In this document: positions 1 through 64,000 of the stretch, in pieces | Layout of the letters: every line of letters begins with the position of its first letter | Numbering within the stretch: the first letter of the stretch is position 1 | Notes under the pieces: generated by a model | Told to the model about the DNA's origin: nothing | Seen by the model: only the letters and a program-made list of their open reading frames with translations | Databases searched by the model: none | Program-made: the position numbers and the translations under genes | Virus record (IMG/VR): IMGVR_UViG_2848005981_000005 | Location: 994-64,993 of that record | DNA: 64,000 nt | Direction: 5' to 3' (one strand) | From: a virus | Lineage: Duplodnaviria; Caudoviricetes

Positions 1-832
1 TCATTACACCCTTTAATCCAGAAACTCCTTCTTTCTTCGCTTCATCAAGAAATTGCGAAGCAAGGAAATCATATCCGCTTTCTGATGTGGCATCAATCGC
101 TATAATAAGAAAACCATTATCCGTAACTGTTGCCTTTACGCATGTAAATCCGGTAATTGTTTCAATGTACTTATCCGCACCCGTGACTTGGTTTTCAGAT
201 TTTGAATTTTCTTTATTCTTGATTTGGCTATTTACTGATGATGTAATTTCTTGGGAAAATTTTAGCGTATGCGCTGTTTTGTCTATTGGGGCATTTGCGA
301 ATGTTAACCCACAAAAAAACGAGTCATTATTAAAATAGATGGCTAAATTATCCTTTGCCCAACATGTGTATTTCTTGTGTAAATGTTCCTTATCTCCTAT
401 TACGCAACTACTTGAAATCAAATCACCAAATTCCAGTTTTAAGTCTTTTAGTAAACTTTCATCTCTTGATTCTGGCAAAGAAACCATGCTATTTCTAAAT
501 ATAAATGAAACATTATGTATTTTTCCATTCATAGGGAGGGCTGGAAGAATCAATGCTTTGTAATATCCAGTTGGGAATTTGAATGTATAATAATAGAAAT
601 CATCCTTTTTGCTAACGTTTGTAGAATCGGGATTTAAACTTAACTTTTCGAGATGACTGTTTATCTCATCTTTTGTCATGCCAAATCTTATACCACATGG
701 GATTGTTTCGATAGTTTCTTGGGCTTGTTCTGCTTCACTAAGCATTGTGTAACATTTCTGTATGTTTGCGTTTTGATTTTCACAACCTATACAAGCAATG
801 GAAAATGCTAATATAAATAGATATTTTTTCAT
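1..832 (-). CDS. Lipoprotein, 3' end outside window (possible superinfection-exclusion moron)
   Basis: Translated at both ends only: starts MKKYLFILAFSIACIGC (lipobox) and the same frame is open at the window edge (...EGVSGLKGVM). Directly downstream of the repressor. Confidence 0.65.
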   Translation of the reverse strand, partial: MKKYLFILAFSIACIGCENQNANIQKCYTMLSEAEQAQETIETIPCGIRFGMTKDEINSHLEKLSLNPDSTNVSKKDDFYYYTFKFPTGYYKALILPALPMNGKIHNVSFIFRNSMVSLPESRDESLLKDLKLEFGDLISSSCVIGDKEHLHKKYTCWAKDNLAIYFNNDSFFCGLTFANAPIDKTAHTLKFSQEITSSVNSQIKNKENSKSENQVTGADKYIETITGFTCVKATVTDNGFLIIAIDATSESGYDFLASQFLDEAKKEGVSGLKGVM

Positions 833-859
833 TATATTGATATTAATTGAGTTCTCTAA

Positions 860-1558
860 CTAAAATCTCTTCACTGCTCCCAATACTTGAAATATAGTCC
901 TAATCATTTTTACTGGAAGTTGTTGGGGGGAATATTCCGGCGACTTGTTTGAAGGAATAAGGGTGTAAAAATCATCTGTTTTTCCCGCTCCCAGCCTTTT
1001 TATAGTGCGCATATCGTTTTTTGTAACGATTGCATACACTTCTCCGAGCGGAAGAAAGGATTTATCTTCAATCTTCTTCAAAGCTATTATATCTCCGTGA
1101 TTAATTTCTGGTTCCATAGAATGACCTGTAACATTGCACCAGCAATCCGCATTATTGTATTTTTGAAAATCTATCAGATACTCTGGATTTACGGTTTGGT
1201 CGTTTAGAACCAAATCAAAACCACCTATGAAATCCACATTGTAATATGGCACTCCTTTTGTGTAATTGATTTTTGGCTGTTTAGTGTCGTCAAGGCTTGG
1301 CTCCATTAAAACATCTGTTTTTTCTTTTGTGTATTCATATAGTTTTCGAGACAACATATCTCCTTCCCCGGTAAGAAGCCAGTTTGCATTTACATCTGGG
1401 AATTTTGATAATATTTTGTTTAGCACATTTTTACCAGCACCACGAGACACCCAATTACTTATTGTTTGTGGTCTTTCCTCCATTTTCCTTGCAAAATCAG
1501 CTTTTGATTCGCAGAAATGAGAAATAATATCAGAAATTCTTTCACCTTCTGTTTTCAT
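860..1558 (-). CDS. CI-like repressor (HTH + S24 peptidase)
   Basis: N-terminal HTH (KADFARKMEERPQTISNW), NANWLLTGEG motif, S24 motifs VTGHSMEP and TIKRL. Start moved to MKTEGE. Confidence 0.92.
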   Translation of the reverse strand: MKTEGERISDIISHFCESKADFARKMEERPQTISNWVSRGAGKNVLNKILSKFPDVNANWLLTGEGDMLSRKLYEYTKEKTDVLMEPSLDDTKQPKINYTKGVPYYNVDFIGGFDLVLNDQTVNPEYLIDFQKYNNADCWCNVTGHSMEPEINHGDIIALKKIEDKSFLPLGEVYAIVTKNDMRTIKRLGAGKTDDFYTLIPSNKSPEYSPQQLPVKMIRTIFQVLGAVKRF

Positions 1559-1700
1559 GTAAACAACAATGTGTATATTTGCATCAAAATCAAGTTGCGG
1601 GTGATTTTGACTAATAAGTTTAACTGTTCCCGTTAAGGGACTATATAGGCGACTAAACTTCAAACCGCAACTTTGGAGTTGGTCGCTTTCGCTTTTTGAT

Positions 1701-1919
1701 ATGAACTTGTTATCTGTTTTAAGGAATCGCATAGCCCAAAGAAAGAGAAAGAAAATACTTTCCATTGTTCTGAATAGCAACCTTGTCGGAAGTGACACGG
1801 AATCCGAAACCGTAATACGCATCACGGAAGAACTATTTGAATATATCAGAACTGGCAGATTCTATCGTAATGCCCTTCCTAACGGTTATCTCTATCAGGG
1901 AGTACGACCAAAACACTGA
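1701..1919 (+). CDS. Small hypothetical protein
   Basis: Follows a TATATTTG promoter (~1574) and a structured leader (AAGTTGCGG...CCGCAACTT). Confidence 0.4.
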   Translation: MNLLSVLRNRIAQRKRKKILSIVLNSNLVGSDTESETVIRITEELFEYIRTGRFYRNALPNGYLYQGVRPKH

Positions 1920-2214
1920 AATTCACCCGATTTTCCTTGATATTTCTATATTCTCCTTCTATCTTCCCTATGTCCATTACCCCTATACTTACCTTTCCAT
2001 CGGCTGCATAGGACTGCTGCAATGACAGAGAGAAATCAATACGCTGTACGGATGTTATCTCGTCATTATCTTTGCTCATTATGGCTTTTGGAGAAACGAC
2101 CCCAAAACTGGTAGGGTTAATCACTGCGCCGTTTTCTATTGCAAAGTCTTGGGCGTCCTTCACTCCCTCGATTATTTCTTTGAGCGTCTCGCTTACAAAG
2201 TCTTTTAAATCCAT
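1879..2214 (-). CDS. Hypothetical protein (MDLKDFVSETLKEIIEGV...)
   Basis: Clean ORF from an internal ATG with protein-like composition. Confidence 0.65.
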   Translation of the reverse strand: MDLKDFVSETLKEIIEGVKDAQDFAIENGAVINPTSFGVVSPKAIMSKDNDEITSVQRIDFSLSLQQSYAADGKVSIGVMDIGKIEGEYRNIKENRVNFSVLVVLPDRDNR

Positions 2215-2311
2215 AGCTCTACATAATAAGGTATAAACTACCCTAATAGTTAAATAGTATTTATATACACATATACGTTTATATATTATTTGTAACATAC
2301 ACAAATATGTG

Positions 2312-2328
2312 TATCTTTGCATCATCAA
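2312..2328 (+). promoter_or_regulatory. Early rightward promoter, -7 element TATCTTTG followed by CATCATCAA
   Basis: Matches TAnnTTTG. The same 17-nt pattern recurs at 21626 and 36917. Confidence 0.7.
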
Positions 2329-2399
2329 TCAATCACGTAGCAAAGATAAACTAAATGATTGATGATACAAATAGTATAAACATATTAAATCACACGATT

Positions 2400-2726
2400 A
2401 TGAGCACGAAGAGTTTTTTACATGAAGTTATGAGCCTTGCATGGCAGTTCGTTCGCAAGAACGGTTTCACGATGTCAGAAGCATTAAAGTGCGCTTGGGC
2501 TAACATGAAATTGAAATTGCAGATGAAAAGCAAGATTGTGAAATTCTACTTTCAAAAGGTGGACGGTTCTGTGAGAGAAGCCTACGGTACACTAAATGAA
2601 AAGTTGATGCCTGCCATTGCTGGTACTGACAACAGAAAGAAGAACGACACCGTTCAAACTTACTATGATACTGAACGCCAAGAGTTCAGATGCTTTAAGA
2701 AAGCTAACCTTTTAAAAATCGCCTGA
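2400..2726 (+). CDS. Phage protein with C-terminal SH3/WYL-like beta-barrel (DUF2693-like)
   Basis: Motifs KFYFQKVDGSVREAYGTL and YYDTERQEFRCFK. Confidence 0.75.
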   Translation: MSTKSFLHEVMSLAWQFVRKNGFTMSEALKCAWANMKLKLQMKSKIVKFYFQKVDGSVREAYGTLNEKLMPAIAGTDNRKKNDTVQTYYDTERQEFRCFKKANLLKIA

Positions 2727-2727
2727 T

Positions 2728-2937
2728 ATGAGACAGTTTAGAGTATGTGACAGTGTAGAAGCCTACGGGCTTGAAAAGGCTTTAGATAAGGCTTGTATAG
2801 ACCTTGATAGAGTTGATAAGATGTCTGACACAGAGGCTTGTGCTTTCTGTAATACCGATACCAAAGAAGAAGCCTTAGAGGTTATTCAAGAAGAGATTGA
2901 TTACATAGAGTTTCAACTTGATAGAATAGCAGTATGA
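2728..2937 (+). CDS. Small acidic hypothetical protein
   Basis: ORF tightly coupled to the upstream gene. Confidence 0.65.
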   Translation: MRQFRVCDSVEAYGLEKALDKACIDLDRVDKMSDTEACAFCNTDTKEEALEVIQEEIDYIEFQLDRIAV

Positions 2938-3108
2938 TAGAGGCATTGATAGTATTAGGCTGCTTGTATGCAAGCTACAGGCTTTTCAGAAAGCCGGGCG
3001 AGAAGTTCTTTTATGATGATTAATCACACGATTATATCACGCACGACAGCCCTATTGACGGATTGAACGGCAACTGATAGCGAGAATCGGGTAGGGCACT
3101 ATTGATTA

Positions 3109-3120
3109 GTTCTTTGACAT
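3109..3120 (+). promoter_or_regulatory. boxA-like antitermination element GTTCTTTGACAT
   Basis: Resembles rrn/nut boxA and lies in a long non-coding leader of the early operon. Confidence 0.5.
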
Positions 3121-3547
3121 ATTGGTACGATATAAAGATATATTTCTGCGAAGGCACGTAAGCGAAGCCAGTGATGGTAGATAGTGGTGGGTGCAAGTGG
3201 AACGGAATTGACACCGATAGCAACCGAAGATAAGCTGATGAAGAGCGAATGGTTGTATATGTCTGATGGTGGTAAAGCCACGAAGTTGATATGATTTTTA
3301 CTTTCAGCACACCAATTTGTCTTTAGTGTGGCGAGTATGCTTGGTTAGGCACAAGTATCGCTGAAAGGTCTAAATATAAGCCCTTCACGTCTCGATACGT
3401 GGTAGAATCCGTAGAAGGTATCGGGGGCGCAACAACCGCAGCAAAGGTTAGTGCTACTACCGTACTAAAAGCCACGGGCAAAGCGAAGTGCGCACCGTTT
3501 CGCTTTATCCTTATACGGGCGGCATAAACTTAAAATTAAAAGAAGTT

Positions 3548-3721
3548 ATGAAAATAATTCAATTCTCTTTATCCATACTAATAGCTATATGTGCTATTGG
3601 CATGTTTTATGGGGCTATCACGACATACAGTCCAATAAAAATCTTTTCAGTAACAATAATGAGTATCATTCTTATTGCGTGTTGCTTACTCGTTACAATA
3701 ACTTTCAAAGAACTCAAATAA
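3548..3721 (+). CDS. Small two-TM membrane protein
   Basis: Two hydrophobic stretches and an AT-rich initiation region. Confidence 0.55.
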   Translation: MKIIQFSLSILIAICAIGMFYGAITTYSPIKIFSVTIMSIILIACCLLVTITFKELK

Positions 3722-3736
3722 TTAAATTACACAATT

Positions 3737-4015
3737 ATGAAAAAGAAAAATTACAGTGTAATGGGACTGGTTCAAAAAGCTATCATAGACAGCATGAACT
3801 TCTCGAAAAGAGACGAAAGCCAAATATTTATTGAAATATCCCCTCATGTTGATGCTGTTCAATTCTATGCTTATCAAGGTAGATGGGATATTTCTAAAGA
3901 AAGAGTATTCGACTTCCATATCTATGCACGTGGTAATTTATCACCCACTGTAAAAGAGGCTAAAAAGGTGCTCAAACCTATTTACGACTTCATTAAAGAA
4001 AACTCAAAGAAGTAA
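3737..4015 (+). CDS. Hypothetical protein
   Basis: ORF in the early operon with an AT-rich upstream region. Confidence 0.65.
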   Translation: MKKKNYSVMGLVQKAIIDSMNFSKRDESQIFIEISPHVDAVQFYAYQGRWDISKERVFDFHIYARGNLSPTVKEAKKVLKPIYDFIKENSKK

Positions 4016-4096
4016 TATAACTTCAATGTGTTTTTTGTCGTGTTTATTATGTGTATCGGGTGTGCCGTCTGTGAAGATAGCGCACCTTTCTTATTG

Positions 4097-4166
4097 GGGC
4101 GTTCGGTGTAATGGCTAACACACCTCATTTGAGGAACTGGCGGTTCGAGTCCGTCAACGCCCACCA
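4097..4166 (+). ncRNA. tRNA-like RNA with collapsed anticodon loop and encoded CCA
   Basis: Acceptor GGGCGTT/AACGCCC+ACCA, D stem GTGT/ACAC, T arm GGCGG-TTCGAGT-CCGTC. Anticodon arm is CCTCA-TT-TGAGG. Confidence 0.75.
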
Positions 4167-4186
4167 ATCATTCTAATATAACATTT

Positions 4187-4381
4187 ATGGAAAAAGTAGA
4201 AAGTAAAGAGAAAATGAGAAACATGAAGAGAGGAGCCACGATAGAGCTGCCTATATCTTCACTTGAGACAATCCGCAACAACGTATCACTTCTAAATGCC
4301 AAGCATCTTCTTGAGGGTAAAAAATGGGCTTCAAAGTCTTATCCGAAAAAAGGTATTGTCGTTGTAAAAAGGGAGTCATAG
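4187..4381 (+). CDS. Small basic putative DNA-binding protein
   Basis: 64 aa, basic, in the early regulatory cluster. Confidence 0.6.
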   Translation: MEKVESKEKMRNMKRGATIELPISSLETIRNNVSLLNAKHLLEGKKWASKSYPKKGIVVVKRES

Positions 4382-4400
4382 TCATCTAACTCACACGATT

Positions 4401-4757
4401 ATGGAACGGGTATTCACAGAACTCACCCCTGAATGCGAGATTACAGCACGGATGTATGCACAAGGGTATGAGAAAAAGGAAATCGCCAATTTCAAATGCC
4501 GGGCGGTTAGCACGATTAATAACCAATTGCAAAAGGCTTTTGAAATATTGCATGTACGGAATGGGAGAGAACTTGCAACAATGCTTTATGAACGGATAGC
4601 CGGTGTGAGGCTCACGATGGATTTTTCGCCTATAGTCCGTGTGTCCGTCACATGTTGCTTACTGTGTATATTTTCTTTGTCACTTTACCACGAACAAGGT
4701 GATATGAGGAGGTTACGAAGATTTAGAATTGAACATATAGAAAGGGTAAGAGAATGA
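4401..4757 (+). CDS. LuxR-type HTH protein
   Basis: LTPECEITARMYAQGYEKKEIA...STINNQLQKAFEILHVRN. Confidence 0.8.
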   Translation: MERVFTELTPECEITARMYAQGYEKKEIANFKCRAVSTINNQLQKAFEILHVRNGRELATMLYERIAGVRLTMDFSPIVRVSVTCCLLCIFSLSLYHEQGDMRRLRRFRIEHIERVRE

Positions 4758-5053
4758 ACATGGAGGATATTTTAAATAGTGGTGCCAATGTTACTTTGAC
4801 AATAAAGTCCACTGATTTGAAAGAGTTCGCAGAACATCTTGTAAAAAAGACTGTGAGAAGTATTAGAGACTCTTTCATCAGACCGGAAGAGGACTACTTG
4901 ACCATTAAAGAGGCAAGTCAGATTCTACATACCGATAAGTCAACCTTATGGAGATGGCATAAAATTGGATATTTGTGCAGGTTGGAAATAGGAGGTAAGA
5001 GATTGTACCGAAAAAGTGATGTAGATGCTATTCTACAGAAAGAGAATAATTAA
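4754..5053 (+). CDS. Excisionase-like HTH_17 DNA-binding protein
   Basis: YLTIKEASQILHTDKSTLWRW...IGGKRLYRKSDV. Confidence 0.85.
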   Translation: MNMEDILNSGANVTLTIKSTDLKEFAEHLVKKTVRSIRDSFIRPEEDYLTIKEASQILHTDKSTLWRWHKIGYLCRLEIGGKRLYRKSDVDAILQKENN

Positions 5054-5072
5054 CCCTTTAAATTTTACGATT

Positions 5073-6005
5073 ATGAGTCTTATCAAAAAATCAAATGAAT
5101 TAGTAATCCCTACCACAGTGAAAATGATGATTTACGGCCAGGCTGGTATGGGAAAATCAACAGTGGCATTGAGCGCACCGAAACCGTTATTATTGGATTT
5201 CGATAATGGCGTTAAGCGTATGAATATGGCGCATTTGGAAAACATAGATACCGTACAGGTCATTTCATGGAGTGATGTTCAACAGGTCTTGCAGGAGGAT
5301 TTGTCTGCTTATCAGACCATTGTAGTTGATACTATTGGTAAGATGATGGATTTCATCATTACTTATAAATGTGGCAGCCGCCAACCGTCTATCAGGGATT
5401 GGAGTGGTATCAATGCGGAGTTTTCATGGATGACACGAACACTTTCGGGGCTTAACAAGCACATCATTTTCGTTGCCCATCGCGACACACGGAAAGAAGG
5501 TGATGATACCGTGTTTATCCCTGCCTTGCGTGAAAAGTCCTACAACTCCATCGTTACCGAACTGGATTTGCTCGGCTATCTTGAAATGAAAAGCGAAAGA
5601 GGTGTTCAAAGACGCACTATAACTTTTGACCCGACTTCAAGAAATGACGGTAAGAATACATGCAATCTTCCTTCAGTGATGGAAGTTCCTACCATCCTTG
5701 ACAAGAATGGTAATCCAACCGCAAAGAACGACTTTATCACCGCCAAGATAATCAATTCGTATTTGGGTATGCTTGCTGCCAAGAAGGAAGCGCAGGAAAA
5801 GTATGACAAGGTGATAGAAGAAATAAAAGAAAGCATTGAATTTATCACCGATGCCAACTCCGCTAATGAGTTCGCTTCACATATCAATGAGTTTGAACAC
5901 GTTGGTAGTTCTTTGATGATGGCGAGAAGTTTGTTTGCTGCAAAGGTAAAGGCTTTGGGACTGGTATTCAATAAGGAAACTAAAATCTACTCAGATGCAG
6001 CCTAA
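5073..6005 (+). CDS. Sak4-like AAA ATPase / single-strand annealing protein
   Basis: Walker A YGQAGMGKST and Walker B IVVDT. Adjacent to an exonuclease and an SSB. Confidence 0.85.
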   Translation: MSLIKKSNELVIPTTVKMMIYGQAGMGKSTVALSAPKPLLLDFDNGVKRMNMAHLENIDTVQVISWSDVQQVLQEDLSAYQTIVVDTIGKMMDFIITYKCGSRQPSIRDWSGINAEFSWMTRTLSGLNKHIIFVAHRDTRKEGDDTVFIPALREKSYNSIVTELDLLGYLEMKSERGVQRRTITFDPTSRNDGKNTCNLPSVMEVPTILDKNGNPTAKNDFITAKIINSYLGMLAAKKEAQEKYDKVIEEIKESIEFITDANSANEFASHINEFEHVGSSLMMARSLFAAKVKALGLVFNKETKIYSDAA

Positions 6006-6819
6006 CTATCGTATATATGCAACATTGTTGGATTCTTACTTCAATTACCTTAATAGCGATGTCATATATGAGCGTTATTATGGGTGGAGTGAGAATCCAC
6101 CATATACGGAAGAAGAGTTTCGGCAGAAGCAGTTTCAAGAACTGATAGACCGGATTAACCGCAGGCCATTCGACAGCGAAGCGGCAGACAAGGGAACAGC
6201 CTTTAATGAGGTTATTGACTGTATGGTTGAAAATCGGAAATCCGAAACGGTGCAGATTGAAAAGGTATATAAGGCAATACGCGAAGGAGCTTGTGACGAA
6301 ACAGGTAAACCTTTGTATTACGATGAGGTTCAGACCAACGAGGTTATAGGTTTGAGAGTTACCTATAATAATCGTGTTTTTACTTTCCCAATCTCACTTT
6401 GCCGAGAGTTCGCCGGTTACTTCAAAGGAGCATTGACCCAACAAAGGGTAGAAGCGATTCTTTCAACCGCATACGGCAATGTTTTGGTTTATGGGGTGAT
6501 TGACGAGCTGATGCCGGCCAGCGTCCACGACATCAAAACAACTGGAAGCTATACCGTAGGGAAGTTCAAAGACCACCATCAACATTTGGTTTATCCTTAC
6601 GCTTTGATGAAGAACGGTTCGGATGTACGGACATTTGAGTACAACATTGTAGAGTTCAATAAAGGCGGTTTTGTGGTAGATACCTATACAGAAACATACG
6701 TTTTCAATCCAGAACGTGATATTCCTATTCTCACTAATCATTGTGAGGAATTTATCCGGTTTTTGGAAGAAAACAGAGAACTTATAACTGATAAAAAGAT
6801 TTTTGGAGGAGAAAATTAA
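5995..6819 (+). CDS. PD-(D/E)xK exonuclease-like protein
   Basis: Motifs KGTAFNE, YGVIDEL, HDIKTT, QHLVY. Confidence 0.75.
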   Translation: MQPNYRIYATLLDSYFNYLNSDVIYERYYGWSENPPYTEEEFRQKQFQELIDRINRRPFDSEAADKGTAFNEVIDCMVENRKSETVQIEKVYKAIREGACDETGKPLYYDEVQTNEVIGLRVTYNNRVFTFPISLCREFAGYFKGALTQQRVEAILSTAYGNVLVYGVIDELMPASVHDIKTTGSYTVGKFKDHHQHLVYPYALMKNGSDVRTFEYNIVEFNKGGFVVDTYTETYVFNPERDIPILTNHCEEFIRFLEENRELITDKKIFGGEN

Positions 6820-7271
6820 TGGCAAACCAAATAACCGGACGGATAATCGAAATCGGACAAACCGTTCAAATACCATCCAAAAACGGTGGTTCCTCATTTA
6901 CAAAACGGGAGTTTATTTTAGATGCTACCACTTACGACCCTTATACGGGAGAGCGTAGCGAGTATGAGAACATTATTCCCTTAGAGTTTTCGGGTGACAA
7001 GTGTACAGAACTTGACCGCTTTAATCAGGGTGATGTTGTTACTGTATCATTTGTCTTACAAGGGCGTTCTTGGACGAATCAAGACGGAGAATTCAAACGT
7101 ATGGTATCCATTCGATGCTATAAAATAGAAGCGCGTGGCGGTGTATCGCAATCCCAACAGACAACATCGATACAACAACCTACACCTCAGCCGACTTATC
7201 AGCAACAGCCGCAGAATTTCCCGCCTCCGGTTGATGCTAATGGCAATGTAAAGGATGATTTGCCTTTTTAG
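6819..7271 (+). CDS. Single-stranded DNA-binding protein (DUF3127-like)
   Basis: OB-fold-like N-terminus, Q/P-rich linker and acidic DDLPF tail. Confidence 0.88.
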   Translation: MANQITGRIIEIGQTVQIPSKNGGSSFTKREFILDATTYDPYTGERSEYENIIPLEFSGDKCTELDRFNQGDVVTVSFVLQGRSWTNQDGEFKRMVSIRCYKIEARGGVSQSQQTTSIQQPTPQPTYQQQPQNFPPPVDANGNVKDDLPF

Positions 7272-7274
7272 CGT

Positions 7275-7715
7275 ATGTCCCTTTACGATACTTCAAACCC
7301 TTTGCAGAAAGAGCAATTTAAGGCTCGTTCTGCAAAGCTCGCAGAAAGCGGTAAGGTTGTAGAACTCACAGAGAAAAAGCCTAAAAGAAGCCTGCAAAGC
7401 AATAAATATTTGCATGTGATTTTAGGTTACTTTGCGTGTGAGACCGGAAACACGTTGGAGTGGGTGAAGCAACAGTATTATAAAAAGCTTGTTAATCCAT
7501 CCATTTTCATTCGTGAGAGAGACGACAAGTATTTGGGACGGATAAAGATATTGCGCAGCTCTGCTGATTTAGATAGTGCAGAAATGAGTACAAGTATTAC
7601 CCGTTTTCGTAATTGGGCAAGTGCTGAATGCGGAATATATTTACCTTCTGCTGATGAAGATAGATTGATTCAACTAATGGAAATAGAGATTGGACGAAAT
7701 AAAGATTATTTATAA
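7275..7715 (+). CDS. NinB-like recombination protein
   Basis: KRSLQSNKYLH and RSSADLDSAEMS motifs. Confidence 0.7.
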   Translation: MSLYDTSNPLQKEQFKARSAKLAESGKVVELTEKKPKRSLQSNKYLHVILGYFACETGNTLEWVKQQYYKKLVNPSIFIRERDDKYLGRIKILRSSADLDSAEMSTSITRFRNWASAECGIYLPSADEDRLIQLMEIEIGRNKDYL

Positions 7716-8284
7716 TGGCAGAAATATGGAAAGATGTTGTCGGATATGAAGGTTTATATCAAGTATCAGACAGGGGTAGAATTAAATCTATATGCAGTTA
7801 CGTAAGACTACAAAATGGTGAATTAATGAAGAAAAAGCCGCATATCCTTAAACTACAAGATAGATGTGGATATAAATGTGTAAACCTATTCAAAGGCGGA
7901 CGCTCACATACACTTAACATTCATCGTTTAGTAGCAGAGGCTTTTTTACCCAATCCTCATAGGTATTCAGTTGTAAATCATAAAGATGAAAACAAAAGCA
8001 ATAACAGCTTGTCTAATTTGGAATGGTGTACTCACGCTTATAATTTGAGTTATGGTACTGCCCAAAGAAGAAGGGCCGTATCTCAAGGTAAAGTAGTTAT
8101 TCAATTAGATAAGAATGGAGCTTTTATAAAGCGACATTTGACATTAATGGACGCTTGTAGAGATACCGGCATAAATTTTCAAAATATCTCACAATGTTGT
8201 AACAACAAAAGAAAAACAGCAGGTGGATATTGTTGGAAATTTGAGGAACAGCAGGAAATACAAAGAAATCAAGAATTTATTTAG
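7715..8284 (+). CDS. NUMOD4-HNH homing endonuclease
   Basis: EIWKDVVGYEGLYQVSDRGRIKS, HRLVAEAF, VNHKDENKSNNSLSNLEW. Confidence 0.93.
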   Translation: MAEIWKDVVGYEGLYQVSDRGRIKSICSYVRLQNGELMKKKPHILKLQDRCGYKCVNLFKGGRSHTLNIHRLVAEAFLPNPHRYSVVNHKDENKSNNSLSNLEWCTHAYNLSYGTAQRRRAVSQGKVVIQLDKNGAFIKRHLTLMDACRDTGINFQNISQCCNNKRKTAGGYCWKFEEQQEIQRNQEFI

Positions 8285-8286
8285 TT

Positions 8287-9147
8287 ATGATAGAAACAAG
8301 AAAAACAGAAATCAGGTATGTGACATCTGACCCGAAAAAGATGCTCAACATGTACCTTGCAAAACGTGTCCTCAAAACATGGGAGGAGTCTTTCATTGAT
8401 GAAGATACAGGTGAAACAGTAATCATCGAACGGAATGAAATTCTTTTTGACCGTGGCACGCTGATAGACCAAGACACTTTGGCGAAAATTCGTTTCAGTA
8501 TGGAAGCTGACGGTATTAAGGAAGTGGAAGTCAGCAACCAGAACCGCTTGGCATTCGAGAACGAGAACAAATTCTTATATCCCTATCTTGCACAGGCACA
8601 AATAGGGGACAAGAAACATAAGTTCCTGCTGTATGCCACCGGATTGGAAAATTCTTGTAGTATCTTGAAAGATTACATCGAACTAAACTATATGTTCGGA
8701 TTCACCTTGACAATGGTCAAGGAGTTCGATTCTTGTGTGATTCTTACTGATAATTTGAAAGAACGCAAGGTAGATGATGCCACCCTCGAAGAATTAAAAG
8801 ATACATTCCTTTTAAACGATTCTGTAACGGAAGAAGATGAAGAAGAGGGAGATTCCAAGCCCAATGAAAAGAAATTCTATCAGATTGAGACGAAAATCAC
8901 ATTCACGGATGGGGAGAATGAAGACGAGAGAGTTCAGACTTTTGTCGTGAACACCTTCAACGTTGACAGAGCGATGATGCTTATTACCCACTATCTCAAA
9001 AACAAAGAGGAAGAATGTGAGAAACAAGCCAAAGAAAAGGGACATGAGTTCAGAAAGAGGGAAATCCATACAGCCATTGAATCTGCTAAACCTATCCCGG
9101 TCGGGCGTTTTATTCCGAAAGAGTTTTCAATGGCTTATATGGAATAA
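8287..9147 (+). CDS. Acidic hypothetical phage protein
   Basis: 286-aa ORF coupled to the upstream gene. Confidence 0.75.
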   Translation: MIETRKTEIRYVTSDPKKMLNMYLAKRVLKTWEESFIDEDTGETVIIERNEILFDRGTLIDQDTLAKIRFSMEADGIKEVEVSNQNRLAFENENKFLYPYLAQAQIGDKKHKFLLYATGLENSCSILKDYIELNYMFGFTLTMVKEFDSCVILTDNLKERKVDDATLEELKDTFLLNDSVTEEDEEEGDSKPNEKKFYQIETKITFTDGENEDERVQTFVVNTFNVDRAMMLITHYLKNKEEECEKQAKEKGHEFRKREIHTAIESAKPIPVGRFIPKEFSMAYME

Positions 9148-9195
9148 CTTTGTTAACCTGCCTGCTCGGTCTGTGAAGATTGGGCAGGTGAATAT

Positions 9196-9339
9196 GGAGA
9201 AGTGGTGTAATTGGTAGGCACGCCGTGGGTAGCGCGGTGAGTGTAATAGAAATAGGAAGTTGGTGCTTTCCCACCTTAGTAGTCATGCTATAGTAACAAG
9301 CCGAATAAACTCATCCCGGTTCGAGCCCGGGCTTCTCCA
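9196..9339 (+). ncRNA. tRNA-like RNA (Leu-type D arm) with 5-nt anticodon loop and 76-nt variable arm
   Basis: Acceptor GGAGAAG/CTTCTCC-A, T arm CCCGG-TTCGAGC-CCGGG. Variable arm closed by TGAGT/ACTCA. Confidence 0.7.
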
Positions 9340-9513
9340 CAAACTTGTGTTAGAAAGGGGACATGAAAGTATTTAGTTGCAAATGGATATTTCTGTAATG
9401 CGCATACGGATAGTGTTCCCGATGGAATGATGTGAGCCACACATAAATGGCAAGGGTTAGTAAATAATGGTTGTGCCCCGGAGAATACGCTTCGGGGCTT
9501 TTAATGGAAAATT

Positions 9514-9933
9514 ATGGATGAATTATTAACTGGTAAGATTTGCCTTTATTGCGGTAGGTCTACTGAATACGTGGATAGTTCTGTGATCTACGGACGCTCC
9601 TACGGTATGATTTACCTCTGCCGAGATTGTAGGGCTTATGTCGGAGTACACAAGGGTACAGACCAGGCGTTAGGGCGTTTGGCAAACGCGGAACTAAGGG
9701 AAGCCAAGAAAGAAGCCCACTTCTACTTCGACCAGGTAGCTAAGACCAATCTTATCAATAAAATTTGGAAGAAACAAATCCCCAACACTTCAAACAGAAA
9801 CAAAGCCTACCTGTGGCTATCCAATCAACTGGGCATACCACGTGAGCTTTGCCATATCGGAATGTTTGATGTGGAGGATTGTAAACAAGTTGTTGAACTG
9901 TGTAAACCAATAATAGAAAACTATGGAAAATAA
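9514..9933 (+). CDS. Zinc-finger protein (DUF3268-like)
   Basis: CLYCG...CRDCRAYVGVH, ALGRLA, CHIGMFD. Confidence 0.8.
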   Translation: MDELLTGKICLYCGRSTEYVDSSVIYGRSYGMIYLCRDCRAYVGVHKGTDQALGRLANAELREAKKEAHFYFDQVAKTNLINKIWKKQIPNTSNRNKAYLWLSNQLGIPRELCHIGMFDVEDCKQVVELCKPIIENYGK

Positions 9934-10333
9934 AGCAGTAGCATTTATAAAATCAAACGAATGGTTTAAGTCCACTATGGTAGAGCATGGAACGCATAAC
10001 GGATATGTGGCTGTTTCCTCTGCGAACAAATATCATGGAATGTCTTATTTTGATATTGATGATATAAGTGTACATGGAGGTATCACATTTTCAGAACCGG
10101 CAATAAGCGGTGAAGAATCTATCGGAAGCAAAAGGAAAATTAATTCCAAGTATGTCGGAAAAAGAAATCCCATATTGGATGATGTGGAATTCATTACCGA
10201 TAATACGGAAATAGGTGATGACTGGTGGATATTCGGGTTTGACACATTCCATTATGGAGACAATGAATATGACTGGGACAAACAAGCCGTCGTTCAAGAG
10301 ACAAGGTACTTGATGGAACAATTGGACAAATAG
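9923..10333 (+). CDS. Conserved phage hypothetical protein
   Basis: VHGGITF and WIFGFDTFH motifs. Confidence 0.75.
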   Translation: MENKAVAFIKSNEWFKSTMVEHGTHNGYVAVSSANKYHGMSYFDIDDISVHGGITFSEPAISGEESIGSKRKINSKYVGKRNPILDDVEFITDNTEIGDDWWIFGFDTFHYGDNEYDWDKQAVVQETRYLMEQLDK

Positions 10334-10336
10334 ACA

Positions 10337-10813
10337 ATGCCGTACTACATAAAACGAAAGGCTAAGAAGAAAGACAAGCCTTTACCTCTGTTTGATAAAG
10401 CAGGGATAACAGTAAAGAAGAAGCCGGATTTGAAAGCTAAGCTCGACAAGGAGTTTTCCCTTTTTATCCGGCTTCGTGATGCAATGCCGAACGGATATTT
10501 TAGATGTATCTCGTGCGGGCAGATAAAACCGTTTACACAAGCCGACTGCGGACACTATTTCAGTCGTACACATTTGGCAACACGGTTTGATGAGAATAAT
10601 TGCCATGCCGAATGCCGGCACTGCAACAGGTTCAAAGCCGACCATTTGGAAGACTATCGGGTGAATCTAATTGCTAAAATCGGTCAACAGAAGTTTGATT
10701 TGCTGAAAGTCAAAGTTGCCAGCACTTCCAAAATGACTGATTTTGAGTACGAACAGCTAATCAAGTATTACAAAGCACTTAATAAGAAGTTACGAAAGGA
10801 GAAAGGGCTATGA
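10337..10813 (+). CDS. NinG/Rap-like Holliday junction endonuclease
   Basis: FIRLRD, CISCG, DCGHY, TRFDENNCHAECRHCN. Confidence 0.88.
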   Translation: MPYYIKRKAKKKDKPLPLFDKAGITVKKKPDLKAKLDKEFSLFIRLRDAMPNGYFRCISCGQIKPFTQADCGHYFSRTHLATRFDENNCHAECRHCNRFKADHLEDYRVNLIAKIGQQKFDLLKVKVASTSKMTDFEYEQLIKYYKALNKKLRKEKGL

Positions 10814-11982
10814 GTTATGTATTACGAGATTACCAACAGAAAGCCTCTGATGCTGCCGTTTCTTTCTTCAATAACAAGGCGAAGAAAACAAATGCCATTA
10901 TGGTGTTACCTACGGGCAGCGGAAAGTCGCTTATCATAGCGGATATAGCCGCAAGGCTTGACGGTCATACCTTGGTGTTCCAGCCCTCGAAGGAAATACT
11001 CGAACAGAATTTCAAGAAACTCTGTTCATACGGTATTCTTGATTGCAGTATCTATTCAGCATCCTTTAACTCAAAGGAGATAAGCCGAATAACATTTGCC
11101 ACCATCGGCAGTGTGAAGAATCATCCCGAACTGTTTACCCACTTCAAGAACATCATTGTGGATGAATGTCATCTTGTAAACCCCAAAGAGGGAATGTACA
11201 AGGATTTTTTTGATGCAGTGAAGTGTAAGGTTCTTGGACTGACAGCAACGCCATACCGTTTAAGCTCCAGTCGTGATTTCGGCTCCATGCTGAAATTTAT
11301 CACTCGGACAAAACCTCATGTCTTTTCAGAGGTCATTTATCATGTACAGGTATCAACCTTATTAGACATGGGTTACTTGGCGAAGTTGAATTACTATCCA
11401 ATGAATCCTTCGGGATGGAACGAACTTAACTTGAAAGTAAATACTACTGGTGCCGACTATACGGATAGGTCAGTTCAAAGAGAATATGAACGGATAGACT
11501 TCTACGGTTATCTCGTTCATATCGTCCAAAGGCTGATGAATCCCAAAGCTGGAGGAAAACGGAAAGGTATTTTGGTATTTACCCGTTTTCTGAAAGAAGC
11601 GGAGCGGCTTACCTGGTCTATACCCGGAGCCGCAATCGTTTCGGGTGACACCCCAAAAGGTGAGCGCGAAAGGATACTTGAAGCGTTCAAGGCTGGTGAA
11701 ATTTCGGTAGTGGCGAATGTCGGGGTATTAACCACCGGCTTTGACTATCCGGAACTTGATACAGTCGTTATGGCACGTCCTACAATGTCACTTGCTATGT
11801 GGTATCAGATAGTCGGTCGTGCCATCCGTCCGCATCCTTCCAAAGAATGTGGCTGGATTGTGGATTTATGCGGTAATATCAAACGTTTCGGAGAGGTGTC
11901 GGACTTACGGTTGTTTGATAGCGGAAATGGTAAGTGGGCTGTATTTTCTAACGGAAGGCAATTAACTAACGTGAGATTCTAA
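10810..11982 (+). CDS. SF2 DEAD/DEAH-box helicase
   Basis: LRDYQ, PTGSGKS, DECH, TATP, LTTGFD, QIVGR. Confidence 0.93.
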   Translation: MSYVLRDYQQKASDAAVSFFNNKAKKTNAIMVLPTGSGKSLIIADIAARLDGHTLVFQPSKEILEQNFKKLCSYGILDCSIYSASFNSKEISRITFATIGSVKNHPELFTHFKNIIVDECHLVNPKEGMYKDFFDAVKCKVLGLTATPYRLSSSRDFGSMLKFITRTKPHVFSEVIYHVQVSTLLDMGYLAKLNYYPMNPSGWNELNLKVNTTGADYTDRSVQREYERIDFYGYLVHIVQRLMNPKAGGKRKGILVFTRFLKEAERLTWSIPGAAIVSGDTPKGERERILEAFKAGEISVVANVGVLTTGFDYPELDTVVMARPTMSLAMWYQIVGRAIRPHPSKECGWIVDLCGNIKRFGEVSDLRLFDSGNGKWAVFSNGRQLTNVRF

Positions 11983-11986
11983 GACT

Positions 11987-12967
11987 ATGGACGAAGGATT
12001 TTTGAGGCTAAGCCGCAGGTTTTTCTCGAATGAAATGTGGAATGAAGCCCGTACTTTTAGCAGTTGCGAAGCGTGGTTAGACTTAATTCAGTCTGCACGA
12101 TTTGAGGCAACGCCCCGAAAGGAGAGTATCGGAGGTCGAGAAATCTCTTATTCAAGAGGTCAATATCCTGCATCCATAAGATTTCTGTCACAGCGTTGGA
12201 AATGGTCTGAAAAGAAGGTGCGTTCCTTTCTTGTGCATCTTAGAAAGAAAGGTATGATAACTGTTGAGTGCAATCAAGGAATGAACCTTATAACCTTATG
12301 TAAATATGAAGAATATAATCCAATGGGCACAACCAAGGGCACAAGTAAGGGCACGGGTATTGAAAAGGAAATCAATGAATTAAGACACGAATGGGCACAA
12401 CTAAGGGCACAACTTGGGGCACAGTCCATGAACAACAATCTACCGCAATCCGAACTTTTACAAAAATCAGGGCACACAGAGGGCACAAATACAAAGAAAG
12501 AAGAAAGAGAGTATATAGATATATCTCTACATCAAAAGAAAGAAAATACTCCTGACGGAGTACCAAAGAAAGACAAGCTTTCTTCGCCCTCTCTTTCTGA
12601 AAAGATTGATTACAGCGGATTGATGGAATACTATAATTCCACATTCAAAGATAGACTCCAGCAGATAAAATCAATGACCGATGTGAGAAAAAAGGCTGTA
12701 AAAGCCCGGATAGCCCAATATGGAAAAGAGTCAGTGAGGACTGTTTTCAATCTCATTCTTCAATCCCCGTTCCTGCTGGGAGCTAATGACCGCAATTGGA
12801 AATGTGACTTTGATTGGATTTTCAAACAAGCAAACTTTACTAAAATATTGGAAGGAAATTATAATGGGAAACGAACTGATACTGTCACCACAAGAAGAGA
12901 ATCGGTTAGTCGTCTTAAAGACCTCGCCGGAGAAATATTGCGAAACTCTGCGCCCGAAAAAAGTTGA
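11987..12967 (+). CDS. Phage replication initiator protein
   Basis: N-terminal wHTH, internal iterons and C-terminal FDWIF...KILEGNY. Confidence 0.85.
   Translation: MDEGFLRLSRRFFSNEMWNEARTFSSCEAWLDLIQSARFEATPRKESIGGREISYSRGQYPASIRFLSQRWKWSEKKVRSFLVHLRKKGMITVECNQGMNLITLCKYEEYNPMGTTKGTSKGTGIEKEINELRHEWAQLRAQLGAQSMNNNLPQSELLQKSGHTEGTNTKKEEREYIDISLHQKKENTPDGVPKKDKLSSPSLSEKIDYSGLMEYYNSTFKDRLQQIKSMTDVRKKAVKARIAQYGKESVRTVFNLILQSPFLLGANDRNWKCDFDWIFKQANFTKILEGNYNGKRTDTVTTRRESVSRLKDLAGEILRNSAPEKS
12325..12486 (+). repeat. Replication-origin iterons (8 x GGGCAC, mostly 12-bp period)
   Basis: Copies at 12325, 12337, 12349, 12393, 12405, 12417, 12470 and 12481 inside the initiator gene, followed by an A-rich stretch. 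Confidence 0.8.
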
Positions 12968-13502
12968 GGATGTATTTCTAAGCAATGAGCCGGCCATAGG
13001 GACTATAATCAGAAAACTCGGAGAGCCGCAGGCGAGAGCCATATTGGTAATTTTAATTGCTGACGCTTTGGCGTTCTTCAATGTGGTTAATACCATGTCT
13101 GACACACAGGTTGCAATGACCGTAGACTTAATCATTGAGGAATACCCTTACATGAAAACTGACGATTTCAAATTGTGTTTCAAAAATGCAATGAAAATGA
13201 AATATGGAGAAAGTTACAACCGCATAGACGGGCAAGTTATTATGGGCTGGTTACGTGAATACAACAAAGAACGTTGTGCTATTGCTGATAGCCAGTCATG
13301 GAATGAGCATAAATCACACATGGCTGATGAGCAAAGAACAACCAATGGGATGTTCTACGAAGAATATCGGGAGGAACTTAAAAAACGTGCACTGTCCGGT
13401 GACAAATCTGCCATCAACGCCTTGAGGATGTCGGATGAATTGATTGCTGAATTGAATAGAAAAAGATACGAGGGGCTGGAAAAGAAGCCAAGCGAGTTTT
13501 AA
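12864..13502 (+). CDS. Putative helicase loader / replication accessory protein
   Basis: Overlaps the initiator 3' end, as lambda P follows O. Confidence 0.6.
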   Translation: MGNELILSPQEENRLVVLKTSPEKYCETLRPKKVEDVFLSNEPAIGTIIRKLGEPQARAILVILIADALAFFNVVNTMSDTQVAMTVDLIIEEYPYMKTDDFKLCFKNAMKMKYGESYNRIDGQVIMGWLREYNKERCAIADSQSWNEHKSHMADEQRTTNGMFYEEYREELKKRALSGDKSAINALRMSDELIAELNRKRYEGLEKKPSEF

Positions 13503-13516
13503 TAGGGGTAAAACGT

Positions 13517-13705
13517 ATGAAACTAACAATCTGTTGGATGGCAAAAGGTTGACAAAAGCGTTTCTATAACGATATATGCAGGAAATTCGGAATTTCACGG
13601 TATATGAGCATCAACCACGAAACGCCATGCGAAATTAAAGAAGAAGATTTGTTGCTTCTTCGTGAATGCGAAAAACGAGGGTTTATCCAAATAAGAAATA
13701 AATAA
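13517..13705 (+). pseudogene. Small gene with in-frame TGA at codon 12
   Basis: MKLTICWMAKG*QKRFYNDICRKFGISRYMSINHETP...RGFIQIRNK. The frame fills the intergenic gap. Confidence 0.5.
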
Positions 13706-13718
13706 TTTATACACGATT

Positions 13719-14060
13719 ATGAAACCAAGAAAACAATTAATTGACGCCGCCACAGCCGATGGTAGCATTGACAGATTGACCAGCCTTCTTTCAGCCGCAC
13801 ACATACTTAACTGCGAAGCCAACATGCTGGTGGAGGAAGCGGCAGACCTGATGAACGCCAAAGGGTTACTACTCGGAAATTTGAAAAGGATTCATAACAG
13901 CTTTGTCAAGAGCGCCGACATGTACTTCCTGGAATTCTCCTCACTCGTAGAGACAGAGAACTCGAAGATGGATATGTTCAGGGACATGGACGACTTCGAC
14001 GCCAAGTTCCGCGAGTGGGCAAAATTACCGTCTGATTGGAAACCGAAGGAGATTGATTGA
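13719..14060 (+). CDS. Hypothetical protein
   Basis: ACACGATT-ATG start context; coupled to the MTase gene. Confidence 0.75.
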   Translation: MKPRKQLIDAATADGSIDRLTSLLSAAHILNCEANMLVEEAADLMNAKGLLLGNLKRIHNSFVKSADMYFLEFSSLVETENSKMDMFRDMDDFDAKFREWAKLPSDWKPKEID

Positions 14061-14063
14061 GTT

Positions 14064-15803
14064 ATGAAATCATTGAAAGAGATATTATGCAGCTTAGAAG
14101 GGTTGTCCGACATTGAATTATTTGTCATAGACCTATTCTGTGGGGCCGGTGGTTTGTCGGAAGGCGTGGAAGAAGCCCGTTTAAATGGCAATAGATGTGC
14201 AAAAGTCGTTTGCTGTGTGAATCACGATAAGAATGCTATCCTTTCACATGATGCCAACATTCCTGATGCACTTCATTTCATTGAGGATATTCGTACACTG
14301 GAACTTTCACCGATAAATACTATTGTTGAACGTATCCGTGAATTATATCCTGATTCGATGATAATGCTTCATGCTTCTTTGGAATGTACCAACTTCTCGA
14401 AAGCTAAAGGCGGTCAACCGAGAGATGCTGATAGCCGGACGCTGGCAGAACATCTCTTCCGTTATATTGATGTTATAGACCCTGACTACATTCAGATTGA
14501 AAATGTAGAAGAGTTTATGTCATGGGGAGATATGGATGAGAATGGGAAACCTATCAGCATGGATAAAGGAAGACTTTATCAGAAGTGGGTACGCAACGTG
14601 AAAAAATATGGTTACAACTTTGAACACCGTATCCTGAATGCTGCCGACTTCGGCGCCTATACCACAAGAAAACGCTTCTTCGGCATCTTTGCTAAAAAGA
14701 GTTTGCCGATAGTATTCCCTGAACCGACCCACTGTAAGGGTGGTAGGCAAGATATGTTTTCGCGGCTGGAGAAGTGGAAGCCGGTAAAGGATGTACTTGA
14801 TTTCTCTGATGAAGGAACTACCATCTTCAGGGAAAAGCCTCTTGCAGAGAAAACGCTTGAGCGTATCTATAACGGACTTATCAAGTTTGTAGCCGGAGGA
14901 AAGGATGCCTTCCTCGTGAAGTATAATTCTATGAACCGTACGGGGAAATATAACGCTCCTGGGATTGACGAACCATGTCCGGTGGTAACAACACAAAACA
15001 GACTTGGAGTAGCGCAAGTTTGCTTTCTTTCCAAACAATTCAGCGGACATCCCGAAAGCAAGAATGTATCAGTGGAAGAGCCTGCCGGAACAATCACATG
15101 CAGGGACCATCATGCCTTCGTATCAGCGCACTATGGGAACGGCTTTAATCGTTCGGTAAACGATCCGTCTGCGACAGTTACAACAAAAGACAGATTATCA
15201 TTAGTAACTCCAAGGTTTATCGCCAATGAGTATTCCGGTGGAGGACAACATACAAGTATTGACAATATTTGTCCGGCAATTTTAACCAATCCCAAGCAAA
15301 AACTTATAACATGCAAGCCTTGGATTATGAATACTTCTTTCTCAAATATTGGTAGCAACATAGAGGAACCGGCACAGACAATAACCGCAAACCGGAAATG
15401 GCATTATCTGATGAATCCACAGTTCAACAGCGCTGGCAGCTCCGTTGATAACCCCAGCTTCACCCTGATGGCACGAATGGATAAGATGCCGCCCTATCTG
15501 GTAGCAACAGAAAGCGGTCAGATAGCGATTGAAATCTACGACAATGATAGTCCTATGACCGTGAAGATAAAGGAGTTCATGGCACTGTATGGCATAGTGG
15601 ATATTAAAATGCGGATGCTTCGCATTCCTGAACTAAAACGTATCATGGGCTTTCCGGAAGATTATGTGTTAGTTGGTACACAAGCTGACCAGAAGAAGTT
15701 TATCGGAAATGCGGTAGAGGTTACGCAGGCAAAGAAGAATGCCGAAGCACTTTGTGCAAAACTTAGAGATTTAAGATTGAAGAAATTAAAAGAAGTAGCT
15801 TAA
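14064..15803 (+). CDS. C5-cytosine DNA methyltransferase
   Basis: DLFCGAGG, variant catalytic SLECTNFS, IENV, RKRFF, MGFP, GNAV. Repeated TRD-like units. Confidence 0.93.
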   Translation: MKSLKEILCSLEGLSDIELFVIDLFCGAGGLSEGVEEARLNGNRCAKVVCCVNHDKNAILSHDANIPDALHFIEDIRTLELSPINTIVERIRELYPDSMIMLHASLECTNFSKAKGGQPRDADSRTLAEHLFRYIDVIDPDYIQIENVEEFMSWGDMDENGKPISMDKGRLYQKWVRNVKKYGYNFEHRILNAADFGAYTTRKRFFGIFAKKSLPIVFPEPTHCKGGRQDMFSRLEKWKPVKDVLDFSDEGTTIFREKPLAEKTLERIYNGLIKFVAGGKDAFLVKYNSMNRTGKYNAPGIDEPCPVVTTQNRLGVAQVCFLSKQFSGHPESKNVSVEEPAGTITCRDHHAFVSAHYGNGFNRSVNDPSATVTTKDRLSLVTPRFIANEYSGGGQHTSIDNICPAILTNPKQKLITCKPWIMNTSFSNIGSNIEEPAQTITANRKWHYLMNPQFNSAGSSVDNPSFTLMARMDKMPPYLVATESGQIAIEIYDNDSPMTVKIKEFMALYGIVDIKMRMLRIPELKRIMGFPEDYVLVGTQADQKKFIGNAVEVTQAKKNAEALCAKLRDLRLKKLKEVA

Positions 15804-18316
15804 TGAAAGAATATATAGAATTTTTAAAAGACAAGATGGCCATCAGCCGTCAGACCGGGTTCGAGGTCAATCCGGATGAACTGACACCGTCGTTATATCC
15901 CCATGTGAAAGATACTGTTCGCTGGGCGGTGTCCGGTGGTTGCCGTGCCATATTCTCCAGTTTCGGTATGCAGAAAACCGTAACCCAGTTGGAGATACTT
16001 CGGGTAGTCTTGAAACACAAAGGCGGCAAAGGGCTGATAGTTTGTCCCAAACGTGTAGTGGTTGAGTTCCTTACACAAGCGGAACAACATCTGCACATGA
16101 AAGTGACCTATGTACGAACTATGGCTGATGTGATGATATGCCCGACTGACATCATGGTTACGAACTACGAGCGTGTGCGCGACGGTGAAGATGGTGTAAG
16201 AATAGAACCTTCCTACTTCACCGCAACATCATTGGATGAAGCGAGCGTATTACGTGGTTTCGGTACCAAGACCTATCAGGAGTTCCTTCCCTTGTTTGCG
16301 GATGTTCCCTACCGCTTTGTAGCCACCGCCACGCCATCGCCCAACAGATACAAGGAGCTGATACATTATGCCGGTTATCTCGGTGTGATGGATACCGGGC
16401 AGGCACTTACCCGTTTCTTTCAGCGTGACAGCACGAAGGCGAATAACCTTACCCTTTATCCGCACAAGGAGAAGGAGTTCTGGTTGTGGGTAAGTACATG
16501 GGCGTTGTTCCTCACCAAACCGTCCGACCTTGGTTACCCCGATACCGGATATGAATTGCCGGAACTGCGTGTACATGAAGAAGTGGTTAGTGTTGATAAC
16601 TCCACAGCCGGAACTGACCGTGACGGACAAGTGAAGATGTTCCGTGAGGCTGCTCTCGGACTTGCCGACGCAGCGAAAGAACGTCGGGACAACATGCAGG
16701 AAAAGATTGCCCGTGTGATGGAAATCATTAACCGTCCTGAAAACAAAGACGACCATTTCCTTTTATGGCATGACCTGGAGAATGAACGGAAGGCTTTGTG
16801 TGATGCCATACCCGGATGTAAGGCTGTGTACGGCTCGCAGGATGATGAGGAAGCCGACAGAGTAATAGCGGACTTTAAGGACGGCCGTCTGAAATATTTG
16901 GCCGCCAAACCGGAGATGCTCGGTGAGGGTTTGAACTTCCAGTACCACTGCCATAAGGCAATCATGTTCATCGACTACCGTTTTAACGACAAGTTCCAGG
17001 CGATAGCCCGTATCTACCGGTTCATGCAGCAGCATCCGGTTGACCTCTATCTGGTCTATGCGGAAAGTGAGGGCGAGATATACAAGAGCTTCATGCAGAA
17101 GTGGGCGCAACACCGCGAGATGGTAGCCAAGATGACCGATATAGTCCGCGAGAACGGTTTGTTCGGCTTGCAGGCAGAGGAAAAGATGATGCGGTGGATG
17201 TTTGCCAGCAGGGAAGAAAAGTCCGGTAAACTGTGGAGGGCAATCAATAATGACAATGTTCTTGAATGCCAGACTATGGAAAGTAATTCGGTGGACTTGA
17301 TTGTAACCAGCATCCCGTTCTCCAACCACTATGAGTACACTCCGACCTATAACGACTTCGGGCATAATGAGGACAACGGCAAGTTCTTCGAGCAGATGGA
17401 TTATCTTACACCGGAGCTTATGCGTATTCTTAAACCCGGTAGGTTAGCTTGCATCCATGTGAAAGACCGTGTTTTGTTCGGCAACGCTACTGGTGACGGT
17501 ATGCCCACCATCGACCCGTTCAGTGAAATGACTGTATTCCACTACATAAAACACGGTTTCCGCTACATGGGGCGCATCACTGTGGATACGGATGTGGTAA
17601 GGGAGAACAACCAGACTTATCGGCTTGGATATACGGAGATGTGCAAGGACGGTTCAAAGATGGGTATCGGTTGTCCTGAATATGTCCTTCTTTTCCGCAA
17701 GCTTCCTTCTGACACCTCACGGGCCTATGCTGATTTGCCGGTGACCAAGAACAAAAGCGAATATTCGTTAGCCCGTTGGCAGATAGACGCTCATGCAAGT
17801 TGGAAATCTTCGGGTAACTCTCTATTGAGTTACGAGGACATGAAAGGGGCCGGCATTGACAAGATACGCCACCTATTCAGGAACTACGAGCGTGGGCACG
17901 TTTATGATTATGAGGAACACGTGTCATTCGCCGAAGAGTTGGAGGCATACGGAAAACTGCCAAAGACATTCATGGCCGTTGACCCGGTAAGCAAGAAGCC
18001 CTGGATATGGGATGATGTCACCCGGATGCGCACGCTCAATACTAAGCAGTCGCAGAAGAAACGGCAGAACCACATCTGCCCTTTACAACTCGATATTGTT
18101 GAAAGACTGATTGAACGGTACTCAAACAAGGGTGAGTTGGTGTTTGACCCCTTCGGAGGTATCGGCACTGTTCCATATTGCGCTATCAATCTGGGGAGGA
18201 AAGGTCTGTCTACAGAACTGAATTATGACTATTGGAAAGACAGTCTTTCATATCTGTATGAGGCGGAGATGGAGGTCAGCGCACCCACATTGTTTGACTT
18301 GATAAATGTAGGATAA
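15803..18316 (+). CDS. SNF2-like helicase fused to N4/N6 DNA methyltransferase
   Basis: N-half FGMQKT, LDEAS, TATPSPN, GLNFQ. C-half VTSIPF, HICP, DPFGGIGT. Confidence 0.88.
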   Translation: MKEYIEFLKDKMAISRQTGFEVNPDELTPSLYPHVKDTVRWAVSGGCRAIFSSFGMQKTVTQLEILRVVLKHKGGKGLIVCPKRVVVEFLTQAEQHLHMKVTYVRTMADVMICPTDIMVTNYERVRDGEDGVRIEPSYFTATSLDEASVLRGFGTKTYQEFLPLFADVPYRFVATATPSPNRYKELIHYAGYLGVMDTGQALTRFFQRDSTKANNLTLYPHKEKEFWLWVSTWALFLTKPSDLGYPDTGYELPELRVHEEVVSVDNSTAGTDRDGQVKMFREAALGLADAAKERRDNMQEKIARVMEIINRPENKDDHFLLWHDLENERKALCDAIPGCKAVYGSQDDEEADRVIADFKDGRLKYLAAKPEMLGEGLNFQYHCHKAIMFIDYRFNDKFQAIARIYRFMQQHPVDLYLVYAESEGEIYKSFMQKWAQHREMVAKMTDIVRENGLFGLQAEEKMMRWMFASREEKSGKLWRAINNDNVLECQTMESNSVDLIVTSIPFSNHYEYTPTYNDFGHNEDNGKFFEQMDYLTPELMRILKPGRLACIHVKDRVLFGNATGDGMPTIDPFSEMTVFHYIKHGFRYMGRITVDTDVVRENNQTYRLGYTEMCKDGSKMGIGCPEYVLLFRKLPSDTSRAYADLPVTKNKSEYSLARWQIDAHASWKSSGNSLLSYEDMKGAGIDKIRHLFRNYERGHVYDYEEHVSFAEELEAYGKLPKTFMAVDPVSKKPWIWDDVTRMRTLNTKQSQKKRQNHICPLQLDIVERLIERYSNKGELVFDPFGGIGTVPYCAINLGRKGLSTELNYDYWKDSLSYLYEAEMEVSAPTLFDLINVG

Positions 18317-18320
18317 AAAA

Positions 18321-18391
18321 GAATGGAGAGCAGGTGTCGAACCTGCGCCTCCACAATGAGTGGCATTCTTTCCACTTAAACTACTCCATTC
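18321..18391 (-). ncRNA. Degenerate tRNA-like RNA (CAT in a shortened anticodon arm)
   Basis: Acceptor GAATGGAG/CTCCATTC, T arm GCAGG-TTCGACA-CCTGC, anticodon arm CCAC-TCATT-GTGG. Followed by a T run. Confidence 0.55.
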
Positions 18392-18719
18392 TCTACTCCA
18401 CTCAAATTGAAAAATCCCCAAATTCAGTTGAGTTGAAAATTCAACAAGGCTTTCCTTTCGGCATAGCCTAAAGGAGATAATTCCTAAATTGAGTTTAAAG
18501 CCAAATTTGTTTTTAATTATTGTCGGCTTTTTATTCTGAGAATTTCTGAAAATTTCTGAGATACGTTCTGAAATGAGCCGACAAGTATTTGTCGGTATTA
18601 TTTTCATAAAAGTATTTATTAGAAATTAAACAATAATTAAAAAGCAACAAGGATTTGAACCTTAACGTCAATGCGTACCATTTAGTTACTTGGCACAAAT
18701 ATAAGTAAAAAATAATAAG

Positions 18720-19265
18720 ATGAAAGCAATAACCATAAAACAGCCGTGGGTCTCTTTGATAGTCCATGGTATTAAAGACATTGAGAACCGTACTTGGAGC
18801 TGCCCTAAGAAATACTTAGGGCAGAGGGTACTGATTCATTCAAGCGGTAAACCTTTGAATTATGATAATTTCTATGATTCAATACTTACCAATGAGCAGT
18901 TATTGGCATTACCGGAAAACAAAGAGTGGAAAGATTTTAGTTTTTGTACAGGCTCCATAATCGGAAGCGTCGAGATAATAGACTGTGTACAAAACCATCC
19001 TTCCATCTGGGCAGAGAAAGGAGTTTATAACTGGGTACTAGCTAACCCTATTCTCTACGAAAATCCAATTGAGGACGTGAAAGGCAAATTATCCTTTTGG
19101 GATTATCCCGGTATCAAAGAGGTAAAGATAGAATGTCCGGAATGTGGCAGTATAGAAATAGCTGTTGAGGACTATACAACGGCACCATTCCCAACTTATT
19201 TGCATAGGTGTAATAAGTGTGAACATATGATTATAGAAAGTGAGTGGAAGGAGGTAAAACTATGA
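18720..19265 (+). CDS. ASCH-domain protein with C-terminal Zn ribbon
   Basis: TIKQPW...GIKDIENRTW, GSIIGSV, CPECG...CNKC. Confidence 0.88.
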   Translation: MKAITIKQPWVSLIVHGIKDIENRTWSCPKKYLGQRVLIHSSGKPLNYDNFYDSILTNEQLLALPENKEWKDFSFCTGSIIGSVEIIDCVQNHPSIWAEKGVYNWVLANPILYENPIEDVKGKLSFWDYPGIKEVKIECPECGSIEIAVEDYTTAPFPTYLHRCNKCEHMIIESEWKEVKL

Positions 19266-19472
19266 GAGATTTTTATGAACTGATAAACCAATATCCATGG
19301 ACTACTATTTTTCTTGCTATTTTCATTTATGAAGTGATTAAATGTGTGATGTCTAATTTGAAAAAGAAATAGCCATGAGCAAACTATATAAAGTAACTAT
19401 TTTCGGGGAATCATTCCTAATCGGGTGGTTCCCTTTTTCTTCACGCTGGTATAACAAGCTAAAGATAATCAA

Positions 19473-19655
19473 ATGATAGTACGTCATTTTATAAGAGTTC
19501 CGGTTGGAAGTACTGTCTATTGCGACAATCAGCCGGTTAAAATACTAGAGAAAGGATATGCCCTTGCTCTATGTGATGTCAATGGGAAACGGGTATATAT
19601 CACCTGCTATGATTTGGAAAAGAAACCATTCGTCAGCACGAATGGGGAAAAATGA
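19473..19655 (+). CDS. Small hypothetical protein
   Basis: ORF in a run of short genes. Confidence 0.5.
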   Translation: MIVRHFIRVPVGSTVYCDNQPVKILEKGYALALCDVNGKRVYITCYDLEKKPFVSTNGEK

Positions 19656-19742
19656 AAAAGAGCCAACCCACGCACGACCATGAATCAGCTCCTCACACGA
19701 TTATGATGCAAATATACTATTTACTTTTAAAATAATCGTGTT

Positions 19743-20180
19743 ATGGAGTTGGATTTTAACAAAATAATTCGTCTTAAAAAGATTCGTATCGAAAAATCAG
19801 AACTTTCAGAGGAAGAAAATATCTTAACTTCCCCGGTTCTGAAAGATAAGAGCCTTATCCATGAAATCTATAAAATATTTGTTGAGTTGTTGAATAAGAG
19901 GGGATGTCCGCCGAATATTGACAGTGTAACCCAGCGGAAGAAGTTCATTTTCATTATCCTGTATCTGTTTTCTCCAAGCTCGCTTGCCGGTGGAAAAATG
20001 ACAGCAGGGTTACGACCTGAATTAGCAAGGGTTCTTGGTGTTCAATCAGAATGTACCATTTCCGACAACTGTGCGGATGTCGTGTTTTTGTATCAGAACT
20101 ATGGGGATTTCAGTGGGGATATAGAGTATCTTTACACCGAAATCGTAAATCGGTTAAGAATCAAAGGGCTAATCAATTAA
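19743..20180 (+). CDS. Putative transcriptional regulator (candidate late activator)
   Basis: Last gene of the early/middle operon before a terminator. HTH-like LRPELARVLGV...TISD. Confidence 0.5.
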   Translation: MELDFNKIIRLKKIRIEKSELSEEENILTSPVLKDKSLIHEIYKIFVELLNKRGCPPNIDSVTQRKKFIFIILYLFSPSSLAGGKMTAGLRPELARVLGVQSECTISDNCADVVFLYQNYGDFSGDIEYLYTEIVNRLRIKGLIN

Positions 20181-20182
20181 TG

Positions 20183-20208
20183 AGCCGGAGTTTAGTGCTC
20201 CGGCTTTT
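20183..20208. terminator. Intrinsic terminator
   Basis: AGCCGGAG/CTCCGGCT hairpin plus T run, where convergent genes meet. Confidence 0.7.
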
Positions 20209-20461
20209 CTGTTCTCAAATGGTCAACAACACTTTGCAACCTATCTGCATCTTTAGGATTGAAAATAAATTCGTCAAAATCTCCATATGCACTTCGATGA
20301 CCAAATATGTACTTAACAGCATGGATAATTCGTTTGAGTACATTTCTTTCGGGTTTTAAGTGTACGTTGCAATATACTTCCTTTTCATCCTCAAAATATG
20401 ACATCACAATCTGATGTTCGATGCTGTTGCATTCACAAATAAAGAGTTCTTTTTTATCCAT
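20192..20461 (-). CDS. Hypothetical protein
   Basis: Directly downstream of hicAB on the same strand. Confidence 0.65.
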   Translation of the reverse strand: MDKKELFICECNSIEHQIVMSYFEDEKEVYCNVHLKPERNVLKRIIHAVKYIFGHRSAYGDFDEFIFNPKDADRLQSVVDHLRTEKPEH

Positions 20462-20467
20462 GGTTGT

Positions 20468-20812
20468 TTATAACATAGTTGCAACTTGCTTTTCTACGGC
20501 TGATTTAATAAAAGCGTTTATTGATATTCCAGCCTGTTGGGCGAGAATGGCAATTTTGCTATGTACCTCTGGGGAAATTCGTATGTTCAGGGAACCAGAA
20601 TAACTTTTACGCGGTGTAATTCCGGCTTCCTTACAATATGCTATATAATCATCCACAGCTCCTTTAAAATCCTCTTTCAATTCAGATACAGTTTCACCTT
20701 CATACGAAATCATTGTATCTTTTGGCAAATCAAGGACTTTTCCAAATAGGCAATTATCTTCATCGCTTATCTCAATACTTCCTATGTAACCTTTGTAAGT
20801 CAATGTTTTCAT
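20468..20812 (-). CDS. hicB: HicB antitoxin
   Basis: YKGYIGSI, FKGAVDDY, YSGSLNIRISPEVH. Confidence 0.92.
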   Translation of the reverse strand: MKTLTYKGYIGSIEISDEDNCLFGKVLDLPKDTMISYEGETVSELKEDFKGAVDDYIAYCKEAGITPRKSYSGSLNIRISPEVHSKIAILAQQAGISINAFIKSAVEKQVATML

Positions 20813-21060
20813 ATTAATTTATTTTTAGTCAGAAATTCAAATACTTGTTTCATTACATACCCTTTTACGATACTTCCTGGATGTGGCTTATGCGCAGTGT
20901 ACGAGCTTTCCCCTTTTGCGAAAATGACACGTGACCCACTTGTTTTTCCTTTGTTATCTATCTTATATCCGAAAATGGAGAACAAGCGTACAAGCTCATC
21001 CCAATTAAAATCTTTTGGCTGGCTTTTAAAGCGTTCTATCAACTTCTCTTTTGTACCCAT
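20809..21060 (-). CDS. hicA: HicA toxin
   Basis: GKTSGSRVIF, HKPHP; overlaps hicB. Confidence 0.92.
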   Translation of the reverse strand: MGTKEKLIERFKSQPKDFNWDELVRLFSIFGYKIDNKGKTSGSRVIFAKGESSYTAHKPHPGSIVKGYVMKQVFEFLTKNKLI

Positions 21061-21112
21061 AATTTAATGGTTTATGCAAATGTAACTATTTTACAGTTGC
21101 AGAACAAGTGAT

Positions 21113-21424
21113 TTACTGTTTTTCTTCAATCTCAGCCACAATTTTCTTTAGCTCCTCTATCGTATCGGCTTTGTAGAAGTTTTCTTTATACTGGATAAGG
21201 GCGGTGAGTTCACTATCTTCTCCTTTACAAGTGGAAGAGTTATTTGTTTCGTCTCGGAAGAAGTCAACTATATTGCAATCAATGGCGTCGGCTATCTCTT
21301 TCAACTTTTTGTAGGTGGGATTTCCTTGTAAGGTAAGAGTAAGAGTTACTCTATTTACACCCATCTTTTTTGCTACATCCTGAATGGTGTAGCCCTTTTC
21401 TTTAATGATGCTTTTTATATCCAT
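21113..21424 (-). CDS. XRE-family HTH regulator
   Basis: IKEKGYTIQDVAKKMGVNRVTL...GNPT. Confidence 0.88.
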   Translation of the reverse strand: MDIKSIIKEKGYTIQDVAKKMGVNRVTLTLTLQGNPTYKKLKEIADAIDCNIVDFFRDETNNSSTCKGEDSELTALIQYKENFYKADTIEELKKIVAEIEEKQ

Positions 21425-21676
21425 TTCAAATGTATATTATAATAAACGGAACAAATATAATATGATAAAATCAATAATGCAATAAAAGTAGCTGTTTATT
21501 GCATCAAGAAGATTGATTTATTAATAAATATGTAATTGTATACCCTTACAATTGTGTTTTTGCTAATGTTTATTAAACAGCTACATTTTTATCTTTATTC
21601 TATTTGAAGTGTAATTATAAACCCATACATTTGCATCATCAAACAAGAAGTAATAACAATTAAAAGATATACGATT

Positions 21677-21859
21677 ATGGCAGCATCAGTAATTAAACAA
21701 AGAACAATAGAGAAGTTCATCATGTCAGAGTTTGTACAAGGCAATTTGAACACAAAAGAACAAGTAAGCTGTATGCTCATTTTGATTCAAAAGAAGCTGG
21801 GTATGTCAGTAGAGCAAGCAAGTGACTTTATGAGAAACACAATTGGTATTAACGCTTAA
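21677..21859 (+). CDS. Small hypothetical protein
   Basis: First ORF after the promoter TACATTTGCATCATCAA at 21626. Confidence 0.65.
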   Translation: MAASVIKQRTIEKFIMSEFVQGNLNTKEQVSCMLILIQKKLGMSVEQASDFMRNTIGINA

Positions 21860-21869
21860 ATATACGATC

Positions 21870-22124
21870 ATGGCAACAAAGAAGATTGATGAAAAGAAAA
21901 CATTGAAGTATGCAGTAGCATTCTACTTCTGTACATCAGGTAAGATAAACTTCATGTTAGGCAATAAAATGTATCAGCATATAAATACTGTTTATGACCA
22001 AAGAGAAGATGGCAGAGGCTTCAATACCTGTGAAGTTGTTTATAACTACAAGGCTCAAAAGTACGAGGTTCTGAATGTAGATACAGAGATAGGCAACAAA
22101 GAGATTACGGTATTAAATAATTAA
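21870..22124 (+). CDS. Hypothetical protein
   Basis: ACGATC-ATG start context. Confidence 0.65.
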   Translation: MATKKIDEKKTLKYAVAFYFCTSGKINFMLGNKMYQHINTVYDQREDGRGFNTCEVVYNYKAQKYEVLNVDTEIGNKEITVLNN

Positions 22125-22160
22125 TCAGCAGGGCGAAAGCCCTGCGTAATATAGAAGATT

Positions 22161-22361
22161 ATGAAGCGATATTATTTTGAACTGTTAGATGATGATTATA
22201 ATGATTTGGGTGCATTGATACCGGACGGCAGTAGTAAGAAAACCGCTGTTAATCGTGCGAAAAGATGGATGGTTGATAACAATATTCAGTCTGCCCAATT
22301 AAGCGTAAATAGCATGATTACTGACAATATTTTGGATATAATAAGCATAGAAATAGCATAA
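22161..22361 (+). CDS. Small hypothetical protein
   Basis: GATT-ATG start context. Confidence 0.6.
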   Translation: MKRYYFELLDDDYNDLGALIPDGSSKKTAVNRAKRWMVDNNIQSAQLSVNSMITDNILDIISIEIA

Positions 22362-22404
22362 GTTTTAATCCGGTAGCCTTTGGGCTACCACAATACACAC
22401 GATT

Positions 22405-22602
22405 ATGGAAGCGGATTTAGTTTTAGTTATCAGCCCCGAAGCCCCACTGATGAAACAACTGGGCAAAGTATTGGGTAAGTTATGTAGTATGTGCGATTTT
22501 ACCACCATAGAGAGGGGTGAAAAGTACATCACCATACAGCATGATGAAACTGGGCTTGTAGTGGCTTATACGAGTGAAGAAAGATTGAAAGCGAAACTTT
22601 AA
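22405..22602 (+). CDS. Small hypothetical protein
   Basis: ACACGATT-ATG start context. Confidence 0.65.
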   Translation: MEADLVLVISPEAPLMKQLGKVLGKLCSMCDFTTIERGEKYITIQHDETGLVVAYTSEERLKAKL

Positions 22603-22614
22603 ATATAAATGATT

Positions 22615-22821
22615 ATGAACTCAATAAACGAAAACGGTTGCAGCGTATGCCAGCCCGGTAAAGAGAATTACACTACCTACACAACGAAGTTAGGCAGAAA
22701 GAGAATGAGAATGTATCAGTATGACTACCGTACTGAAAGCGGTGAGTTGTTTTCTTGTTGTGCACCTACCTTAGAGCAGTGCAGAGAAAGACGGGACAAA
22801 TGGCTTAGTTCACAACAATAA
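22615..22821 (+). CDS. DUF3873-like protein
   Basis: NGCSVC..GKENY, YQYDYR..GELFSC..PTLEQCR. Confidence 0.75.
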   Translation: MNSINENGCSVCQPGKENYTTYTTKLGRKRMRMYQYDYRTESGELFSCCAPTLEQCRERRDKWLSSQQ

Positions 22822-22883
22822 CCTGATTGTTGTGTATAACGATTGAAGATATTTCGTTATCTTTGGTTGTGGTAGTACCTTTG
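22811..22883 (+). promoter_or_regulatory. Late-type promoter: palindrome CACAACAAT-N6-ATTGTTGTG plus -7 element TACCTTTG
   Basis: Perfect inverted repeat at 22811-22834 and TAnnTTTG at 22876. Same spacing at four other sites. Confidence 0.75.
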
Positions 22884-22892
22884 GGGTACTAT

Positions 22893-22964
22893 CGCGGGGT
22901 GTAGCAGTGGTAGCTTTTCACTTTGACTTGGTGAAGGTCGGTTGTTCGATTCAGCCCCCCGCAA
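22893..22964 (+). tRNA. Initiator-type tRNA body with GAC (Val) anticodon
   Basis: Acceptor CGCGGGG/CCCCGCA (C1xA72), A73, A11:U24. Anticodon arm TCACT-TTGACTT-GGTGA, variable loop AGGTC, T arm GGTTG-TTCGATT-CAGCC. CCA not encoded. Confidence 0.9.
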
Positions 22965-22996
22965 CTATTGAGTATTAATTTAAATTTGACACGATT

Positions 22997-23386
22997 ATGA
23001 ACATTCTTACATTAAGCATCAAACAGAAGTATTTCGATGAAATCTTGGCAGGCAAGAAAACCCACGAATACCGCGAAATCAGACCAACAAACGCTAAGAA
23101 ATATATCACTTACCTATGTGGCGGTAAAGAATATCCGGCTGATGCAGAACTGCCTGAAGAAGGTGAGGTAGAATTGAAGCCTATCAAGTACGATGCAATC
23201 AAGCTTCTGACAGGTGCATATACGGGTAAACGTCCTTACATCATTATAGAGGTAAAGAATGCAGAAGCAGTAATTCTCACAGATGAAAACGGTAATGATA
23301 TTGTTTACGAATATCAAGGCGAAGAATATCTTGCCGCACAAATGGATTATACTTTGGGTAAGATATTAGAGAAACATATAGATTGA
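22997..23386 (+). CDS. ASCH/PUA-like domain protein
   Basis: LSIKQKYFDEILAGKKTHEYRE. Confidence 0.88.
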   Translation: MNILTLSIKQKYFDEILAGKKTHEYREIRPTNAKKYITYLCGGKEYPADAELPEEGEVELKPIKYDAIKLLTGAYTGKRPYIIIEVKNAEAVILTDENGNDIVYEYQGEEYLAAQMDYTLGKILEKHID

Positions 23387-23416
23387 TTTGTTTAACTTTT
23401 AAAATTAGAAAGCAGA

Positions 23417-23587
23417 GTCGCAAGAAGAATTAACAGAGTAGCCGGGCCTCGCAGAAATATGAACGGTGCAGGGGCTGGTGGTAGATTGGTTGCCAGACGT
23501 GGCGGTGAAGCTGGTACATCACAGTTGGGGTCACGCAGACAGCGTTATAGTGACCTTCGTACTTCATTTGGTTTAAGTGGTGGTTAG
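23417..23587 (+). CDS. Cryptic Arg/Gly-rich peptide P1, 56 aa, inferred GTC start
   Basis: VARRINRVAGPRR...GSRRQRYSDLRTSFGLSGG*. Context AAAGCAGA-GTC. Ends 2 nt before the next ATG. Confidence 0.7.
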   Translation, partial: VARRINRVAGPRRNMNGAGAGGRLVARRGGEAGTSQLGSRRQRYSDLRTSFGLSGG

Positions 23588-23589
23588 CT

Positions 23590-24267
23590 ATGAGCAAGGT
23601 AGAACAAGCGAACCGGTATATAGACCTCATTCGGGTAAAATCGAATGAGGCTTTACTGTTTTTATCACTTGGTAAAGATTCGCTTGTTCTGCTTGATTTA
23701 ATCTATCCGAAGTTTGACCGGATTGTTTGTGTGTTCATGTACTTTGTCAAGAATTTGGAGCATATTAACCGATGGATTGGCTGGACTAAAGCCAAATATC
23801 CAAAGATTGAGTTTGTTCAAGTGCCACACTGGAATCTTACCTACATTCTTAGAGGTGGCTTGTATTGTGTACCCAATCCGAAAGTAAAGCTATTGAAGTT
23901 GGCAGATGTGGTAAAGGCTATGCAGCTTACTCATGGAGTTTATTATACATTCTTGGGCATGAAAAAAGCTGATGGTATGAACCGCAGGCTTATGCTGAAA
24001 GGGTATGAGGTAAACGGTTACGAGAATAACGGTATGGTTTATCCTTTGGCTGATTGGACACAAAAGGATATTCTTGCTTATATGAGGCAGCACAAATTAC
24101 CCGAACCAGTTCGATATTCATTGAAAGCCAGTTCGGGAGTAGGTTTCAATCTTGATTGTATGCTTTGGATGGAGAATAATTACCCGCAAGATTTACAGAG
24201 AATTTACAAAGTTTTCCCAATGGCTGAAAGGGTGCTTTGGGAGTATAATAATCAACAAAAGCAATAG
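23590..24267 (+). CDS. PP-loop (PAPS-reductase-like) adenine nucleotide alpha-hydrolase
   Basis: SLGKDS PP-loop, GMKKADGMNRR, YPLADWT. Confidence 0.87.
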   Translation: MSKVEQANRYIDLIRVKSNEALLFLSLGKDSLVLLDLIYPKFDRIVCVFMYFVKNLEHINRWIGWTKAKYPKIEFVQVPHWNLTYILRGGLYCVPNPKVKLLKLADVVKAMQLTHGVYYTFLGMKKADGMNRRLMLKGYEVNGYENNGMVYPLADWTQKDILAYMRQHKLPEPVRYSLKASSGVGFNLDCMLWMENNYPQDLQRIYKVFPMAERVLWEYNNQQKQ

Positions 24268-24279
24268 AAGGAAAGCCGA

Positions 24280-24486
24280 GTCAGAAGAAAATCAATTGAT
24301 GATATTGCAGAGCAAAGATACAGACTATCTCGTACTTTAACGGGTAATAGGCTGAACAGAGTAAACTCTATTGCAAGAAAGTATATTCGATACATTGAAC
24401 AAACCTTTGGGTATAATGAGGGGAAACAACAAGATGGCGCAAGAAAAGTATCTCGAAGAATTTATATGGGTTTAACTAATGGATGA
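24280..24486 (+). CDS. Cryptic Arg-rich peptide P2, 68 aa, inferred GTC start
   Basis: VRRKSIDDIAEQ...RKVSRRIYMGLTNG*. Context AAAGCCGA-GTC. Its only Met is residue 63. Ends 1 nt before the next ATG. Confidence 0.8.
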   Translation, partial: VRRKSIDDIAEQRYRLSRTLTGNRLNRVNSIARKYIRYIEQTFGYNEGKQQDGARKVSRRIYMGLTNG

Positions 24487-24487
24487 T

Positions 24488-25228
24488 ATGGAATTGTCAA
24501 AATACATAAAGAGTGAATCGATGGAACTTAATCGTTCTGCCATTCACTTTGCAGATTATAACCCCCGGAAACTTTCCGATGAATCACGTAAGACACTGAA
24601 ACGTGGCATCAAGAAGTTTGGTTTAGTCGGTGGAATTGTCGTGAACAAGCGTACAGGTCTTACCGTAGTCAGCGGGCACCAGCGTTTGTCTGTCATGGAC
24701 GAATTGCAAAAGTTTCCCGATAACGACTACCGCATTCGTGTCGATGTCATAGATGTGAACGAGCAGCAGGAAAAGGAGTTGAATATTTTAATGAACAACC
24801 CGAATGCACAAGGTACATGGGATTTTGACGCTCTTGCCCGTATTGTTCCTGATATTGACTGGAAAGATGCAGGATTGACGGATGCCGACTTGAATATGAT
24901 TGGGGTTGATTTCCTTTTGCAGACCGAAGAAGAAAGCTCCATTGCTGACGAACTGGAAAGCATGATGTCGCCTGTAACAGAACAGAAAGAAGCCGATAAA
25001 GCCACCAAGCAGTTGGAACGTGCCGAAAAGGTTGCCCACATGAAGGAAGTCAAGCAACAGGTAAAAGAAAACGCACAGAAGCAAGTCGAGAACATGGATG
25101 CCTATGTGATGTTGTCCTTTGATACCTATGAAGCTAAAGCCGCTTTCTGCGAAAGGTTCGGGTATGATCCGGATATGAAGTTCATAAAGGGAGAAGTATT
25201 TGATGAACAAGTAGAAAGAATAGATTAA
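24488..25228 (+). CDS. ParB/Srx N-terminal domain protein
   Basis: YNPRKL, GIKKFGLV, VSGHQRL. Confidence 0.88.
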   Translation: MELSKYIKSESMELNRSAIHFADYNPRKLSDESRKTLKRGIKKFGLVGGIVVNKRTGLTVVSGHQRLSVMDELQKFPDNDYRIRVDVIDVNEQQEKELNILMNNPNAQGTWDFDALARIVPDIDWKDAGLTDADLNMIGVDFLLQTEEESSIADELESMMSPVTEQKEADKATKQLERAEKVAHMKEVKQQVKENAQKQVENMDAYVMLSFDTYEAKAAFCERFGYDPDMKFIKGEVFDEQVERID

Positions 25229-25247
25229 TTATTGGGAGGAAAGCTGA

Positions 25248-25481
25248 GTTAGAAAGAAAACATATAGCCAGTTATATCAGCAGTCCAGACAAATAATGTA
25301 CAACGCTGGAAGGCAATACGGGTTAGGTTCTGCAAGACAAAGAAACATAAGGGATAGAACGAAATCTATAATGGGAAGATATGCTGAGAAAATAGATAGC
25401 TATTTCTCAAAAAGAGGAGTTGATGTCTATGGAAACAAGCCAATTTCTCGCCGTGTATATATGGGTAACAATAACGGTTAA
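25248..25481 (+). CDS. Cryptic Arg-rich peptide P3, 77 aa, inferred GTT start
   Basis: VRKKTYSQLYQQ...KPISRRVYMGNNNG*. Context AAAGCTGA-GTT, with an in-frame TGA immediately before. Confidence 0.8.
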   Translation, partial: VRKKTYSQLYQQSRQIMYNAGRQYGLGSARQRNIRDRTKSIMGRYAEKIDSYFSKRGVDVYGNKPISRRVYMGNNNG

Positions 25482-25485
25482 AATT

Positions 25486-25629
25486 ATGATTGGCGATTTT
25501 ATACTTTGGATAAGGAATGTTCTAAAGCAAAACCTGTTTTGTGTTCATCATTATGTTTGGAAAGGTAGTGTGATGTTCTCTGAGTTCAGGTATGAACAAT
25601 GTGAGAAATGTGGAAAATTAAAGAAGTAA
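25486..25629 (+). CDS. Small Zn-ribbon protein
   Basis: FCVHHY...CEKCGK; coupled to the terminase small subunit. Confidence 0.6.
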   Translation: MIGDFILWIRNVLKQNLFCVHHYVWKGSVMFSEFRYEQCEKCGKLKK

Positions 25630-25630
25630 T

Positions 25631-26146
25631 ATGAGCAATAGTGAATCTCAAAATAGAAAAGGTAAAGGAGGAAGAAAGCCAAAGTTTGATTATACAAGCG
25701 AGGACTTTCTTTCTCTCGTGGAATCGTATGCCAAAAAGGGATTCACTGACAAGGAAATAGCCTATGCCATAGGGATTTTACCACAAACTTTCTGCGAAAA
25801 GAAAAGTGAGTACACCGAAATATCCGAAGTCTTAGCGCGTGGGCGCGCGACAATCAATGCCACTGTAAGGGCTAAATTCCTTGCAATGGCTCTCGGTGGC
25901 ATAAAAACCAAAAGCACCGTGGTAAGAAAGCTCCGTGATTCAGAGGGAAATTTGACAGGTGAGGATGAATTACAAGTTAGCGAAAGCGAGTTGGCTCCTA
26001 ATTTGCAAGCAATGTCCGTTTGGCTGTACCACCATGATGAAGATTGGAGAAAGATTGAACGCAAGCAGGATGAAGATGCTGATATTCCAACAGACATAGA
26101 GCACGGCATCAACATTGATTCCTGGATTAAAGACAAGCTGAAATGA
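25631..26146 (+). CDS. terS: Terminase small subunit
   Basis: GRKPKF, HTH, APNLQAMSVWL; directly before terL. Confidence 0.82.
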   Translation: MSNSESQNRKGKGGRKPKFDYTSEDFLSLVESYAKKGFTDKEIAYAIGILPQTFCEKKSEYTEISEVLARGRATINATVRAKFLAMALGGIKTKSTVVRKLRDSEGNLTGEDELQVSESELAPNLQAMSVWLYHHDEDWRKIERKQDEDADIPTDIEHGINIDSWIKDKLK

Positions 26147-27411
26147 TAGTACCTCAAGAAATTTACCATCCATTATATGAGGATAAGGAAAAATTTATAA
26201 TTCTTATCACCGGTGGGCGTGGTAGCGGAAAGTCTTTCAATGCTTCTACCTTTATTGAGCGGTTGACTTTTGAAATGACTCCCGTAGAGAAGATAGTTCA
26301 TCAGATTCTTTACACCCGTTACACGATGGTTTCTGCCGGTATGTCTATCATCCCCGAAATGATGGAGAAGATAGATTTGGACGGTACCACGAAATATTTC
26401 AAGACCACAAAGACGGATATAGTCAATAAGATGACTAAGAGCCGTATAATGTTCCGAGGCATCAAGACTTCTTCCGGGAACCAGACAGCAAAACTGAAAT
26501 CCATTCAAGGCATTACGACTTTTGTCTGCGATGAAGCGGAAGAGTGGACAAGCGAAGATGAGTTCGACAAGATAATGCTCTCCATTCGCAAGAAGGGTAT
26601 TCAGAACCGGATTATTATCATAATGAACCCATGCGATTCCAATCACTTCATCTACAAGAAATACATTGAGAAAACTCACAAGCTGGTAGAGATTGATGGT
26701 GTGCAGGTTCAGATTTCCACTCATCCGAATGTGCTCCACATTCATACGACTTACTTTGATAATTTGGAGAATCTTTCACCGGAGTTTCTAAAAGAGGTAG
26801 AGGATATAAAGGTGAGTAATCCTGAAAAGTATGGTCATGTGGTTATCGGCCGGTGGGCTGACGTTGCAGAAGGTGCTGTGTTCAAGAAGTGGGGAATTGT
26901 GAAAGAGTTCCCGCAGGAATGTAAAAAGGTAGGAATAGGGCAGGACTTCGGCTTTACTAATGATCCTTCCGCTGCTGTAAGATGTGGCATTATTGATAAC
27001 CGTTTGTATGTTGATGAACTTTTCTATGAAACGGATATGCTTTCGTCGGCTATTGCCAATAGGTTAAAGCCTTTCTCTATGAAAGTTTTTGCCGATTCGC
27101 AAGACCCTCGATTGATTCAAGAGATAAAGAACAGAGGCGTGAATATCTATCCGGTAGATAAGTTTCCCGGCTCCATCAAAGCGGGTATTGATAAGATTAA
27201 AGACATGGAGTTCTTTGTAACAGAACGCTCTTACAATATTATTACTGAACTTCGGAAATATGTTTGGGATAAAGATAAGGATGGAAACTACATCAATGAG
27301 CCAGTAGATGAATATAATCATTTGATGGATGCTATTAGATATTATGTATTGGGTTGTTTGCTTGGACGCATTTTGAAGCCGAAAGATTTAACTGGAATAT
27401 TCACACACTAA
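26143..27411 (+). CDS. terL: Terminase large subunit (PBSX family)
   Basis: GGRGSGKS, DEAEE, MNP, GQDFGF, NHLMDAIRY. Confidence 0.96.
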   Translation: MIVPQEIYHPLYEDKEKFIILITGGRGSGKSFNASTFIERLTFEMTPVEKIVHQILYTRYTMVSAGMSIIPEMMEKIDLDGTTKYFKTTKTDIVNKMTKSRIMFRGIKTSSGNQTAKLKSIQGITTFVCDEAEEWTSEDEFDKIMLSIRKKGIQNRIIIIMNPCDSNHFIYKKYIEKTHKLVEIDGVQVQISTHPNVLHIHTTYFDNLENLSPEFLKEVEDIKVSNPEKYGHVVIGRWADVAEGAVFKKWGIVKEFPQECKKVGIGQDFGFTNDPSAAVRCGIIDNRLYVDELFYETDMLSSAIANRLKPFSMKVFADSQDPRLIQEIKNRGVNIYPVDKFPGSIKAGIDKIKDMEFFVTERSYNIITELRKYVWDKDKDGNYINEPVDEYNHLMDAIRYYVLGCLLGRILKPKDLTGIFTH

Positions 27412-27422
27412 AAATATAAGCT

Positions 27423-28916
27423 ATGCCATTGAATTTAGAAGAAATATTAGCATTGCCCGATATCGGGCAGAAGATAAACTACCTGAAGAAAGGTAGGAAG
27501 ACTGAACTTCCCGACTGTTGTAAACTTTGGGACGATTGGAATCCGGAACGCCATGAAATTATGGTTGACAAAAAGAAGTATCCGGACAGAAAGGTTCTTG
27601 AAAAAGAAGCTGAGAAGCACTTCGATGAAAAAACTGGTAAGACTTATGAAATCGAAGCAAAGTATAAAACAGAACCAGTGAACCGTATCTCCATTCCATT
27701 GGAACAGGATATAGTGAACATTCAAACTGCTTTCACGGTCGGCACAGAACCGTCTATGGATTGCACTCCGACTGATGATGATGAAAAGAAGCTGCTGGAT
27801 GCGGTAAAGGCTGTATTTAAATCCAACAAAATCAAATACCAAAACAAGAAGATTGTCCGTGCCTGGCTCTCCGAACAAGAAGCGGCAGAATATTGGTATG
27901 TTACCGATGATGATTCGTTTTGGGCGAAGTTCTGGAAAAAAGTAAAGACTACGTTCGGTGGCAAGGTAAAGCCCACCAAGAAACTGAAAAGTGTGTTATG
28001 GTCTCCATTCAAAGGTGATAAGCTATACCCGTTCTTTAACGATGAAGGTAAAATGATTGCTTTCTCACGTGAGTATAAAAAGAAGCTCATGGATGATTCG
28101 GAGGTCATCTGCTTTATGACTATCACGGACAAAATGGTTTATCAATGGGATTTGTCTAAAGGATATGAAGAAAGAACGCCTTTTGCTCATGGATTCCCAA
28201 AACTACCGGTTCTCTATGCTTATCGTCCTGAACCTTATTGCAAAAAGATAAAGACTTTTCGGGTTCGGTTGGAGAAATTATTATCCAATTATGCAGATTG
28301 CATCGATTATCATTTCTTCCCTTTATTGAAACTTATCGGTGACGTGGAGGGTTTCATGGGTAAGGTTAAGGATAGAATGGTCAAACTTACAGGTGAAGGT
28401 GCGGATGCCCAGTATCTGACGTGGAACCAAGTTCCGGATACGGTACGTTTTGAAGCAGAAACACTCACCAATATGGCTTATGATATGTCAAACACTCCAA
28501 GAATATCCTTTGAGACGTTGAAGGGGGTAGGCAAAGCATCAGGAACCGCTTTCCGCTTTATGTTCATGGGTGCACACATGGCGGTAGAAAATCACGGTGA
28601 GGTTATCGGCGAGTTTTTACAGCGGAGAGTAAATTTCATTGTTTCCGCTTTAGGCTCTATCAATCCAACCGAGTTTAGCAAGGCATCGCAAACCATTGAC
28701 ATAGAAACAGAACTGGTTCCATATATGATTGATGATTTGAATGATAAGGTGACTACTGCCGTTTCCGCTGTCAGTGGTGGCATCTGGTCAACGCGTGAGG
28801 GAATCATGTTTGCCGGGAATGCTGATAGGGTAGAAGAGGAGCTTGCAGAAATCAAGGAGGAGCAAGCGGCAAAGAATGAGCAAATCGGAAATAAGGGACA
28901 GAAAAATGCCTCTTAG
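27423..28916 (+). CDS. Portal protein (SPP1 gp6-like)
   Basis: Size and position after terL; TPRISF and SGTAFR motifs. Confidence 0.9.
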   Translation: MPLNLEEILALPDIGQKINYLKKGRKTELPDCCKLWDDWNPERHEIMVDKKKYPDRKVLEKEAEKHFDEKTGKTYEIEAKYKTEPVNRISIPLEQDIVNIQTAFTVGTEPSMDCTPTDDDEKKLLDAVKAVFKSNKIKYQNKKIVRAWLSEQEAAEYWYVTDDDSFWAKFWKKVKTTFGGKVKPTKKLKSVLWSPFKGDKLYPFFNDEGKMIAFSREYKKKLMDDSEVICFMTITDKMVYQWDLSKGYEERTPFAHGFPKLPVLYAYRPEPYCKKIKTFRVRLEKLLSNYADCIDYHFFPLLKLIGDVEGFMGKVKDRMVKLTGEGADAQYLTWNQVPDTVRFEAETLTNMAYDMSNTPRISFETLKGVGKASGTAFRFMFMGAHMAVENHGEVIGEFLQRRVNFIVSALGSINPTEFSKASQTIDIETELVPYMIDDLNDKVTTAVSAVSGGIWSTREGIMFAGNADRVEEELAEIKEEQAAKNEQIGNKGQKNAS

Positions 28917-29065
28917 TCAGAAAAATTATGGGGATTATAATTTTAGTACAAGAAAAATAGAATATTTTGCGGCAACATCAAAGAATTGCCGCTAATTTTT
29001 TGCTTGAATAGTTGTAGGTAATTAAATAATTACCTATATTTGTAGGGTAATCAATAGAGAAAGGT

Positions 29066-29305
29066 ATGCCAACGATATTTATTTTATTTGGTTTTCGTTT
29101 TATGTTTTACGCTAATGACCATGAGCCTATACATGTTCATGTAATCAAAGGGGATGTAAGTGCTAAATTCACTTTATTTCCAGTTACATTAATCAAAAAT
29201 AATGGCTTGAAGTCATCTGAACTGAAACTTGTAGAATCAGTTATAGAAGAAAATCAAGAAGTAATAGCAGAGCATTGGAATAAATTTTTTAATAAATCAA
29301 AATAA
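29066..29305 (+). CDS. DUF4160-family putative toxin
   Basis: MPTI...FYANDHEPIHVHV...AKF. Confidence 0.85.
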   Translation: MPTIFILFGFRFMFYANDHEPIHVHVIKGDVSAKFTLFPVTLIKNNGLKSSELKLVESVIEENQEVIAEHWNKFFNKSK

Positions 29306-29311
29306 GTGGTT

Positions 29312-29725
29312 ATGGAAAATATCATAGTTGAAAAGGTATGGTTAACTGATACGGAGGTATGGATACGTACCACTGACGGGAAGGAGGCATGTGAGAAGTT
29401 TTCAGATTTCCAAAGGCTGAAATGGGCTACTCCTGCGCAGCGCGCAAATTTCACAACGAGCCATGACGGAATACATTGGAGAGAGCTTGATGAAGATTTG
29501 AGTTTTGAGGGATTCTTTCGGGAAAGGAAATCCAATCCTCTTTATGATTTATTTATAGCTCATCCTGAATTGAATGCTGCTGCCATAGCACGACGTTTAG
29601 GTATTTCTCAGAGTTTGTTTGCTCAATATGTAAGTGGAACAAAGAAGCCGTCTAAGAAACGTTTTGAAGATATTATAGAAACAATACGTTCAGTAGGGCG
29701 TGAATTAATGGCTGTACCGGCATAA
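29312..29725 (+). CDS. DUF2442 + HTH putative antitoxin
   Basis: RLKWATPAQR, GIHWRELDEDLS and a C-terminal HTH. Confidence 0.85.
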   Translation: MENIIVEKVWLTDTEVWIRTTDGKEACEKFSDFQRLKWATPAQRANFTTSHDGIHWRELDEDLSFEGFFRERKSNPLYDLFIAHPELNAAAIARRLGISQSLFAQYVSGTKKPSKKRFEDIIETIRSVGRELMAVPA

Positions 29726-29742
29726 GTTACAATACTTTATTT

Positions 29743-29776
29743 AGGCGTGATTCCATTCGGTTTCACGCCTTTTTTA
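29743..29776 (+). terminator. Intrinsic terminator
   Basis: AGGCGTGA...TCACGCCT plus T run. Confidence 0.75.
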
Positions 29777-29785
29777 TATCATTTT

Positions 29786-29857
29786 ACAACAACCGCTTCA
29801 TTGTTGTGTATCACCTATCTGATAATTTTTCACCTTCTTTATAAATAACGAAATTTA
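29786..29857 (+). promoter_or_regulatory. Late-type promoter (palindrome plus degenerate -7)
   Basis: ACAACAA-N8-TTGTTGT, with GAAATTTA at 29850. Confidence 0.65.
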
Positions 29858-29889
29858 CCGTAGAAATTTATAAATCAAATTCATACGGT

Positions 29890-30525
29890 ATGACAATCTT
29901 AGAACAAATCTTGGCAGGGCTACAACAGAAATTCGCTGGGGTGGACACTGCTATCTTAACCCGAATCGCTACTAAAAAGGCAGAGGGTGTAACGGACGAG
30001 ACAAAGGTAAACTCCATTGTTGAGGGTATTAGTTTTTCGGACGTGCTTAATTCCTATGGTGATTTCCGTGCCGGGGATGCTTCCAAGACCGCAGTTTCCA
30101 ACTACGAAAAGAAGCATAACCTTAAAGACGGTAAGCCAATCGAGACTACCACAACCACCAAAACGGAAGAGAATAAAGACGATGTGCCTGCATGGGCGCA
30201 AGCTTTAATTGACTCCAACAAGAACCTTTCTGATAAGCTAACACAGTTAGAAACGGAAAAGGCTCAAGCAACACGTAGCCAGCAGATTTTGGCAAAGGCA
30301 AAGGAGTATGGTATTCCCGAAAACTACGCCAAACGATGCGCCATTAAGGACGATGAGGACTTGGACGCATACTTCAAGGACTTGAAGCAGGAGTTTGCGA
30401 ATGACGGCTTTAAGGGTGTAGTTCCTCCAGATACAGCAAAAAAAGAACTGGAGAATGAGACTCAGGCGTTTGCGAAAATGATTGCAGACGACACTAAAGA
30501 AATTGTAGAACAACAAAAACAGTGA
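29890..30525 (+). CDS. Capsid scaffolding protein
   Basis: Charged coiled-coil with VPAWAQAL, before the head genes. Confidence 0.75.
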   Translation: MTILEQILAGLQQKFAGVDTAILTRIATKKAEGVTDETKVNSIVEGISFSDVLNSYGDFRAGDASKTAVSNYEKKHNLKDGKPIETTTTTKTEENKDDVPAWAQALIDSNKNLSDKLTQLETEKAQATRSQQILAKAKEYGIPENYAKRCAIKDDEDLDAYFKDLKQEFANDGFKGVVPPDTAKKELENETQAFAKMIADDTKEIVEQQKQ

Positions 30526-30529
30526 TTTT

Positions 30530-31381
30530 ATGGCAGCAGGATTTAAGTATAATCTTGAACCGGAAGTTGAGCAGGAAGAACGCTACGACGTAGAAACCGG
30601 ACGCAGACGCAGAGGTCCGTACAAGTTGGACACAACCAATCTCGTTGTCGGCTCGTACTTGCCCTCATTCACACCGATTGCAGCTGACTTGGTGAAGAAA
30701 ACATCCCAAGTGGCTATCCGTGTGGAAGTATATGAGAAGTTTACGACAGGCTCCAATACCACATTGAAAATCAAGAAACGTTCTTTGGCTTACAAAGGTA
30801 TGCACTTGGGTAACGGTGCGCATGGAGCGACAATCAACGCTATTGACAAGGCTGACAAAGCTTTTGATAAGCTGACGTTAGCGGCAGACTTTGGAGAAAA
30901 TCTAGAAGCTGGAACAGTTCTTTACGAAGCGACAGCCGCAGACGGTACAACGCCCAAAGTTATCGCAAATTCAGCTCTGTATGAAAGGAAGCAGGTAGAG
31001 GATGGCATAGTATTGGTTTCCCTTTTGATGCGTGCGTTTGAAATCGAACCGACCAAGCTGGTAATGCCTTTCGCAGATATTGACAAGGCGAATATGCCGC
31101 ACTTCCAGTTTAATGCTCAGGATGTCAAACAAGAAAAAGATACTGTATCAATTCCTAAGGCTTCTTCTAGTCAGGACGGTTTGATGAGTAAGGAAGATAA
31201 AGCCAAATTGGATGGGGTTGCAGCACAAGCTAACAAGTATACTTTAACAGCAGCTACGCCTTCTGCTCTTGGAGGTGTAAAGCAGGCAGCCAAAGTGAAT
31301 GATGCATCTGGTACGGTGTCGGTAGAAAACTTTAACGGATTATTGACAGCGTTGAAAAACGCAGGTATAATGGCAAAATAA
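30530..31381 (+). CDS. Head decoration / head fiber protein
   Basis: C-terminal GLMSKEDKAKLDG, LGGVKQAA, FNGLLTALKNAGIM. Confidence 0.75.
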   Translation: MAAGFKYNLEPEVEQEERYDVETGRRRRGPYKLDTTNLVVGSYLPSFTPIAADLVKKTSQVAIRVEVYEKFTTGSNTTLKIKKRSLAYKGMHLGNGAHGATINAIDKADKAFDKLTLAADFGENLEAGTVLYEATAADGTTPKVIANSALYERKQVEDGIVLVSLLMRAFEIEPTKLVMPFADIDKANMPHFQFNAQDVKQEKDTVSIPKASSSQDGLMSKEDKAKLDGVAAQANKYTLTAATPSALGGVKQAAKVNDASGTVSVENFNGLLTALKNAGIMAK

Positions 31382-31399
31382 AGAAAGGAGGACTAATAT

Positions 31400-32482
31400 A
31401 TGATGCTAACTATTCATACATTGTTTAATGACCCGAACATTGTAAATGCAGTGATTCAGCGTGTCCTCAAGACAAGAAAGGACACAATTTATTGGCAGCA
31501 GTATTTGGGCTTCCGTAGGACTACTACTCGTGTATTTAAAGACTACATCGGTCAGGTTACTGGTGTGATGGCTGGTTCCATCAACTCCCGTTATGGCGAA
31601 AAGCCTATCCGTGAACGTAGAAATATCGGTTCGGGATATGGTGAGATTGCTTATTTGGGCGATAGATACCAAATCTCCATTGACCGCTTGTCGGATTTGC
31701 AGGATTTGATAGACAAGTATAATGCCGCCAAACCGGAAGACCAGAAAGCAGCCATGCGTGACATCGTGGACTTCATCTATGACGATTACCGTCAGGTATT
31801 GCTGGCACCGCACAAGCGTATGGACATTATCGTAGGCTCTCTGTTGATGACTGGAGCAGCAAGCGTGAAGAACAAGGACGACAATGCCGGAGGAATTGAC
31901 TTATTGAACATCGACTTGCCGTTCAAGTTTATCAAGCCGGACACAGAGGATAAAGACTATTTCGTCACTTACTTGCAGCAGAAACTGAATGAGCTGAAAT
32001 CTATTTACGGCACATTCCCCAAGATGATTATGAGCCGTGGCACATTCATCAAGAACATCATCGGTTCAAGCGAGTTCGGTGATAAGTTCAAGATGCAGCT
32101 TACAGGCAATGAAATGTATATGTCTACCGGGCTTATCACCTCGCAACTGGCTTCTACCATTTTTACAGGTATCGGACTTCCGGCTATTGAAATCAAGGAA
32201 GATTATGTGGTAGACCAAACAGGTAAGAATATCCCCATTTATGCAGATGGTCGTATTTCCCTGCTTCCGCAGGATAAAATCGGTTATATGCGCTTCCACA
32301 CTCCTTATGAAGCTGTGGATGGTGTACCGGGACGTAATTACACTCAGGCAGATGGCGATATGCTGATTTCAGGTTACAAGGACGGCAATGGTCGCTATCT
32401 GGAATACACAGCCGAATGGATTCCGCAGATTGCGAACCCGAACCTGATTGTGAACTTCGATTTGAGTGAGATGAACGCATGA
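31400..32482 (+). CDS. Major capsid protein
   Basis: 360 aa, positioned after the scaffold and decoration genes. Confidence 0.82.
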   Translation: MMLTIHTLFNDPNIVNAVIQRVLKTRKDTIYWQQYLGFRRTTTRVFKDYIGQVTGVMAGSINSRYGEKPIRERRNIGSGYGEIAYLGDRYQISIDRLSDLQDLIDKYNAAKPEDQKAAMRDIVDFIYDDYRQVLLAPHKRMDIIVGSLLMTGAASVKNKDDNAGGIDLLNIDLPFKFIKPDTEDKDYFVTYLQQKLNELKSIYGTFPKMIMSRGTFIKNIIGSSEFGDKFKMQLTGNEMYMSTGLITSQLASTIFTGIGLPAIEIKEDYVVDQTGKNIPIYADGRISLLPQDKIGYMRFHTPYEAVDGVPGRNYTQADGDMLISGYKDGNGRYLEYTAEWIPQIANPNLIVNFDLSEMNA

Positions 32483-32793
32483 CAGTAAACGATTATATAT
32501 TACAGAAGTTTCAGACCTTCGGCGTTAACTTGTCGGAGGCTGACCTTTTCGATATATGTCTGAACGCAAAGATAAGCGGAGGGGGTGAGATGAACGAGGA
32601 TTGCCAAACACGGGTGTCGGTGGCAATTGCGAAGTTCATCCCCTCTCTATTGCTTCGTGCCACTTCCATCAGCGAAAGCGGTTTTTCTATGTCTTGGAAC
32701 ATTCAAGGCATTAAGGATTACTATTCATTTCTGTGTAAACAGTACGGTTTGAAAGACGAACTGGGTAACAAACCTAAAGTGACTTTCTTATGA
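32479..32793 (+). CDS. Head-tail adaptor
   Basis: Position; SISESGFSMSW motif. Confidence 0.7.
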   Translation: MTVNDYILQKFQTFGVNLSEADLFDICLNAKISGGGEMNEDCQTRVSVAIAKFIPSLLLRATSISESGFSMSWNIQGIKDYYSFLCKQYGLKDELGNKPKVTFL

Positions 32794-33113
32794 TATTCGC
32801 CCCACACATATTGCAGGTAAAAGTTATCACCCCGATGGACAAGGATGAGTTTGGCAGACCTATTCCCGGAACAGGTGGTGAATACTGGCAGAAGGTATGC
32901 AAGTGCCGTTGTGATGATAACACTACCAAAGAGTTTTCATCTGATAACGGCTCTGTGTATCGTCCGAATTATCATGTAGTATGTGAGAAAAGAATTACTG
33001 TCAAGGCTGGTGATGAAGTACGTTGCATGGATGGTGATGGCGTAAGAGGTCAAGGCGAAGTCTACACGGTAAAGAGTACAAACTACTTTAACTACTCGGA
33101 ATTATGGATGTAG
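32790..33113 (+). CDS. Head closure protein
   Basis: Position; DEFGRP motif; beta-rich. Confidence 0.65.
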   Translation: MIFAPHILQVKVITPMDKDEFGRPIPGTGGEYWQKVCKCRCDDNTTKEFSSDNGSVYRPNYHVVCEKRITVKAGDEVRCMDGDGVRGQGEVYTVKSTNYFNYSELWM

Positions 33114-33403
33114 ATTTCGATTTCTCAGATGTCGACTCCTTTTTCGATGAAGGAGAATGGGAGGTCGAAAAGAAGATGATTGATGTAGGCGATGAAGCCG
33201 TGAAGTACGCGGAGGAACATGGCGATTATCAAGACCACACACTCACTTTGAGAACGTCCAATGATTACGATGTCGATAAAGATGGTTTGACACTGAAAAA
33301 CGAAGCGGAATACGCATCATTCGTAGAATCTAAGGGATTTGATGTTTTAAGTAGTGCCGCTTTATATGCGGAGAAACGATTAAAAGAAGAATTTGAAAAA
33401 TGA
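33104..33403 (+). CDS. HK97 gp10-like tail completion protein
   Basis: YQDHTLTLRTS, YASFVE. Confidence 0.65.
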   Translation: MDVDFDFSDVDSFFDEGEWEVEKKMIDVGDEAVKYAEEHGDYQDHTLTLRTSNDYDVDKDGLTLKNEAEYASFVESKGFDVLSSAALYAEKRLKEEFEK

Positions 33404-33990
33404 AATACAGAAAGAAACCAGTAGTAATTGAAGCCATTCGGTTGACAACAGACAACTTCGATGTTGTATGTGATTTTATGGGCGGAACTCCCGTACCGAA
33501 ACACAATCCCGATTTCGGTATAGACGAGAATGGCAACACCAATGAGCCTTATCTTGGTGTGTACATCGAAACGCTTGAAGGCAAAATGCTTGCAAACTAT
33601 GGAGATTATATCATCAAAGGAGTAAACGGGGAGTTTTATCCTTGCAAGCCGGACATTTTTGAGAAAACATACGATAAAGCCGATGATTCATCCGTAATGG
33701 GCTTCGGTGATGCAATCGAAGTGTTAAAACAAGGTGGGGCTGTTCGTAGAAGTGGTTGGAACGGTAAAGGTTTGATGGTATTCAAACAAGTGCCAGCTCA
33801 TATCGAAAGCGACATCATCCCTAAGATGCAATCTCTTTCCCAATCAGCAAAAGACCTTATTCTGAGAAGTAAAGGATTCATTGACTATACAAGCCAGTGC
33901 CTTATCTACAATGAGAATAACGGACGTGCTGATTCATGGGTTCCGTCTATCAGTGATGTATTTGCCGAAGATTGGGAGATTGTGGAATGA
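33400..33990 (+). CDS. Two-domain protein with C-terminal Tad2/DUF2829-like domain
   Basis: C-terminal FGDAIEVLKQG..VRRSGWNGKG...WVPSISDVFAEDW. N-terminal KKPVVIEA...TLEG..GDYIIKGVNGEFYPCKPDIF. Confidence 0.82.
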   Translation: MKYRKKPVVIEAIRLTTDNFDVVCDFMGGTPVPKHNPDFGIDENGNTNEPYLGVYIETLEGKMLANYGDYIIKGVNGEFYPCKPDIFEKTYDKADDSSVMGFGDAIEVLKQGGAVRRSGWNGKGLMVFKQVPAHIESDIIPKMQSLSQSAKDLILRSKGFIDYTSQCLIYNENNGRADSWVPSISDVFAEDWEIVE

Positions 33991-34382
33991 TTGTAACTAC
34001 CGACATAGGAAACATTCTCTACCGGGATTGCAAGGCTTTCGGAATAGCCATAGTGCCGGACGGGGAAACGCTGACGGGTGAATTGACCTCTGAAAGAATC
34101 GTTATCCATACGAAGAAACAACAGCCGGGAAAGTATTGGAAGAAATCTTTTGCAGAAGTGAATCTATGTGTACCCAATTTAAGCGAGAATGAAGCGAACA
34201 CAATCCGGCTTAACGAACTTGAAAGAAAGGCTGACAAGCTGCTTGATGATGTAGTAAGCACCTATGACGGTACAACCTATCGTTACTCTATCGAATCAAT
34301 TGGCGCGGAAGCGGATACAGCTTTGAAATGCCATTACGTGAATGTGAGAATTTTATTTGAAGTAATAAATGTAAAACTATAA
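33987..34382 (+). CDS. Tail terminator-like protein
   Basis: Position directly before the major tail gene. Confidence 0.6.
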   Translation: MIVTTDIGNILYRDCKAFGIAIVPDGETLTGELTSERIVIHTKKQQPGKYWKKSFAEVNLCVPNLSENEANTIRLNELERKADKLLDDVVSTYDGTTYRYSIESIGAEADTALKCHYVNVRILFEVINVKL

Positions 34383-34386
34383 GATT

Positions 34387-34941
34387 ATGATTTCAGCAGT
34401 AGGAATAAAAAGAATCTTGTTTGCCGATATTGATAAGGTAACGGCAGACATTACCCCCGAAATCGCAAAGACTTTGATTCAAGCCGCTATCAAAGCGAAA
34501 GATGAGGTTTTGAATGTACACGGGGAAACGTGGCAGATTGAGGAAACGGAAGCCTCCGTCACTGGGCACAAGAACCAATTAACGGGAAAGAATTACCGTT
34601 ACGATGATGCGCCGGGAGAAGTATCGCCCGCTTTCTCTATCGGACAATATGACTGGAAGACCAAGAAAGCGTTCATGGGTGGCGATGTTATTCAGGCAAC
34701 ATCTAAAGATGTAGGTTGGAAGCGTGCTTTGGATAAAGTTATTATCAACAAAGCATTGTTCTGTCTGACCGATGATGATGTCTGGTTCATCTTCCCAAAA
34801 TGCCGTATTGTTTCCCGTGAAGCCAATACGGATAAGGCAATTGCAATCGCTGTAAAAGGCTTGGTGCAGGAACCGGGAATCGAAGGTGTTTCTTCTGAGT
34901 ATAACTATGAAGAAGGGCAGATTAAAGCTTTGCAGGCATGA
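34387..34941 (+). CDS. Major tail protein
   Basis: Position and size, before the chaperones and tape measure. Confidence 0.78.
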   Translation: MISAVGIKRILFADIDKVTADITPEIAKTLIQAAIKAKDEVLNVHGETWQIEETEASVTGHKNQLTGKNYRYDDAPGEVSPAFSIGQYDWKTKKAFMGGDVIQATSKDVGWKRALDKVIINKALFCLTDDDVWFIFPKCRIVSREANTDKAIAIAVKGLVQEPGIEGVSSEYNYEEGQIKALQA

Positions 34942-35154
34942 ACTACAGTAACCATTGTACCTACTCCTTCCGATGCGACCGTAAAGCTGGACGGTGCAAC
35001 GGTCAAGTCAAAGCAGGTGAATGCTGGGGCTACCGTTCACTATGAAGTGTCGAAAGTGGGGTACGTCACTCAGTCAGGAGATATTAAAACCACTCCTTCT
35101 GAAGTTGATACCACTCTTAAAAAAGAGATAACATTGGTAAAAGCACAAGAGTGA
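34942..35154 (+). CDS. In-frame 70-aa PEGA/Ig-like extension of the major tail protein (UGA readthrough)
   Basis: TTVTIVPTPSDATVKLDG...YEVSKVGYVTQSG, in frame directly after TGA 34939-41; ends TGA TAA. Confidence 0.7.
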   Translation, partial: TTVTIVPTPSDATVKLDGATVKSKQVNAGATVHYEVSKVGYVTQSGDIKTTPSEVDTTLKKEITLVKAQE

Positions 35155-35200
35155 TAACCGGGGGATGGATATATACCATTCCCCCTTTTAGTTTAAGAAT

Positions 35201-35587
35201 ATGAATCAAGCAGCAAAAACGGTTTCTGATGCTTTGTTAGGGCTGGATTTCATGAATGTGGAGATAGGAGGGATGGTTTATACCATTAAACCTCCTACAA
35301 TTAAAATTATCTGTCGTGCCATTCATCATTTTTCCGATATCGCCCTGAGAGGAGATAATATCATGGAGGCTATTAAAGAGCTTCCTGAAGCTACTGAAGA
35401 TATGCTGAAAGGTATTTCATGCTTCATCTGCGGGAATGATAGTTTGGTCAAAGAATTGGAGAACGGCACTTTTGAAGAAGTCAAAGATGCCTTGGAAGTC
35501 TGTTTCTCTATGATGGATATTTCGGCTTTTCAGTGTGTCAGCTCGATGAGGAACGTGTCGATGCTGGCAGCAAGACCGAAACAGTAG
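35201..35587 (+). CDS. Tail assembly chaperone (G-like)
   Basis: Position after the major tail gene. Confidence 0.7.
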   Translation: MNQAAKTVSDALLGLDFMNVEIGGMVYTIKPPTIKIICRAIHHFSDIALRGDNIMEAIKELPEATEDMLKGISCFICGNDSLVKELENGTFEEVKDALEVCFSMMDISAFQCVSSMRNVSMLAARPKQ

Positions 35588-35778
35588 GAAACGCAACGTT
35601 CTTCGGGCAGATAGCCCATTTGATTGATACGCTTCATCTGGGTTATACAGAAGTGTTTGAGATTATCCCTTATAGGAATCTGTTGATGATGCAACGGGAT
35701 AAACTTCATAGTGTCAGTGGTCAAAAGGTGAATAGAATCAGTGGTAAGGAATTGGCTAATCGTAGGAAAAAGAAATAG
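35533..35778 (+). CDS. Tail assembly chaperone T-like part (-1 frame)
   Basis: Overlaps the G gene in the -1 frame; LHLGYTEVFEIIPYRNLL. Confidence 0.6.
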   Translation: MCQLDEERVDAGSKTETVGNATFFGQIAHLIDTLHLGYTEVFEIIPYRNLLMMQRDKLHSVSGQKVNRISGKELANRRKKK

Positions 35779-35822
35779 ATATGGCGAAATTATATTGTTT
35801 AACTTTTAAAATTTAAAGCTGA

Positions 35823-36026
35823 GTCAGGAAAAGGACTAAATCAGGTTGGGATATTGCCCGACAAGCTGCAAGAATTGCAGAGAGACGTTATGGGAGTAAT
35901 GCAAGTAATCCTAATAATCTTGTGAATCGGATTACAGGGCGGTACTTGGGAAATTTCAACAAGAATGGAACGAGTTGGAATAAGCAGGTTTCTCGTAAGA
36001 CTTATATGGGAAATGCTAATGGGTAA
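35823..36026 (+). CDS. Cryptic Arg-rich peptide P4, 67 aa, inferred GTC start
   Basis: VRKRTKSGWDIARQ...KQVSRKTYMGNANG*. Context AAAGCTGA-GTC, with an in-frame TGA immediately before. Confidence 0.8.
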   Translation, partial: VRKRTKSGWDIARQAARIAERRYGSNASNPNNLVNRITGRYLGNFNKNGTSWNKQVSRKTYMGNANG

Positions 36027-36035
36027 AGTAAAGTT

Positions 36036-36057
36036 AAAGCCGGAGGAATCCGGCTTT
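36036..36057. terminator. Terminator after P4
   Basis: AAAGCCGGA-GGAA-TCCGGCTTT. Confidence 0.7.
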
Positions 36058-36061
36058 ACTA

Positions 36062-36265
36062 TTATATGAAAATTTCCAATATGGTGACTGGGGAAAGTTT
36101 ATTTTGTAGAATGTAGCTTTCCGCATCTTCTTTTGAATCAAAGAATTTAATTTTTTCTGCCTCGTGGTATATATCTGAAATATTTGTTAAGCAGTATGTT
36201 CCATAAGAGTTTAAAGATAGCACAGAAGAATTTAAAACTCCTTTTATAATATATTTCTTTTCCAT
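36062..36265 (-). CDS. Small hypothetical protein
   Basis: AT-rich ORF downstream of the XRE regulator on the same strand. Confidence 0.55.
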   Translation of the reverse strand: MEKKYIIKGVLNSSVLSLNSYGTYCLTNISDIYHEAEKIKFFDSKEDAESYILQNKLSPVTILEIFI

Positions 36266-36269
36266 ATTT

Positions 36270-36479
36270 TTATTTTTTTAGTTCTAAAATGTCAATAGTG
36301 AATCTATTATAATCGGGCAGATTATCATCTAAATTATTAGGACGGCATTCAGCATATCCCGTAGGAACTGAATGTTTTAAATCTGCATCATACACTTTTT
36401 CTATCTGAGTAATATAATACTCCTTCCCATTTTGTGTATTTATTACTACATCAGATTCTTTGATTTTTTTTTCGCTCAT
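36270..36479 (-). CDS. Small hypothetical protein
   Basis: AT-rich ORF with GGAGG upstream. Confidence 0.6.
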   Translation of the reverse strand: MSEKKIKESDVVINTQNGKEYYITQIEKVYDADLKHSVPTGYAECRPNNLDDNLPDYNRFTIDILELKK

Positions 36480-36510
36480 AGTATTACCTCCTTATTTTAT
36501 TAAGTTAAGT

Positions 36511-36789
36511 TTATAATTTTTCCGCTAACTTCTTAATATCCTCCTTACTATTGATAACGTGAGTGCTATCTCCAATTCGGACAGCTCCTATAACTTCATC
36601 GGAAGATTTTTCAAATAGGTCTGTTACTTCAACTCCGAGAGCGTCCGCTATTTTGGATAGGGTTTCAATGGTAGGATTGCCTTTTGATAATGTATTAGCT
36701 AATGTCGAACGGGCTACCCCCATTTTATCAGCTAATTCCTGTAAGGTGATGCCTTGCATTTTGCAGTGTTCGGTAATTCTTAGATTCAT
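36511..36789 (-). CDS. XRE-family HTH regulator
   Basis: GITLQELADKMGVARSTL...GNPTIETLSKIADALGV. Confidence 0.9.
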   Translation of the reverse strand: MNLRITEHCKMQGITLQELADKMGVARSTLANTLSKGNPTIETLSKIADALGVEVTDLFEKSSDEVIGAVRIGDSTHVINSKEDIKKLAEKL

Positions 36790-36971
36790 AATCGTGTATT
36801 TTAATTTTATACAAAGGTACGTTTCTTTGTTTTTTTGTACTATTATAATAGTATTAAATAAGGTTAATATACTAATTAAATAGTTCTTTCTGTTTTGTGT
36901 TATACTATTTAAGTAGTATGTTTGCATCATCAAAGTACAACGAAATAGTATAAATGCTAAAACATACAATT

Positions 36972-37271
36972 ATGAAACGCTACAATTTAAGCAAGATAAT
37001 GAAAGAAGCCCATCAGATAAAGAAGTACATGAAACTGTATTCTCTTACTCACGGTGTGAAGACTTGGGCAGACTGTTTGAAACTTGCTTGGGCTAACGAG
37101 AAAGAACGTATCTCTAAAGAAGAGATAAGAGAGGTAGAGAAGCAAGCTATGAAATCCGCTTTGGCACAACCAACAGAGCGTAGCTCTTATGATGATTTGT
37201 CAATACCTCAATCAGTATATTACAATCCGTATAGTTACGGGCATTTCGGTGCTCACTATGTGGGTGATTAA
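36972..37271 (+). CDS. Hypothetical protein (N-terminus resembles 2400-2726)
   Basis: IMKEAH...DCLKLAWAN versus VMSLAW...EALKCAWAN. Confidence 0.7.
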   Translation: MKRYNLSKIMKEAHQIKKYMKLYSLTHGVKTWADCLKLAWANEKERISKEEIREVEKQAMKSALAQPTERSSYDDLSIPQSVYYNPYSYGHFGAHYVGD

Positions 37272-37303
37272 AGTAGAACTTATAGTACTAACACATAAAT
37301 ATA

Positions 37304-37996
37304 ATGAACATGCAAACAGAGATTATTAAAAGGAACAATTCTTCTTCGTATGAAGTTGATTTGATTGAAGTGAGAGAAGGTAAGGCAGTAACTTCCTCAT
37401 TGGTAGTTGCCGAGTATTTTGGTAAAGCACACAAAGATGTATTGAGAGCTATTAAATCATTGGATTGTAGTGAGTTATTTAACCAGCGCAATTTTGCGCC
37501 CGTTGAATATGTCGATAAAAAAGGTGAAAAAAGACCCATGTACTATTTAACCCGTGATGGGTTCACCTTTTTGGCTATGGGATTCACTGGCAGGGTGGCT
37601 GCACAATTCAAAGAAGCGTATATTAGCGCCTTCAACGAAATGGAAGAAATGCTTCGCAAGAATGATTGCACCAAGTATGCCGAAAAGATATTCAAGTCCG
37701 AACTGAACCGTTTCAATAAACGGTTGAAAGAAACAGCGAAAAGAATGAGAGATGAAAAAGGGTTTGGATATGGTGTTTATGGCGAAATAATGGCAGGTGT
37801 CTTTGACTGTGACAAACTTCCATTTCAAGAAAGATTGCGTAATATCTTCTCCCAAATAGGCAACGCTTATGTAGAGGGTTATTATTTGGCAGGTCACTAT
37901 ATAAATGCTGACAATCAAAACAAGCAGATACGCAAGTTGATTTCTGATTTTGAGGGGAAGCTGGTAGAGGGATTCAGGATATATCCGAGTGTATAA
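37304..37996 (+). CDS. Rha-family phage regulatory protein
   Basis: TSSLVVAEYFGKAHKDVLRAI, LTRDGFTFLAMGFTG. Confidence 0.92.
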   Translation: MNMQTEIIKRNNSSSYEVDLIEVREGKAVTSSLVVAEYFGKAHKDVLRAIKSLDCSELFNQRNFAPVEYVDKKGEKRPMYYLTRDGFTFLAMGFTGRVAAQFKEAYISAFNEMEEMLRKNDCTKYAEKIFKSELNRFNKRLKETAKRMRDEKGFGYGVYGEIMAGVFDCDKLPFQERLRNIFSQIGNAYVEGYYLAGHYINADNQNKQIRKLISDFEGKLVEGFRIYPSV

Positions 37997-38145
37997 ATAA
38001 CACGATTATTCAAAAAGGCAGTCTTCGCACGACTTTAAAGGCTGCCTTATAAATTCCATAGTTATGAACCTCAAAGCAAGACCGCCGCCTTTAAGGCTAT
38101 TCAACGAGAATCTGAGAACATAGTCATTAATTAAAACAGCAAGAA

Positions 38146-38312
38146 ATGAGTAAACGATTTGCTATTGCCGTTTTACCCAAAGAGAAGCAACAGGGGGGGT
38201 AAAGTACGGTTTAAAGATTGAAAAGCCCTCTGCATTGGGCAATGTGTATGGGTTGACCGAAGAAGAACTGAAAGAACTTCGTGGATTGATAGACAATGTA
38301 TTGACTAAATGA
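38146..38312 (+). pseudogene. Small ORF broken at a G7 tract
   Basis: MSKRFAIAVLPKEKQQGG*. One extra G gives ...VKYGLKIEKP...ELRGLIDNVLTK*. Confidence 0.45.
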
Positions 38313-38352
38313 TTATGAAACAGATAAAAATCAGACCACCGCCAAAAACTTT

Positions 38353-38424
38353 ACGACAATGAAACGATTGTCGTGTTATGGTAAAGTGAAAATCTCTCTC
38401 TTACACGATTATATAATAAGTTTG
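38353..38424 (+). promoter_or_regulatory. Late-type promoter (palindrome plus TAAGTTTG)
   Basis: ACGACAAT-N6-ATTGTCGT, with the -7 element at 38417. Confidence 0.7.
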
Positions 38425-38535
38425 CAAACAGAAACAACGCAGCTATCCTCACGGCTGAAAAATATAACCCCGCCATTGGTAAGAAGTGAGGAGCTTGCCT
38501 TTGGTGGGGTCTAATTTTTAAAACTGTGTAAAAGT

Positions 38536-39309
38536 ATGAATAATATTCAGATTTTCCAAAATGAGCAGTTCGGAAAAGTGAGAATTGCGATGAATGAGAG
38601 TGATGAACCTTTGTTTTGCTTGGCAGATGTATGCAATGTTATAGGCATTGCTAACGCAAGAAATGTCCGGTCAAGGCTTGAAGAAGATGATGTCCACCAA
38701 ATGGACACCATAGATTCGTTAGGTAGAAATCAACAAGTTACATTTATAACCGAAAGCGGTTTATATGATGTGATAATTCGCAGTGACAGTGAAAAAGCAA
38801 AGCCGTTTCGCAAATGGGTAACGAGCGAAGTTTTGCCTTCAATCCGCAAACATGGTGCATACATGACGCAAGAGACACTTGAAAAGGCTTTGACCTCACC
38901 CGATTTTCTGATTCAGCTTGCAACCAACTTGAAAGAAGAAAAACAGAAGCGTATCGAAGCCGAACAGAAGATTCAGAAAGATGCACCTAAAGTCCTTTTT
39001 GCCGATGCCGTTTCAACTTCTCAACGTTCTTGCTTGGTTGCTGAATTAGCAAAGATACTGCAACAAAATGGAGTGAATATCGGTCAGAACCGTTTGTTTA
39101 GCTGGATGCGCGAGAATGGTTATCTTTGCCAAAAGGGTGACTACTACAATCAGCCAACGCAGAAAGCTATGAAATTGGGGCTTTTTGAATTGAAGAAAAC
39201 CACCATCACCAAGCCGGACGGCTCTGTATTGGTCACTACTACTACCAAAGTGACTGGTAAGGGGCAAATTTACTTCGTAGAAAAGTTCTTAGGTAAAGAT
39301 GCTGCTTAA
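38536..39309 (+). CDS. BRO-N / KilAC antirepressor
   Basis: FCLADVC, ESGLY, FRKWVTSEVLPSIRKHG, KVTGKGQIYF. Confidence 0.94.
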   Translation: MNNIQIFQNEQFGKVRIAMNESDEPLFCLADVCNVIGIANARNVRSRLEEDDVHQMDTIDSLGRNQQVTFITESGLYDVIIRSDSEKAKPFRKWVTSEVLPSIRKHGAYMTQETLEKALTSPDFLIQLATNLKEEKQKRIEAEQKIQKDAPKVLFADAVSTSQRSCLVAELAKILQQNGVNIGQNRLFSWMRENGYLCQKGDYYNQPTQKAMKLGLFELKKTTITKPDGSVLVTTTTKVTGKGQIYFVEKFLGKDAA

Positions 39310-39352
39310 ATAATAATGCGCACCTCATTAGGTTGGGGTGCGCTGTCTCGTC

Positions 39353-39709
39353 TTATTTTGATTTATTCCAGTATCTGTCAAACAATTCTATTTCATCCCT
39401 ATTGAATATACCAATAGGTGATATTCCTCCAGGTATGATACATTCAAATTTCCCATCATCCGTTATATTGACCACCTTTAATTGACGTTCATTTTTTAAT
39501 TCTACAACCAAATCTTCTATTTTAATATCACTTTCTGATTTATCTTTATCACATATAGGTTTGCTATTCGATTTTTTGATATAATCTTTAACCATAACTT
39601 TAATTTCCGAAATATCATTCGTCATCCCCCATATTTTGAAAAATAGAATGATTTGAAGTATTCCAAACACAATGATGATGATTGATACAATGTTTAATGT
39701 AGTTTCCAT
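39353..39709 (-). CDS. Membrane-anchored hypothetical protein
   Basis: N-terminal TM FGILQIILFFKIWGMTND. Confidence 0.7.
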   Translation of the reverse strand: METTLNIVSIIIIVFGILQIILFFKIWGMTNDISEIKVMVKDYIKKSNSKPICDKDKSESDIKIEDLVVELKNERQLKVVNITDDGKFECIIPGGISPIGIFNRDEIELFDRYWNKSK

Positions 39710-39772
39710 AATGATTAACTTTAATATTGATAAACAAAAATATCTCAAAAATCAATCATTCCCAATTATTTC

Positions 39773-39844
39773 ACGACAATTATTCCGTTGTCGCATATTA
39801 AATATTTGAAATATTGCTGGATAACTTGTGTTTGTCGAACTTAG
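39773..39844 (+). promoter_or_regulatory. Late-type promoter (palindrome plus degenerate -7)
   Basis: ACGACAA-N8-TTGTCGC, with GAACTTAG at 39837. Confidence 0.6.
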
Positions 39845-39859
39845 CACAAATGAAAAATA

Positions 39860-40255
39860 ATGGAGTTTAGAGGAGATACATCAGGATTAGATGAATTGCT
39901 TGAAAGTGTAGATGATAAGTATTATAATACTCTTTCTCAAATAGGGAGAGACGCCACCCGAAATGCAAAGATTAACAAGACTTATGAAAATAGGACTGGT
40001 AACTTGAATAATGCAAATGGGGGGTGTGTTGTCCGTAATGGGAAAATAGTAGATATGTGGGTGGAATCAGACGGTTCTCATTCCGAAGCGGTAAGAAATA
40101 CAGAGAATCTTCTGATTTATTCCGAAAAATCAAAGGATGGGCTTTATTTGGCTAACGGTCAGCCTTATGCAAGCTATGTCGAAAGTAAAGGATTTGAAGT
40201 TATTATGACTAATGGCATCTTGTATGCAGGTAGGCAAATAGAAAAAAAACTATAA
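39860..40255 (+). CDS. Second HK97 gp10-like protein
   Basis: YENRTGNL, YASYVESKGFEV; resembles 33104-33403. Confidence 0.65.
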   Translation: MEFRGDTSGLDELLESVDDKYYNTLSQIGRDATRNAKINKTYENRTGNLNNANGGCVVRNGKIVDMWVESDGSHSEAVRNTENLLIYSEKSKDGLYLANGQPYASYVESKGFEVIMTNGILYAGRQIEKKL

Positions 40256-40256
40256 T

Positions 40257-43200
40257 ATGGCAGGAATTATATCAAATGTAGACGATGACGTTCAGAAGTT
40301 GCGTAAACTAAAGAACGAGATAGAGAATGTAAAGAAAGCATTGATGGGTATTAATATCACAGTGGATATTGATATTGCAAAGGGATTGCAATCGCAGCTT
40401 ACCTCTTTGATTGGGCAATATGATGCGTTGGTGGATAAAATTGCGGCAACGGAAGGGAAAATAATGCTTTCGGTCAGTCGAATCAATAAAGCTACTGAAA
40501 AGATTGTTCAAGCGCAGGAGAAAGTATCTAAAGTCGTTAATGCTCCTGCACAGATAGGTGATGCAAATACACAGACTAATACGGCTGAAACAGCAAGCAT
40601 TCAAGCACAAGCAAAGGCTTATGATGATTTGAAAACCAAGATTAACGATATTCTTGGAACAAGGGATGCCAATATCAAACGAATGGTAGAGGAAATGAAT
40701 GCTATCCGTCTGATTAATGCTGAAATTAAGAAAATCAATAAATCACAAGGGGAATCATCTTCTTTATCTTCTGCCCAACAAAAGCGGCTTGAACAGTTAA
40801 ACAATTCATTATTGACACATAAAACCGCTTTGTCGGAGGTGAGACAAGCGTTGAATAATAATGCCAAACTTGATAATGTAGCCGCCACTTCCATGAACGG
40901 GTTATCCCAGTCTTTATCAAGAATGAGAATAGCCTATCGCGAATTGACAGAAGAAGAGCGCAATTCTCCTTTTGGTAAAGAATTGCTTGCGTCTATTCAA
41001 CAAGCGGATACAAAAATAAAGGAACTTGATGCCACTATTGGCAATCATCAACGTAATGTAGGTAATTATGGTAAGCAGTGGAATGGGCTTAGTATGTCTA
41101 TTCAGCAAGTAGGACGCGAACTTCCTTCTTTGGCTTACGGTCCAAAAGTCTTTTTCTCTGCTATATCGAATAATATTCCAATTTTAGCAGATGAAATTAA
41201 ACGGGCGAGAACTGAATATAAACTATTGAAGGAGTCGGGGCAGGCGGCTACTCCGGTGTGGAAACAGGTTGTATCCTCTTTGTTTAGCTGGCAGTCTGTA
41301 TTGACCGTTGGAATTACACTGCTTACTTTATACGGTGATAAAGTAGTGGATTGGGTTGCTGGTTTATTTAAAGCTAAGGATGCCTTACAAGACGTAGCCT
41401 CTTATCAACAGAATCTTAGTAAGATTATGTCTGACAGTGTTAAAGATTCAGTGAGGGAGCGTGTGGAACTCGACACTTTATACAAAGCGACACAGAACCA
41501 TACGAAATCACTGAAAGAAAGGAACGCGGCTGCTGATGAGCTGAAAAAGAAATATCCTTCATATTTCAGCAATCTGACAAACGAGGCTATTCTTGCAGGT
41601 AATGCTGCTTCCGCATACAAGAATCTAACGGATAATATACTAAAAGCGTCGCAGGCAAGGGCTGCGATGAAAATTATAGAAGAAAATTACAATAAAATAT
41701 ACCAGTTACAGAAAGCCATAAACGCAGATACTAATTGGACTAATAGGAATAGGGAAAGTACAAAAGGGGGAACGGCAACTACAACCGTAGTTGTTGGTTC
41801 GTCAGTAACCGGGTATACACAAAGCGGTCAGGTTTTGACTAAGGAGGCTGCTGAATACAATCGAAGAACAGACGCTCTGAGAAAGAATAAAGAAGCCGTT
41901 GAACTATTGAATAAGGCCAATGAGGAATTGGCTAAGTCAATAGATATTGTGGCATTGACGGAAGACATTACTGGTAATGAACAAGAAACAGAAGCCGAAA
42001 AGCTCCGCAAGCAAACAGACAAATACAATGCCCTCCTTGATAAGCAATCATTAGAACAGCAACGTTCTGCCGAAGATTTGCAGATGGAAGTTGATGAAGC
42101 CCGAATCAAAGCTATGGATGAAGGTTCTGCCAAGACTATCGCTGAAATGGAACTCAACTTTGAAAAGGAGATGCAGGCTATTGACCGACAAAAAGAAGAT
42201 GCTTTGCGGAAGAAAGTTGAGGATGCTCGCGCTGCATGGGAAGCTAATCCGAAGAATAAAGGCAAGTCTTTTAATGCCACCGATATAAAGCTGTCTGATG
42301 ATGAGCAAAACTATTATGATGAACTATACAAGACAGCCATTATCAGTAATGAAAAGATATATAAGGATTTGGCAGAGCGCTATTTGTCTTATGCCGATGA
42401 ACGTCTTGCCATTGAAAAGAAATTTAATGATGATATTTCAATATTACAGGAAGCCCGTAAGAAAGCGGAAACCAAAGGTGATGCTAGTGAAATAGCCCAA
42501 ATAGACCGAAGCATTGAGAAGCGTACAGAAATCAAGAATGAAGATATATTCAAACTTGATGCTGAACAATTCAAGAAAAATATGAATTGGGAACAAGTCT
42601 TTGGTAATCTTGACAAGGTTTCTACTGATACTTTGAAAAAGTTGAAAGCGAACCTTAAAGACTTTATATCATCTCAAAAGGATTTATCTCCTGAAAGCCT
42701 TAAAGAACTGGTAGATGCTATTGAACGGATTGATGATAAGGTTTCAGAACGTGATCCTTTTGAAACTATGTCTATTTCTTTCAAATCCCTCAAAGAAGTC
42801 ACGGATGCACAGCGTGAAGCACAGAAAGCGTATAACAAAGCTTTGGAAGAAGGTACTGATGAAGAAAAGAAGAATGCCAAAGCCACCCTTGAAAGTGCAA
42901 AGAACAGCAAGCAGAAAGCCCTATATGAAGCCACGGATGCTTTACATAAAGGAATTAATGAGATAGGGCAATATGTCGATGCCGGTAATCAAGTTATCGG
43001 TATCATGGAAACGCTTGGTATAAAAACACCTGAATGGATGGAAGGAACAATGTCCGGTTTTGGTGAGATGCTGAACGGACTTGGAAATATCGACTTGATG
43101 AAGCCTATGTCTATCATCACCGGTAGTCTACAAACCGTTAAAGGGGCTTTGACTTCTGTTATTTCTTTGGGAGGGTTAATACCGGGTTTGGGTGGTGCCG

Positions 43201-44354
43201 ATTATTCCCACTATAATGAGATGGTCGAGGAATATAACAAACTCAATGAGATATGGGATGAGCTGATAGACAAGAAGCTGGAGTACATCAACACATCTTA
43301 CGGAGCAGAAGCGGACAAGGTAGGCAAAGAGGCTCTTGAACTTGTCAACAAGAGCATTGAGGCGTACAGAATACTTGGGCGTGAACGATTAAACTCCGGT
43401 GCGTCTGCCGGTTCTCATTCCATTGGCAAGCGCATGGCAAAGAACACCTCGTCAAGCGACTGGCAGGACATCGCCAGAGCGCTCGATATGTCTGTCAAAG
43501 ACGCCAAGGATTTTATAGGTACCGGACGCATGACGGGATTGTTTGACCTAACTACTGAACAGTTGGAGAAACTAAAGTCAGAAGCGCCTACTTTTTGGGC
43601 TAAATTAGATGGCGATGTGAGAGATTATCTTGATAAGATTATCGAGGGAGAGGAACGTATTGAGGAAATCCATAATCAGATAAACGAGCAGCTTACACAA
43701 ACCACATTCGATGGTGTGTACAGTAATTTCATAGATACCCTTATGAATATGAAGGCATCGTCTAAAGATGCTGCCGAAGACATTTCGGAATACTTCATGC
43801 AAGCTATGCTCTCCGAGCAGATAGGCACACTTTATCAGGACAAGCTAAAGAAGTGGTATGAGAAGTTTGCAAAGGGTATGGAGGATGGTTCTTTGACGGA
43901 ATCCGAAAGAAATGCGTTGAACAACGAGTATATGGGCTACATTGAAGAAGCGATGAAGCTCCGTGACGAGCTTGCCGCAGCCACCGGATATGACAAGATT
44001 TCGCAAGAATCAACATCCCAGTCTTCAGCTTCCAGAGGGTTCGGTACTGAAATGACACATGAAGATGCAGGAGAATTAAGCGGTAGGTTTACTGCTCTGC
44101 AGATAGCAGGAGAAGAGATAAAGAATCAAAATATCATTCAATCTCAATCGCTTAATTTACTAACAGTAAAAGCTGATGCTCTACTTTCCATAAATACGGA
44201 AACAAGGAATATCGCTGATGATACGCGAGATTTGATAGCACAATCTTATCTTGAATTGGTACAGATTACGGAAAATACAGGAGCTATTGTAAAACCAATC
44301 ATTCAAATTCAGAAAGATATGGCAGAAGTGAAAAACAATACATCTAAATTATAA
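40257..44354 (+). CDS. Tape measure protein
   Basis: 1365 aa, helical/coiled-coil, QRNVGNY motif, expected position. Confidence 0.92.
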   Translation: MAGIISNVDDDVQKLRKLKNEIENVKKALMGINITVDIDIAKGLQSQLTSLIGQYDALVDKIAATEGKIMLSVSRINKATEKIVQAQEKVSKVVNAPAQIGDANTQTNTAETASIQAQAKAYDDLKTKINDILGTRDANIKRMVEEMNAIRLINAEIKKINKSQGESSSLSSAQQKRLEQLNNSLLTHKTALSEVRQALNNNAKLDNVAATSMNGLSQSLSRMRIAYRELTEEERNSPFGKELLASIQQADTKIKELDATIGNHQRNVGNYGKQWNGLSMSIQQVGRELPSLAYGPKVFFSAISNNIPILADEIKRARTEYKLLKESGQAATPVWKQVVSSLFSWQSVLTVGITLLTLYGDKVVDWVAGLFKAKDALQDVASYQQNLSKIMSDSVKDSVRERVELDTLYKATQNHTKSLKERNAAADELKKKYPSYFSNLTNEAILAGNAASAYKNLTDNILKASQARAAMKIIEENYNKIYQLQKAINADTNWTNRNRESTKGGTATTTVVVGSSVTGYTQSGQVLTKEAAEYNRRTDALRKNKEAVELLNKANEELAKSIDIVALTEDITGNEQETEAEKLRKQTDKYNALLDKQSLEQQRSAEDLQMEVDEARIKAMDEGSAKTIAEMELNFEKEMQAIDRQKEDALRKKVEDARAAWEANPKNKGKSFNATDIKLSDDEQNYYDELYKTAIISNEKIYKDLAERYLSYADERLAIEKKFNDDISILQEARKKAETKGDASEIAQIDRSIEKRTEIKNEDIFKLDAEQFKKNMNWEQVFGNLDKVSTDTLKKLKANLKDFISSQKDLSPESLKELVDAIERIDDKVSERDPFETMSISFKSLKEVTDAQREAQKAYNKALEEGTDEEKKNAKATLESAKNSKQKALYEATDALHKGINEIGQYVDAGNQVIGIMETLGIKTPEWMEGTMSGFGEMLNGLGNIDLMKPMSIITGSLQTVKGALTSVISLGGLIPGLGGADYSHYNEMVEEYNKLNEIWDELIDKKLEYINTSYGAEADKVGKEALELVNKSIEAYRILGRERLNSGASAGSHSIGKRMAKNTSSSDWQDIARALDMSVKDAKDFIGTGRMTGLFDLTTEQLEKLKSEAPTFWAKLDGDVRDYLDKIIEGEERIEEIHNQINEQLTQTTFDGVYSNFIDTLMNMKASSKDAAEDISEYFMQAMLSEQIGTLYQDKLKKWYEKFAKGMEDGSLTESERNALNNEYMGYIEEAMKLRDELAAATGYDKISQESTSQSSASRGFGTEMTHEDAGELSGRFTALQIAGEEIKNQNIIQSQSLNLLTVKADALLSINTETRNIADDTRDLIAQSYLELVQITENTGAIVKPIIQIQKDMAEVKNNTSKL

Positions 44355-44357
44355 ACT

Positions 44358-44774
44358 ATGTCAGATTTATTGATAAATACCCAAGACGCCTACACAACAT
44401 GGGGGGTAAGAATGGGAGAGGGCTTTCTTGATGTACTTGGTGCATCATCACCCATGAAAGAATTTATAGAGAATAAGTCCCGGTTAGAACATGGAAAACG
44501 TGTGATAATCAATAATCCTAAAGTCGATGAGAGGGAAATAACACTTTCTTTTACAATTGAAGGAAACTCCCAGTCCGATTATCAATCAAAGAAAAAAGCT
44601 TTCTTCGATGAGCTTTATAAAGGCAAGATTGATATTCAAGTCCCGGCTAATAGTAGCGAGATTTATCATCTTATTTATACTGGCAAGAGTGTCACTTACG
44701 CACAGAGTTTAGACCGAACTTTCGGAAAAATTTCAGCCAAGTTCAACGAACCGAATCCGGCAAACAGAAATTAA
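44358..44774 (+). CDS. Distal tail protein-like
   Basis: Position after the tape measure gene. Confidence 0.7.
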   Translation: MSDLLINTQDAYTTWGVRMGEGFLDVLGASSPMKEFIENKSRLEHGKRVIINNPKVDEREITLSFTIEGNSQSDYQSKKKAFFDELYKGKIDIQVPANSSEIYHLIYTGKSVTYAQSLDRTFGKISAKFNEPNPANRN

Positions 44775-44778
44775 ATTC

Positions 44779-44849
44779 CAACAATAGAGAGATTGTTGCG
44801 TATATGAGTGCTCAAAATTGGGCACTCTTTTTTTTATCTCCGAACTTTG
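44779..44849 (+). promoter_or_regulatory. Late-type promoter (palindrome plus GAACTTTG)
   Basis: CAACAAT-N6-ATTGTTG, with a -7-like element at 44842. Confidence 0.65.
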
Positions 44850-44854
44850 AAGAC

Positions 44855-47794
44855 GTGGAACAAATCGACATCAAAGACATATCCGGTGCTATCCTGCTTA
44901 CTACCCTTCCCAATGAAGGCTGCAAGCGTAAGTCTACTCTTATGAAGGAGGACTACATCACGTTAAAGTTCTCCTTGGAGAGTCCTATATTCTTCAAACT
45001 TGGTTCATACGTGGAGTGCGACTTCGGGCTGTTCGAGGTGTGCGACTTGCAGAAGCCGGTATTCAACACCGATAACGCAGGCTACGACTATGAGTTGCAG
45101 CTTGACGCCCACTACTGGAAATGGAAAAACAAAATCTTTAAATATACCCCCGAAGTGGCCGGGCAGGAAGCGTCCTGGAATCTCACCGCTTCACTTGATG
45201 TTCAAGCCGGTATAGTCCTTAGAAATTTAAAAGCTCTTGGTTACAAATACAAAGGACAAGATTTTGTTTTCTCCATTGACAGCACTGTAGAGAATAAGGC
45301 GCTACTGATGACTTATGACAACATCAACATCCTTGACGCCTGCTTCTCTATGGCAAAGAAATGGGATTGCGAATGCTGGGTGACTGAAAACATCATCCAT
45401 TTCGGACGTTGTGAGTCTGGCGATGCGGTGGATTTCGAGATTGGGAAAAACGTGCAGGAAATGCCACGATCAGAATCCCGGTCCACCTACGCCACCCGTA
45501 TCTATGCTTTCGGCTCAACAAAGAATATCCCATCTGACTACCGCCCCGTTGATGAGACTGTAGTACTGAACGGCGTGGTGCAAAAACGCTTAATGTTGCC
45601 CGAAGGAACTCCGTACATAGACGCTTATCCTGGTATGACCATCGAGGAAGCCATCGAACAAGTGGTTATCTTCGATGAGATCTATCCCCGAAGGGGCGGC
45701 ACGATGTCGGACATTACCACCAAGGAATACACTGACAAAATAGAAAATGCCGACGGGACTACCACTGAAAAGAAGTGGAATGCCTACCGTTTCAAGGATA
45801 CTGGCATTACCTTCTCAAAGGACTATATCCTTCCCGGTAATGAATTGAAAATCACTTTCCAATCCGGCAAGTTGAATGGTATGGAATTCGCTGTGACATT
45901 CGACCCTGAGGGAAAGCCGGAGAAACTGGAGAACGGTAGCTGGAACCCTGAGGCACAGCTTTGGGAGATAGTCAGGAATGAGGACTACGGCAGACCGCTT
46001 CCGGATGGAGTGCTTATCCCCGAAAATGGTGATACTTACATCTTATCGGGCTGGAATCCCATGAAGATAGCTGAAATGGGACTGGTAGCAGAAGCACAGT
46101 TGGAGTTAAAGGACAAAGCCGATAAGTACGTTGCCAAATCAAAGATAGACCCTTCTACATATAACTGTAAGATGATGTCGGATGTCGCATATAGTGAGGA
46201 CGGCATTCACAACCTCTACAGCATCGGTCAAAAGGTCAACCTTATCAACAAGGCCTATTTCGAGAACGGAAGGCAGTCAAGGATTATCGGATTTGAATTC
46301 AATCTTGACCTGCCTTATGATTCCCCTATATATACTGTCGGGGAAACCGCTGCCTATTCCCGTATTGGGGAGCTGGAGGAGAAGGTTGAGAGCCTTACTC
46401 TGAAGGGACAGACCTATACTGGCAGTGGTAGTAGTGGTGTGTATGTGATAAGAAGGAATGACTCTACACCGGCCACGGATAATAACGTGTTTTCGGCATT
46501 GCGTTCCTTGGCTATGTTCCTTCGCAAAGACCAGTCTGACGGCACAAATTTTCTGTTGAAGTTCGGCGAGTTTATCGACTCGATGGTCGCGGGCAAGGGT
46601 GCCGGAATATTCCCTGACGGCCGTATGCAGCTGTCCCGCCTCGAGGTCCGCGACAGCCTTACCGTCCTTGAGCTTATCTTCAACCGTCTCTCCGCCATGG
46701 AAAGCGACTATTCATTCTCCGAGTCCGGTACCATCGAAAGTGTATCGCAGCTTGAAGACGGCACATACAGCCTGAAGATGAAGAAACGGTGGGATAACGA
46801 CTTTACTGCACTGGCAGAAAACGATGTTGTATATGGTGTTGTCAATGACCTTGCATCAGGTGGCGGCAAGTATTATACCTCCTGGCTACGTGTCTTGCAT
46901 GTTGACATCTCAGCCAATACGATCAACGCTGTGATGTACCCTGATAGCGAGGTGCCGGGTGGCAAGAATTATCCTCCTGAGCCGTTGATGATATTATCAC
47001 ACCGTGGCAACCCGGTTGATACTGAACGGCAGGGTTATTGGTATCTGTCATCCCGTGAGCATTGTATCTGCATGCTTAACGGGGTCACAAAACCCGTCCT
47101 TGAGGAAAGCAACTATTCGGTGATCGTCGGCAGGCTGAAGCATCTGTCTCTGTTCGACAACCTGCCCATCAACTACCTGCACTCTTATATCTACGTTCGG
47201 GGATTGGTAGCGCAGGACATCCACCGCATCGACTTCCAAGGCGTATTGCCCCGCATCGCCAACGACCGTGGCGAGTGGAGCATGGAGACCGCCACGGGAG
47301 CAGAACCCTACCAAGCCGACCGCGAGGCACAGACCGAGACTGTACGTGTGATGATGTACGATACCGTGTGGCACTACGGATGCAAGTGGATGTGTCTTGT
47401 TTCCGGCACTACCGACGAACCCCAATACGGTTCCGCATCCTGGGCAATGATCGAGGGCAATCCGGATTTCAGCATCGATATAGAAAGCTCCAATGGCTGG
47501 TACTTCGATGCGGAGCGTTTTGCGACCACCCTCACCATTACCGGTGAGCTGTACAACCGTGACGTGACGGCGCATATCCTTGACAGTGATGTGGAGTGGA
47601 CGCGCGACACGGGCAACGTCACCGAGGACAACGCCTGGGCGGTCGCACACGCGGAAACCGGCAAGTCGCTGCCGCTGACGGTCAACGACCTCGGTCCCAA
47701 CTATATGAACATGACCGGGTGCAAGTTTATCGCAAGGGTGCTGCTGCGTGACGGGCAGAATAATTATGAGACAATGAATTATATAACTTTCTAA
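44855..47794 (+). CDS. Baseplate hub / tail tip protein
   Basis: About 980 aa after Dit; TRIYAFGSTKN. GTG start inferred. Confidence 0.78.
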   Translation: MEQIDIKDISGAILLTTLPNEGCKRKSTLMKEDYITLKFSLESPIFFKLGSYVECDFGLFEVCDLQKPVFNTDNAGYDYELQLDAHYWKWKNKIFKYTPEVAGQEASWNLTASLDVQAGIVLRNLKALGYKYKGQDFVFSIDSTVENKALLMTYDNINILDACFSMAKKWDCECWVTENIIHFGRCESGDAVDFEIGKNVQEMPRSESRSTYATRIYAFGSTKNIPSDYRPVDETVVLNGVVQKRLMLPEGTPYIDAYPGMTIEEAIEQVVIFDEIYPRRGGTMSDITTKEYTDKIENADGTTTEKKWNAYRFKDTGITFSKDYILPGNELKITFQSGKLNGMEFAVTFDPEGKPEKLENGSWNPEAQLWEIVRNEDYGRPLPDGVLIPENGDTYILSGWNPMKIAEMGLVAEAQLELKDKADKYVAKSKIDPSTYNCKMMSDVAYSEDGIHNLYSIGQKVNLINKAYFENGRQSRIIGFEFNLDLPYDSPIYTVGETAAYSRIGELEEKVESLTLKGQTYTGSGSSGVYVIRRNDSTPATDNNVFSALRSLAMFLRKDQSDGTNFLLKFGEFIDSMVAGKGAGIFPDGRMQLSRLEVRDSLTVLELIFNRLSAMESDYSFSESGTIESVSQLEDGTYSLKMKKRWDNDFTALAENDVVYGVVNDLASGGGKYYTSWLRVLHVDISANTINAVMYPDSEVPGGKNYPPEPLMILSHRGNPVDTERQGYWYLSSREHCICMLNGVTKPVLEESNYSVIVGRLKHLSLFDNLPINYLHSYIYVRGLVAQDIHRIDFQGVLPRIANDRGEWSMETATGAEPYQADREAQTETVRVMMYDTVWHYGCKWMCLVSGTTDEPQYGSASWAMIEGNPDFSIDIESSNGWYFDAERFATTLTITGELYNRDVTAHILDSDVEWTRDTGNVTEDNAWAVAHAETGKSLPLTVNDLGPNYMNMTGCKFIARVLLRDGQNNYETMNYITF

Positions 47795-47796
47795 TT

Positions 47797-48954
47797 ATGC
47801 AGACTATACAGAAGAAGATAGAGGTCAACTACCGCCCTCTCCAGACCAGCGGCGGGATAGAGGTTGTCGGCAGCGTACCGGACGTGCAGGTGTACCAGGC
47901 TGACAAGGCCGAGTACACTCCGGACTACACGCTTACCCCCCTGACGCTGTTCCCCCGGTGCAATGCCACCGACCCGGATGCGGTGACCAAAGTGGGCGCG
48001 GTCAACGCGTCATTGGTCAACATGAAGTGGTACGAGCGCTTGAACGGTGTGCGGACATTGATTACATCTGCCAACAAGAGCTATGTCATTACCGAGACCG
48101 GAGCCGAGAAGGGTAAGATACAAGTGAAAAAGAATACCGTTCCCGGCAGTCCGGTAACACTGGAGTTCTACGCCGAGTATGTCGATGCGAAGCGTACCGG
48201 ACAGACGCACGTCTACCGTTTCAGCCGTCTTGTTCGCGCCGTAGATGGCAGCGAAGCACAGCCTAAGCTGGTGATTGATTCTCCTTCTTCTTTGGATTGG
48301 AATCCTTGCCGTGATATATCAAAACATATCATTACCGCCAAGCTGCTTGTCGGCGATGTAGATGTCACAGCAACCAACAAGTGCAAGTTCTTCTTCTATC
48401 GGAAGCTGAATACGGGCGCACTGGAGCAGATTACCGACGGTAACGGCGACAATGACTGGGAGTTCGTATCACTGACAAAGAACGTGCTTACCATAGACCG
48501 GGACTATATCGGCCACGAACAGACCTACGTTGTGAAAGCATCGTACTCGAAGGACGGTGCTCCTTCATCCAAGCCGGACAGTGACATAGACTATGTCTCC
48601 ACCACCATCCGCAGGCGTATTCCCAGCATCGAGATTGACTGGGAGGGATTTCCGCAGCAGGTGGCAGACGGAACCAAGATGATATACCCGAAACCGGTCA
48701 TCCGTGATACGGCAGGGATTGTCCCCAATCCCCAGGCCATCCTTGAGTGCGAATGGTACACGAAGGCGGCCGGCGCCTCCTCATACGTGCTGGCCGCTGC
48801 CGGGTACTCGCCCTCCATCCCATGCACCGACGGCATGATGCTACAGCTGAAGGTGATTGACAAGGGCCCGTATGCGGCGGTGGTGACATCTGACGGCAAG
48901 TACGTGACGGATGACAGCGGTAAGTTTATAGTGGCAAGGAAAAGGGATGTTTAA
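47797..48954 (+). CDS. Tail/baseplate structural protein
   Basis: Beta-rich, Ig-like composition, in the tail module. Confidence 0.65.
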   Translation: MQTIQKKIEVNYRPLQTSGGIEVVGSVPDVQVYQADKAEYTPDYTLTPLTLFPRCNATDPDAVTKVGAVNASLVNMKWYERLNGVRTLITSANKSYVITETGAEKGKIQVKKNTVPGSPVTLEFYAEYVDAKRTGQTHVYRFSRLVRAVDGSEAQPKLVIDSPSSLDWNPCRDISKHIITAKLLVGDVDVTATNKCKFFFYRKLNTGALEQITDGNGDNDWEFVSLTKNVLTIDRDYIGHEQTYVVKASYSKDGAPSSKPDSDIDYVSTTIRRRIPSIEIDWEGFPQQVADGTKMIYPKPVIRDTAGIVPNPQAILECEWYTKAAGASSYVLAAAGYSPSIPCTDGMMLQLKVIDKGPYAAVVTSDGKYVTDDSGKFIVARKRDV

Positions 48955-48972
48955 TTTCTAATAATTTGTGAT

Positions 48973-49257
48973 ATGGCATTTTATATCAAGGTTACAAAGC
49001 AAGTTGCGGACAAGCTGGGAGTGGCGGGAATCCGCAACAGCACTGCCGACGGCAATGTGCTGTTATGGCAGGCCGATGTGGCAGGCTTTCCCGGCGATAC
49101 GGTATTCGACCGGGCGGCAGTAGTCGGGGGCGTGTGCCTTTCCCCGCAGCAGGCCAAGGGTGAGATAGACGGCGTGGAAGATCCGGTGGAGGTCGCCACT
49201 CCGGAGGGTTTCATGGATAAAGACGGGGAGGAGGTGACCGATGAGCGTAGCGAGTAA
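48973..49257 (+). CDS. Hypothetical tail-region protein
   Basis: Coupled ORF in the tail module. Confidence 0.6.
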   Translation: MAFYIKVTKQVADKLGVAGIRNSTADGNVLLWQADVAGFPGDTVFDRAAVVGGVCLSPQQAKGEIDGVEDPVEVATPEGFMDKDGEEVTDERSE

Positions 49258-50293
49258 GGTCGGGCAGGTAATCTTTTCGCAAAAGTCTGGCGTTTACATG
49301 CCAGCGATTATGTGCGACAAAGGCGACCTCTATCAAGAGTATGATGGTGAATCGGGGGCTCCGACAAACATAGCCCCCGACTTCACCACGATGAAGCCGA
49401 CGCTCTCCTTCCTTCTCACCTCCTCACGGGTGGCTGAGGGGATTGTGGTGCCCTCAGCCATCAGGTGGTATTTCAATGACGTCGAGATCAAGTTCTCGGG
49501 TAACGTCTCCACAAACACGTTCGGCGGCGAGACGGGGCATTTCAAGTTCATTCCATATAAAGCAGGCACTACAAACTATTACGGGCTTCAGATCGTGAAG
49601 AACCTGGTGAAGGCGTCATCCGGTGCGAGCTGCAGCGTCAAGGCGGTGGCTACGGTGACCGTGGGCAACGTGTCGGATGAGGTGCAGTTCGTCTACAGCA
49701 TCCCTATCACCAAGGGTGTGGGCAACCAGAACGTGGTGACCATCGTTTCCGGAGATGACAAATACTTTGCCATCCGTGAGAAGGGAGGCAGTGTCGTTCT
49801 CACGGCGATGGCGCGGCGTGGAGCGTCAGAGATCACCTCCGGACTGACCTACAAGTGGTCCAGGATGGTTAACGGTACCTGGCAGACACTCGTCGACCAG
49901 ACTGGCAAGAGTCTGACCGTCACGGACAGCCTGGTTGACACTACGGGCATCTTCAAGGTGGAGGTGTCGCAGGGCGGCAATCTGATAGGCCTTGACACGC
50001 AGACGGTGATGGACTTGTCAGACCCCTACGACATCATAACTAATCCCAATCCCGAGGATGAGACGATTGTTTCCGGTTCCGGAGGTTCGGTGACTTATAC
50101 GCCTATCCTTGTCAAGCGGGGACAGACCACGAAGGCAATGAATATGCTGTTCTATTTTGTCTTTATGGATTCGGCAGGGGTCATTCTCAATCCGGCTACG
50201 GCGAATGTGGCGGCGGCAAGCGGTACCTGCACCGAAGCGATGTGCCAGCAGGCAGGCGGCAATGTTTCATGGACATTCTCAACGGCAGCATGA
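49241..50293 (+). CDS. Tail structural protein with Ig-like domains
   Basis: LTYKW...GKSLTV Ig-like motifs. Confidence 0.65.
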   Translation: MSVASKVGQVIFSQKSGVYMPAIMCDKGDLYQEYDGESGAPTNIAPDFTTMKPTLSFLLTSSRVAEGIVVPSAIRWYFNDVEIKFSGNVSTNTFGGETGHFKFIPYKAGTTNYYGLQIVKNLVKASSGASCSVKAVATVTVGNVSDEVQFVYSIPITKGVGNQNVVTIVSGDDKYFAIREKGGSVVLTAMARRGASEITSGLTYKWSRMVNGTWQTLVDQTGKSLTVTDSLVDTTGIFKVEVSQGGNLIGLDTQTVMDLSDPYDIITNPNPEDETIVSGSGGSVTYTPILVKRGQTTKAMNMLFYFVFMDSAGVILNPATANVAAASGTCTEAMCQQAGGNVSWTFSTAA

Positions 50294-50294
50294 T

Positions 50295-51197
50295 ATGGTA
50301 AAGAAAGCGTTGGCAAGCAAGACGGGAGAAGTGAAGTATCTCCAGCAGGGACCGGTCGGCCCGCTGGTCTATCCGACCGGGGAGTACGCGGCATCCGTAT
50401 CCTATACCCGTACCCCACTGTCCGCACCCATGGTGCTGTGTGAGGGGCAGTATTACGTATTGAACAAGGAGGGCACTTTTAAGAATATTAATCCGAAAAA
50501 GGACTATGCGGCCAACGGCAGCAAGGCCACCTGGGTGCTGATGGACAAGGTCAGGTATTCGTTCGTCGAGATTCTGATGGCGAACTTCGCAAAACTGGCG
50601 AGCGCCGTATTCTACGGGCAGTACATGTTCTCCCAGTACGGGGTGAGAGCGGACGGTTCGGCCGTGGAGACGGAGGGCGGGTACAAGGACTTCAATTACA
50701 GTGATCCGATGAATCCGGCGAACGGGTTCAGGCCGAACCTGCTGATTGACTTCTTGAGGGGGATCTTTTATGGAAGAAATGTCGAGGTTGACGGCGGCGT
50801 GTTCAGAAACATCAGGTCCCCCAACGGTGCATTCCGAATAGAGGATAACGGTGACATTAAGATTATCGGCAAGTTCTCCACTTCACTGAATGGAACGAGA
50901 ATCGAGTTGGATCCGGATACCAACTCCATCAGGATGTACAACCAGAACAATAGTGTTATCGGTGAAATCAAGTTTATGGAAGAGCAATGGAATGGAAACA
51001 TCAATTACCTTCCTATGGTCAGATTGAGGAACTACCATAACAGTGAGGAATTTGGCGATACTATTCTGCGAGCAGGCTCGATTATGATTAATGACTCGTC
51101 GTTGGGAAATGATGTATACAGTGCTCTCATAAATCCATCCATCGGGTTGGCGTTTTCCAAGAATGGGGTGGAAACGAAACGCTATTCGAACAGTTGA
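50295..51197 (+). CDS. Tail fiber / receptor-binding-like protein
   Basis: Last large tail gene before the shufflon. Confidence 0.6.
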   Translation: MVKKALASKTGEVKYLQQGPVGPLVYPTGEYAASVSYTRTPLSAPMVLCEGQYYVLNKEGTFKNINPKKDYAANGSKATWVLMDKVRYSFVEILMANFAKLASAVFYGQYMFSQYGVRADGSAVETEGGYKDFNYSDPMNPANGFRPNLLIDFLRGIFYGRNVEVDGGVFRNIRSPNGAFRIEDNGDIKIIGKFSTSLNGTRIELDPDTNSIRMYNQNNSVIGEIKFMEEQWNGNINYLPMVRLRNYHNSEEFGDTILRAGSIMINDSSLGNDVYSALINPSIGLAFSKNGVETKRYSNS

Positions 51198-51296
51198 CAA
51201 AATAAGATAATTATTAACAAAACGAGAATAAAAACAAAATGTTAAACTGGTTGTCGTTTTTATCCGAAAATGACGACCCTCAAAAGTACAAGGGAT

Positions 51297-51819
51297 ATGA
51301 TAGAGAAAGTTAACATAACAGATTCCAATGTAGTTGAGTTAATCAGAGGGAAACTACCCATTGCAACAGAGGTAAAAAAACGGTCTGAAACCTTCCAGGG
51401 ACATGCGACAAGAAAAGCGGGTATCCATGACATCCTCCATATTGTTGTTTGAGAGAAAGGACACATCTTCTTTCTCCGATGGAATTCTATTTAGTGTACA
51501 GTCATACGGAGGAGGACCGGTTGCCCTATATTTCCTTTCAATATATAGGTCTGAAGGGGTAACAGCAGCTCCTTCATACAAATTAAATCTGATAGGCGGT
51601 GTTTTGGGAACGGAAAATGCAAGGCCGAAATTCAAGCTCTATAATACCGATACTGGAGCATTCAAGGTATTTCTTGAGCGTAGGGATTACACGCCCGGAG
51701 TATATGCGAAACTATTGTCTTCCTACCATCCGACAACATTTGAATTCATATTGGAAGCGGCTGACGAGAGTGAGGTGACTGCTGCGAGCTACATGGAGGA
51801 GTCTAAGGTGGGGGAATAA
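51297..51819 (+). pseudogene. Shufflon cassette 1, frameshifted at A7 (51374-51380)
   Basis: MIEKVNITDSNVVELIRGKLPIATEVK joins ORF 51403-51819 if one A is removed. Confidence 0.7.
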
Positions 51820-51935
51820 TTCCCCCCACTGTAGCATTTATTTCCGTTTCTTGTCTTTGTCGCCATTGACGGATGTTTAGTTTGTGAGAAACAGATTATC
51901 CGTTCCGGCCATCTCGGATAAAACGGGTAGGTCTG

Positions 51936-52340
51936 TTACGTTGATATGTCTGTTAACGATATATATTTCCACTCTGACCAATCATCTTTCCCGTTGACAG
52001 TGACACACTTTCTTACAAGGATAAAGTTTTTCCTTGCAGGAAAATCAATATGTATTGTATATTCATTTACATACAAGACTAAGAGCACACCATGCGCGCC
52101 ATAGAAAGTCCCCGTACCGATTATGGGGTCCCCATGCATATACACACCAGGTTGCTTGAGGTTATCTATAACTTCTTGACTGTTATATATAAAGGAGCCT
52201 CTTGCACATAATATGTCACTCAAAAAAGATTCCACCGTTTCTAAAATGCCCTCTCCCTGGGTATTCAGCCCGCGTATCTGAGCAATTATTCCGTTAGGCA
52301 AACCTCTCTCCACTTCTGACAACTTAATCTTTTCCATCAT
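51936..52340 (-). CDS. Shufflon cassette 2 (pyocin-knob-like C-terminal domain)
   Basis: DNLKQPGVY, GVLLV, DWSEWK; follows crossover site 2. Confidence 0.75.
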   Translation of the reverse strand: MMEKIKLSEVERGLPNGIIAQIRGLNTQGEGILETVESFLSDILCARGSFIYNSQEVIDNLKQPGVYMHGDPIIGTGTFYGAHGVLLVLYVNEYTIHIDFPARKNFILVRKCVTVNGKDDWSEWKYISLTDIST

Positions 52341-52399
52341 ACCTTTGTACTTTTGAGGGTCAAAGGATAGGGTAGGAAAATGGATACTCCAAAAGTCTC

Positions 52400-52738
52400 T
52401 TATGTTATGGTATTATTTATTAACGTCCAATCTTTCAAAACCTCTCCATTGCTACGAATGGTTTTAATATATATTTTTGCAGAGTTAGTAATATATAAAT
52501 GGGCTGTGTATTGAAACCTCTTAGCGCTAATAAAATTCCAGTGCCATATTATTTAAATTATCAGTAGATGAATATACACCAGCACTGATTTTACTATCGT
52601 ATTCTTCATTTAATATATTCTTACCTTGTTCAAATCCATTAGCTTGCATAAGTCCTTGTTTGCTTCTGTTGCAGCAGGCAGTTTTTCTCTAATTAACTCA
52701 ACCACATTGGCATCTGTTATATTAACCTTTTCTATCAT
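52400..52738 (-). pseudogene. Shufflon cassette 3, multiply frameshifted (3' end approximate)
   Basis: MIEKVNITDANVVELIREKLPAATEAN, homologous to cassette 1; continues in shifted frames (GLMQANG...SAGVYS). Confidence 0.6.
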
Positions 52739-52814
52739 ACCTTTGTACTTTTGAGGGTCATTAGAATACCCTTTTTGGTTAGGCTGTTGAATAAGACTAC
52801 CTTCACGGCTAAAA

Positions 52815-53408
52815 ATGGTTTACGCATACATTAGGGTTAGCACTGACAAACAAACAGTCGAGAACCAAAGGTTCGAAGTCCAGAAATTTGCAACGGAAAA
52901 AGGACTTGTAATAGATAAATGGGTGTCCGAGAAGGTTTCCGGTACCAAAATTGCTAATGATAGGAAATTAGGTCCACTTCTCAAGAGGATGAAGAAAGGC
53001 GACACTCTAATCATAACAGAAATCAGCCGATTAGGAAGAAACCTGATGGGTATTATGTCAATGCTTCACCTCTGTATGATTAAGGAAACTTGTGTTCTTA
53101 CTGTCAAGGAGCGTTACGAATTAGGTAATAACATCAACAGTAAGGTATTGGCATTCGCTTTCGGTTTATCCGCTGAAATTGAACGTGACCTTATCAGTCA
53201 GCGAACCAAGGAGGCCCTTGCTTACAGAAAAGCTGCAGGAATACGACTTGGTCGAAAAAAGGGGGATAAAAACACGCATTACAAGCTGACTGGAAAGGAA
53301 AATCTTATCCGAACTATGCTCGAATATGGTTATAGTAAAGCCGTTATTTGCCGGAAGTTGAAGTGCAATCCTAAAACATTGGATGAACATTTAAAAAGGA
53401 TGCAATAA
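52815..53408 (+). CDS. Serine recombinase (DNA invertase)
   Basis: YIRVSTDKQ, SRLGR, AEIERDLISQRTKEAL and a C-terminal HTH. Confidence 0.95.
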   Translation: MVYAYIRVSTDKQTVENQRFEVQKFATEKGLVIDKWVSEKVSGTKIANDRKLGPLLKRMKKGDTLIITEISRLGRNLMGIMSMLHLCMIKETCVLTVKERYELGNNINSKVLAFAFGLSAEIERDLISQRTKEALAYRKAAGIRLGRKKGDKNTHYKLTGKENLIRTMLEYGYSKAVICRKLKCNPKTLDEHLKRMQ

Positions 53409-53667
53409 GTAATCGGATTTCAAATATAAATTCCTATATTTGCTTGTAGAAATGTATATAAATACCAAGAGCTTAGTGGCGACTTATGTTGTCATCGAGC
53501 TCTTTTTTTATGTCCTTTTTCAAGGTTGTGGAAGCAATTACTTTTGCTGTCACGGAATGTCAGTGGAAAATTGTAATTCAACAACTTGTTTGATTTCGTC
53601 TGATGTACATTTGTGCGGTGTCGGACAAAGAAATGGTTATTAGTAGATTATTAAATGAATTGGTGAA

Positions 53668-54009
53668 ATGGATATGAATGATTGGGTTATGTTGATGACC
53701 GCCCTCGGTGGCATCGAGGGCATCAAGCAGCTTATCAAGTGGTGGATGTCGCGCAAAACCAATGCACGTATTGAGGACGCTCATGCTGATGTCGAGGAGT
53801 TCAAGGCATTACGGGAGTACAACGAGTTCCTGCAGAAGCAACTTTCGGAGAAGGAACAGCGGTTTGTGGAACAGACTGACCGGCTCCGTAAGGTGCAGGA
53901 TGAACTGTTTACACTGAAGGAGACTAATTCTGACCTGAAACTGGAACTGGCGCTTAAACGGTGTGAGAGAAAGAAATGCGGTGATAGAGAACCGCAAAAC
54001 GGCTACTGA
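53668..54009 (+). CDS. Putative holin
   Basis: N-terminal hydrophobic segment plus coiled coil, upstream of the endolysin. Confidence 0.6.
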   Translation: MDMNDWVMLMTALGGIEGIKQLIKWWMSRKTNARIEDAHADVEEFKALREYNEFLQKQLSEKEQRFVEQTDRLRKVQDELFTLKETNSDLKLELALKRCERKKCGDREPQNGY

Positions 54010-54139
54010 TTCGCGGAAAGGAAGGTGTTTCACAACGGCTTCCTTTCCCCTAATACTACACAACTTAAAGTTTAAACAAAGGCGTTTGCGAATATATTGT
54101 ATTTTTATGTAAAACCAAAAATCAAGGAGGAAAATAAGA

Positions 54140-54664
54140 ATGGCGAATGTGTATAAATTAGCGCCGTGGATTCTCAAATGGGAAGGCGGTTTTGTAAATG
54201 ACCCTGACGATTTGGGAGGGGCTACGAATATGGGTGTGACTATCGGCACGTGGAAATCATGCGGCTATGACAAGGACGGTGACGGTGATATAGACGTGGA
54301 TGACCTGCGTTTGCTTACCCGTGAGGATGTCGTTAACCGGGTGCTCAAGCCGCATTATTGGGACAGATGGAAAGCTGACGATATTAAATCGCAATCAGTT
54401 GCTAATATCCTTGTCGATTGGGTGTGGGCATCCGGTGCGCATGGGATAAAGATACCTCAACGCTTGCTTGGTGTTACTGTGGACGGAATAGTAGGTCCTA
54501 AGACACTTGCTGCGGTGAATGCCAGGAACCCGCGTGAGTTGTTCGACATGATTAAGCTTGCACGGTTCGACTTCATTGAGGATATATGCAGGAAACGTCC
54601 GGCTAACAATAAATTCAAGAGAGGCTGGATGAACCGTATAAATGACATTGCCTATGTTGGCTAA
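54140..54664 (+). CDS. Endolysin, GH108 family
   Basis: [33 protein letters not shown]. Confidence 0.94.
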
Positions 54665-55184
54665 GGTTATGAACTGGGTAAGCCGGCATATATTGCTGGC
54701 TCCTTTCATGTGTCTGTTCCTATTGTTATCATGTGGCAGCTCTCATAAAACTGTCAAGTCCGATGCAGAAGTAATCAGAAAGGACAGCACGAGTGAATCG
54801 GTCGATATCGTACATGGGGCAAGTACCTCTTTGAGCGAACTCATTACCGCTAATGGTAACTATGTGATTGATTTCCGTATCTATGATACAAGAAAACCGC
54901 CCGACAGCCTGACCGGGAAATCTCCGTTATTGGCTGACGGTCATGTAGAAGGTGATTTCAATAAGAAGGAGGATAGACAGACGGTAGTAGCCGATACTAC
55001 GAGTGTCAAGGCTGATAAAAGAACCATTTCCAATACCCGTGAGGAAAAACGGTCAGAAACTATAAAAGAAAAAAAAGAATCCACCTTGCTTAAACAAATT
55101 GGTTTTGCTTGTGTTTGTGTAACCGTTTTGATTGTCGTTATGCTGATAGTAAAACATTGGCGCAACAGACAATCTTCATCATAA
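54654..55184 (+). CDS. Unimolecular spanin-like lipoprotein
   Basis: Lipobox LLSC plus a C-terminal TM, directly after the endolysin. Confidence 0.72.
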
Positions 55185-55263
55185 GACTTTAAATTTATAA
55201 ATTGGACTGCTCTGGCTTGCGAAAGTCGGGGCAGTTTTATATGTTTACTGTACAATGCAGTAT

Positions 55264-56544
55264 TTATAAAATATCCTTGTATTTTTTCAAGGCATTGCTC
55301 TTCATTTCATTCTCCTCCTTGGTTAGGGCGAACCCCATATACTTGCAGGTATGGTCGTTACGCAGGATACATATACACATACGCTTATAGGTGGGAATTT
55401 CTCGGAACTCTTCTATGTCAATGTCATCCAGGTAGTCCATTCGTACTGGTTTCTTGTCTGTCCTATAGTTGGTGCTGTCACCTACCTGGATGGGGATATT
55501 GCGGTCTTTCAGCTTCTGTATGACTTCATCACTGAGAACTCCACCCTTTTCCTTCCAAAATTTGATACTGGTTTCCAGCTTGGCCTGGTATCTTCTCCTG
55601 GTATGTTCCGGCAGGGTCGAAAGCAGGAATTCTATGAATGACTTCCAGGTATATCCATCCGGCAGACGTATCGCTCTCCTTCCTGCCGCACGGGTATTGC
55701 CGTAAAGTCCGGCAAAGCCGACTCCGTTTACACGTCCTATCATCCGTCCCCAAGTATTGGGGTCAATGACTTTATACAAGGCAAGGCTCTCAATGGCCTC
55801 ACTGATGAATGGACTTGCCACCCGTTGCCGGTCAAGGCTTACCCCGGCTTGGTAGTAGAGGTCGTATAGTTTATTGTAATCCCATCGGAATTTGCCGTTG
55901 GCAATCCATATATCCTCCGTTTTCCAGTCGAACAGTGGGTATAGGTTATACACACCCTCACCGATTTTCGTGCTCCATTGGTAATCCTTATATTGCTCTT
56001 TCACACCTCGATAGATTGTGCGCCAACGGTTGTAGCTTTCTTGGGTACGTATGCCCACCAGACAGCAGGTACGCCGTGCAGCTTTCCGTTGATGGAGCCA
56101 ACGGGAAAACTCTGTCTGAAATTCATAGTCCCACATCCTGCGGTTATAGAAAGGGAAATCGTCTACAGTCATTGCGTCCTCCGGCATTTCTCTGACCCAT
56201 GCTTCCTTTTTTGCTTCGTCCCAGGGACGCCAGTAGTTCTGGTACATGGAGGTACAGGTCGTTACACGGAAAGGCACGCAGACACGGTACACGTCCAGCA
56301 TGTCCTTGTTTGCCTTCAATACCCGGTCCACATAGTCAATGGTCATACTGTACTGTATCTCATAGTCCATGTGGAACACTCCAATCCTGCGCTTCAGCCG
56401 GTTCCTACGCATATAGTCCAGACATAGGTTCAGCAACACTCCGCTATCCTTTCCACCTGAAAAGGAAATGTATATATTGTCGAACTCTTTAAAAATCATG
56501 TTCAGTCTTTCCTGGATTAATTCATATACATTCTTTGGGCTCAT
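55264..56544 (-). CDS. IbrA-like PAPS-reductase-family protein (DUF3440)
   Basis: SFSGGKDSG, GIRTQESYNRW, YPLFDW, ILRNDHTCK. Confidence 0.88.
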   Translation of the reverse strand: MSPKNVYELIQERLNMIFKEFDNIYISFSGGKDSGVLLNLCLDYMRRNRLKRRIGVFHMDYEIQYSMTIDYVDRVLKANKDMLDVYRVCVPFRVTTCTSMYQNYWRPWDEAKKEAWVREMPEDAMTVDDFPFYNRRMWDYEFQTEFSRWLHQRKAARRTCCLVGIRTQESYNRWRTIYRGVKEQYKDYQWSTKIGEGVYNLYPLFDWKTEDIWIANGKFRWDYNKLYDLYYQAGVSLDRQRVASPFISEAIESLALYKVIDPNTWGRMIGRVNGVGFAGLYGNTRAAGRRAIRLPDGYTWKSFIEFLLSTLPEHTRRRYQAKLETSIKFWKEKGGVLSDEVIQKLKDRNIPIQVGDSTNYRTDKKPVRMDYLDDIDIEEFREIPTYKRMCICILRNDHTCKYMGFALTKEENEMKSNALKKYKDIL

Positions 56545-56686
56545 ATGGTGTAAAAAGTTATAAGTAGTGACAAAATTAATGCAAAGCCTCAATATTTCCT
56601 ATAACTTCGGCTTCTATATCATTTGTAATTGCCTTCAATTATCTATATTTGTGCAGGCTAATTCATAAAAAACATAAATAGTAATT

Positions 56687-56929
56687 ATGGCAGAAGAAAG
56701 TAAATATTCCTATGACGAGGAATCCGTCAAGACAATAATCGAATGGGCACAAACAACCCAGTTACCCAAGGAGGTGACATTAAGTGAGGCAGAACATATT
56801 TTTGATACCTCCATGTATGTTAATGCGAATATCTGCGATATAAAGCAGCACTATCCGGATGCTTTCTATAATCCGGCCATTGATAGATTGTATCGGTTGA
56901 AGGAAGTAATAGAAGGGGCGGTTGAATAA
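56687..56929 (+). CDS. Hypothetical protein
   Basis: TATATTTG promoter upstream. Confidence 0.7.
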   Translation: MAEESKYSYDEESVKTIIEWAQTTQLPKEVTLSEAEHIFDTSMYVNANICDIKQHYPDAFYNPAIDRLYRLKEVIEGAVE

Positions 56930-57130
56930 GCTGCCTTTATATTCATAGGCAACAATTCATATCTATTGTGTGTGACATGTCCCGGCTTTCGTCGGGATTT
57001 TTTTTCATTTGGGCTCTTTCTTTTATAAAATTCTCTCAAATCACGTAGGGAATTTCAGAAAAGCAGTTGTCTTTATAGCAGTTGAATATATTTTTTTAAT
57101 TTTGGTATCAGCCATAATATTTAGACTGAA

Positions 57131-57832
57131 ATGAAAAAAATTGCTTTTATCTTCTGTTTATGTCTGTCGGTCATTCACCTTTTTGCCAGTGAACGAGAGG
57201 AAGATTTTAGAACTAATAAAAATGTTTTGTCTCTATCCGGTTCTCTATTTGTATATGGCTCTGATCCTGCTTTAGGGCTTGAGGTATCATATATCCGTTA
57301 CATTGGGAAATATATTGGCGTTATGACCGGTCTTGCTTTTCAAAACTGGATGGACAATGATTATAAGCCTAATATAGAGGTGAGTGACAGCAAAGGCCAG
57401 AAGTATACACGCTATGATGACGGTAAACTACTGCGGGGGAACTGGTTGATAGGTCCCAGTTTTAGGACTCCTTCAGTGGGCTTGGGGCGTGAAAGGGATT
57501 ATCTGCTTTTTCTTCAATGTGAGCCGGCATTGATTCTAACATTACCCAACGAGGCTTTTTCATATGCACATTATACTGAAGAAGGTAGAAAGATAAAGGG
57601 AGAGTTTAGGTCAGTTCGCAATAAGGGAGGAGATGTTGCCTTTTGGCGTGTTAAAAGCGCCCTTTCTTTAGGAATTGACCAATTGGCTTTTTCCTTGGGC
57701 TATACGATTTCCAATCAGGACCCTTATTCAGGTCGAAGAAATGTATGTTTCGACGGACACAAGATTAGTCCTTCACGACGTACATATAAATTTCTTCACG
57801 AATTTTCAGTATCTCTCAGCTATAGTTTTTGA
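57131..57832 (+). CDS. Outer-membrane beta-barrel protein (moron)
   Basis: Signal peptide, amphipathic strands and terminal SLSYSF. Confidence 0.78.
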   Translation: MKKIAFIFCLCLSVIHLFASEREEDFRTNKNVLSLSGSLFVYGSDPALGLEVSYIRYIGKYIGVMTGLAFQNWMDNDYKPNIEVSDSKGQKYTRYDDGKLLRGNWLIGPSFRTPSVGLGRERDYLLFLQCEPALILTLPNEAFSYAHYTEEGRKIKGEFRSVRNKGGDVAFWRVKSALSLGIDQLAFSLGYTISNQDPYSGRRNVCFDGHKISPSRRTYKFLHEFSVSLSYSF

Positions 57833-57954
57833 ATACTAACACAAAGAAGAGGCTGCTGAATAAGCTGCTCCTCTTTCAGTAAAAATCCCCGTAGCGGCTC
57901 AACTACGGGGATGGTGTCAAATAACAGAGTATCAATATGAGATACTAAGTGAGC

Positions 57955-59346
57955 CTATTCCATTACAGATAAATCATCGTCAACTTCATACTGATTGCAG
58001 CCAAAAGCCGCACACATTAAAATAAAACGTTCTTTTATACCTAATCCAGTATATCTGTCTACAGCTCCGCTGCCTTTTGCATGAAGTCCTGCTGCGTATT
58101 TATCTATCTGAACTTTATTCATTAAATCTACATGAGTTTTACGGGCAAGTTTACTGCTTGCAATCTCATATATGGATTTGTACTCATTTGTTCCCAATGC
58201 CGCACTAAACATTGCCACTTTCCGGCTAATCTCACAGTATTCAAGTAGTTTTTTTATTTGATAATTGTACCCGGTTTCACCATTGCCATCAGGATAATAG
58301 GGTAACAAAGCATTGCTTGGTAGCCTACCTTTATACTTCATAATAATATCATAAGCAATACGAATGATGGGAGTTTTTATCTCAGTGCGTATAAGTCCAT
58401 CCTTGTGCGTTTTTTGAGGTAAATAATGAATGTAAGGTATTCCTTCTTCAATGCTGATATTATCAAAAGTGAATCGTCTGAAATCACCTATACGGCAACC
58501 GAAACAACATTGAACAACGAATACATCTTTTACTCGCTGCAATGTTTCGGGACATTCTTTGTGGATAACTTCATTGAATTCTGTTTTGGTGAGAAAGAAA
58601 GGCTCGTCATATTGTTGCTTCATAATGGACTCTTTTTCTTTTCCTATCTTCCGGAAAGGAGATACGGGAATAACATCATTACTTTCAAGCTCCACCATAA
58701 ATGCTTGTAATAATAATAGTTTCTCAGCAATTGTATTCTGGCTTCTTTCCTTTGATGGTATATTCCGCTTATTCATTTCTGCGTACAGTTCTGGAAATTT
58801 TTCAACCAGAGTGTATTCTCTGCGTAGAAAATCACGAAAATTTAGAATATGTTCCTTATTGAATTCATTGACCGGCAACCCGTCAATGCCATTGATAATG
58901 AGGAATCGAGTCAGTTCCCTTATCACTACATCGTAATGTTTCTTTCTGCCGGGACCTATTACACCTGCATTTAGCCATCCGTCAACATAGCGTTGGAACA
59001 TACTACACATGGATTCCTCTTCACTGCTGATGTTATATTTTTCAGGATGTAAGTGCTGGTCTATTAAGATTTCCAGTTTTTCACTGGTTAATTCTTTGTT
59101 GCTCCCATAAATGGATAAAATTAGATTCTTCCGTTCTTCAATAGATGTGTTAAATGATGTTCTTATGTCTAACTTTATAATACTTTTAGCCTTATATTTT
59201 TCAGTCTTGGCATCCCAAAGAGTAGGAGAGACCATAATATCTGATTTGTGGAATAACTGCACATTGCGTCCATCAGATAATCGAAATCTGACATTTACTT
59301 CTTTATCTCTCTTCCCTGTTCTTATAAATGCTTTTACTGTAGTCAT
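57955..59346 (-). CDS. int: Tyrosine integrase
   Basis: Arm-binding N-terminus; GCRIGD, PQKT, KLARKT (HxxR variant), GLH, DRY. Confidence 0.9.
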   Translation of the reverse strand: MTTVKAFIRTGKRDKEVNVRFRLSDGRNVQLFHKSDIMVSPTLWDAKTEKYKAKSIIKLDIRTSFNTSIEERKNLILSIYGSNKELTSEKLEILIDQHLHPEKYNISSEEESMCSMFQRYVDGWLNAGVIGPGRKKHYDVVIRELTRFLIINGIDGLPVNEFNKEHILNFRDFLRREYTLVEKFPELYAEMNKRNIPSKERSQNTIAEKLLLLQAFMVELESNDVIPVSPFRKIGKEKESIMKQQYDEPFFLTKTEFNEVIHKECPETLQRVKDVFVVQCCFGCRIGDFRRFTFDNISIEEGIPYIHYLPQKTHKDGLIRTEIKTPIIRIAYDIIMKYKGRLPSNALLPYYPDGNGETGYNYQIKKLLEYCEISRKVAMFSAALGTNEYKSIYEIASSKLARKTHVDLMNKVQIDKYAAGLHAKGSGAVDRYTGLGIKERFILMCAAFGCNQYEVDDDLSVME

Positions 59347-59501
59347 ATATTCTCTGTTATATCGGTTGTGCAAATATACATAAATTGCACAACTCAGTTC
59401 AAATATTGCACAACATAATGCAATGGCATGCAATATAATATTTTTATATTACTCTGATTTTTAATGTAATGTTATATGTATTGGTTTTATAGTATTTTAT
59501 A

Positions 59502-59523
59502 TTCCGAATCGCAACGGAATCAC
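59502..59523 (+). other. Putative att site resembling a tRNA 3' end
   Basis: TTCCGAATCGCAACGGAATCAC looks like a T-loop and acceptor remnant, followed by a terminator-like hairpin. tRNA-Arg identity is recalled, not verified. Confidence 0.55.
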
Positions 59524-59843
59524 AACGAAAAACCGCAAATAGCTAATAAAAAGCTTTTGCGGTTTTCTTGTTTTAGAATTAGAAAATGTCCGCATAGGTT
59601 GTAATGGGAAACAAATTGGAGTATTTGGTTTACATTGCAGGCAAGATTTATTTGCGATACCTGGAGAAAAAATTATCAATCCAACGGACTAGATATACTA
59701 TAATAACTCCGGCTATGACCATACTGATAATACGTACCAACATAATTTATAGAATTAAAGATTTGTTTTTATAGAATAATAATGTGCAAAGATAATTGAT
59801 TGGTGGAGAAACAAAAACTCTGGAAAGGATATAAAGATAGGAG

Positions 59844-60560
59844 TTAACGCATATTTTCACGGATATAATCCTCTATTGTAAAATCACTCTTATATCTAGA
59901 TATTTCCGGATTCTTCTCTACAGTCGTAATGCAACGTTTTTCTTTACCAAGTACCAACCGGTTTAGGAAGCTCAGGATGTCACGACGATTATCCTTCATA
60001 GGAGAATAGGATAGGGAATGTCCTATACCTTCCGCTATATAGAAATAGTATGCTGTCTCTTTTTCTTTCAGTTGCATACAGATAAAGTTTGAGCCCCATA
60101 GCCCCATTTCCTCTTCTATTACTGCCTTAGTAAAAGGAACCGTGCTGTCGGCATCACCATAGAACAACATAAGAGGACAAGGGGACATTATCCATTTTGG
60201 AATACCATTGGCACAGATTGCTCCAGAAAAGGAAATGACCCCTGCATAATTGAAATTGGCAGGTAATCTGTCCGCAAAGGCCGTTTGATTGCAAATCTCA
60301 TACTCTGCTTGAAGGGCAGTTATCGCACCTGCACTTGAACCGCAAGCTATAATTTGTGCAGGATTTATTTGCCATTCTACACTATGCTCAATTATATGAT
60401 TTGTAGCATCACCAAAATCTTCTACAGCACAAGTGATTGCTTGTTGCAGGGCAGAAGAGAATCCTTGCAAGTCCGAATACTCCGATTTATCTATATCCTT
60501 TAATTGGGTGCGGTAATCTGTTGATACTACCACATAACCGGCTCGTGCAAAAAAATGAAC
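59844..60560 (-). pseudogene. 5'-truncated alpha/beta-hydrolase (esterase)
   Basis: GSSAG nucleophile elbow, GDADSTVP, GH. Frame begins abruptly at FFARAGYVVVSTDYR. Confidence 0.72.
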
Positions 60561-60675
60561 CCAATTATATACTTTAGGTAACTATATACCACTTTGCACT
60601 AAACATTAATTAAAAATATTAACAATATGTGCATCAGACATTTAAACTGATGCACAATGTGTTTTTAAAATAGAA

Positions 60676-61446
60676 TTAATTACTAATAGTTGATTTTATT
60701 GGTAATAATGAATAATAAATCTCTTTACTATTCTTATCTATAATATAAATATTTGAACAAATACCTTGGATAACCAATGTTCTAATATTGAATATAGCAG
60801 CTTGACGAGAATTCCACTTACCATTATAATATTTGAATTCTATTACTAAAGCCATATTATCCCTATTTGTTTCAATAGGAAAGGCTTGGCTTTCTGTCAT
60901 AGGTAATTTTAAAGTATTGTAATAATAATATCTATCTGAATGCTTACGCTCTTTCCAATATTGTTTAACAGAAGAAGGACATTTGAAAACAAGTTGTTCA
61001 ATATTCATATACCCTTGAATGGGATAAAAATCATCCCAATCCATTTGATAGGAAAGGTCAAAGGTTTTTGTTTCTAAATTATATTCTTTTCCGTAACCTG
61101 CGTATCTAAAAGGAAATACATAATACATACTTGAATTCATTATATCTTTCTTTTTCGCATTCAATTTATTTAAAAGGTCTTTTCCCTCTGGAGTTGTCTT
61201 AAACATTTTACGTTTTAATTCAGTATCATAATCTCTCAAATCATAATATTCACAAATATCTAAATTATAAATATCAAATAAATTATCTATACGCATTCCT
61301 TCCAATTTTCCCTTAAGTTTTATACCATCATAATTTTTCTCTAAAATAGAAGACAATGAATCTAATTTTAGAGTTTTCCCAGTTTGAGATGCTATCTCAA
61401 TTATTGGTAAAACGACAAACAAAATCAATAATACAAACTTTTTCAT
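60676..61446 (-). CDS. Secreted hypothetical protein
   Basis: Signal peptide MKKFVLLILFVVLPII. Confidence 0.7.
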   Translation of the reverse strand: MKKFVLLILFVVLPIIEIASQTGKTLKLDSLSSILEKNYDGIKLKGKLEGMRIDNLFDIYNLDICEYYDLRDYDTELKRKMFKTTPEGKDLLNKLNAKKKDIMNSSMYYVFPFRYAGYGKEYNLETKTFDLSYQMDWDDFYPIQGYMNIEQLVFKCPSSVKQYWKERKHSDRYYYYNTLKLPMTESQAFPIETNRDNMALVIEFKYYNGKWNSRQAAIFNIRTLVIQGICSNIYIIDKNSKEIYYSLLPIKSTISN

Positions 61447-61730
61447 AACTATTCGTATTTCTGCCTTCACGTGACCTATAAAGGCTGTACCTAAAAGGAA
61501 GTGGGTCACAGTCCACAACTTCGTAAGGTATCGCCAGAAACCTATGCACACGCAGACAAGCAACCCACTTGGTACAGTGAGGGCTTGTGCCTTGTGTGCG
61601 TGTTAAAACTGGCGATTTTAACGAAGTAAGGCACTCCCGAATATTTTCTCTAAAACATTTGTTCTATAGAACATTTGCAAATATAGTGATATTTGCTACA
61701 TTTGCAATGTCAAACAAATAAGAAAATATT

Positions 61731-61973
61731 ATGGAAATTTCAGAAAACACTAAAAATCCTTATTCAGGTGGAGAATGGGTATACTTGGAATCTGACAAAT
61801 CTGTTATGGTTAAAATCTCAATCTCAAATCCTAATGGCATGTTAGAATATTACCTTAAAGACAATCCCCATAGACAATTTATACATTATTCAAAAGTTAA
61901 ACCTATTACAGACTATAATCTAATCAGTGAATTAGAAAAGAATTATAGTGGAGAAACTGGGTTGTTAGGATAA
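61731..61973 (+). CDS. Hypothetical protein
   Basis: TACATTTG promoter upstream. Confidence 0.55.
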   Translation: MEISENTKNPYSGGEWVYLESDKSVMVKISISNPNGMLEYYLKDNPHRQFIHYSKVKPITDYNLISELEKNYSGETGLLG

Positions 61974-62203
61974 ATTATAAGTTCGTTCTTATCATAAGAA
62001 CAGTCCTCCGGCGGAAAATAAATTGGATGAATCACATAAATCGATAATTCTTCGTTCACTCCGTTATTCTGCTCGCTATATGCAAGTAAGACTTCGGGTG
62101 CGTCAAAAGGTTTGTCAAGTTCCTTTGAAATTTTATGAAGGTTTGCAAGCAATTTACCGACCTCATAACCGTTTATCATTTTCTTTTTTAAATCCACTCT
62201 CAT
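61943..62203 (-). CDS. Hypothetical protein
   Basis: ORF with an AT-rich start region. Confidence 0.45.
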   Translation of the reverse strand: MRVDLKKKMINGYEVGKLLANLHKISKELDKPFDAPEVLLAYSEQNNGVNEELSIYVIHPIYFPPEDCSYDKNELIIYPNNPVSPL

Positions 62204-62226
62204 AAATAATTGATTTTAAATAGTTT

Positions 62227-62397
62227 ATGAAAAATAAATGCAAACATGAATGGGTAAAAACATCCTCCGGCTATACATGCCAAAAATGTTCAGCCATTAT
62301 CTTAACTAAAGATGTTATACCCGTATTAGGAGTAATATTAGATAGTTCAGAAGAACTTCAAGAAGAAACAGACAAAGAAGAGAATCAATCCAAATAA
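62227..62397 (+). CDS. Small Zn-ribbon-like protein (56 aa)
   Basis: MKNKCKHEW...YTCQKC with an acidic tail; below the track cutoff. Confidence 0.45.
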   Translation: MKNKCKHEWVKTSSGYTCQKCSAIILTKDVIPVLGVILDSSEELQEETDKEENQSK

Positions 62398-62690
62398 AGG
62401 TCTTTTTCCTTAACAGACTGCTCTAATTCCAAGTCTTTTTCTGTAGGGTGAAGAATCCTTTGTACTAATATTTGTGCATTGTCCGGCTTTTCTCCAATTC
62501 CTACAAGTCTTTTATAAAGCATTTCATCAGACCAAGAATTTTGCCTAAAAATATCTCTTACCTCAGAAGGTGTAAGTAAATTCTTTTCTTTCTTCTTCTT
62601 TCTTATATCCTTCTTCTTGTAATTATATCGCATTGCAAAACTCATAAAGTTTTCAAATTCTTCTCCTATCGTCATTTCCTTTTTACTCAT
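62385..62690 (-). CDS. Hypothetical protein
   Basis: Overlaps the transposase stop codon. Confidence 0.6.
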   Translation of the reverse strand: MSKKEMTIGEEFENFMSFAMRYNYKKKDIRKKKKEKNLLTPSEVRDIFRQNSWSDEMLYKRLVGIGEKPDNAQILVQRILHPTEKDLELEQSVKEKDLYLD

Positions 62691-63604
62691 GCTGTCAATT
62701 TCTTATATGTAATACGGTAATTCATATTACAAAGTAACAAATTAAATCTTGAATTCTCGCTGATTTTTCGTGTATTATAGCGGAACACAAATTCATTAAC
62801 ATATCTTTGAAGATGCTTAGAACTCATATAGTGGTATATTCCTACATATCCTCTTTTTAATAAAGTCCAAAAACCCTCAATGGTATTAGTGTTGATTCTT
62901 CCGTACCCATATTGTTTCTTGCTGTGGTCTATGGAATAGTGATAATACATTTTGTCTATCTCATTATATCCGTACCATTCATCAGTGTACAATATAGCGT
63001 TTCTATCAACAAACTCCAATATTTTAGGAGTAAGTTCCTCTTTGGACGTGTTTTTGATAACTATCCCGATAACCTTTCCTTTTCTTTCTACCATTCCAAG
63101 AACCGGGGTCTTATCCTTGAATGAACGTCCCTGGCAAGCCTTAACTTTCTTGTCGTTGTGTCTATTCTTGTTCTTTCCTCCGACAAAGGTTTCATCGGCT
63201 TCTACTTCATTATGCAATTTCCCTTGATTTTCACATGCCAAACATATTCTTATCCGTTGTAACACATACCAGGCTGTTTTCTGAGTAACTTTAATGTCTC
63301 TCGCCAACTGTAAAGATGATATTCCTTTCTTGTTTGAAAGAACCATCCATACAGCCATAAACCATTTTCGCAATGACATTTTCGTATTCTCAAAAATGGT
63401 TCCCGTTTTTACATTAAACCTTCTCCCGGTGTCCTTACATAAATATGTATTATTTCCACATACATACACTTTAGAGCCAGGGCTAAAAGGAGATTCCACC
63501 TTTTCACCCCATCGCACTTTCTTTAAATATTCGATACAAGACTGTTCAGTAGGAAATGCTTCTAACAGTTCAAACAATGAATTAAACGAATTGAATCCTA
63601 TCAT
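62687..63604 (-). CDS. IS1595-family (ISXO2-like) DDE transposase
   Basis: GISSLQLAR, VEADETFVGG, YTDEW, NTIEGFW, YVNEFVFRYN. Confidence 0.93.
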   Translation of the reverse strand: MIGFNSFNSLFELLEAFPTEQSCIEYLKKVRWGEKVESPFSPGSKVYVCGNNTYLCKDTGRRFNVKTGTIFENTKMSLRKWFMAVWMVLSNKKGISSLQLARDIKVTQKTAWYVLQRIRICLACENQGKLHNEVEADETFVGGKNKNRHNDKKVKACQGRSFKDKTPVLGMVERKGKVIGIVIKNTSKEELTPKILEFVDRNAILYTDEWYGYNEIDKMYYHYSIDHSKKQYGYGRINTNTIEGFWTLLKRGYVGIYHYMSSKHLQRYVNEFVFRYNTRKISENSRFNLLLCNMNYRITYKKLTA

Positions 63605-63676
63605 AATATATTCCTCCTTTTACATCTAAATATACGAATATTTTTTCACAAATCCAACTAAAATAGTATATTTTTC

Positions 63677-64000
63677 TTATAAATATTCTGTTTTACCAGA
63701 TTTAATCAACCAAAAATAATCATCACCACCAAATTTAAAATTTTTTACAGAACGTCCTCGTAGCTTTTCTTCAAAAGATTGTGGGTTTAATTCCGACGGT
63801 AAAATAGGCAGGTTAACCGATATATCTGTAATATCAATCGCATTGTAAGCTTCATTAAAAGGGTTGTCCCTTGTCTTTGTTGAAAACCCACTTACTACAT
63901 AAGCTTTAAATTCGCCTAAAAACTTCATCGCTAAAACTTGCTTATGGGTCTTTTCTACTATTACCCATAAATTTTTGATACTTTCCTCGTTCATTTCCAT
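63677..64000 (-). CDS. Hypothetical protein (may extend beyond the window)
   Basis: ORF at the window edge. Confidence 0.5.
   Translation of the reverse strand: MEMNEESIKNLWVIVEKTHKQVLAMKFLGEFKAYVVSGFSTKTRDNPFNEAYNAIDITDISVNLPILPSELNPQSFEEKLRGRSVKNFKFGGDDYFWLIKSGKTEYL

Follow-up and report, generated by a model that had tools for sequence, protein, structure and literature searches.

A provirus from IMG/VR, of which we analyzed a stretch of 64 000 nucleotides (hereafter, the window), carries a tRNA that combines the body of an initiator with the anticodon GAC, along with four short open reading frames (P1–P4) that open at the cognate codons GTC or GTT within a characteristic upstream context. 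Judging from the sequences of the window and its relatives, this natural, widespread non-AUG initiator tRNA with a start context of its own appears to be a previously undescribed system: in the literature we found no description of a natural phage GAC initiator tRNA, only of engineered counterparts.

The locus and its candidate client genes

The record from which the window was taken is kin to Bacteroides phage BS-TP2, whose tRNA is identical to the one in the window. The following features are considered below.

22893..22965, + strand: initiator-type tRNA, anticodon GAC (reads GUC/GUU), called by ARAGORN as the only tRNA in the window
22918..22934, + strand: anticodon arm, stem UCACU/GGUGA, loop UUGACUU (from the sequence; compensatory changes in the stem in relatives)
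22997..23386, + strand: ASCH-domain gene, between the tRNA and P1 (Pfam PF04266, E 4.4e-05)
23409..23587, + strand: P1, context AAAGCAGA, GTC at 23417, 56 codons, Arg-rich
24272..24486, + strand: P2, context AAAGCCGA, GTC at 24280, 68 codons
25240..25481, + strand: P3, context AAAGCTGA (in-frame TGA), GTT at 25248, 77 codons
35815..36026, + strand: P4, context AAAGCTGA (in-frame TGA), GTC at 35823, 67 codons

The tRNA, the ASCH gene and P1 make up a conserved module; BS-TP2 and loci L056, L050 and L162 have these genes arranged in the same way. Genes near the tRNA include DUF3873, ASCH and PAPS-reductase-like genes; further along, according to the annotation of BS-TP2, there are a ParB-like gene, DUF5681 and the terminase.

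The start contexts read GCAGA-GTC-G in P1, GCCGA-GTC-A in P2, GCTGA-GTT-A in P3 and GCTGA-GTC-A in P4, and none of the four ORFs has ATG, GTG or TTG at its start. An in-frame TGA stands immediately before the GTY codon in P3 and P4, and immediately before GTC in homologues of P1, the most widespread client gene. P2–P4 are paralogues with a common ending, SRR.YMG..NG; P3 has an SD-like GGAGG 8 nt upstream of its start. For P1–P4 we observed no significant Pfam or PHROG family and no usable match in the protein Atlas. The Atlas holds P4 only from residue 34, while the BS-TP2 homologue of P1 is annotated from an internal ATG; both are instances of gene callers missing or truncating genes with GUY starts.

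A count of AAAGCNGAGTY had been proposed in the initial annotation as a check on the start context. The motif occurs four times in the window, always on the + strand and always at the starts of P1–P4, with 0.25 occurrences expected from shuffles (none of 100 shuffled sequences reached four). The 8-mer core GCNGAGTY was not enriched in the window (8 found versus 8.7 expected), nor was the degenerate GYHGAGTYR (10 versus 7.3 in Markov simulations).

Initiator identity of the tRNA body

The acceptor stem of the window tRNA is CGCGGGG/CCCCGCA, with C1 opposite A72 and discriminator A73, and its D stem contains A11:U24. In a cloverleaf alignment of 25 distinct relatives from IMG/VR and GTDB genomes, 94.5% of cells were paired, versus 39–50% after sliding of the 3′ partners, and compensatory changes were present at every pair of the anticodon stem and of the T stem, five in each. 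Positions 1 and 72 form no standard pair in any of the 25 (CxU, CxC and UxU are seen in other relatives), a character of the initiator class; G2:C71, C3:G70, G4:C69 and A11:U24 are each present in 25 of 25. Three of these, G2:C71, C3:G70 and A11:U24, are determinants of formylation, and the window tRNA has them all. The two initiator features that it lacks are the anticodon CAU, replaced by GAC, and the three G:C pairs at 29–31:39–41, where it has A29:U41, C30:G40 and U31:G39. An elongator tRNA-Val(GAC) would be expected to have a paired 1:72 and a purine at 37; here we see C1xA72 and U37. A purine at 37 is described as strictly conserved in tRNAs in the accessible part of PMC7812866.

Host initiators from three Bacteroides/Phocaeicola genomes have their acceptor and D arm in common with the phage tRNA and carry the canonical GGG-CUCAUAA-CCC arm. 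Base 72 is A in Bacteroidales and U both in the host initiator of Chryseobacterium and in two GAC tRNAs of Chryseobacterium prophages (L176, L218); thus, the acceptor end of the phage tRNA tracks the host initiator. Rebuilding of the anticodon arm went further than a swap of anticodons needs (C32U, A37U, A38U and loss of three G:C pairs). The initial annotation had read the loop as U32 U33 G34 A35 C36 U37 U38 on a weak stem closing with U:G, and we arrived at the same arm, UCACU-UUGACUU-GGUGA at 22918–22934, closed by U31:G39 and folding in isolation at only −3.2 kcal/mol. The loop UUGACUU is identical in all 18 distinct IMG/VR sequences and in all 21 tRNAs from GTDB genomes. A cmscan of the ARAGORN tRNA against Rfam gave no match to a tRNA family, either at the gathering threshold or at E up to 10.

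Distribution

A pattern made of the D arm and UUGAC matched at least 109 IMG/VR stretches. Of 80 loci fetched, 79 have the tRNA according to ARAGORN, with 18 distinct sequences among them. Of 56 matches to the pattern in GTDB species genomes, 21 were tRNAs of the phage type; the host labels were Bacteroides, Parabacteroides, Phocaeicola, Prevotella, Mediterranea, Dysgonomonas and Chryseobacterium. A stricter scan of viral contigs with CGCGGGG..YTGAC..CCCCGCA returned eight stretches and no tRNA, the pattern being over-strict, and the AAC-type tRNA described below was not found among the 401 Bacteroidota genomes searched. Contigs from three metatranscriptome runs span the tRNA and P1; such contigs are not proof of transcription, ends or strand, and no RNA ends could be read from the RNA-library contigs.

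The start context in relatives

Homologues of P1–P4 were gathered by protein similarity, independently of the motif, and yielded 52 distinct contexts (−12 to +9) under a start rule that required GA before GTY, with the following base counts.

Position −5: G 51, A 1
Position −4: C 41, T 11
Position −3: T 35, C 13, A 4, G 0
Position −2: G 52
Position −1: A 52
Position +3: C 44, T 8
Position +4: A 37, G 15

Positions −12 to −6 are A/T-rich only. An in-frame TGA directly precedes GTY in 35 of the 52 contexts, and a conserved N-terminal V-R/K-R/K begins at the GTY codon. G(−5)Y(−4) is conserved as strongly as the start codon across phages of Bacteroidales and Flavobacteriales.

Seven ORFs of these families failed the rule. 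Five represent one ATC variant that still has GCTGA; the others are L076, which has GTTGA GTC in another frame call, and L118. P4 has ATC after GCTGA in five loci (L018–L021 and G011, the latter being L021's own record), and the tRNA of G011 still has the anticodon GAC. In another exception, G014, a record 99% complete, the tRNA-ASCH-P1 module is replaced and no tRNA is present, and a GTC-start P4 is kept. A further locus, L200 (acceptor A1, context TTTGA-GTC), lies outside the table.

In four related phages, ORFs with an ATG start were called crudely; of the 274 obtained, 15 have GA at −2/−1 and none has GYHGA. In L050, a decayed copy of the tRNA lies beside a P1 that starts at ATG and does not have the motif. 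Thus, the context is tied to starts served by the special tRNA rather than to a gene family or to the phage at large. It is plausible that the context also keeps ordinary GUC codons from acting as starts.

Several other roles for the motif were tried and rejected. Relatives do not conserve the T-arm sequence of the window tRNA (UCAGC), with which the motif could pair; a hairpin within the mRNA would have its arms too close; and termination-reinitiation does not suit P1 and P4, which have no in-frame upstream ORF.

Natural variants of the anticodon stem

The complementarity between bases 33–41 of the tRNA and positions −5 to +4 of the starts, to which the initial annotation had drawn attention, is real: counting G:U, P2–P4 pair at nine of nine positions and P1 at eight of nine, with A(−3) opposite G39 as its single mismatch. 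It was suggested that the weak stem opens in the initiation complex and that this nine-base helix selects the start. Several figures agree with the suggestion. For the window's own tRNA, the predicted duplex of the opened arm with P2–P4 (−9.6 to −14.7 kcal/mol, in free solution) beats the arm hairpin; in the common class with G39 G40, 48 of 52 distinct contexts are fully pairable at −5 to −1, and position −3 is a pyrimidine in 48 of 52. All variation of this class at −5 (R) and −4 (Y) is pairable with U41 and G40, the same changes being plain transitions as well. The chance of a five-pair extension with G:U allowed is ∼0.7% ((6/16)^5), a suggestive value from a post hoc calculation.

Natural variants of the tRNA offer a covariation test of pairing between 39–41 and −3 to −5. 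Scans of IMG/VR for tRNAs with a base other than U at 37 gave four stretches and no tRNAs, those for a base other than U at 38 gave no stretches, and those for G39 followed by a base other than G at 40 gave none either. The scan for a base other than G at 39 gave three tRNAs (L056, L155, L156), all with GU at 30–31 and AC at 39–40; L176, from GTDB, has GA at 30–31 and UC at 39–40. A further scan, for the same tRNA body with another first base of the anticodon, added AAC tRNAs with 39–41 being CCU in L246 (= L268), GCU in L261 and GCC in L256 and L258, and also L253, with anticodon CCU and CCA at 39–41. The AAC and CCU relatives have a fully paired stem, U37 U38 and the 1x72 mismatch. The starts of the genes that accompany these tRNAs are as follows.

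L056: GCTGA-GTC
L155: GCCGA-GTC
L156, two genes: GCTGA-GTC
L176: GCTGA-GTC
L246, L261, L256, L258: GCTGA-GTT
L253: GCTAA-AGG, opening an ORF of 190 codons or more

A metagenome scan for a base other than G at 39 returned five stretches: two on the L056/L156 contigs, one that is not a tRNA, and L162 and L163. The latter two share one tRNA, with A39 G40 and an aberrant T loop, and a P1 context of GCTGG-GTC; we treated this element as decayed and excluded it from the counts.

In the nine distinct tRNAs without GG at 39/40, bases 39–41 are ACU, UCU, CCU, GCU, GCC or CCA, and in each of them 29–31 compensates. In contrast, the mRNA context of their genes stays GC(U/C)(G/A)A. In all ten genes C(−4) faces C40, so that none of the ten can pair there; −3 pairs with base 39 in six of ten and −5 with base 41 in nine of ten, the −5 of L253 facing A41. 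As the stem partner compensates each change at 39–41 while the mRNA remains static, we conclude that 39–41 covaries with 29–31 and not with the mRNA; pairing of the stem bases with −3 to −5 failed this test. Predicted energies point the same way. In these relatives the opened-arm duplex has −4.8 to −8.0 kcal/mol versus −2.1 to −5.9 kcal/mol for the loop alone, a gain from opening of at most 2.7 kcal/mol, which is little or nothing, and the hairpins fold at −4.0 to −5.1 kcal/mol. Taken together, the natural variants and the small gain in duplex energy indicate that G(−5)Y(−4)H(−3) is not kept in place by the nine-base helix. In addition, the anticodon stem of a P-site tRNA is kept helical by 16S rRNA G1338/A1339. 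We thus find selection of the start by a full nine-base helix very improbable. The complementarity of −3 to −5 to tRNA bases 39–41 looks coincidental, a trait of the commonest tRNA variant that would not be needed.

The anticodon loop and the bases before the start codon

The anticodon covaries with the start codon: GAC goes with GTC or GTT, AAC with GTT (four of four distinct tRNAs) and CCU with AGG, which supports cognate reading at these starts. Next to the anticodon, U37, singled out in the initial annotation as an oddity, turned out to be invariant and to face an invariant A(−1), its complement (52 of 52 contexts under the rule given above). Both U37 and U38 are constant in every relative that we found; position −2 is G in the GAC and AAC systems and A in the CCU system, and either base can pair with U.

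With zero variation at 37/38 within the phage tRNA family, the comparison of base 37 with −1 is a contrast of two classes only: host A37 goes with U(−1) in 45–57% of the ATG ORFs of the same four phages, and phage U37 goes with A(−1) in 100% of the GUY starts. Such a contrast is what a 37:−1 pair predicts. In E. coli, according to the accessible part of PMC10018350, A37U and A37G in tRNAfMet shift the preferred −1 base, wobble included; crystal structures, as far as the text available for PMC2528185 goes, present A37 of tRNAfMet as mobile and able to leave the stack. Two observations count against loop pairing: G(−2) is never A in the GAC and AAC systems, though A pairs better with U38, and A(−1) is never G in intact systems, though E. 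coli tolerates G:U37. The invariance is thus stricter than pairing demands.

Of the extended tRNA-mRNA pairing proposed to select these starts, then, the part formed by the loop (37/38) may hold, with U37 facing A(−1) and both fixed, and the part formed by the stem (39–41) has fallen. We tentatively suggest a start helix of 4–5 bp, comprising the codon, U37:A(−1) and possibly U38:R(−2); the 37/−1 contrast, the base-37 shift in E. coli and the mobility of A37 make such a helix plausible.

Proposed mechanism and alternatives

The reading that we favor, and consider probable, is that of a host-type tRNAfMet turned into a phage-borne initiator tRNA, with a GUC/GUU regulon, a contact through the loop and a separate reader of G(−5)Y(−4). 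The tRNA would have retained the acceptor end and D arm of tRNAfMet and had its anticodon arm rebuilt. In E. coli, an initiator given the anticodon GAC supports starts at GUC and undergoes both charging by ValRS and formylation, as stated in the accessible part of PMC2268962. By analogy with this engineered equivalent, the phage tRNA may be charged by the host ValRS via A35/C36 and then formylated; it could then enter the P site and start a small regulon of Arg/Lys-rich phage proteins (P1–P4 in the window). The starts are marked by G(−5) Y(−4) H(−3) G(−2) A(−1), missing from the ATG genes of the same phages. The anticodon stem would remain a stem and the loop would be the likeliest contact with the mRNA, U37 lying opposite A(−1) and possibly U38 opposite G/A(−2). 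Perhaps, and this we offer as a tentative step, the longer codon-anticodon helix partly replaces the missing three G:C pairs as a stabilizer in the P site. Not the tRNA stem but the ribosome or a phage factor would read G(−5)Y(−4); we found no convincing partner for it, and no tRNA base explains it. Our guesses at a reader are the exit-side surface of the ribosome, an initiation factor and the ASCH protein.

Besides the nine-base helix, we weighed an explanation in which nothing is contacted beyond the codon: U32, U37 and U38 would serve escape from nucleases, avoidance of purine-37 modification or exclusion from elongation, and the reading of the whole GYHGA context would fall to the ribosome, an initiation factor or a phage protein. 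UU at 37–38 is common to relatives with four anticodons (GAC, AAC, CCU and CAU), and is thus a family trait not bound to one codon; phage tRNAs frequently have changes in the anticodon loop predicted to block host anticodon nucleases, according to the accessible part of PMC10264068; G(−2) and A(−1) are fixed more strictly than pairing would require; and something besides the tRNA must clearly read G(−5)Y(−4). All this can be said for the explanation, which we still judge unlikely, since the preference at −1 changes from U in ATG genes, with host A37, to A in GUY genes, with phage U37, just as pairing predicts and in agreement with the A37U result in E. coli (accessible part of PMC10018350), and since the motif is missing where P1 starts at ATG (L050).

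Two further alternatives were weighed. The motif might act on the RNA or DNA before translation, as a processing site or as a transcription start that leaves a very short leader or none, with the start codon at the 5′ end or close to it. Genes of the P1 and P4 types have an AT-rich block, TTGTTTAA...TTAAA, ∼20–30 nt upstream and no SD, and leaderless GUC initiation with a GAC initiator was reported in Halobacterium (cited in PMC2268962, in the part accessible to us); however, genes of the P2 and P3 types lie 4–20 nt past an upstream stop and have an SD-like GGAGG at normal spacing, yet keep GCYGA, and the motif follows the type of start codon rather than the gene family. We regard this account as quite improbable. 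That the tRNA is an ordinary elongator tRNA-Val for codon supply, with ORFs that start elsewhere or are not genes, we find scarcely credible. ARAGORN labels it Val-GAC, A35, C36 and A73 fit Val identity, and the absence of Pfam and PHROG families for P1–P4 would suit this account; still, the 1x72 mismatch is invariant with base 72 following the host initiator, the D arm and acceptor are of initiator type, the ORFs open exactly at GTY, right behind an in-frame stop, with conservation setting in at this codon, and the AAC anticodon goes with GTT starts.

Returning to the phage-borne initiator with a loop contact, we put forward one speculative generalization. Phages of Bacteroidota may have private initiator tRNAs (GAC, AAC, CCU) without the universal three-G:C stem signature and the universal purine 37; through a 5-bp helix made of the codon, U37:A(−1) and U38:R(−2), these would dock on genes that bear GC-N-R-A and a non-AUG codon as their mark, a second reader taking G(−5)C(−4); such an arrangement would be a natural orthogonal initiation channel.

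Comparison with known systems

It has long been asked whether, at the start site, an initiator tRNA reads more than three bases; so far the evidence has come from one chloroplast study and from statistical effects of small size in E. coli. On extended pairing of base 37 of tRNAfMet, PMC10018350 cites Esposito et al. (2003). The phage tRNA offers a natural case, in which pyrimidine 37 and A(−1) are both fixed, the stem signature is gone and the client genes are few and short; with both partners fixed and with so few short clients, the question of extended reading becomes directly testable. For synthetic biology, the phage system would be a natural example of orthogonal initiation.

The engineered E. 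coli tRNA2fMet G34C36 (RajBhandary and Schulman laboratories) is like the phage tRNA in having an initiator body and the anticodon GAC. The phage tRNA is natural and has relatives in 21 GTDB loci and in 109 or more stretches of IMG/VR, and its client genes bear a dedicated start context; moreover, the engineered tRNA keeps the three G:C pairs and A37/A38, whereas the phage tRNA is without those pairs and has U32, U37 and U38. With canonical tRNAfMet the phage tRNA shares the C1x72 mismatch, G2:C71, C3:G70, A11:U24, A73 and a host-like D arm; it differs by GAC in place of CAU, by the lack of G29–G31:C39–C41 and by a pyrimidine at 37.

The quadruplet pairing of tRNAfMet, in which base 37 pairs with −1, resembles the phage case in the complementarity of the two bases concerned, one just 3′ of the anticodon and one just 5′ of the start codon. 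E. coli shows a modest, statistical effect (PMC10018350, accessible part), whereas in the phage case both partners are invariant and a second pair, between U38 and −2, is possible. The Shine-Dalgarno sequence, too, is a short upstream element of the mRNA that helps in the choice of the start, but its partner is 16S rRNA and it lies around −6 to −12, while the phage motif adjoins the start codon and accompanies a special tRNA; genes of the P2 and P3 types have an SD-like GGAGG as well. Finally, phage tRNAs proposed to evade host anticodon nucleases, as presented in the accessible part of PMC10264068, also have loops unlike those of their host counterparts outside the anticodon; they are elongators that would replace depleted host tRNAs, whereas the phage GAC tRNA would change the start codon and serve few genes.

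tRNA relatives with other anticodons

We observed that the features setting apart the initiator-type tRNA-GAC of the phage (window 22893-22965, + strand), namely the initiator body, the 1x72 mismatch and U37 U38 of the anticodon loop, were all kept in relatives carrying the anticodons AAC and CCU:

L246/L268, L261, L256 and L258: loci with tRNA-AAC
L253 2941-3015: tRNA-CCU
L253 from 3060: ORF following tRNA-CCU

In the tRNA-AAC loci the homologues of P1, a small basic protein, open at GTT directly behind GCTGA. In L253 the triplet AGG, preceded by GCTAA, is located 45 nt past tRNA-CCU, at the head of the ORF of at least 190 codons; the N-terminus of its product looks, as judged by eye only, like that of a tape-measure protein.

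Base 72 in the phage tRNA is the same as in the initiator of its host, A for Bacteroides/Phocaeicola and U for Chryseobacterium. The Chryseobacterium prophage tRNAs and the host initiators compared were:

L176, L218: Chryseobacterium prophage tRNAs
L240, L243: host initiators

Loss and replacement of the tRNA or of the special start

In G014 (loci L041-L043), a 99% complete relative, a divergent set of ASCH, PAPS-reductase and ParB genes stands in place of the conserved tRNA-ASCH-P1 module:

G014, about 33180-35626 of record: replaced module

This set is without the tRNA and includes a small basic protein with an ATG start; P4 with its GTC start, identical to P4 of the record G013, is retained in G014. 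In L018-L021 and in G011, the whole record of L021, the start of P4 is ATC, not GTC, behind an unchanged GCTGA, while the anticodon of the tRNA in G011 is still GAC.

In two loci (L050 2450-3080 and L113 1250-1875) an inserted ORF separates the 5' part of the tRNA, to about base 43, from a second full-length tRNA copy downstream. By its motifs alone, the inserted ORF is a putative HNH-type homing endonuclease. The second copy in L050 is decayed, and the P1 homologue there opens at ATG, without the GCNGA motif.

Start regions, extent of the regulon and annotation

The host phylum of these phages is said to make little use of Shine-Dalgarno sequences. An SD-like GGAGG was observed ∼8 nt 5' of the GUY start in P2/P3-type genes (window 25229-25247, L047, L049, L065, L099 and L105). 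In some phages the regulon may extend wider: on the minus strand of L156 an ORF of 222 codons with no relation to the small basic proteins opens at GTC behind GCTGA (reverse-strand position 6951).

Rfam cmscan gave no tRNA-family match in window 22893-22965, even at E up to 10; the same tRNA was called by ARAGORN, and its cloverleaf is well supported. Elsewhere in the window we saw the DUF2693-FD RNA motif (Rfam RF02926; 3049-3097, + strand; 73.3 bits, E 1.5e-15).

Public gene calls truncate both P4 and the P1 homologue of Bacteroides phage BS-TP2: P4 (window 35823-36026) is present in the protein Atlas only from residue 34, read there as M, and the annotated start of the BS-TP2 gene (L002 3838-3999) is an internal ATG.

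What the first reader, a model, noticed from the sequence alone, without database searches (positions are those of the whole stretch)
22893..26146. Operon architecture: tRNA - ASCH - P1 - PP-loop enzyme - P2 - ParB-like - P3 - Zn ribbon - terminase
Seen: each of the three enzyme-like genes is followed by one peptide, with very short gaps leading on into terS. Established: PP-loop ATPases adenylate substrates (TilS, TtcA and ThiI on tRNA; PAPS-reductase-like DndC in DNA modification), ASCH is a PUA-like nucleic-acid-binding fold, and ParB-N genes often lie near phage terminases and DNA-modification genes. Three inferences: (a) the PP-loop and ASCH proteins mature or modify the odd tRNA; (b) the PP-loop enzyme activates the peptides' C-terminal Gly for conjugation to DNA or protein; (c) translational coupling makes downstream packaging genes depend on the tRNA, acting as a checkpoint.
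Basis: partly seen in the sequence, partly recalled or inferred. Interest (0 to 1): 0.72.

Follow-up and report, generated by a model that had tools for sequence, protein, structure and literature searches.

The report
Phage start tRNA reading valine codons
A common gut Bacteroides phage carries a tRNA built like the cell's protein-start tRNA but reading valine codons, and a family of small phage genes next to it begins with exactly those codons, which points to a private start signal not described in nature.

Summary
The gene order is real: tRNA, ASCH, P1, PAPS-reductase-like, P2, ParB-like, P3, Zn-ribbon ORF, terS, TerL. The three "peptides" are paralogues of a large uncharacterised family of small basic proteins. 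A fourth copy lies at 35823-36026.

They lack canonical starts. Each begins at GTC or GTT, preceded by GA and often by an in-frame TGA. Codons directly after it show purifying selection. Canonical relatives begin Met-Ala-Arg-Arg-Lys-Ser at that same position.

The tRNA has anticodon GAC on an initiator-type body: unpaired 1:72, G2:C71, C3:G70, G4:C69, A73, A11:U24. In a host genome only the initiator tRNA has an unpaired 1:72.

Across relatives, anticodon and first codon change together: GAC with GTC/GTT, UAC with GTA, AAC with GTT, GGU with ACC/ACT, CAU or no tRNA with ATG.

Best reading: a phage initiator tRNA with a reassigned anticodon starts the P genes (about 0.78, comparative evidence only). 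The enzyme-peptide and enzyme-tRNA ideas are not supported. P function is unknown.

The parts
22858..22865 (+). TATCTTTG, a match to the Bacteroides promoter -7 motif TAnnTTTG (motif recalled, not from a call), 28 nt upstream of the tRNA
   Evidence: tRNA-less relatives carry GTATCTTTG just upstream of ASCH, after a hairpin. Inference only.
22893..22964 (+). Initiator-type tRNA with anticodon GAC (22925-22927). It has C1xA72, G2:C71, C3:G70, G4:C69, A73 and A11:U24. The anticodon loop is UUGACUU. It has no three G:C pairs in the anticodon stem, and CCA is not encoded.
22997..23386 (+). ASCH-domain protein, 129 aa
   Evidence: Pfam ASCH 4.4e-5; phrog_625 4.4e-17
23417..23587 (+). P1, 56 aa, starting at GTC. 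It is the ortholog of the small basic gene found before the PAPS-like gene in every lineage examined.
23590..24267 (+). PAPS-reductase-like PP-loop protein, 225 aa
   Evidence: Pfam PAPS_reduct 4.9e-9; phrog_424 2.2e-27
24280..24486 (+). P2, 68 aa, starting at GTC after AAGGAAAGCCGA. It has no canonical start. Its stop overlaps the ParB ATG. It is an optional cassette.
   Evidence: fold
24479..25228 (+). ParB-N-like protein, 249 aa
   Evidence: phrog_9353 8.7e-100 and phrog_620 4e-24; Pfam ParB_N is below its cut-off
25248..25481 (+). P3, 77 aa, starting at GTT directly after an in-frame TGA and GAGGAAAGC
25486..25629 (+). Small Zn-ribbon-like ORF, 47 aa. It is an optional cassette, absent in about 31 of 82 loci by gap length.
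   Evidence: phrog_4188
25631..26146 (+). Terminase small subunit
   Evidence: phrog_309 2e-34
26143..27411 (+). Terminase large subunit
   Evidence: Pfam Terminase_3 1.2e-24 and Terminase_3C 5e-22
35823..36026 (+). P4, 67 aa, starting at GTC directly after an in-frame TGA. It is the fourth family member, in the tail region, and is followed by a hairpin.

Best explanation
The tRNA at the head of this operon derives from an initiator tRNA. Its anticodon has changed from CAU to GAC.

Proposed mechanism, all steps inferred: valyl-tRNA synthetase charges it; the formyltransferase and IF2 accept it because of its unpaired 1:72 and acceptor stem; EF-Tu excludes it. It then starts translation of the phage's P genes (P1-P4 here) at GUC or GUU.

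The two bases before the start codon (G, A) can pair with U38 and U37 of the tRNA, giving a five-base-pair contact. P2- and P3-type genes also carry a strong Shine-Dalgarno-like AGGAGG eight bases upstream.

The P genes encode small, very basic, hypervariable proteins. P2 is predicted to be a helical hairpin. They sit as cassettes between packaging-module genes, and their function is unknown.

ASCH, the PAPS-reductase-like protein and the ParB-like protein form an ordinary conserved head-of-packaging module that starts with AUG.

Shown by comparison: the tRNA's initiator-type features, the real coding status of the P genes, the position of their first codon, and the joint change of anticodon and first codon. 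Inferred: charging, formylation, P-site use, and the biological purpose.
For: 1. The tRNA is real and under selection. On 20 phage variants plus the host initiator, the cloverleaf is 95% paired. Twelve pairs show changes on both sides, and 0 of 500 shuffles reached this.

2. Initiator-type body. 1:72 is unpaired in 21 of 21 rows. G2:C71, C3:G70, G4:C69 and A11:U24 are each 21 of 21. In host genome G001, 1 of 52 distinct tRNAs has an unpaired 1:72, and it is the initiator. These positions are the formyltransferase determinants, and formylation does not depend on the amino acid (passages of PMC9976931). Other lineages carry CxU, AxA, CxC, UxU, UxC or GxA at 1:72. This suggests the mismatch itself is kept, not a particular pair.

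3. P genes are coding from the GTY onward. Synonymous versus non-synonymous changes are 33:20 in codons 2-12 and 259:95 in the rest. In the shifted frames they are 11:50, 9:52, 43:316 and 48:301.

4. No other start is available. GTY is the first codon after an in-frame stop in 87 of 150 distinct GTY-first ORFs. Five of 94 distinct P proteins have no ATG/GTG/TTG in frame anywhere. All 143 of 143 motif hits carry GTT or GTC.

5. Canonical relatives start at the same place. The family profile finds 274 clusters. Of the 35 proteins fetched, 26 begin Met-Ala/Pro followed by the basic run.

6. Anticodon and first codon change together, counted on distinct P ORFs:
- GAC: GTT 41 and GTC 47 of 88
- UAC: GTA 2 of 2
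- GGU: ACT 2 and ACC 4 of 6
- AAC: GTT 1 of 1
- no tRNA: ATG 12 of 12
P1 orthologs begin ATG with tRNA(CAU) or with no tRNA, GTA with UAC, and ACC with GGU. In a further AAC lineage, 6 of 6 loci have a P1-like ORF starting GTT right after TGA.

7. Positions -2 and -1 are GA in 88 of 88 ORFs (GAC class) and 5 of 6 (GGU class), opposite U37 and U38/C38. They are TT in 11 of 12 ATG-start genes, opposite A37 A38 of the host initiator loop. Pairing between position 37 and position -1 at initiation has been shown by compensatory mutation (passages of bioRxiv 10.1101/2022.05.02.490318).

8. Engineered initiator tRNAs with Val anticodons start translation at GUU or GUC (abstract of bioRxiv 10.1101/2021.05.25.445580; passages of PMC11744186).
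Against: - The three consecutive G:C pairs of the anticodon stem are absent in every non-CAU variant. These pairs are called critical for P-site targeting (passage of PMC11744186). They are present only in the CAU-type phage tRNA.
- There is no protein, ribosome or tRNA-charging data. Three RNA libraries held the region only as contigs, which show no starts or ends.
- The host genome examined has no tRNA-Val(GAC), only UAC in 4 copies, so a codon-supply role is conceivable.
- In whole-sequence identity, several variants tie with tRNA-Pro (0.70-0.72) rather than standing nearest the initiator.
- Many loci are close relatives, and some contigs were fetched twice (for example L250 and L253). The number of independent anticodon switches is therefore small: one or two contigs to a few lineages per class.
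- A few alleles have an in-frame canonical start a few codons upstream (L160, L184).
- In window P1, the codon before GTC is AGA rather than a stop, and an ATG lies 14 codons downstream.
- For the start-codon table, the start was chosen from the set ATG, GTN, ACN. This set covers all classes but is not assumption-free.
Confidence: 0.78

Rival explanations
1. The tRNA is an ordinary elongator tRNA-Val that supplies GUC/GUU decoding. The P ORFs start at downstream canonical codons or are made by coupling or read-through from the upstream gene.
For: - The host genome G001 has tRNA-Val(UAC) only.
- Window P1 and P3 have downstream ATGs.
- Window P1 and P2 lie in the frame of the upstream gene (read).
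Against: - 1:72 is unpaired in all variants, while neighbouring acceptor pairs co-vary.
- The first codon follows the anticodon in the UAC, AAC and GGU lineages.
- Codons 2-12 are under purifying selection.
- The frame relative to the upstream gene differs between alleles, and one to three stops intervene.
- Val codons in 20 long ORFs of the window show no GTY excess: GTT 136, GTC 94, GTA 141, GTG 156.
Confidence: 0.07
2. One reading: ASCH and the PP-loop protein modify the tRNA, and/or the PP-loop protein adenylates the C-terminal Gly of the peptides for conjugation.
For: - tRNA-ASCH spacing is fixed at 24-37 nt wherever the tRNA exists.
- P1 precedes the PAPS-like gene in every lineage examined.
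- Most P proteins end in Gly.
- RAP44 has an unrelated small basic ATG-start ORF before its PAPS-like gene.
Against: - The enzyme genes occur without the tRNA: RAP44, LR1 and MT835636, plus 14 tRNA-less loci.
- P2 and P3 slots are empty in 16 of 79 loci or hold alleles under 60% identical.
- P4 is not beside an enzyme.
- The P2 model is a helical hairpin.
- Some alleles end in D or K.
Confidence: 0.08
3. The tRNA is a decoy or replacement that evades or absorbs a host tRNA-cleaving defence, with an altered anticodon loop. Its match to the P-gene first codons is secondary.
For: Phage tRNAs with anticodon-loop changes that escape anticodon nucleases are described (title and abstract of PMC10264068, seen in the listing). 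This tRNA's loop, UU-NNN-UU, is unusual, with U at position 37.
Against: A decoy would not require the first codon of up to seven P genes per genome to follow each anticodon change. It also would not require GA at -2/-1.
Confidence: 0.04
4. The P elements are non-coding repeats (regulatory RNA or recombination sites), not genes.
For: The conserved 5' nucleotide motif and the cassette-like replacement between strains.
Against: - The strong excess of synonymous change is seen in one frame only.
- 274 protein clusters, including ATG-start members, match the family profile.
- The structure prediction is confident: pLDDT 86.1, pTM 0.71.
Confidence: 0.02

Closest known systems
Bacterial initiator tRNA (tRNA-fMet)
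   Same: It shares the unpaired 1:72, G2:C71, C3:G70, G4:C69, A73 and purine11:pyrimidine24. The D arm and variable loop are close to the Phocaeicola/Bacteroides initiator. A CAU-anticodon version with three G:C pairs sits at the same genomic place in relatives L263 and L264.
   Different: The anticodon is GAC (UAC, AAC or GGU in relatives). The three G:C pairs are lost. The loop is UU-NNN-UU, with U37 in place of a purine.
Engineered orthogonal initiator tRNAs: i-tRNA(AAC) for GUU starts, the amber initiator, and anticodon-mutant sets
   Same: An initiator body with a changed anticodon starts translation at the matching non-AUG codon with the matching amino acid (abstract; passages).
   Different: Those are laboratory constructs that keep the three G:C pairs. 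This one is natural, serves one gene family, and has a remodelled anticodon arm plus fixed -2/-1 bases on its mRNAs.
Phage-encoded suppressor tRNAs with stop-codon recoding (known in crAss-like and other gut phages; recalled, no call)
   Same: A phage tRNA changes the reading of a codon class for phage genes.
   Different: There a stop codon is reassigned during elongation. Here the start codon is reassigned, and only for P genes. The other genes of the operon start with ATG.
PAPS-reductase-like plus ParB-like gene pair upstream of phage terminases (IbrA/IbrB-like; name recalled)
   Same: The same pair in the same order occurs in RAP44, LR1 and BS-TP2.
   Different: Nothing special is seen in the window's copies. 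The tRNA and the P cassettes are additions found only in this Bacteroidales phage group.

Membership tests
Bacterial initiator tRNA | No Watson-Crick pair at 1:72 | tested here: met
   Unpaired in 21 of 21 aligned rows. In host G001 only the initiator, 1 of 52 distinct tRNAs, shares this. Other mismatch types occur in other lineages; 2 variants have U:A.
Bacterial initiator tRNA | G2:C71, C3:G70, G4:C69 and A73 (formyltransferase determinants, PMC9976931 passage) | tested here: met
   The three pairs are 21 of 21. A73 is present in 29 of 30 distinct GAC variants. The GGU variants have C73.
Bacterial initiator tRNA | Purine 11 : pyrimidine 24 | tested here: met
   A11:U24 in 21 of 21 rows. A purine at position 11 occurs in 5 of 52 host tRNAs.
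Bacterial initiator tRNA | Three consecutive G:C pairs at the base of the anticodon stem | tested here: not met
   The window stem is UCACU/GGUGA. Pairs 30:42 are A:U in 19 of 21 rows and 32:40 U:G in 20 of 21 (alignment columns).
Bacterial initiator tRNA | Anticodon CAU | tested here: not met
   GAC
Bacterial initiator tRNA | Formylated, bound by IF2, placed in the P site | not testable with these tools
   Needs biochemistry.
Elongator tRNA-Val | A35, C36 and A73 (Val identity, PMC9976931 passage) | tested here: met
   Anticodon GAC and A73
Elongator tRNA-Val | Paired 1:72, as in elongators | tested here: not met
   The host tRNA-Val(UAC) is only 0.61-0.66 identical.
Pfam PAPS_reduct (PF01507) | Score above the gathering cut-off | tested here: met
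   36.9 bits against 22.5
Pfam ASCH (PF04266) | Score above the gathering cut-off | tested here: met
   24.6 bits against 21.2, covering residues 6-36 only
Pfam ParB_N (PF02195) | Score above the gathering cut-off | tested here: not met
   16.6 bits against 26.3. PHROG ParB-like families match at 4e-24.
Ubiquitin-like sulfur or peptide carriers (ThiS/MoaD/TtuB type; considered for idea b) | Beta-grasp fold with a C-terminal Gly-Gly | tested here: not met
   The P2 model has two helices plus short strands. P2, P3 and P4 end in NG; only P1 ends in GG. P1 itself was not modelled.

The most novel reading that the evidence does not exclude
Gut and environmental phages carry a natural, evolvable orthogonal initiation system. 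It consists of a phage initiator tRNA whose anticodon has switched several times (CAU to GAC, UAC, AAC and GGU, and possibly UUU). With each switch, the start codons and the -1/-2 bases of a private set of small genes changed in concert. Those genes would then be translated only in the presence of the phage's own tRNA, and would begin with formyl-Val or formyl-Thr.
Probability: 0.7. Interest if true: 0.95.

Novelty: categorically new. Interest (0 to 1): 0.9.

Why it matters
To my knowledge (recalled), every natural initiator tRNA described so far reads AUG-type codons through a CAU anticodon. Start-codon reassignment has existed only as an engineering feat. I found no report of a natural non-CAU initiator in five full-text searches, nor in the BS-TP2 paper, which has 0 occurrences of 'tRNA'.

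If this reading is right:
- Gene callers miss a whole family of phage genes. The window's P2 and P4 get no whole-gene call at a canonical start, and P1 and P3 are called too short.
- Phages would have a way to make a gene set depend on their own tRNA.
- Nature would offer ready-made orthogonal initiator/start-codon pairs that work without the three G:C pairs, apparently by using extra tRNA-mRNA base pairs.

The system is testable. BS-TP2 is a cultured, prevalent temperate phage of Bacteroides salyersiae (33.5% of 930 viromes; passages of PMC12694917). It carries the same tRNA and a TGA-GTC P1.

Tried and rejected
- Read-through of the PAPS TAG into P2, or of the ASCH stops into P1: rejected. 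The frame relative to the upstream gene differs among alleles, and one to three stops intervene.
- TGA read as a sense codon before the GTY: rejected. The position is T, C or A and never G (0 of 160). Nothing upstream could start translation.
- Rfam 'evalue' scan of 4.5 kb: it missed the tRNA and gave only a chance-level rli28 match (E 0.46). The narrow scan found the tRNA.
- MFE folding of the tRNA alone: z -1.65, not informative.
- Whole-sequence identity to the host tRNAs was not decisive. The window tRNA is 0.74 to the initiator, but other variants tie with tRNA-Pro.
- Pfam and PHROGs on the P proteins and on ten canonical family members: nothing above noise.
- Foldseek with the P2 model. 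PDB: no match at E <= 0.001, best E 2.0. BFVD: only an uncharacterised family member, E 0.011, TM 0.76. P function therefore stays unknown.
- RNA evidence. Three metatranscriptome runs hold 29-52% of the sampled words, but only as contigs. These show no starts, ends or strand, and DNA may be present in such libraries. The raw-read run X18 laid 0 reads. No claim of expression is made.
- My first automatic start-codon tables mis-anchored the N-terminus. They were replaced by the Q-anchored tables.
- tRNA(UUU) variants with AxA at 1:72: no P-like gene starting with AAA or AAG was found. Left open.
- Supplementary files of the papers were not consulted.

Full report
WHAT IS THERE. The window is 64,000 of the 64,993 bases of a virus record. 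Its nearest named relative is the temperate Bacteroides salyersiae phage BS-TP2, at 85% identity over 41% of the 4.7-kb query.

On the + strand the region reads as follows. A TATCTTTG motif lies at 22858; it fits the Bacteroides -7 promoter consensus, which I recall and did not test. Then come the tRNA (22893-22964), ASCH (22997-23386), a small ORF P1, a PAPS-reductase-like PP-loop gene (23590-24267), P2, a ParB-like gene (24479-25228), P3, a 47-aa Zn-ribbon-like ORF (25486-25629), terS, TerL and portal. The gaps are 1-30 nt, or the genes overlap.

THE PEPTIDES ARE ONE GENE FAMILY WITHOUT NORMAL STARTS. The three intergenic stretches share the motif GAAAGCNGAGTNNNAAGAA: 3 matches against 0.21 expected, with 0 of 100 shuffles reaching 3. 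They also share similar C-termini...FGLSGG...YMGLTNG...YMGNNNG.

P2 has no ATG, GTG or TTG that could give the whole protein. In P3 the conserved reading frame is preceded directly by TGA. A profile search of stop-to-stop ORFs found a fourth member at 35823-36026. It again follows TGA and lies in the tail region, not after an enzyme.

In 79 related loci the PAPS-to-ParB slot is empty in 16. Otherwise it holds one of at least six unrelated-looking alleles, each with the same 5' motif and the same ...GL(S/T)NG end. BS-TP2 has P1 only. Over all loci there are 26 clusters at under 60% identity, with up to four cassettes per locus in this group (L160) and up to seven in the Thr-type phages.

THEY ARE TRANSLATED, FROM THE GTY CODON.
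- Within 16 allele clusters, synonymous versus non-synonymous changes are 33:20 in codons 2-12 and 259:95 further on. In the two shifted frames they are 11:50, 9:52, 43:316 and 48:301.
- The codon after the motif is GTT or GTC in 143 of 143 motif hits.
- In a motif-independent profile search, 150 of 162 distinct ORFs have GTC (103) or GTT (47) as the first start-like codon. In 87 of them it is the very first codon after an in-frame stop.
- Five of 94 distinct proteins contain no ATG/GTG/TTG in frame at all. An example is the L137 allele.
- A profile of 23 alleles finds 274 clusters among 1.84 billion representatives. Of the 35 I fetched, 26 begin Met-Ala/Pro followed by the same Arg/Lys run, so their N-terminus coincides with the Val of the window's genes.
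- None of these proteins belongs to a Pfam or PHROG family.

THE tRNA IS BUILT LIKE AN INITIATOR.
- Rfam scores it at 39.5 bits.
- Twenty distinct phage variants, aligned with the host initiator, support the cloverleaf. It is 95% paired, 12 pairs show double changes, and 0 of 500 shuffles reach this.
- Position 1:72 is never paired (21 of 21). G2:C71, C3:G70, G4:C69, G5:C68 and A11:U24 never vary. Pairs 6:67 and 7:66, the anticodon stem and the T stem co-vary.
- In the Phocaeicola genome that carries a prophage of this group, only the initiator, 1 of 52 distinct tRNAs, has an unpaired 1:72 or starts CGCGG.
- A review passage names the unpaired C1-A72, helped by A73, G2-C71, C3-G70 and G4-C69, as the identity set of the formyltransferase. 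It names R11:Y24 as an initiator feature. It states that formylation does not depend on the amino acid, and that A35, C36 and A73 are valine identity elements (PMC9976931, passages).
- What the tRNA lacks are the CAU anticodon and the three G:C pairs of the anticodon stem. A passage of PMC11744186 calls these pairs critical for P-site targeting.

ANTICODON AND FIRST CODON CHANGE TOGETHER. This is the strongest evidence. Loci were fetched through canonical family members, through ASCH, and through a tRNA pattern. In them, the tRNA 24-37 nt upstream of ASCH has these forms:
- Anticodon GAC in 217 loci, with 30 distinct sequences.
- UAC, with CxU at 1:72.
- AAC, with UxC, CxU, AxA, CxC, UxU or U:A at 1:72.
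- GGU, with GxA at 1:72 and C73.
- CAU, with U:A at 1:72 and three G:C pairs in the anticodon stem.
- Absent altogether.

Loci, not contigs, were counted, and some contigs were fetched twice. The GGU class rests on two contigs. The UAC class rests on four. The CAU class rests on two.

The first codons of distinct P ORFs are as follows:
- With GAC: GTT 41 and GTC 47 of 88.
- With UAC: GTA 2 of 2.
- With GGU: ACT 2 and ACC 4 of 6, four of them directly after TGA.
- With AAC: GTT 1 of 1.
- With no tRNA: ATG 12 of 12.

Two loci that seemed to break the rule, L258 and L259, carry a tRNA homolog with the GAC arm but degenerate D and T loops, which ARAGORN missed. The orthologous P1 gene begins ATG where the tRNA is CAU or absent, GTA with UAC, and ACC with GGU. 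It begins GTC with GAC. In six further AAC(AxA) loci, a P1-like ORF 397-398 nt after the tRNA begins GTT right after TGA, 6 of 6. The other genes of these operons start with ATG.

The bases at -2 and -1 also follow the tRNA. They are GA in 88 of 88 (GAC) and 5 of 6 (GGU), opposite U37 and U38/C38 of the loops UUGACUU and UUGGUUC. They are TT in 11 of 12 ATG-start genes, opposite A37 A38 of the host initiator loop CUCAUAA. [quoted passage not shown] About half of the alleles (the P2/P3 type) also have AGGAGG-like sequence at -14 to -8.

HOW IT MOST LIKELY WORKS. The operon's first product is a tRNA that I infer to be charged with valine, formylated, and used in the P site to open the P genes at GA-GUY. 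Five tRNA-mRNA base pairs, and for some genes a strong Shine-Dalgarno sequence, would stand in for the missing G:C pairs. Laboratory precedents exist: i-tRNA(AAC) at GUU with valine (abstract) and other anticodon mutants (passages).

I cannot say why the P genes need a private start. Options are timing, keeping P proteins silent outside the phage's own expression programme, or a particular N-terminus. In the canonical Met-Ala/Pro forms, methionine removal (inferred) would likewise leave a small residue before the basic run.

P2 folds in prediction as two helices (residues 6-19 and 22-43), with the N- and C-terminal segments paired (pLDDT 86.1, pTM 0.71). No informative structural neighbour was found.

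THE ENZYME GENES. PAPS-like, ParB-like, terS and TerL occur in the same order without a tRNA and without P-profile hits in Riemerella phage RAP44, Lactobacillus phage LR1 and MT835636. ASCH-P1-PAPS-ParB occurs without a tRNA in 14 loci. They therefore do not depend on the tRNA. P2, P3 and the Zn-ribbon ORF are optional. Only the P1-before-PAPS adjacency is universal in this group.

RIVALS. A codon-supply elongator is unlikely. The mismatch at 1:72 is maintained in six different forms. The phage shows no GTY bias: GTT 136, GTC 94, GTA 141, GTG 156 in 20 long ORFs. Supply would also not explain the first-codon rule. Non-coding repeats are excluded. A defence-evasion tRNA does not explain the covariation.

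LIMITS. Everything rests on sequence comparison.
- RNA libraries gave contigs only.
- The start-codon tables choose the start from the set ATG, GTN and ACN near a conserved Gln anchor.
- The number of independent switches is small.

NOVELTY. Five full-text searches and the BS-TP2 paper, which has 0 occurrences of 'tRNA', gave no report of a natural initiator-type tRNA with a non-CAU anticodon, or of GUC/ACC-start gene families. That no such case is known is otherwise my recollection.

Noticed in passing
L351, L359, L382 (viral contigs): A tRNA on the same scaffold with anticodon UUU (Lys), AxA or U:A at 1:72 and C73. No P-like gene starting with AAA or AAG was found nearby.
   Followed up: partly
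L258:4830-4905, L259 (same sequence): A homolog of the GAC tRNA with an intact acceptor and anticodon arm but non-canonical D and T loops. ARAGORN does not call it. The P genes there still start with GTC.
   Followed up: partly
L002:3955-4902, and TerL in L015, L018, L033, L050, L053, L054, L065, L072: TerL is interrupted between residues 393 and 392-422 by about 0.9 kb. In L002 the insert reads through as an intein-like segment, with an HNH-like ORF inside.
   Followed up: no
P0005 (95 aa, on a 5,034-nt contig): A protein that joins the first ~39 residues of the window's ASCH to the C-terminal 55 residues of P3. This is either a deletion variant lacking P1, PAPS, P2 and ParB, or an assembly artefact.
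   Followed up: no
L235:3336-3470 (Riemerella phage RAP44): An unannotated 44-aa basic ORF with an ATG start lies just before the PAPS-like gene. It does not match the P profile but stands in the P1 position.
   Followed up: partly
L132:3002-3076 and L199: A second, degenerate copy of the GAC tRNA lies downstream of the first in L132, and L199 has two pattern matches. The P1 allele in L132 starts with ATG (MARRQNRNL...).
   Followed up: no
L162 (viral contig): Two PAPS-like matches in tandem, at 626 and 1386 nt after the tRNA, before the P2 cassette.
   Followed up: no
window 16001-18000 and 46001-50000: G+C rises to 0.50-0.55 against about 0.40 elsewhere.
   Followed up: no
window 22000-26500: The permissive Rfam scan of 4.5 kb did not list the tRNA, which the 141-base scan scored at 39.5 bits. 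This is a filter effect to keep in mind.
   Followed up: yes
window 24260-24469, run X1: A contig of a metatranscriptome library replaces the P2 cassette with 194 other letters. This is the same allele replacement as seen in the viral contigs.
   Followed up: no
L263, L264 (viral contigs): G+C-rich relatives carry a CAU-anticodon, three-G:C initiator tRNA 29 nt upstream of ASCH, and an ATG-start P1 (MPRTTFSTSNY...). This may be the ancestral state.
   Followed up: partly
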